Shown here: in pieces, positions 1-4,919 of the stretch | How the letters are laid out: each line of letters begins with the position of its first letter | How positions within the stretch are numbered: the stretch's first letter is position 1 | From: a virus | Lineage: Duplodnaviria; Heunggongvirae; Uroviricota; Caudoviricetes | DNA length: 4,919 nucleotides | IMG/VR virus record: IMGVR_UViG_2531839582_000013 | Direction: 5' to 3' (one strand) | The notes under the pieces: model-generated | What the model saw: only the letters and a program-made list of their open reading frames with translations | Databases searched by the model: none | What the model was told of the DNA's origin: nothing | Translations under genes and position numbers: made by a program

Positions 1-4
1 CCAC

Positions 5-30
5 AAAAAAGCCCGCCTGAACCGGCGGGC
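5..30 (-). terminator. Putative rho-independent terminator downstream of lom
   Basis: Plus-strand stem gcccgcc (11..17), loop tgaacc (18..23), stem ggcgggc (24..30), preceded by aaaaaa (5..10). On the minus strand this is a 7-bp GC-rich hairpin followed by six U, about 25 nt past the lom stop. Confidence 0.5.
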
Positions 31-53
31 TGTCATAACACTGTGTTACCTGG

Positions 54-656
54 CTAATCAGAATTTATAACCAACACCCACGATGAACCGTCAGTGCGCC
101 AGTCACCACTGCCGGAGCCTTCATAAGCAATATCAATGGCCACGGATTCGGTCGGGTTAAACTGCACGCCAGCCCCCCACGCCAGAGACGTGTTGCTGTG
201 GCGACCGTCATCACTTCCGGTCAGCACATCATGCGTTTTCCCCGTATTGTCGGTCACCTGCAGATAATCCCCGGAGAAAGTCGACACACGGCTGTAAGCC
301 ACACCCGCCATCGCATACGCGCTGAACCATTCATTCACGCGCACAGACGGTCCCGCCATCACGCTGAACCAGCGGTTACGCACGGAATCCTCATGCCAGC
401 GGGTATCGCTGTAATGCGTTTTTTGCTCATCTTCAGCGTTGGCATAACTGAATGACGTAATCAGCCCCAGCGTGTCCGTAAACTCATAACGGTATTTCAC
501 GTTAATCCCGTTCAGATTATCGCTGCCGGGAGCGTTCGTACGGGCATGAAGATACCCTGCGCTCAGTGTGGCCTGCTGCTCAGACGCCCATGCAGGCGCA
601 CCGGATACGGCCAGACAGATGGCTGCGGACAAAATGGCTGCATAAACTTTACGCAT
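54..656 (-). CDS. lom: Lom outer-membrane protein (Ail/Lom/PagC family 8-stranded beta-barrel); 3' end frameshifted as sequenced
   Basis: 200-aa ORF with a signal peptide (MRKVYAAILSAAICLAVSGAPAWA) and Lom-family motifs (NGINVKYRYEFTD, WFSVMAGP, AYAMAGVAYSR, AIDIAYEGSGSGDWRTDG). GAGG Shine-Dalgarno 4 nt upstream of the ATG at 656. The last 10 codons are out of frame: the adjacent frame over 58..87 encodes FIVGVGYKF followed by a stop at 58..60, the family's canonical C-terminus. Confidence 0.88.
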   Translation of the reverse strand: MRKVYAAILSAAICLAVSGAPAWASEQQATLSAGYLHARTNAPGSDNLNGINVKYRYEFTDTLGLITSFSYANAEDEQKTHYSDTRWHEDSVRNRWFSVMAGPSVRVNEWFSAYAMAGVAYSRVSTFSGDYLQVTDNTGKTHDVLTGSDDGRHSNTSLAWGAGVQFNPTESVAIDIAYEGSGSGDWRTDGSSWVLVINSD

Positions 657-680
657 AATTACCTCTCGCTTTTCTGCAAT

Positions 681-704
681 AAAAAAGGCGCCATTTCTGG
701 CGCC
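681..704 (-). terminator. Putative rho-independent terminator downstream of J, between J and lom
   Basis: Stem ggcgcc (687..692), loop atttct (693..698), stem ggcgcc (699..704), with aaaaaa at 681..686. On the minus strand this is a hairpin followed by six U, 19 nt after the J stop codon at 724..726. Confidence 0.5.
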
Positions 705-723
705 CGTATTGGGGTTATAAAAT

Positions 724-1743
724 TCAGCTGATACTGATGCCTGCGGTGGCTTTCTTCATCACCACAACCAGCAAATCGCTGATACTTGCTGTGGGATACC
801 AGTCATTTACCAACCATGCTGACACCGAAAACTCCAGTGTCATGTGACCGTGACCGGCAGGCATATCAATAACACCACTGTAAATCAGCGTATTATCCAG
901 CGCGGTACGGTTATAAATTTCAGCACCGTTTTTCCGTACTATCAGACGGCATGAGGAGTAAATATCAGTATGCTCTTTCTCATGTTTAGCGCCGCTGAAT
1001 GCCACCGCCGGAATAACAATCTGCCGGTCAAACGGCTGATCGTCATAAACCCTGACGGTAATGGTTCCTGATGGCCACCGCTCCGGTGCACGGGAGTCCC
1101 GGGGGAAAGCTTTGCCCACTGTTTTAACGAGATCGCCTTCAATCTGGTTGGCGGACAGTTTTCCCAGAACCCGACAGTTCTCGTTAATCGTGACGTTGTT
1201 GAGCGTCCCGGAGTTCGCATTCACGTTACCGCTGATATCGGCATTTTTCGCCGTCAGCCACCCGTCCGGTGTCAGGGAAAATGCCGGAGGATTACCGCCG
1301 CTGGTAATGGTCGGAGCCGTCAGGCGTTTCAGGAACACGTCGTTCATGAATATCTGATCGCCCTGACCAACAAACATTGGTCTTGTGTTGCCATTAGACG
1401 GATCAATAAACGCGATACGGTTAGCGGCAACCAGGAACTGGCTCAGCTTGCCTTCTTCCGTGTCCTCCATGCTGAGGCCAATACCCGCGACATAATGTTT
1501 GCCGTCTTTGGTCTGCTCAATTTTGACAGCCCACATGGCATTCCACTTATCGTTGGCGTCCTTCCACTCTTTCGAAAACTCCTCCAGGTCAGGCGCAAGC
1601 TGACCGTTATCAATCTGCGTCCACAGCTCCTGAGCCAGATGGGTTTTCCCTATCTCGCCTTTGAAAAAATCCAGATAGCCTGATGCATCATCACTCGGCT
1701 GACCGACAGCCTCCACGAATGCCGATTTGCCAACGGTGTTCAC
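724..1743 (-). CDS. J: J C-terminal fragment (receptor-binding end); the open frame actually extends upstream to about 2130 without a start codon
   Basis: 339-codon ORF from a GTG at 1743. It matches the gpJ C-terminal region ([13 protein letters not shown]..., [91 protein letters not shown]). The same frame stays open and J-like up to the stop at 2131..2133. Part of the pseudogene above. Confidence 0.6.
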
Positions 1744-3011
1744 ACTGCGAACGTAAAAATAATAATCATGGCCCGGTTTGATATTGATACTGGCGGCTAT
1801 CCAGTACAGTGCCGTACCAAGATAACGCGCGCTGGTTTCAACCTGCCTGATATCCGCAATCCGTTTTTCCGAGAACCAGAACTCAAACTGTACCGTCGGG
1901 TCATAAACCGCAAGATGCGGCGTGGCGGTTATCTGAAAATAGCCCGGCGTCAGCTCAATCCGCGACGGCGCTGCCGGTGCGGCAATCCGGAACGATACCG
2001 ACGCCGGATCGCCCTGCTGCCCCCACGCATTTACTGCCCGGACTGTCAGCCTGTAGTTCCCCAGCGCCAGTTGTGTGAAGCGGTAAGTGGTTTCCGTCGT
2101 CCGGGCCGTGCTGACCAGCCGCTCACGCCGTCATCCGCTGCCACGGTCAGGCGAAGCAGAAGCTCACGCCCTTCACCACCTTCGGCGTTCCCAGCGGCCA
2201 GACCTGATACTCCCCGCTGTCTGCGGTGACTTCGCGGTCAGTGCTGCACGCTGGCGGCGTGACACCATTACCGTGCCGCTCTGGTCGCCGTCAAAGTGCG
2301 CCCCGTTATCCACGATGGCCTCTTTTTCCGGTACATGCTGCACGGCGGTGATGGCATACGTGCCGTCTCGTTCTCACGGATACTCACGCAGCGGAACAGG
2401 CGCTGGCGCACGTCGGCAGCTTCAGCCCCCAACGCTGTATTCAGCAACGCCGTCAGGAACACGGCTCACTTTCACCTTCACGCCGTCGGTGACGGACTGA
2501 CCTCCACGCTGACCGGATCCCTCCGTCAACCAGGCTTATCAGCGTGGTCCGGAGATGGCAGCGTGATTTCACGGTCGAGCGTCAGCGTCCGGGTCTGGCT
2601 GTTCACCGCCAGCACGCGCCCCCGGTGCGATACCGCATAGTCATCATCGCAGATTTCAATGACATCCCCGGTACATGGCGAAGCCCTTCGCACCCACGCT
2701 GAAGTCCACGGTCTGCGTTTCCAGCAGTTCGTTTTAATCAGCCACAGCCCGGCGCGGTGGCCTGCCCCCGGCTGGTACAGCCAAAGCATCCATCTTCGTG
2801 ACGTTACGACCGTAACGGGCAATGGCCTGCGTTCTCACAAGCTCTGTCGCCGTCTCCCAGCCGTTATTCGGGTCAATCCAGTTCACCTCAACGGCATTAT
2901 GGCGGTCCTTCAGGGCGCTGAAGCTGTAGCGGAACGGCGCCCATCATCCGGCATCACCACATTACTGCGGTTATAGGTCCACACCTTATCGAGGTCGGTC
3001 CTGCACGAACG

Positions 3012-4079
3012 TCAGCGTCTGCCCGTTCCATACCGGCATACAGCGCATCGCGAGCAGAAATCACTGAGCACATCCCACGCCTTACGCTGGTGGTCAGAGG
3101 CATTACAGGTGATGCGCGGCTCCGTGCCGCCAAAACCGTCCGGCACCGACTGGTCGCAGTACTGGCCGATGACATACAGCGCCCATTTATCCACATCTGC
3201 CGCACCAAGACGTTTCCCCATGCCGTAGCGCGGATGGGTCAGCATATCCCACAGACACCAGGCCATGTTGTTGCTGTATGCTGGCTTAAACGTTCCGTCC
3301 CAGATACCGCTGTATTGCCGCGTCTGCGGGTTATAATTCGACGGCACCTGCAGAATACGCCCGCGCAGATGATAATTACGGCTCACCTGCTGGCTGCCGA
3401 ACTGCTCCGAGTCCACCTGCACGCCGACCAGTGCCGTGTTCGGGTAGCACTGTTTCACATCGATAATTTCGGTGTATGACGACCAGAGCGTTTTGTTCTG
3501 CAGCTGGTCTGTGGTGCTGTCCGGCGTCATCCTGCGCATCCGGATATTAAACGGGCGCGGCGGCAGGTTATCCACCACCACCGAGGCCAGATACTGTGAA
3601 GTGGTTTTACCCTTAATGGTGATGTCTTTTTCCGTCACCCAGCCACCGTTACGTTGTATCTGAACCAGCAGGCGGACTTCCGATGGATTCCTGTCCCCCT
3701 TTGAGGTGGTTTCCACCAGTGCCTGCACGCCGAAAGTAAAACGCAGACGGTCAATGTTTGCCGACGTGATGGTCCGGGTGATCGGCGTGTCATATTTCAC
3801 TTCTGTACCGAGCACCGTCTCGGAGCCGGAGGATTCAAATCCCTCCGGCGGTGTCTGCTCCTGCTCACCGGCCCGGAACACCACCGTGACGCCGGATATA
3901 TTGGTATTCCCCTCACTGTCCAGCACCGGCGTACTGTTCAGCAGCACGCTTTTTAATCCATCCACCGGACCTTCAACCGGCCCTTCGCTGATGGCATCGA
4001 TCACACTCAGCAGCTGCGTGGACTTCAGGTTATCTTTCGCTTCGCGCGGGGTATGCCCCTTACTGCTGCCTTTACCCAT
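3012..4079 (-). CDS. J: J N-terminal fragment (intact 355-codon frame ending at the first frameshift)
   Basis: ATG at 4079 with GGAG 8 nt upstream. Begins MGKGSSKGHTPREAKDNLKSTQLLSVIDAISEGP and matches the gpJ N-terminus up to ...KAWDVLSDFCS, then leaves the J frame at about 3050 and terminates at 3012. This is part of the pseudogene above, listed because gene callers will emit it as a separate ORF. Confidence 0.6.
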   Translation of the reverse strand: MGKGSSKGHTPREAKDNLKSTQLLSVIDAISEGPVEGPVDGLKSVLLNSTPVLDSEGNTNISGVTVVFRAGEQEQTPPEGFESSGSETVLGTEVKYDTPITRTITSANIDRLRFTFGVQALVETTSKGDRNPSEVRLLVQIQRNGGWVTEKDITIKGKTTSQYLASVVVDNLPPRPFNIRMRRMTPDSTTDQLQNKTLWSSYTEIIDVKQCYPNTALVGVQVDSEQFGSQQVSRNYHLRGRILQVPSNYNPQTRQYSGIWDGTFKPAYSNNMAWCLWDMLTHPRYGMGKRLGAADVDKWALYVIGQYCDQSVPDGFGGTEPRITCNASDHQRKAWDVLSDFCSRCAVCRYGTGRR

Positions 4080-4101
4080 TCGTCATGCTCCATAAACGAT
4101 A

Positions 4102-4121
4102 AAACCGCCCGGAGGCGGTTT
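4102..4121 (-). other. Perfect 8-bp stem-loop in the I-J intergenic spacer; function unknown
   Basis: Plus-strand aaaccgcc (4102..4109), loop cgga, ggcggttt (4114..4121). On the minus-strand mRNA this is GAAACCGCC-UCCG-GGCGGUUU followed by UAUCGUUUAUGG, then the J Shine-Dalgarno and ATG. Confidence 0.25.
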
Positions 4122-4139
4122 CACATAAAACATTTTGCA

Positions 4140-4811
4140 TCAGCGACCAATCACCACAACCTGACCACCGTCCCCTTCGTCTGCCGTGCTGATCTCCTGA
4201 GAAACCACGCGTGACCCCACGCGCATTTCACCGTACAGAACCGGCAGAACATTGCCCTGGGCAACCATGTTATCCAGTGAGGAGAAATAGGTGTTCTGTT
4301 TGCCGTTATCCGTTGTCTGTGTACGGGGAGTTCTGGCTTTCGGTGCCAGCATCTGCGCCACACCACCGAGCACCATACTGGCACCGAGAGAAAACAGGAT
4401 GCCGGTCATACCACCGGCCCCAATGGCTGCCCCCCATGCTGCAAGGGTGGCTCCGGCGGTAAAGAATGATCCGGCAATGGCGGCAGCCCCCAGGACAATC
4501 TGGAATACGCCACCTGACTTGGCCCCGGCGACTCTGGGAACAATATGAATCACAGCGCCATCAGGCAGAGTCTCATGTAACTGCGCCGTTAACCCGGACG
4601 TGCTGACGTCCCGCCCGGCAATCCGTACCTGATACCAGCCGTCGCTCAGTTTCTGACGAAACACCGGGAGCTGTGTGGCCAGTGCGCGGATGGCTTCAGC
4701 CCCCGTTTTCACACGAAGGTCGATGCGGCGGCCAAATCGTTGCAAATCCCCGTAAAGGCAGATGCGCGCCATGCCCGGTGACGCCAGAGGGAGTGTGTGC
4801 GTCGCTGCCAT
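4140..4811 (-). CDS. I: Tail assembly protein I (lambda gpI-like)
   Basis: 223-aa ORF, the same length as lambda gpI and near-identical by recall (MAATHTLPLASPGMARICLYGDLQRFGRRIDLRVKTGAEAIRALATQLP...). It has a Gly/Ala-rich hydrophobic C-terminal half. The start lies 103 nt inside the 3' end of K and the stop is 60 nt upstream of the J ATG, the same spacing I recall for lambda. Confidence 0.93.
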   Translation of the reverse strand: MAATHTLPLASPGMARICLYGDLQRFGRRIDLRVKTGAEAIRALATQLPVFRQKLSDGWYQVRIAGRDVSTSGLTAQLHETLPDGAVIHIVPRVAGAKSGGVFQIVLGAAAIAGSFFTAGATLAAWGAAIGAGGMTGILFSLGASMVLGGVAQMLAPKARTPRTQTTDNGKQNTYFSSLDNMVAQGNVLPVLYGEMRVGSRVVSQEISTADEGDGGQVVVIGR

Positions 4812-4919
4812 TTGTCGGTATACCTCTCTCGTTTGCTCAGTTGTTCAGGAATATGGTGCAGCAGCTCGCCATCACCACAGTAAATGGCGGCATGATTCGG
4901 CACCGATGAACCAAAACAG
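4709..4919 (-). CDS. K: Tail assembly protein K (lambda gpK-like, NlpC/P60-type C-terminal region); 5' end lies beyond the window
   Basis: The frame is open from the window edge to the stop at 4709..4711. The C-terminal peptide ...VPNHAAIYCGDGELLHHIPEQLSKRERYTDKWQRRTHSLWRHRAWRASAFTG... matches the gpK C-terminus by recall. It overlaps I out of frame. Confidence 0.85.
   Translation of the reverse strand, partial: CFGSSVPNHAAIYCGDGELLHHIPEQLSKRERYTDKWQRRTHSLWRHRAWRASAFTGICNDLAAASTFV

Follow-up and report, generated by a model that had tools for sequence, protein, structure and literature searches.

A one-base frameshift in a prophage lom gene of a draft ETEC genome is very probably a consensus error from a collapsed repeat

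The frameshift near the 3' end of the prophage gene lom in the enterotoxigenic Escherichia coli (ETEC) isolate p0305293.10 is very probably a draft-assembly consensus error from a collapsed multi-copy prophage repeat rather than a mutation, a reading that we draw from the pattern of gaps along the whole stretch of DNA analysed here (hereafter the window), which makes up contig AQBT01000032.1 (4,919 bp, draft assembly GCA_000358555.1) from end to end. In the isolate itself the real lom gene most likely specifies a normal Lom of 199 aa that ends in ...DWRTDGFIVGVGYKF. The window forms a short contig of its own in the draft assembly and belongs to a multi-copy element; its lesions lie on positions at which the copies differ (29 of 30 deletion events, the lom gap being an A/C site itself); and its genes are intact, without independent decay, once 38 missing bases are restored.

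P0305293 is a Bangladeshi ETEC isolate (2011) that was draft-sequenced at GSCID (PMC4309559). According to the project paper, several isolates per patient were sequenced as 100-bp Illumina HiSeq reads and assembled with the Celera Assembler (PMC5469772); the paper's methods describe the project's isolates generally, and its main text does not name the '.10' colony. The window carries the tail-end module of a lambdoid prophage on the minus strand, in the order K', I, J, lom; in the relatives the tail-fibre gene comes next, so that lom has J upstream of it and the side tail fibre gene downstream. The genes of the module are as follows:

4709..4919, minus strand: 3' portion of gene K (C40 family peptidase), truncated at the end of the contig (from the ORF list and the annotation of relatives)
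4140..4811, minus strand: gene I, tail assembly, 223 aa, intact, PF06805; its DNA is identical to locus B (introduced below)
724..4079, minus strand: gene J, tail tip / host specificity, split into several ORFs as deposited
54..656, minus strand: lom ORF as deposited, 200 aa, GenBank ENG40747.1 (from the ORF list and its translation)

Gene I was read from the ATG at 4811, with an overlap of about 100 nt with the end of K; the tail assembly protein annotated in the RefSeq relatives is shorter (573-576 nt), a discrepancy that appears to reflect the choice of start codon, the sequence being unchanged. The contig ends 53 nt beyond the lom stop, where the tail fibre gene of the relatives starts, and at its other end within K, and these break points fit the boundaries of a multi-copy prophage module. 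A complete E. coli genome has J and lom at 2-3 places in the median and at 14-15 at most.

The features at and around the 3' end of lom are these:

58..87, minus strand: actual 3' terminus of lom, read in the adjacent frame as FIVGVGYKF with its stop at 58-60; last beta-strand with C-terminal Phe
85..88, no strand assigned: dropped-base site, between 87 and 88 (GATGAA/CCGTCA in the window); wobble position of the Gly codon that precedes Phe
10..31, minus strand: terminator-like hairpin and T-run downstream of lom (consensus scan only)
686..705, minus strand: terminator-like hairpin and T-run between J and lom (consensus scan only)

Deposited Lom has the C-terminus ...DWRTDGSSWVLVINSD, and the minus-strand translation of 54-116 is SGSGDWRTDGSSWVLVINSD, closed by the stop codon at 54-56; the last 10 codons are out of frame. 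The protein ends in SSWVLVINSD, and the G-V-G-Y-(K/R)-F ending with its terminal Phe is absent from it. An earlier reading of the DNA from its letters alone (the sequence-only reading) had placed the Lom stop at 54-56 and seen the adjacent frame run as FIVGVGYKF to a stop at 58-60, and we reproduced both translations. Its claim that a one-base gap switches the frame of lom also stands, since all of the relatives carry one base more than the window after position 87; the top matches span 721 nt against 720 nt in the window, and pairwise alignments with four relatives put the gap at GATGAA/CCGTCA (window 82-93 as deposited is GATGAACCGTCA). The Ail_Lom profile of Pfam (PF06316) matches the deposited ORF over profile positions 1-190 of 199 with 389 bits, short of full length, and the one-base-restored ORF over positions 1-199 of 199 with 411 bits (E = 1e-123). 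Restoring one base thus gives, as had been predicted, a Lom that ends in ...DWRTDGFIVGVGYKF, and the restored protein, 199 aa long with GYKF at its end, is identical to a protein (P0001) found on 114 contigs, complete ETEC chromosomes included.

The terminal Phe is an established signal for outer-membrane assembly, as reported by Struyve et al. (1991) and Robert et al. (2006). The identification of GYKF as the conserved last strand of the family was confirmed by lambda Lom (PDB 9wso chain C), OmpX, Ail and all of the 120 metagenomic loci described below, and the reasoning that deposited Lom has lost this strand is correct at the protein level for the sequence as deposited. Homologues that naturally end in SSWVLVINSD, which would have spoken against that reasoning, were sought and none was found, the 120 metagenomic loci ending in GYKF without exception. 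The hairpins at 10-31 and 686-705, which come from a consensus scan only, flank lom, an arrangement that would fit lom as a separate transcription unit.

The state of the missing base was read from two prophage loci, A and B, that coexist in several complete ETEC genomes (e.g. NZ_LR883006.1 and NZ_CP025916.1). Locus A has GATGAA[A]CCGTCA on the plus strand, giving the minus-strand codons GGT TTC; locus B has GATGAA[C]CCGTCA, giving GGG TTC; and the window has GATGAA[-]CCGTCA, leaving GG- TTC. Among 120 metagenomic loci that were fetched with a window-derived 32-mer adjoining the lom gap, the site is A in 104 and C in 16, no locus lacks the base, and all 120 encode the GYKF ending. Either A or C at the gap regains Gly-Phe. 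The nearest informative sites, 73 and 82, are B-type, the type that carries C at the gap, and the gap sits at the point where the window switches from these B-type markers to the A-type markers found from 231 onward. The sequence-only reading had proposed that the third A of an AAA run is missing; that one base is missing is right, but the base may be A or C, the site being dimorphic. The dimorphism makes 'aaa' just one of two equally valid restorations and renders a homopolymer miscount unnecessary.

We have not met the gapped lom allele outside this contig. Complete E. coli genomes contain 10,946 lom places, and the best matches among these all have the extra base; the gapped form is found in 0 of the 120 metagenomic loci; and exact-pattern scans of metagenome_contigs and of genome_contigs (GTDB representative genomes) gave no match. 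The contig itself was not found when searched for in the phage collection and the plasmid collection. The frameshifted Lom protein is on record on one contig under one accession (ENG40747.1). The contig look-up returned 'samples_with_this_contig 3', and the protein look-up returned one contig and one accession.

The lom gap is one of many in the contig, which has 30 deletion events (38 nt) and 0 insertions as a whole, 1 of the events in lom and 29 in J:

2126..3097, no strand assigned: gap-riddled zone in J, 29 deletion events (37 nt), 0 insertions; otherwise near-identical to locus B

Over this zone of J a query of 1031 nt aligns with 1068 nt in several complete ETEC genomes at 96.4% identity, which means that nearly all of the difference consists of the 37 missing bases; substitutions relative to locus B over the gapped zone number only about 10. 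Because of the bases missing at 2126-3097, J is split into several ORFs, the largest pieces being 3012-4079 (355 aa) and 724-1743 (339 aa); in the relatives gpJ is annotated intact. Putting back the 38 bases and changing nothing else yields a Lom of 199 aa, a J of 1130 aa and an I of 223 aa, and no residual stop codons or other lesions were found in the three after this restoration. Most of the gaps in J lie outside homopolymers.

The gaps coincide with natural variation far more often than expected by chance. Of the 44 aligned sites within 2100-3130 that distinguish A from B, 20 are gapped in the window, 20 carry the B base and 4 the A base; by comparison, gaps occur at only 17 of the 1024 A/B-agreeing sites (odds ratio 49, p = 1.5e-20). 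We also compared the gaps with about 70-105 natural alleles, made up of the metagenomic loci and fetched genomes, calling a site variant at a minor-allele frequency of at least 5%. By this measure 29 of the 30 deletion events cover a variant site, vs 8% of ungapped positions, and the sole event off the threshold has a minor-allele frequency of 0.04. In 20,000 permutation trials the mean number of variant-site events was 5.1 and the maximum 14, vs 28 of 29 observed in J. The base was absent at the gap columns in 0 of 2,871 natural observations. Codon third positions account for 24 of the 29 events in J. Each of the 38 gap columns falls in a part of the alignment with a local A/B divergence of 2-8%, and none in the more divergent 40%. 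Two zones of low A/B divergence, 3321-3762 and 3876-4355, have no gaps, so A and B can only stand in for the copies that would have been mixed.

Loci A and B jointly account for the window, which follows one or the other over successive stretches:

73-82: matches B
87-1584: matches A
1585..1587, no strand assigned: A/B junction, sharp and in-frame, with shared CAG; joins an A-type J C-terminal domain and lom to a B-type J body
1588-1948: matches B
3099..3320, no strand assigned: mixed-allele zone, in which A and B alleles alternate at successive informative sites without gaps (from a run-length ancestry table)
3321-4919: matches B, with 0 mismatches from 3500 on

The alternation at 3099-3320 looks more like a mixed-copy consensus than like natural recombination. 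The junction at 1585-1587 is a separate matter, and is probably a natural swap of the J (receptor-binding) module. It is spanned by 0 of 5,426 complete E. coli genomes, the best full-length match being 89.3%. A chimeric misjoin was considered here and set aside: the sources share 3 nt only and are highly divergent on both sides, and we take the junction as a natural module swap because an overlap assembler would be unable to make such a join. The alignment of NCTC11121 with the window also breaks at 1585-1587.

How such a consensus could come about may be outlined as follows. The lambdoid tail genes K', I, J and lom occur as several similar copies per E. coli genome, and reads from more than one prophage copy would have been stacked where the copies differ by only a few percent; at the positions where they differ, the consensus step would then have given no base instead of one allele. 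The bases lost in this way would be the A/C wobble of the Gly codon 10 codons from the end of lom and about 37 in J. The step itself may have been one in which the multi-alignment puts the two alleles into separate columns, each of which is called a gap by majority. We infer that such mixing of copies took place in the p0305293.10 assembly and, with it, that the isolate has a second similar copy of J and lom. Because Illumina reads rarely contain indels, the 30 deletions would have arisen in the consensus step and not as read errors. A PacBio or nanopore artefact, which the deletion-only pattern had first led us to suspect, was rejected on finding that the project paper has Illumina 100-bp reads and the Celera Assembler; dropping the long-read idea moved the proposed mechanism to the multi-alignment/consensus step and left the artefact reading in place.

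The best of the other explanations, which we nevertheless hold to be improbable, is a genuine one-base deletion in lom, making the gene a prophage pseudogene or giving a Lom with the SSWVLVINSD tail that would be poorly recognised by BAM and not inserted in the outer membrane. The gap is truly present in the deposited sequence, prophage accessory genes often decay, and neighbouring prophage genes are annotated as frameshifted in related complete genomes; moreover, the lom gap stands apart from the J cluster, 2 kb away from it and the sole gap in its zone. Against this, the gap falls on precisely an A/C variant base, at the point where the window changes allele type, and a random deletion within the last 177 nt of lom would strike such a variant site with a chance of about 11%. 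It also bears the signature common to the 29 other gaps of the contig, which cannot be natural decay, and the gapped allele was not found elsewhere (best complete-genome matches, 120 metagenomic loci and exact scans). A pseudogene would be expected to show the same lesion in independent assemblies or related isolates, and none was seen to share it; nor does the window have the spectrum of neutral decay (substitutions, insertions as well as deletions, stops), its 30 events being deletions only. Natural decay of a cryptic prophage was rejected for the contig as a whole on like grounds: the lesions are deletions only, they fall on polymorphic third positions, and no damage is left once the bases are restored. 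The sequence-only reading had gone on to conclude that the encoded Lom would probably fail to assemble in the outer membrane. With the gap being 1 of 30 deletions in the contig, 29 of the 30 lying on variant sites, both genes being repaired on restoration and the gapped allele not being found elsewhere, that conclusion does not follow; it is very probably void because the lom gap would be an assembly artefact.

Less probable still, and in our estimate very unlikely, is a plain sequencing error in homopolymer length, with AAA called as AA, that had nothing to do with repeat collapse. GAAACC is the commonest natural allele (104 of 120 loci), so the gap can be written as a shorter A-run, and such an error would also be an artefact, leaving the practical conclusion unchanged. 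However, the project used Illumina HiSeq. The majority of the other gaps in the contig are not in homopolymers, and the dropped base is at a variant site whose flanking markers are of the C-carrying type, without a three-A run. The sequence-only reading's suggestion that the length of the A-run is the cause is rejected, as regards the main cause, on the same grounds, the dropped base being an A/C variant site and most J gaps lying outside homopolymers. The HiSeq platform does not appreciably miscount runs of three bases.

A functional alternative, in which ribosomes would shift frame in a programmed way at GGT TCA or Lom would be a variant with a new C-terminus, has in its favour only that two frames exist and is effectively refuted by uniqueness, since the SSWVLVINSD ending occurs in no homologue, GYKF is encoded by 120 of 120 metagenomic loci, and no conservation of a slippery site is possible for a gapped sequence that is unique to AQBT01000032.1.

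With the collapsed-repeat consensus error as the preferred reading, ENG40747.1 and the J fragments of AQBT01000032.1 are very probably artefactual and should be left out of counts of pseudogenes and new variants. The pattern seen here, namely single bases dropped at sites where paralogues differ, deletions only, mostly third positions and full repair once the bases are restored, offers a simple reference-based way of recognising collapsed-repeat consensus errors in draft and long-read assemblies, and it is also shown by NZ_LR883007.1. Were the gap genuine after all, lom would be an accessory prophage gene turned pseudogene in one strain, of small biological value; in that case one ETEC colony would hold a natural knockout of the Lom beta-signal, and with it a natural way of asking whether an Ail/Lom barrel encoded by a prophage requires the C-terminal Phe in order to be assembled by BAM.

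Comparison with known members of the family bears on what the gene should look like. PagC and Rck are members of the Ail/Lom family. The C-terminal 15 residues of lambda Lom (PDB 9wso chain C), DWRTDGFIVGVGYKF, are identical to those of restored Lom; the 9wso chain C entry is a solved structure, 'Outer membrane protein lom', of 206 aa. OmpX (1qj8) ends in GVGYRF, and both OmpX and Yersinia Ail (3qra) align with restored Lom to the last residue. In lambda, lom lies between J (upstream) and the tail-fibre gene (downstream), the same order as in the relatives of the window. Deposited Lom departs from the Ail/Lom family in having lost the last 9 profile positions, with 10 unrelated residues in their place, a departure that we attribute to the assembly and not to the gene.

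With known collapsed-repeat consensus errors the window shares its being a short stand-alone contig, gaps at copy-variant sites, the alternating alleles at 3099-3320 and full repair on restoration. The usual outcome of such errors is the arbitrary choice of one allele, whereas the deletion-only outcome in the window is more extreme. A public parallel is the RefSeq record NZ_LR883007.1, a lambdoid contig of 46 kb labelled 'plasmid 2' of ETEC isolate L5_E1779. It carries the same module (1-7828) at 96.8% identity to the window and mixes, in patches, alleles of the two chromosomal loci A and B; its lom, J, K and tail fibre are annotated as frameshifted, and 6 of its 6 one-base deletions lie on A/B variant sites. 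It comes from a different assembly and has its gaps at other positions, its lom frameshift not being at window 87, and may itself be spurious, belonging to the same class of artefact as AQBT01000032.1.

Follow-up and report, generated by a model that had tools for sequence, protein, structure and literature searches.

Missing bases in J and lom of an Escherichia coli prophage contig as a probable collapsed-repeat consensus artefact

The window, that is, the whole 4,919-nucleotide stretch analyzed here, lacks 38 bases, 37 in the tail tip gene J and one in lom, and every lesion that could be resolved is a loss, with no insertion in either gene. The sequence comparisons presented below indicate that these bases were very probably dropped when near-identical prophage copies collapsed into a single consensus, and are the result of neither gene decay nor a failure of polishing. 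The J and lom genes of the strain itself are almost certainly intact. The original prediction preferred an assembly artefact in a repeat-collapsed J over natural decay, and this preference is supported by the coincidence of the lesions with SNP columns and by deletions that are not shared between sibling assemblies.

Exact-protein look-ups led to one contig only, and the window (1..4919) corresponds to the reversed draft contig AQBT01000032.1 (range 1-4919) of assembly GCA_000358555.1. The source strain, the enterotoxigenic (ETEC) isolate E. coli p0305293.10, was identified through the protein records ENG40747.1, ENG40748.1 and ENG40751.1. The minus strand of the window encodes the K'-I-J-lom segment of a lambdoid prophage, and the contig's length of just 4.9 kb fits the expectation for a repeat contig. 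IGS/GSCID generated the sequences of the P0305293 series within the same IGS ETEC project. The methods text of the project paper (Sahl et al. 2015) reports Illumina HiSeq2000 sequencing at >200x coverage, with Celera Assembler, as the only technology, and the paper's account of the isolates describes those from one case as clonal. We infer that these methods hold for isolate p0305293.10 too.

All genes of the window lie on the minus strand. The J gene (tail tip/host specificity) occupies positions 724..4079 and is fragmented, as seen from the open reading frames, the Pfam domains of the fragments and the RefSeq annotation of homologous regions. Its N-terminal ORF (3012..4079) encodes 355 aa, and its C-terminal open frame (727..2130) comprises 468 codons and ends at the stop at 2131-2133, so that the earlier statement of an open C-terminal part of J holds. 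The J fragments matched FNIII-A_GpJ, Phage_Tail_Tip and Ig_GpJ_C (PF24801, PF09327 and PF12421), and are flanked by I and Lom. We assigned the gene to gpJ on the basis of this GpJ domain set, a length of 1,130 aa once the frame is restored, and the location between I and lom; RefSeq regions that are ~95% identical across the whole window also carry the gpJ annotation. The lom gene, coding for an Ail/Lom outer-membrane beta-barrel (PF06316, Ail_Lom), was located at 54..656. Tail assembly gene I is intact (4140..4811; PF06805, Lambda_tail_I) and without indels relative to the allele of ETEC 120899 (L005), the annotation of which supports the assignment. Its longest ORF encodes 223 aa, whereas the RefSeq homologues begin at the equivalent of position 4712, giving 190 aa. 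According to the annotation of homologous regions, positions 4709..4919 belong to tail assembly gene K, which encodes a C40 family peptidase and of which the contig end leaves just the 3' part. Moreover, two intrinsic-terminator-like hairpins with T-runs were found on the minus strand, one directly downstream of lom (10..31; 8 pairs, 7 GC, tail TTTTTGTGG) and one between J and lom (686..705; 8 pairs, 6 GC, tail TTTTTATTGC).

The lesions were counted against the nearest intact allele, that of ETEC 120899 (L005). In the central-J patch (2126..3098, minus strand), which we propose to be a stretch of collapsed-repeat consensus, the alignment revealed 37 bases lost in 35 events, 33 of one base and two of two bases, together with no insertions and a single substitution (at 2604). 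From 3100 to 4919 there were no indels relative to the same allele, and the flanks of the patch match intact alleles from related ETEC strains at ~100% identity. The interval 54-3055, to which the lesions had been assigned, does contain lesions, but its end leaves out the last two events, at 3089 and 3097. Refilling the 37 bases restored a single uninterrupted J ORF of 1,130 aa, with no stops or other damage. Indels that appear at 1537..1865 relative to some references fall in a module that diverges naturally; they were put down to noise in the alignment and were not counted as lesions.

The remaining loss is located in the last codons of lom (85..88, minus strand), exactly on an A/C SNP column: the A allele reads GATGAACCCG, the B allele AATGAAACCG and the window GATGAACCG. 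At this position the contig passes from A-like to B-like SNPs. Lom as read is 200 aa long and, because of the base loss, has an aberrant C-terminus ...DGSSWVLVINSD; refilling with either base gave the canonical 199-aa Lom ending in ...DGFIVGVGYKF. The top matches listed for this stretch in complete E. coli genomes all span 721 bases, versus 720 in the query, and therefore none of these listed matches carries the lom loss.

The position of the J lesions is far from random. In a small panel of seven J alleles, 97 of 1,008 columns were polymorphic, and 34 of the 35 events fell on such columns, compared with 5.0 expected and a maximum of 18 in 20,000 permutations; the exception was the event at 3089, where the column is not polymorphic in this panel. 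In an independent panel of 135 IMG/VR alleles, all 35 events coincided with polymorphic columns, against 14.6 expected. Third codon positions accounted for 31 of the 40 polymorphic columns under events. The best single clean allele, that of the sibling isolate p0305293.1 (L142), has a real alternative base for 30 events out of 35, as well as nine further differences at sites where the window has lost no base. Combined, the differences of L142 and of copy B of ETEC 120899 account for 33 events, leaving those at 2992 and 3089 unaccounted for by copy A, copy B or L142. No single known allele accounted for all 35 events, and the net score of pairwise unions of alleles was no better than that of L142 alone. 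Two other candidate partners were rejected. In ETEC L5_E1779 (L230), the third J copy explained 20 events and brought nine extra differences, and the allele of the sibling p0305293.4 (L078) reached an equal fit only when the gaps within it were scored as differences, this being a sibling assembly with the same artefact.

Dense, sharply bordered patches of losses only could also result from indel errors of a sequencing platform, in unpolished long reads or as 454/Ion-type homopolymer miscalls beyond short-read polishing, and in the long-read record of the above L230 genome (NZ_LR883007.1) the annotation marks lom, J and K as frameshifted. We nevertheless consider such an origin very unlikely, given that errors arising at random in the reads would have no preference for columns with inter-allele SNPs. 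The original prediction placed most lesions in short homopolymers, but homopolymers were not enriched: 16 of the 33 single-base losses lie in runs of at least two, where 13.6 were expected (binomial p = 0.38), and runs of at least three hold three losses, with 3.4 expected at random patch positions. The sets of lesions described as compensating turned out to be clustered SNP sites (e.g. 2832/2833/2835 and 2517-2522), and the net loss of 37 bases from J is not a multiple of three. In view of the Illumina-only data and the Celera Assembler reported in the project's methods, the option of an unpolished stretch, or one that escaped short-read polishing, is not applicable.

The copy number and the distribution of the deletions are informative as well. 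In complete E. coli genomes the patch occurs at a median of three places per genome and at up to 14, which confirms the multi-copy nature ascribed to the central part of J; in the closest complete relatives, an A-type and a B-type copy occur together. Of the 5,426 complete E. coli genomes searched by megablast with the patch, not one had the deletions, the best identity of 96.4% being explained by the gaps only, and a 50-base probe across several deletions had no exact match in the GTDB representatives. Among ~15 billion proteins, each frameshifted product was confined to contig AQBT01000032.1.

Whether related strains carry the same deletions had been named as a test, and its outcome favours an artefact. 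In the sibling p0305293.4, from the same patient, 36 bases were lost, without insertions, from the same stretch of the B-type J copy but at a different set of sites. Of its 30 events, 22 are common to the window, and it often has the alternative allele where the window is gapped; additional gaps were found at 3100-3700 and 4200-4400. In the sibling p0305293.1, also from the same patient, the J copy represents a further allele, Y, and is free of gaps in the patch. The unrelated draft BCE002_MS12 (L181) showed a set of its own, with 41 bases lost and no insertions, and 24 of its 32 events were on SNP columns. Thus, four characteristics of a collapsed repeat were found here: the stretch is multi-copy, the errors are placed at inter-copy differences, they are not reproduced between assemblies of the same clone, and refilling restores the gene.

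The broken J and the altered C-terminus of Lom would also be compatible with genuine pseudogenisation, in which real frameshift deletions accumulate in a decaying cryptic prophage. In E. coli, broken tail genes are a common feature of cryptic lambdoid prophages. Yet the ratio of deletions to substitutions is 37:1, and insertions, nonsense mutations and larger deletions are absent. Moreover, decay would have to reconcile the near-complete coincidence with SNP columns, the differing or absent deletions in siblings from one patient, the absence of the deletions from the complete genomes and flanks that are nearly identical to intact alleles. We regard this explanation as extremely improbable.

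The match between deletions and inter-copy mismatches, and its variation between siblings, could in principle also be generated by independent recombination. Diverged J copies would recombine, and the heteroduplex would yield a -1 deletion at each mismatch, independently in sibling colonies of one infection, by a mutational process that has not been described. We know of no mechanism that deletes a base at each mismatch; mismatch repair converts mismatches and does not delete them. Under such a process, each tract would have undergone ~36 to 41 -1 events at once, and this in three drafts, two of which are sibling isolates of one project, whereas none of the 5,426 finished genomes contains such tracts. 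The chance that it operated here appears vanishingly small.

In the collapsed-repeat model that we favour, short reads from at least two near-identical lambdoid prophage copies in one genome would have been merged into one consensus. Positions at which the copies agree would be rendered without error, whereas a SNP between them would leave the column without a called base, and the dropped column would appear as a 1-base deletion. Differences between the co-assembled copies would number ~37 within ~1 kb of central J, with one more in lom, and the dense loss-only patch so produced would break an otherwise intact J and change the C-terminus of Lom. We suspect that tied or split columns of the Celera Assembler multi-alignment were called as gaps. 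A literature search for such a conversion of SNP columns into gaps by the Celera consensus step found no description of it and yielded just a general treatment of collapsed repeats with their correlated SNPs; correlated SNP columns supported by equal groups of reads are a documented signature of collapsed repeats (Hawkeye, PMC1868940). We must also note that copies A and B of ETEC 120899 differ at a similar density in 3100-4400, where the window is undeleted, and hence the model requires the co-assembled copies to be identical in that region.

A further irregularity was revealed by comparison with copies A and B of ETEC 120899. At 1588..1589 (minus strand) the backbone of the window switches abruptly and in frame: positions 86..1588 are ~100% identical to copy B and positions 1589..4919 are ~100% identical to copy A. 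The two copies share no more than CAG at the joint, which is a Leu codon when read on the coding strand. Across the joint, the best identity in any complete genome was 90.4%, and the hybrid 24-mer had no matches in IMG/VR, the GTDB representatives or the JGI metagenomes, as compared with at least 120 and 100 matches for the parental 24-mers. The sibling p0305293.4 is pure B across the joint, and p0305293.1 is of the pure long A-type. The junction is probably a chimeric join, i.e. another product of assembly. It is doubtful, though conceivable, that the junction alone is real and that, in one colony, J exchanged its receptor-binding end within the host.

We attach no biological significance to the lesions in J and lom. 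Their practical consequence concerns the public databases: in at least three draft contigs of GenBank/IMG, multi-copy prophage genes contain dense frameshift patches that consist solely of losses; the affected drafts are two sibling isolates of the IGS ETEC project, for which Celera Assembler is reported, and one unrelated draft. Such patches inflate pseudogene counts and seed protein databases with spurious "unique" fragments (ENG40747.1, ENG40748.1, ENG40751.1, ENG74402.1 and EMV34198.1 are those we looked up). In pangenome and phage-host studies they can pass for prophage decay or for chimeric tail-fibre alleles. The coincidence of deletions with inter-copy SNP columns provides a diagnostic that does not depend on reads and could flag similar patches elsewhere.

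In terms of gene order and the GpJ, Lambda_tail_I and Ail_Lom Pfam domains, the window resembles the gpJ/Lom module of phage lambda, and its DNA is 93-95% identical to that of phages, lambda h434 imm21 and 434 among them, in which the genes at the match are annotated as tail tip protein J and Lom. Unlike in lambda gpJ, a B-type C-terminal receptor-binding part is placed on an A-type body, with a joint that was matched nowhere else in the databases searched. Degraded cryptic lambdoid tail genes share with the window the K-I-J-lom neighbourhood and the fragmented J annotation; real decay, however, combines several types of lesion (substitutions, nonsense mutations, insertions, IS elements, larger deletions), which clonal relatives then inherit, and nothing of this kind was found here. 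Errors of unpolished long-read, 454 or Ion data are likewise dominated by deletions, create false pseudogenes and are often worst in multi-copy prophage regions, whereas the present lesions are tied to SNPs, have no homopolymer bias and come from what the project's methods text describes as Illumina short reads. With respect to the collapsed repeats treated in Hawkeye/AMOS (PMC1868940), the difference lies in the outcome: here the split columns would vanish, leaving 1-base deletions and false frameshifts, an outcome not described in that work. In common with them, the copies would have been stacked in one layout with the reads split by column, here in a multi-copy region, on a short contig and with repeat edges.

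Exact protein matches identified the window as the entire draft contig AQBT01000032.1 (4,919 bp; GCA_000358555.1) of Escherichia coli p0305293.10. The P0305293 series consists of ETEC isolates from a Bangladeshi patient (2011), sequenced at IGS/GSCID; for the project data, Sahl et al. 2015 describe Illumina HiSeq2000 paired ends at >200x and the Celera Assembler, and they report isolates of the same case as clonal. The contig is listed for three samples, yet each frameshifted protein has just one accession and one contig; the three are probably one assembly under several labels. The 3′ part of tail assembly gene K lies at the right end of the window, followed by tail assembly gene I (4140..4811), the fragmented J (724..4079) and lom (54..656), all on the minus strand. 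Homologous regions of complete E. coli genomes supplied the labels C40 peptidase (K), tail assembly protein (I), gpJ and Ail/Lom, and the Pfam domains Lambda_tail_I, GpJ and Ail_Lom were found in I, the J fragments and lom, respectively. Strong terminator-like hairpins with a T-run lie on the same strand immediately downstream of J (686..705) and of lom (10..31).

Whole-window matches in complete genomes showed ~95% identity and spanned 4,960 bases, compared with 4,919 in the window. As the reference we used L005 from ETEC 120899, which of the intact alleles is closest to the window in its right-hand part. Against it, 37 bases were gone in 35 events within 2126..3098 (the patch), with no insertions and one substitution, and one further base was absent from the last codons of lom (85-88). 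The original prediction of losses without gains thus held, as did that of an open J C-terminal frame (468 codons). No indels relative to L005 were found at 3100..4919. Ten substitutions relative to L005 clustered in 150 bases (3135..3285), without an indel, look like ordinary mosaic polymorphism, since other complete genomes match 3100..4919 at 99.6% identity. Some references give indels at 1537..1865, but these are noise from aligning a naturally divergent module and not lesions.

The identity of the “deleted” base varied by reference in the first alignments, and we therefore suspected that the losses fall on polymorphic columns. A panel of seven natural alleles without gaps was polymorphic at 97 of the 1,008 columns in the patch, and 34 of the 35 events lay on them (the event at 3089 is in a column without a variant in this panel), compared with a mean of 5.0 and a maximum of 18 in 20,000 random trials. 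In an independent panel of 135 IMG/VR alleles, all 35 events coincided with polymorphic columns (14.6 expected). Third codon positions made up 31 of the 40 polymorphic columns under events. The lom loss sits exactly at an A/C SNP, where the alleles read AACCC or AAACC and the window reads AACC. Refilling the 37 bases turned J into a single uninterrupted ORF of 1,130 aa, and restoring the lom base gave, with either allele, the canonical 199-aa protein with C-terminal GYKF; the damage is therefore limited to the loss of SNP columns. The loss density in the patch, 37 in 973 bases (3.8%), matches the inter-allele divergence of the segment, in which the A-type and B-type prophage copies of J in ETEC 120899 (copies A and B) differ at 42 sites. 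Short homopolymers, to which most losses had been assigned, showed no such association: runs of at least 2 hold 16 of the 33 single-base losses versus 13.6 expected at random positions (p = 0.38), and runs of at least 3 hold three (3.4 expected). Homopolymer error was thus rejected as the cause, and the apparent GG to G contractions are SNP bases adjoining an identical neighbour.

The deletions were absent from 5,426 of 5,426 complete E. coli genomes, where the best patch identity of 96.4% reflected gaps only. Every one of the top complete-genome matches listed was one base longer in lom, a 50-base probe across several deletions had no match in GTDB representatives, and every frameshifted product was confined to AQBT01000032.1. 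We screened ~200 fetched loci for loss-only patches, naming contigs by exact look-up, and two further contigs emerged, each with dozens of missing bases in this stretch and none added. L078, from the same-patient sibling p0305293.4, lacks 36 bases in 30 events, 28 of which lie on SNP columns and only 22 of which are common to the window. It often shows the alternative allele at window gaps, and vice versa, and has extra gaps in two segments that are clean in the window, 3100-3700 and 4200-4400. The unrelated draft BCE002_MS12 (L181) lacks 41 bases, and 24 of its 32 events coincide with SNP columns. A second sibling, p0305293.1 (L142), shows no gaps in the patch, and an actual alternative base is present in it at 30 of the 35 window sites. 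Adding the B-type copy of ETEC 120899, a close relative, raises the coverage to 33 of the 35 events; no single allele accounting for all of them was found. Mutations that were inherited would be the same in clonal siblings, whereas these differ. Our results thus support an artefact of assembly, in a stretch with several copies, over natural decay, through the coincidence of losses with SNP columns, the intact genes on restoration and the disagreement between siblings, which are also the directly observed steps of the mechanism proposed below. The patch is very probably an assembly product and not a real genomic feature.

Aligned to window 1161..4919, L078 is a patchwork. It is B-like at 1161-1800 and 3700-4200, resembles the L142 type (allele Y) in the 1900s and at 4300-4500, and is a mixture interrupted by gaps at 2100-3700, a pattern suggesting three prophage copies blended in its consensus. 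In L142, the otherwise clean J is split into 791 aa and 339 aa because, at its 1409..1417 (window ~1755), GTAAAAATAATAATC in the window corresponds to GTAAAAATATAATC, one base fewer, which may be another consensus dropout. We must also note NZ_LR883007.1 1-7008, from the circular, 46,243-bp “plasmid 2” of ETEC L5_E1779. This match region has a lambdoid tail-gene layout, with frameshifts annotated in each of lom, J, K and the tail-fibre genes. Because the assembly appears to come from a long-read ETEC reference set, the frameshifts probably reflect long-read errors left in the sequence of an excised or induced prophage.

The backbone of the window is itself mosaic: it matches copy B at ~100% identity over 86..1588 and copy A, likewise at ~100%, over 1589..4919. 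At the joint, which lies within a highly divergent segment, a B-type J C-terminal module gives way abruptly to an A-type body, with the reading frame kept and only one codon, CTG (CAG on the window strand), shared by the two. Both parental versions of the region are common. The junction itself was absent from complete E. coli genomes (best identity across the joint, 90.4%) and from IMG/VR, GTDB representatives and JGI metagenomes. Since p0305293.4 is pure B and p0305293.1 pure long A-type across 1588/1589, so that neither sibling contig has the junction, a chimeric join is the probable explanation. A real recombinant unique to the p0305293.10 colony is also possible, because an overlap-based assembler should require reads spanning the join.

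The median number of central-J loci in an E. coli genome is three. The patch most likely arose when prophage copies were collapsed and their SNP columns dropped out; a failure of polishing, as had been suggested, was rejected. AQBT01000032.1 is a short repeat contig, and overlap-layout-consensus assembly stacks the reads of near-identical copies in one layout. Its split columns were evidently called as neither base and dropped, leaving a one-base deletion per inter-copy SNP. Here we infer the exact consensus rule of the assembler; our literature search found no published description of a Celera-type rule that drops SNP columns. Pseudogene and prophage analyses built on such draft assemblies call for caution. 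Columns in which reads split into groups are the known signature of stacked repeat copies (PMC1868940).

Follow-up and report, generated by a model that had tools for sequence, protein, structure and literature searches.

The C-terminal receptor-binding domain of a lambda-like gpJ from E. coli p0305293.10 is of the 1A2/VT1-Sakai type and very probably directed to OmpC

Introduction

The exchange of J specificity regions among lambdoid prophages is textbook biology, and phage 434 is the classical OmpC-using lambdoid phage. The C-terminal receptor-binding domain (RBD) of lambda gpJ is Ig-like, and its four bottom loops enter the porin and trigger tail opening (Ge & Wang, PMC11101478). Lambda gpJ has been deposited in the closed state (PDB entry 8xck) and in the open state with LamB (PDB entry 8xcj), and A8 gpJ in the closed state (PDB entry 9wca) and in the open state with the OmpC of E. 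coli EDL933 (PDB entry 9wcb). The published 'specificity region' of J comprises residues 960–1132 (PMC6646904). Within this region lambda needs residues 1012 and 1107 to gain the use of OmpF, and positions 1012, 1048–49, 1077–78 and 1107 are hotspots that evolve fast in natural J homologues and are rich in variants and indels (Maddamsetti et al., PMC6646904).

The chimera gpJ 1A2 has the body of lambda gpJ and the C-terminus of a gpJ that occurs naturally in E. coli (Brödel et al., Nature 2024, PMC11338833); its DNA is given as 'GpJ 1A2' in Supplementary file 1 of that work, with the C-terminus recoded. Screening of the chimeras used a lamB-deleted recipient, and the receptor tests used cells that lacked both lamB and ompC and were supplied with OmpC variants. 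With the OmpC of EDL933 delivery by 1A2 was efficient, with that of MG1655 (K-12) it was not, and 21 of the 23 OmpC variants were served by A8, by 1A2 or by both (PMC11338833). A follow-up preprint on STEC (10.1101/2025.02.28.640725) again gives EDL933 OmpC, and not LamB, as the receptor recognised by gpJ-1A2 and applies this chimera to O157 strains. Independent work reports the use of OmpC by a long-tailed EHEC phage (PMC12502783). The source data for Extended Data Fig. 2 in Supplementary file 10 of PMC11338833 list the same 1A2 and A8 values in panel C (EDL933) as in panel B (MG1655), which conflicts with the main text and with the source data for Fig. 1b, where 1A2 reaches ∼98% on EDL933; the identical values may be a copy or extraction slip.

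Sequence of the locus

The window is the whole stretch of DNA that was analysed, positions 1..4919, and is the complete contig AQBT01000032.1 (4919 bp) of E. coli p0305293.10 in the draft assembly GCA_000358555.1. The assembly is of the 2013 era, and the contig is a 4.9-kb orphan that represents a multi-copy repeat. The gene order is K–I–J–lom, all on the minus strand, as in phage lambda, and searches with the whole window returned lambdoid coliphages and prophages with 92–95% identity, in which the matched regions are annotated as K, I, J and Lom. The exact sequence is absent from the complete E. coli genomes and phage records searched (top match 95.4%) because of its mosaic structure and deletions. 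The features are as follows.

4712..4918, minus strand: 3' end of K, a C40 peptidase-type tail protein, cut by the contig end (frame analysis and annotation of matching phages)
4140..4811, minus strand: gpI, tail-tip assembly protein, intact, 223 aa (Pfam PF06805)
724..4079, minus strand: J, the whole gene as in the contig, split into stop-free pieces (six-frame analysis)
2126..3100, minus strand: deletion zone inside J (alignment to L015/L014)
1580..1690, minus strand: patch diverging from lambda in the alpha-helical shaft region, lambda codons ∼811–850 (identity scan)
1177..1579, minus strand: central straight fibre or tail-tip fibre segment of J (Pfam PF09327)
727..1176, minus strand: gpJ C-terminal RBD, 150 aa, 1A2/VT1-Sakai type (translation, Pfam, alignments and model)
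724..726, minus strand: J stop codon (ORF list and sequence)
686..705, minus strand: terminator-like hairpin and T-run between J and lom (scan)
54..656, minus strand: lom, Ail/Lom outer-membrane protein (Pfam PF06316)
10..31, minus strand: terminator-like hairpin and T-run after lom (scan)

The two hairpins are strong and bracket lom as a unit of its own, and the terminators of phage 434 are annotated at the same places. GenBank has a protein entry of its own for each of several fragments of J, among them ENG40751.1 ('putative host specificity protein J') and ENG40748.1 ('fibronectin type III family protein'). ORFs on the plus strand, antisense to J, were set aside as being without support.

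The minus-strand translation of 727..1176 gives the last 150 aa of gpJ. An earlier note, made from the letters of this DNA, had quoted this C-terminal sequence exactly as translated here; the interval that it gave, 727–1175, has the correct start but ends one base short of the codon boundary at 1176. Its proposal that J tracks lambda closely and that the final ∼150 residues then diverge is borne out by alignment with lambda gpJ (NC_001416): 283 of 320 positions (about 88%) are identical in the 318 aa upstream of ...NENC, against 42% identity over the last 150 aa. The boundary is sharp. In 45-nt windows the nucleotide identity to lambda is 0.84–1.0 upstream, drops at window position ∼1196–1200, which corresponds to lambda codon ∼975, and is 0.49–0.67 from ∼1196 to the stop codon. 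Codon ∼975 falls inside the published specificity region 960–1132 (PMC6646904) and just downstream of residue 964, at which the 1A2 chimera was fused (PMC11338833). The motifs PFDRQIV and DMPAG, which the note had named as shared, are both among the conserved islands in the alignment, and a four-way alignment places the differences from lambda in clusters at loops around 1007–1014, 1042–1053, 1068–1080 and 1098–1112. The high identity to lambda J residues 982–1132, loop residues included, that marks a LamB-binding allele is absent, the loops having been replaced. Since the C-terminal 150 aa are this far from lambda residues 980–1132 (only 42% identity was found where near-identity had been looked for), the note's account of the lambda sequence was correct. 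A shorter divergent patch reported near 1590..1660 is likewise present, with an identity to lambda of 0.64–0.80 at ∼1690..1560. This patch is an allele common to other prophages, because the DNA is 100% identical to theirs there: 285–286 of 285–286 aligned bases in window 1869..1580 are the same in L011, L014 and L015.

Fold and relatives

The RBD is matched by the Pfam family PF12421 (Ig_GpJ_C), described as 'Tip attachment protein J, C-terminal receptor binding domain', with a score of 129.9 bits (curated threshold, 26.2; E = 8.7e-38). The match spans profile positions 1–135 of 135 and residues 338–468 of the 468-aa J piece, i.e. its extreme C-terminus, and at this E value the homology to the gpJ family is not due to chance. 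The order of the Pfam domains in J is canonical (FNIII-A ... Ig_J, Ig_J_second, Phage_Tail_Tip, Ig_GpJ_C). A search for homologues gave mostly short or partial fragments of J, several of them frameshifted, and these were removed before modelling; AlphaFold was then run from the cleaned alignment of 16 sequences. The resulting model of the RBD is all-beta, with a mean pLDDT of 79 and a core mostly above 85. According to Foldseek it is most similar to PDB entries 9wca, 9wcb, 8xck and 8xcj (E values of 1e-15 to 6e-18; TM scores of 0.76–0.77 for the two A8 entries and 0.78 for the two lambda entries), and in the structural comparison that had been suggested earlier it superposes on lambda gpJ with a TM score of 0.78. 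The Pfam and Foldseek matches thus show that the fold and the family are those of the lambda RBD. Family, domain order, gene order and Ig-like fold all agree with a lambda-type gpJ/TipJ; the single uninterrupted frame of ∼1130–1165 codons is lacking, which concerns the integrity of the contig and not the identity of the domain.

Within this family the RBD has very close relatives. Its 150 aa are identical at 148 positions to the J of VT1-Sakai (the Stx1 prophage of O157:H7 Sakai, Sp15, AP000400) and at 149 positions to that of PhiR5_1. In tblastn searches it is 98–99% identical to VT1-Sakai, PhiR5_1, 2G7b, OkiPb01704, PPompW prophages and many Stx2a phages, and 52 phage records match it at 95% or more. 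The cluster at 90% identity to which the J fragment of the window belongs comprises 7519 members, nearly all of them from E. coli. Identity to the other characterised alleles is much lower (A8, 59%; lambda, 42%; 434, 40%), and the high identity to the specificity domain expected of a 434-type or an A8-type allele was found for neither, whereas identity to the 1A2/VT1-Sakai allele exceeds 95% over the whole 150-aa specificity domain. Judged by its sequence, the RBD is a known and common E. coli allele, found also in O157:H7 prophages, and is not new.

Integrity and mosaic structure of J

The earlier note took J to be a normal gene and overlooked some 35 frameshifting deletions at 2126..3100. 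Six-frame analysis gives stop-free pieces of J at 4082..3015, 2943..2737, 2834..2529, 2373..2176 and 2130..727, the last of which is the 3' piece and comprises the last 468 codons. Alignment of 3099..2126 to the near-identical L015/L014 shows 969 matches, two mismatches, 33–35 deletion events and no insertions. The deletions remove 37 nt in total (C12, G9, A8, T8), nearly all as single bases; about half are at non-repeated bases, so that they are not confined to homopolymers, and their mean spacing is 28 nt. The flanking segments of J have no indels, and filling the deletions from the reference gives a single ORF of 1129 codons with no other lesion. A further 1-nt deletion at window position ∼87 alters the last ∼10 residues of lom (C-terminus ...WRTDGSSWVLVINSD), giving a product of 200 aa where relatives have 199 aa; the match to PF06316 (E = 5e-117) covers profile positions 1–190 of 199 only. 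Programmed frameshifting in J is excluded by the ∼35 separate events.

As J is frameshifted many times in the sequence as written, no full-length fibre is possible from it. This could mean that J is a true pseudogene in the strain, i.e. a decayed tail gene with the RBD as a non-functional remnant, and the five or more stop-free pieces, the ∼35 deletions and the additional lesion in lom fit such a history, as does the J of VT1-Sakai (AP000400 981..4453), which is annotated as two overlapping CDS with the comment 'truncated protein by a mutation'. Natural decay does not, however, produce a pattern of 33–35 deletions against two substitutions and no insertions within ∼1 kb, spread about 28 nt apart without restriction to homopolymers, flanked by segments that are 100% identical to relatives and free of indels, and fully repaired to a 1129-codon ORF by filling. 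Given this pattern, and given that the contig is an orphan from a draft assembly of that era and covers a multi-copy repeat, the deletions in J and lom are best explained as sequence error; we consider genuine decay of J improbable. The ∼35 deletions in J together with that in lom are thus most likely sequencing or assembly errors, the lom deletion probably being an error of the same kind, and J is presumably intact in E. coli p0305293.10. VT1-Sakai itself is a well-known prophage that has a disrupted J and the same RBD allele as the window. The probable sequence errors make AQBT01000032.1 unsuitable as a reference sequence for J.

The part of the locus that comprises K, I and the first two-thirds of J has a different set of relatives from the RBD, namely prophages of the L015/L014/L011 type (820/820, 990/1000, 255–256/256 and 285/285 bases), and exact copies of the gpI protein are found in many E. 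coli genomes. A recombination junction is seen inside J at ∼1580, upstream of which the DNA is 99–100% identical to L014 and L015, whose J ends in a 434-type RBD. Downstream of ∼1580 the best DNA matches switch to OkiPb01704, PhiR5_1 and VT1-Sakai. The segment 1177..1579 is lambda-like as protein, but at the DNA level it is closest to those relatives that the RBD also matches; the top nucleotide match is L003 (393/403), and the L015-type relatives fall away. In contigs that have a gpI identical to that of the window, J is intact, with 1130–1165 codons, and ends in one of four RBD types: the 434 type (97%), the A8 type (99%), an A8-related type (81%) and the type of the window (95%). Mosaic replacement, which had been put forward as the source of the divergent C-terminus, therefore explains the RBD, in that one and the same gpI precedes J proteins with four different RBDs. 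The accompanying view that the distal ∼150 aa, lying in the host-specificity module (residues 960–1132), are an allele other than the LamB-binding domain of lambda agrees with the 42% identity found. The mosaicism of this J is ordinary modular recombination.

Receptor

The earlier note held that the receptor of this variant cannot be assigned from sequence. It had also called for a comparison with characterised J proteins, and this comparison overturns the statement: the match is to the 1A2/VT1-Sakai type and not to the LamB binder of lambda, and 1A2 uses OmpC. The 1A2 text was machine-read from the PDF and contains indel errors, and was therefore compared with a custom frameshift-tolerant dynamic-programming aligner. 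Identity was found at 135 of 140 cleanly readable codons, the remaining 10 of the 150 not being cleanly comparable owing to OCR indel errors. Of the five differences, three lie next to OCR damage; the two credible ones are D125N and S148T, the window having D125 and S148 where 1A2 has Asn and Thr. These are also the sole differences between the RBD of the window and that of VT1-Sakai. Because the two differences are the same, the domain of 1A2 is of the VT1-Sakai type and agrees with that of the window at 148 of 150 residues. The same kind of alignment to A8, also from OCR text, gives 88 matches in 134 readable codons. The near-identity to 1A2 and the OmpC dependence of the latter make the receptor of this RBD allele assignable as OmpC, in an allele-specific manner, and we infer from the sequence that the window's own variant (D125, S148) would behave like 1A2. 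We hold it to be highly probable that this is a lambda-like gpJ onto which an RBD of the 1A2/VT1-Sakai type was recombined near codon ∼975, with OmpC as its receptor and EDL933-type alleles preferred.

Among close relatives the RBD type is polymorphic at three residues (K67R, D125N/G and S148T). Residue 67 is encoded by window 976..978 and aligns with lambda position 1048; residue 125 is encoded by window 802..804 and aligns with lambda D1107. As D125 is thus aligned with a receptor-switch residue, the range of OmpC alleles could differ from that of 1A2. These polymorphisms may represent natural fine-tuning of the OmpC alleles that can be used, with a host range for the D125/S148 form that differs from that of 1A2, a possibility that we regard as tentative. 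A related reading, in which the variant with D125, S148 and K67 recognises other OmpC alleles than 1A2 does, or another porin, draws on the position of K67R and D125N/G at sites aligned with the hotspots 1048 and 1107 (PMC6646904) and on the different OmpC alleles that 1A2 and A8 already accept (PMC11338833). With only two of 150 residues differing from VT1-Sakai and 1A2, and with at least four mutations needed for the porin switch of lambda (PMC6646904), we think this unlikely. That the RBD still binds LamB, as a fold and family common with the lambda RBD and some conserved motifs might suggest, is barely conceivable, as the identity is only 42%, the differences are concentrated in the loop regions and 1A2, the domain of which is essentially identical, came from selection in a recipient without lamB and depends on OmpC (PMC11338833).

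In the preferred assignment to OmpC, the RBD belongs to the central tail fibre of a lambda-like E. coli prophage and has the Ig-like beta fold of the lambda domain with the sequence of the widespread VT1-Sakai/'gpJ 1A2' allele, which recombination has joined, near lambda codon ∼975, to a J body resembling that of lambda. On the model of lambda–LamB and A8–OmpC, three copies of the RBD at the tip of the fibre would insert their bottom loops into the trimeric porin, and this insertion would trigger opening of the tail. The porin for the allele of the window would be OmpC and not LamB, the EDL933 type being preferred and not the K-12 type.

Comparison with the four characterised alleles places the domain further. 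In 1A2 the junction with the lambda-like body is at the same place as in the window, but the J body of the window is a natural mosaic and not that of lambda, and is frameshifted in the contig. The lambda RBD shares PF12421, the Ig-like fold, the C-terminal place in J and short motifs including GIS; it differs from that of the window in the four loop regions and by a one-residue deletion in the window next to 1107, and its receptor is LamB where that of the window's allele type is OmpC. The nearest solved structure is that of A8 gpJ (PDB entries 9wca and 9wcb; TM score of 0.77, ∼60% identity). A8 is an OmpC binder too, but it has a four-residue deletion at the lambda-1012 loop and a five-residue insertion at the 1048 loop, and it accepts K-12 OmpC, which 1A2 does not. 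The gpJ of phage 434 is the product of the same gene at the same position and has the same class of receptor as that of the window, but its RBD, with larger insertions in the loops, is an allele of its own.

Conclusions

The C-terminal domain of this J is an already known, experimentally characterised OmpC-type specificity domain, real but ordinary. Comparison with the characterised alleles lambda, 434, A8 and 1A2 now allows receptors to be assigned to J variants of this kind, and engineered delivery vectors already use the 1A2-type RBD as a module to target OmpC.

Follow-up and report, generated by a model that had tools for sequence, protein, structure and literature searches.

The whole 4919 bp stretch of DNA analysed here, referred to as the window, comprises the entire stand-alone contig AQBT01000032.1 of the draft assembly GCA_000358555.1 of Escherichia coli p0305293.10, an ETEC isolate, and is very likely to be a chimeric consensus into which the tail regions of three prophages were collapsed, in which case its broken J gene would not reflect any real gene decay. 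This reading rests on the comparison of the window with three related prophage copies, designated A, B and C. The single-base gaps that break up J lie on columns that distinguish the copies from one another, the contig is a mosaic of them, and the gap pattern, as well as one of the joins within the mosaic, is unique to this contig.

The contig and its genes

All of the genes in the window are encoded on the minus strand in the order K–I–J–lom (Table 1), an arrangement also annotated in phage 2G7b and in E. coli prophages, and the DNA displays 93–96% identity to that of lambdoid phages and of thousands of E. coli prophages. On the minus strand, GC-rich, terminator-like hairpins followed by T runs are located directly 3′ of lom (10–31) and directly 3′ of J (686–705). 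Small separate contigs, such as the present one of 4.9 kb, are a common form of repeat contigs. The gene-index entry for AQBT01000032.1 reads 'samples_with_this_contig 3', yet its proteins are found on one contig only. A sibling isolate, P0305293.1, is listed as an ETEC strain from Bangladesh (2011) that was sequenced at the IGS centre (PMC4309559).

Table 1. Genes, open reading frames and segments of different prophage origin in the window
Feature	Position	Strand	Remarks
lom (Ail/Lom outer-membrane protein gene)	54..656	-	One-base gap at ~85-88
J, lambda-type tip attachment / host specificity gene	724..4079	-	Fragmented as written
J C-terminal ORF, 339 aa	724-1743	-	As-written fragment
J N-terminal ORF, 355 aa	3012-4079	-	As-written fragment
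I, tail assembly gene	4140..4811	-	Intact, 223 aa, PF06805
K 3' part (C40 peptidase)	4709..4919	-	Truncated at contig end
Copy B segment (strain 120899)	87..1588		2 mismatches; lom and J C-terminal receptor-binding part
B-to-A join	1588..1589		At CCTCCAG motif common to both copies
Copy A segment	1589..2107		99-100% identity per 100-nt bin
Gap zone	2126..3099		Copy A minus 37 single bases; J residues ~327-664
Copy C segment, ~220 nt	3100..3321		C at every informative site
Copy A segment	3336..4919		228/228 informative sites; J N-terminus, gene I, K 3' end

Single-base gaps in the central third of J

Pairwise alignment of the region 2101–3120 with nine J-bearing references gave an identical count in every case, with 37 single bases absent from the window and none extra, confirming the proposal of the initial annotation that the central third of J is full of single-base losses. 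The estimate of '20 or more' made on that occasion was correct in that the losses are real, but the number obtained by alignment is nearly double. Similarly, the left limit that had been placed at 2125 agrees well with the one found here (2126), while the right limit, placed at 3055, falls about 45 nt short of its true position at 3097–3099; a compensating triple, composed of a single gap at 3089 and a pair at 3097, which converts WLTT into SDH and keeps the frame, had been missed. The gaps are densely packed, well beyond what chance would produce: in comparison with the copies that match, 37 deletions occur in 974 nt and a single one in the rest of the contig. With respect to its nearest allele, that of copy A, the region 2101–3120 displays one substitution, 37 deletions and no insertions in 1021 nt, and at no site in the gap zone is more than 1 nt deleted. 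Examples of the gapped form are GGATCCCTCCGTC and CACGCCGTCATC.

The lost bases are of all four kinds and display no link to homopolymers, 16 of the 37 gaps being located at a run length of 1. A panel of nine J alleles placed 20 of the 37 gaps on columns that vary between alleles, compared with a background frequency of 10.5%, and the gaps were enriched at third codon positions. A missing base of any of the four kinds, the absence of a motif and the tracking of paralogue SNPs by the gaps led to the rejection of RNA editing, programmed frameshifting and a diversity-generating retroelement as candidate explanations.

As written, J is broken into fragments, from which no tail-tip protein could be made, as had been anticipated. 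The 355-residue N-terminal ORF contains the FNIII-A_GpJ domain alone and does indeed end in the non-J tail that had been described, CSRCAVCRYGTGRR, while the 339-residue C-terminal ORF contains Phage_Tail_Tip and Ig_GpJ_C. The gap zone takes in Phage-tail_3 and a portion of Ig_J; neither of these domains was detectable by domain search in the gene as written, and the junk ORFs created in its centre matched nothing. Once the 37 gaps are filled, J reads as one open frame of 1130 residues harbouring all six gpJ domains (FNIII-A_GpJ, Phage-tail_3, Ig_J, Ig_J_second, Phage_Tail_Tip and Ig_GpJ_C). The full domain set in a single frame that is expected of the gpJ family is, in other words, missing from the sequence as written and present after gap repair. 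The resemblance to lambda gpJ resides in the K–I–J–lom gene order and in the six-domain set of the repaired protein, whereas the differences are the out-of-frame central third of the gene as written and the fact that the J of the window is a blend of three alleles, which is probably not the sequence of any real J gene.

Three co-resident prophage copies

In the nearest complete ETEC genomes, J is present at four to seven places per genome. When the left part of the window was searched alone, the match was to copy B, which belongs to a separate prophage of the same ETEC genomes, while the right part corresponds to copy A. A model restricted to copies A and B accounts for 24 of the 37 gaps, the other 13 falling off the columns that distinguish A from B, and was superseded upon identification of a third copy. 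A predicted allele, in which 34 gap sites of A were given the alternative base known from other alleles, was used as a search query. Out of 15,240 J places, distributed over 4,581 genomes, it matched best to a third locus, copy C, in the ETEC lineage that bears both A and B. In strain 120899, copies A, B and C are located at 0.57, 4.76 and 0.14 Mb, respectively, and the copy C locus is also found in strains 602354, 504237, ETEC-2265 and L5_E1779. The copies used for comparison were taken from the complete genomes of two related strains, 120899 and 602354, and not from p0305293.10 itself.

Two lambda-like phage genomes have been deposited as plasmids, NZ_LR883007.1 (46 kb, 'plasmid 2' of L5_E1779_ETEC) and NZ_CP055252.1 (pAH01-1, 46.9 kb). 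The first of these contains a near-duplicate of copy B, and its lom, J and K genes are all annotated as frameshifted, in what looks like long-read indel error.

Gaps coincide with differences between copies

Of the 1008 columns of the gap zone, 45 are mismatched between copies A and C (~4.5%, corresponding to ~95.5% identity), and 36 of the 37 gaps lie exactly on these mismatch columns (hypergeometric P = 1.7e-56). When 300 random sets of 37 deletions with equal placement freedom were generated as a control, 2.6 deletions on average, and never more than 6, fell on A/C columns. Every one of the 37 gaps lies on a column that varies among A, B and C. The nine A/C mismatch columns at which a base was retained in the zone display the A base in eight cases and the C base in one. 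At the sites where B alone differs, the base common to A and C was kept in 16 of 17 cases, the exception being lost at ~2621, which indicates that A and C are the sole pair merged in the gap zone. In the comparison of A with B, no correspondence was observed between the choice of a gap or a base and the distinction between transitions and transversions.

This coincidence bears directly on the cause implied by the initial annotation, namely read error or low per-base quality in the region 2100–3100. An unpolished stretch derived from one or a few low-quality reads, for instance a long-read bridge or a segment of low coverage, is favoured by the deletion-only pattern, by its sharp boundaries and by its location in a repeated gene, and such a pattern is what the initial annotation had in view. 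Random error would not, on the other hand, place 36 of 37 deletions on inter-copy SNP columns, and the gaps display no link to homopolymers. An ETEC multi-colony isolate collection from the same centre, of which p0305293.10 may be a member, was sequenced from HiSeq 2000 paired ends at >200× and assembled with Celera Assembler (PMC4462620); the published data for the isolate series are thus Illumina reads and include no long reads, and at such a depth a deletion rate of 4% is impossible from random error. Random sequencing error is consequently a very improbable origin of the gaps, and their position on sites at which co-resident J genes differ, together with the depth of the Illumina series, identifies a repeat-collapse consensus error and not low-quality sequence as the more fitting cause.

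A homopolymer or long-read error model was discarded in view of the 16 gaps at a run length of 1 and of the data type of the series. Assemblies affected by long-read or 454 homopolymer indels resemble the window in that single-base deletions give rise to apparent frameshifted pseudogenes, as for lom, J and K in NZ_LR883007.1, but in the window the gaps lie on inter-copy SNP columns instead of homopolymers and the series is of Illumina origin.

Mosaic structure of the contig

Read from left to right, the contig is composed of A-like sequence, B, A, A with the A/C mismatch columns lost, C and A again. The copy C patch contains three bases that are absent from both A and B, and had appeared as 'mixed' (~3100–3330) in the first three-way map. 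To the right of it, a stretch of 1.58 kb (3336–4919) is 100% identical to an intact copy, including the segment 4080–4919, which is identical to copy A.

The join between B and A at 1588/1589 is in frame and leaves the window shorter than either copy, by 3 nt in the case of B and by 87 nt in that of A. Database matches end at this point from both sides, and a search of 5,426 complete genomes of E. coli and of 50,697 phage records revealed none that spans it; the join is probably chimeric and of assembler origin.

A single base is also missing near the left end of the contig, in lom, from a column (~85–88) that is occupied by C in copy A and by A in copy B. The resulting frameshift affects the last ten codons, so that the protein ends in ...DGSSWVLVINSD in place of ...DGFIVGVGYKF, and filling the gap restores the canonical C-terminus ...DGFIVGVGYKF of a normal Lom. 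Judging from its position on an inter-copy difference, the lom gap would be the same artefact as the gaps in J, occurring outside the J zone. The flanks of the gap zone, previously regarded as clean, are so in the sense that those of J, as well as gene I, are devoid of frame-breaking indels, but the lom gap, the join at 1588/1589 and the copy C patch at 3100–3321 had gone unnoticed.

The gap pattern is confined to one contig

The junk ORFs created by the gaps are present in AQBT01000032.1 only, in an index of 153 billion genes, and looking up these ORFs in the same index revealed no sibling isolates with the same gaps. A 51-mer spanning several of the gaps had no exact match in a collection of genome contigs, which is explained by the restriction of that collection to one genome per species.

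Whether the gaps are artefact or real decay was the right question to pose, and the evidence decides in favour of an artefact. Since decay is a known fate of cryptic prophages, and the annotation of some complete genomes includes frameshifted J genes, a decaying prophage J that had accumulated 37 one-base deletions might be envisaged. A pseudogene undergoing neutral decay would, however, carry substitutions alongside indels in both directions and of mixed size, with no tie to paralogues. What is observed is the opposite of neutral decay: 37 indels to one substitution relative to the nearest allele, no insertions and no deletion of more than 1 nt at any site. Moreover, the changes are restricted to 974 nt next to 1.58 kb that are completely identical to an intact copy, each gap lies on a site that varies between paralogues, and the 153-billion-gene index holds the junk ORFs of no other assembly. 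Real pseudogenization is accordingly just as improbable as random sequencing error.

A model for the formation of the gapped consensus

Several findings that would point to a collapsed repeat apply to the window: the region is multi-copy in related ETEC genomes, the gaps lie on columns that distinguish the copies, and the contig is a mosaic with a join absent from genomes. The collapse of near-identical repeats, recognizable by correlated differences between copies, is a documented, classic failure of assemblers of the overlap-layout-consensus type (PMC1868940). The window resembles such mis-assemblies in that near-identical copies appear merged, the affected columns are marked by inter-copy differences, and the product is a short stand-alone mosaic contig. 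It departs from the usual description, in which one allele is chosen at each correlated SNP, in that ~80% of the columns (36 of 45) are blank, and also in that segments of several copies are joined in succession (B, A, A+C, C, A).

In the model proposed here, a piece derived from copy A and ending at ~3099 would have overlapped with a piece derived from copy C and starting at ~2126. At most of the A/C-discordant columns the consensus step would have written no base, leaving one-base gaps, and additional B, C and A pieces would have been joined at either side of the A/C overlap. The consensus would track a single copy outside the overlap, which is why the flanks read cleanly, and the lom gap at the left end of the contig may be a product of the same effect. 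As for the exact software step, we infer that the mismatches may have been laid out as pairs of half-gap columns, each of which was then called as a gap, in the contig-consensus stage of Celera Assembler. This stage tolerates overlaps with a divergence of several percent. According to the authors of Hawkeye, Celera Assembler by default joins no reads that differ by more than 1.5% (PMC1868940), a threshold which, compared with the 4.5% divergence between A and C, implies that the merge would have taken place either in a subsequent stage of greater tolerance or with settings other than the default ones. The literature on a Celera Assembler 'SNP column called as gap' yielded general descriptions of collapsed repeats only.

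The position of the gaps on A/C columns and the occurrence of A and C sequence at the flanks of the zone would also be accounted for by a recombination scar, in which a heteroduplex formed during gene conversion between A and C had undergone aberrant repair, with excision of one base at most (~80%) of the mismatches. If true, this would amount to a recombination-coupled frameshift mutagenesis able to inactivate paralogous phage genes. However, it needs an unknown repair activity, and to our knowledge no mismatch-processing pathway deletes a mismatched base pair. Further assumptions would be required for the lom gap at an A/B SNP and for the join at the 7-nt motif at 1588/1589, whereas an assembler patchwork requires none, and the look-up of the junk ORFs in the 153-billion-gene index placed the pattern in no other genome. 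A recombination scar is hence the least probable of the explanations considered, and the consensus artefact is retained as the preferred one.

Conclusions

The symptom described here is an unusual one for a mis-assembly, in that SNPs between copies appear in the consensus as one-base gaps, where the choice of a single allele would have been expected. Its consequences are not biological and are confined to the pollution of public databases and the risk of false pseudogene and allele calls. Both of the annotated J products of the contig are artefact fragments deposited in GenBank/nr, namely ENG40751.1 ('putative host specificity protein J', 355 residues, 3012–4079) and ENG40748.1 ('fibronectin type III family protein', 339 residues, 724–1743). 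The merging of prophage repeats in an old draft assembly is in this way a source of false frameshifts and chimeric alleles, by which counts of pseudogenes, of prophage decay or of J/receptor-binding alleles drawn from such drafts are misled. A simple test, which can be applied as a screen without the reads, is to ask whether the indels sit on sites that vary between paralogues.

The genes underlying the window are ordinary lambda-type K, I, J and lom genes, and the gaps are not a biological feature of them. The prophages of E. coli p0305293.10 almost certainly hold ordinary, intact J genes.
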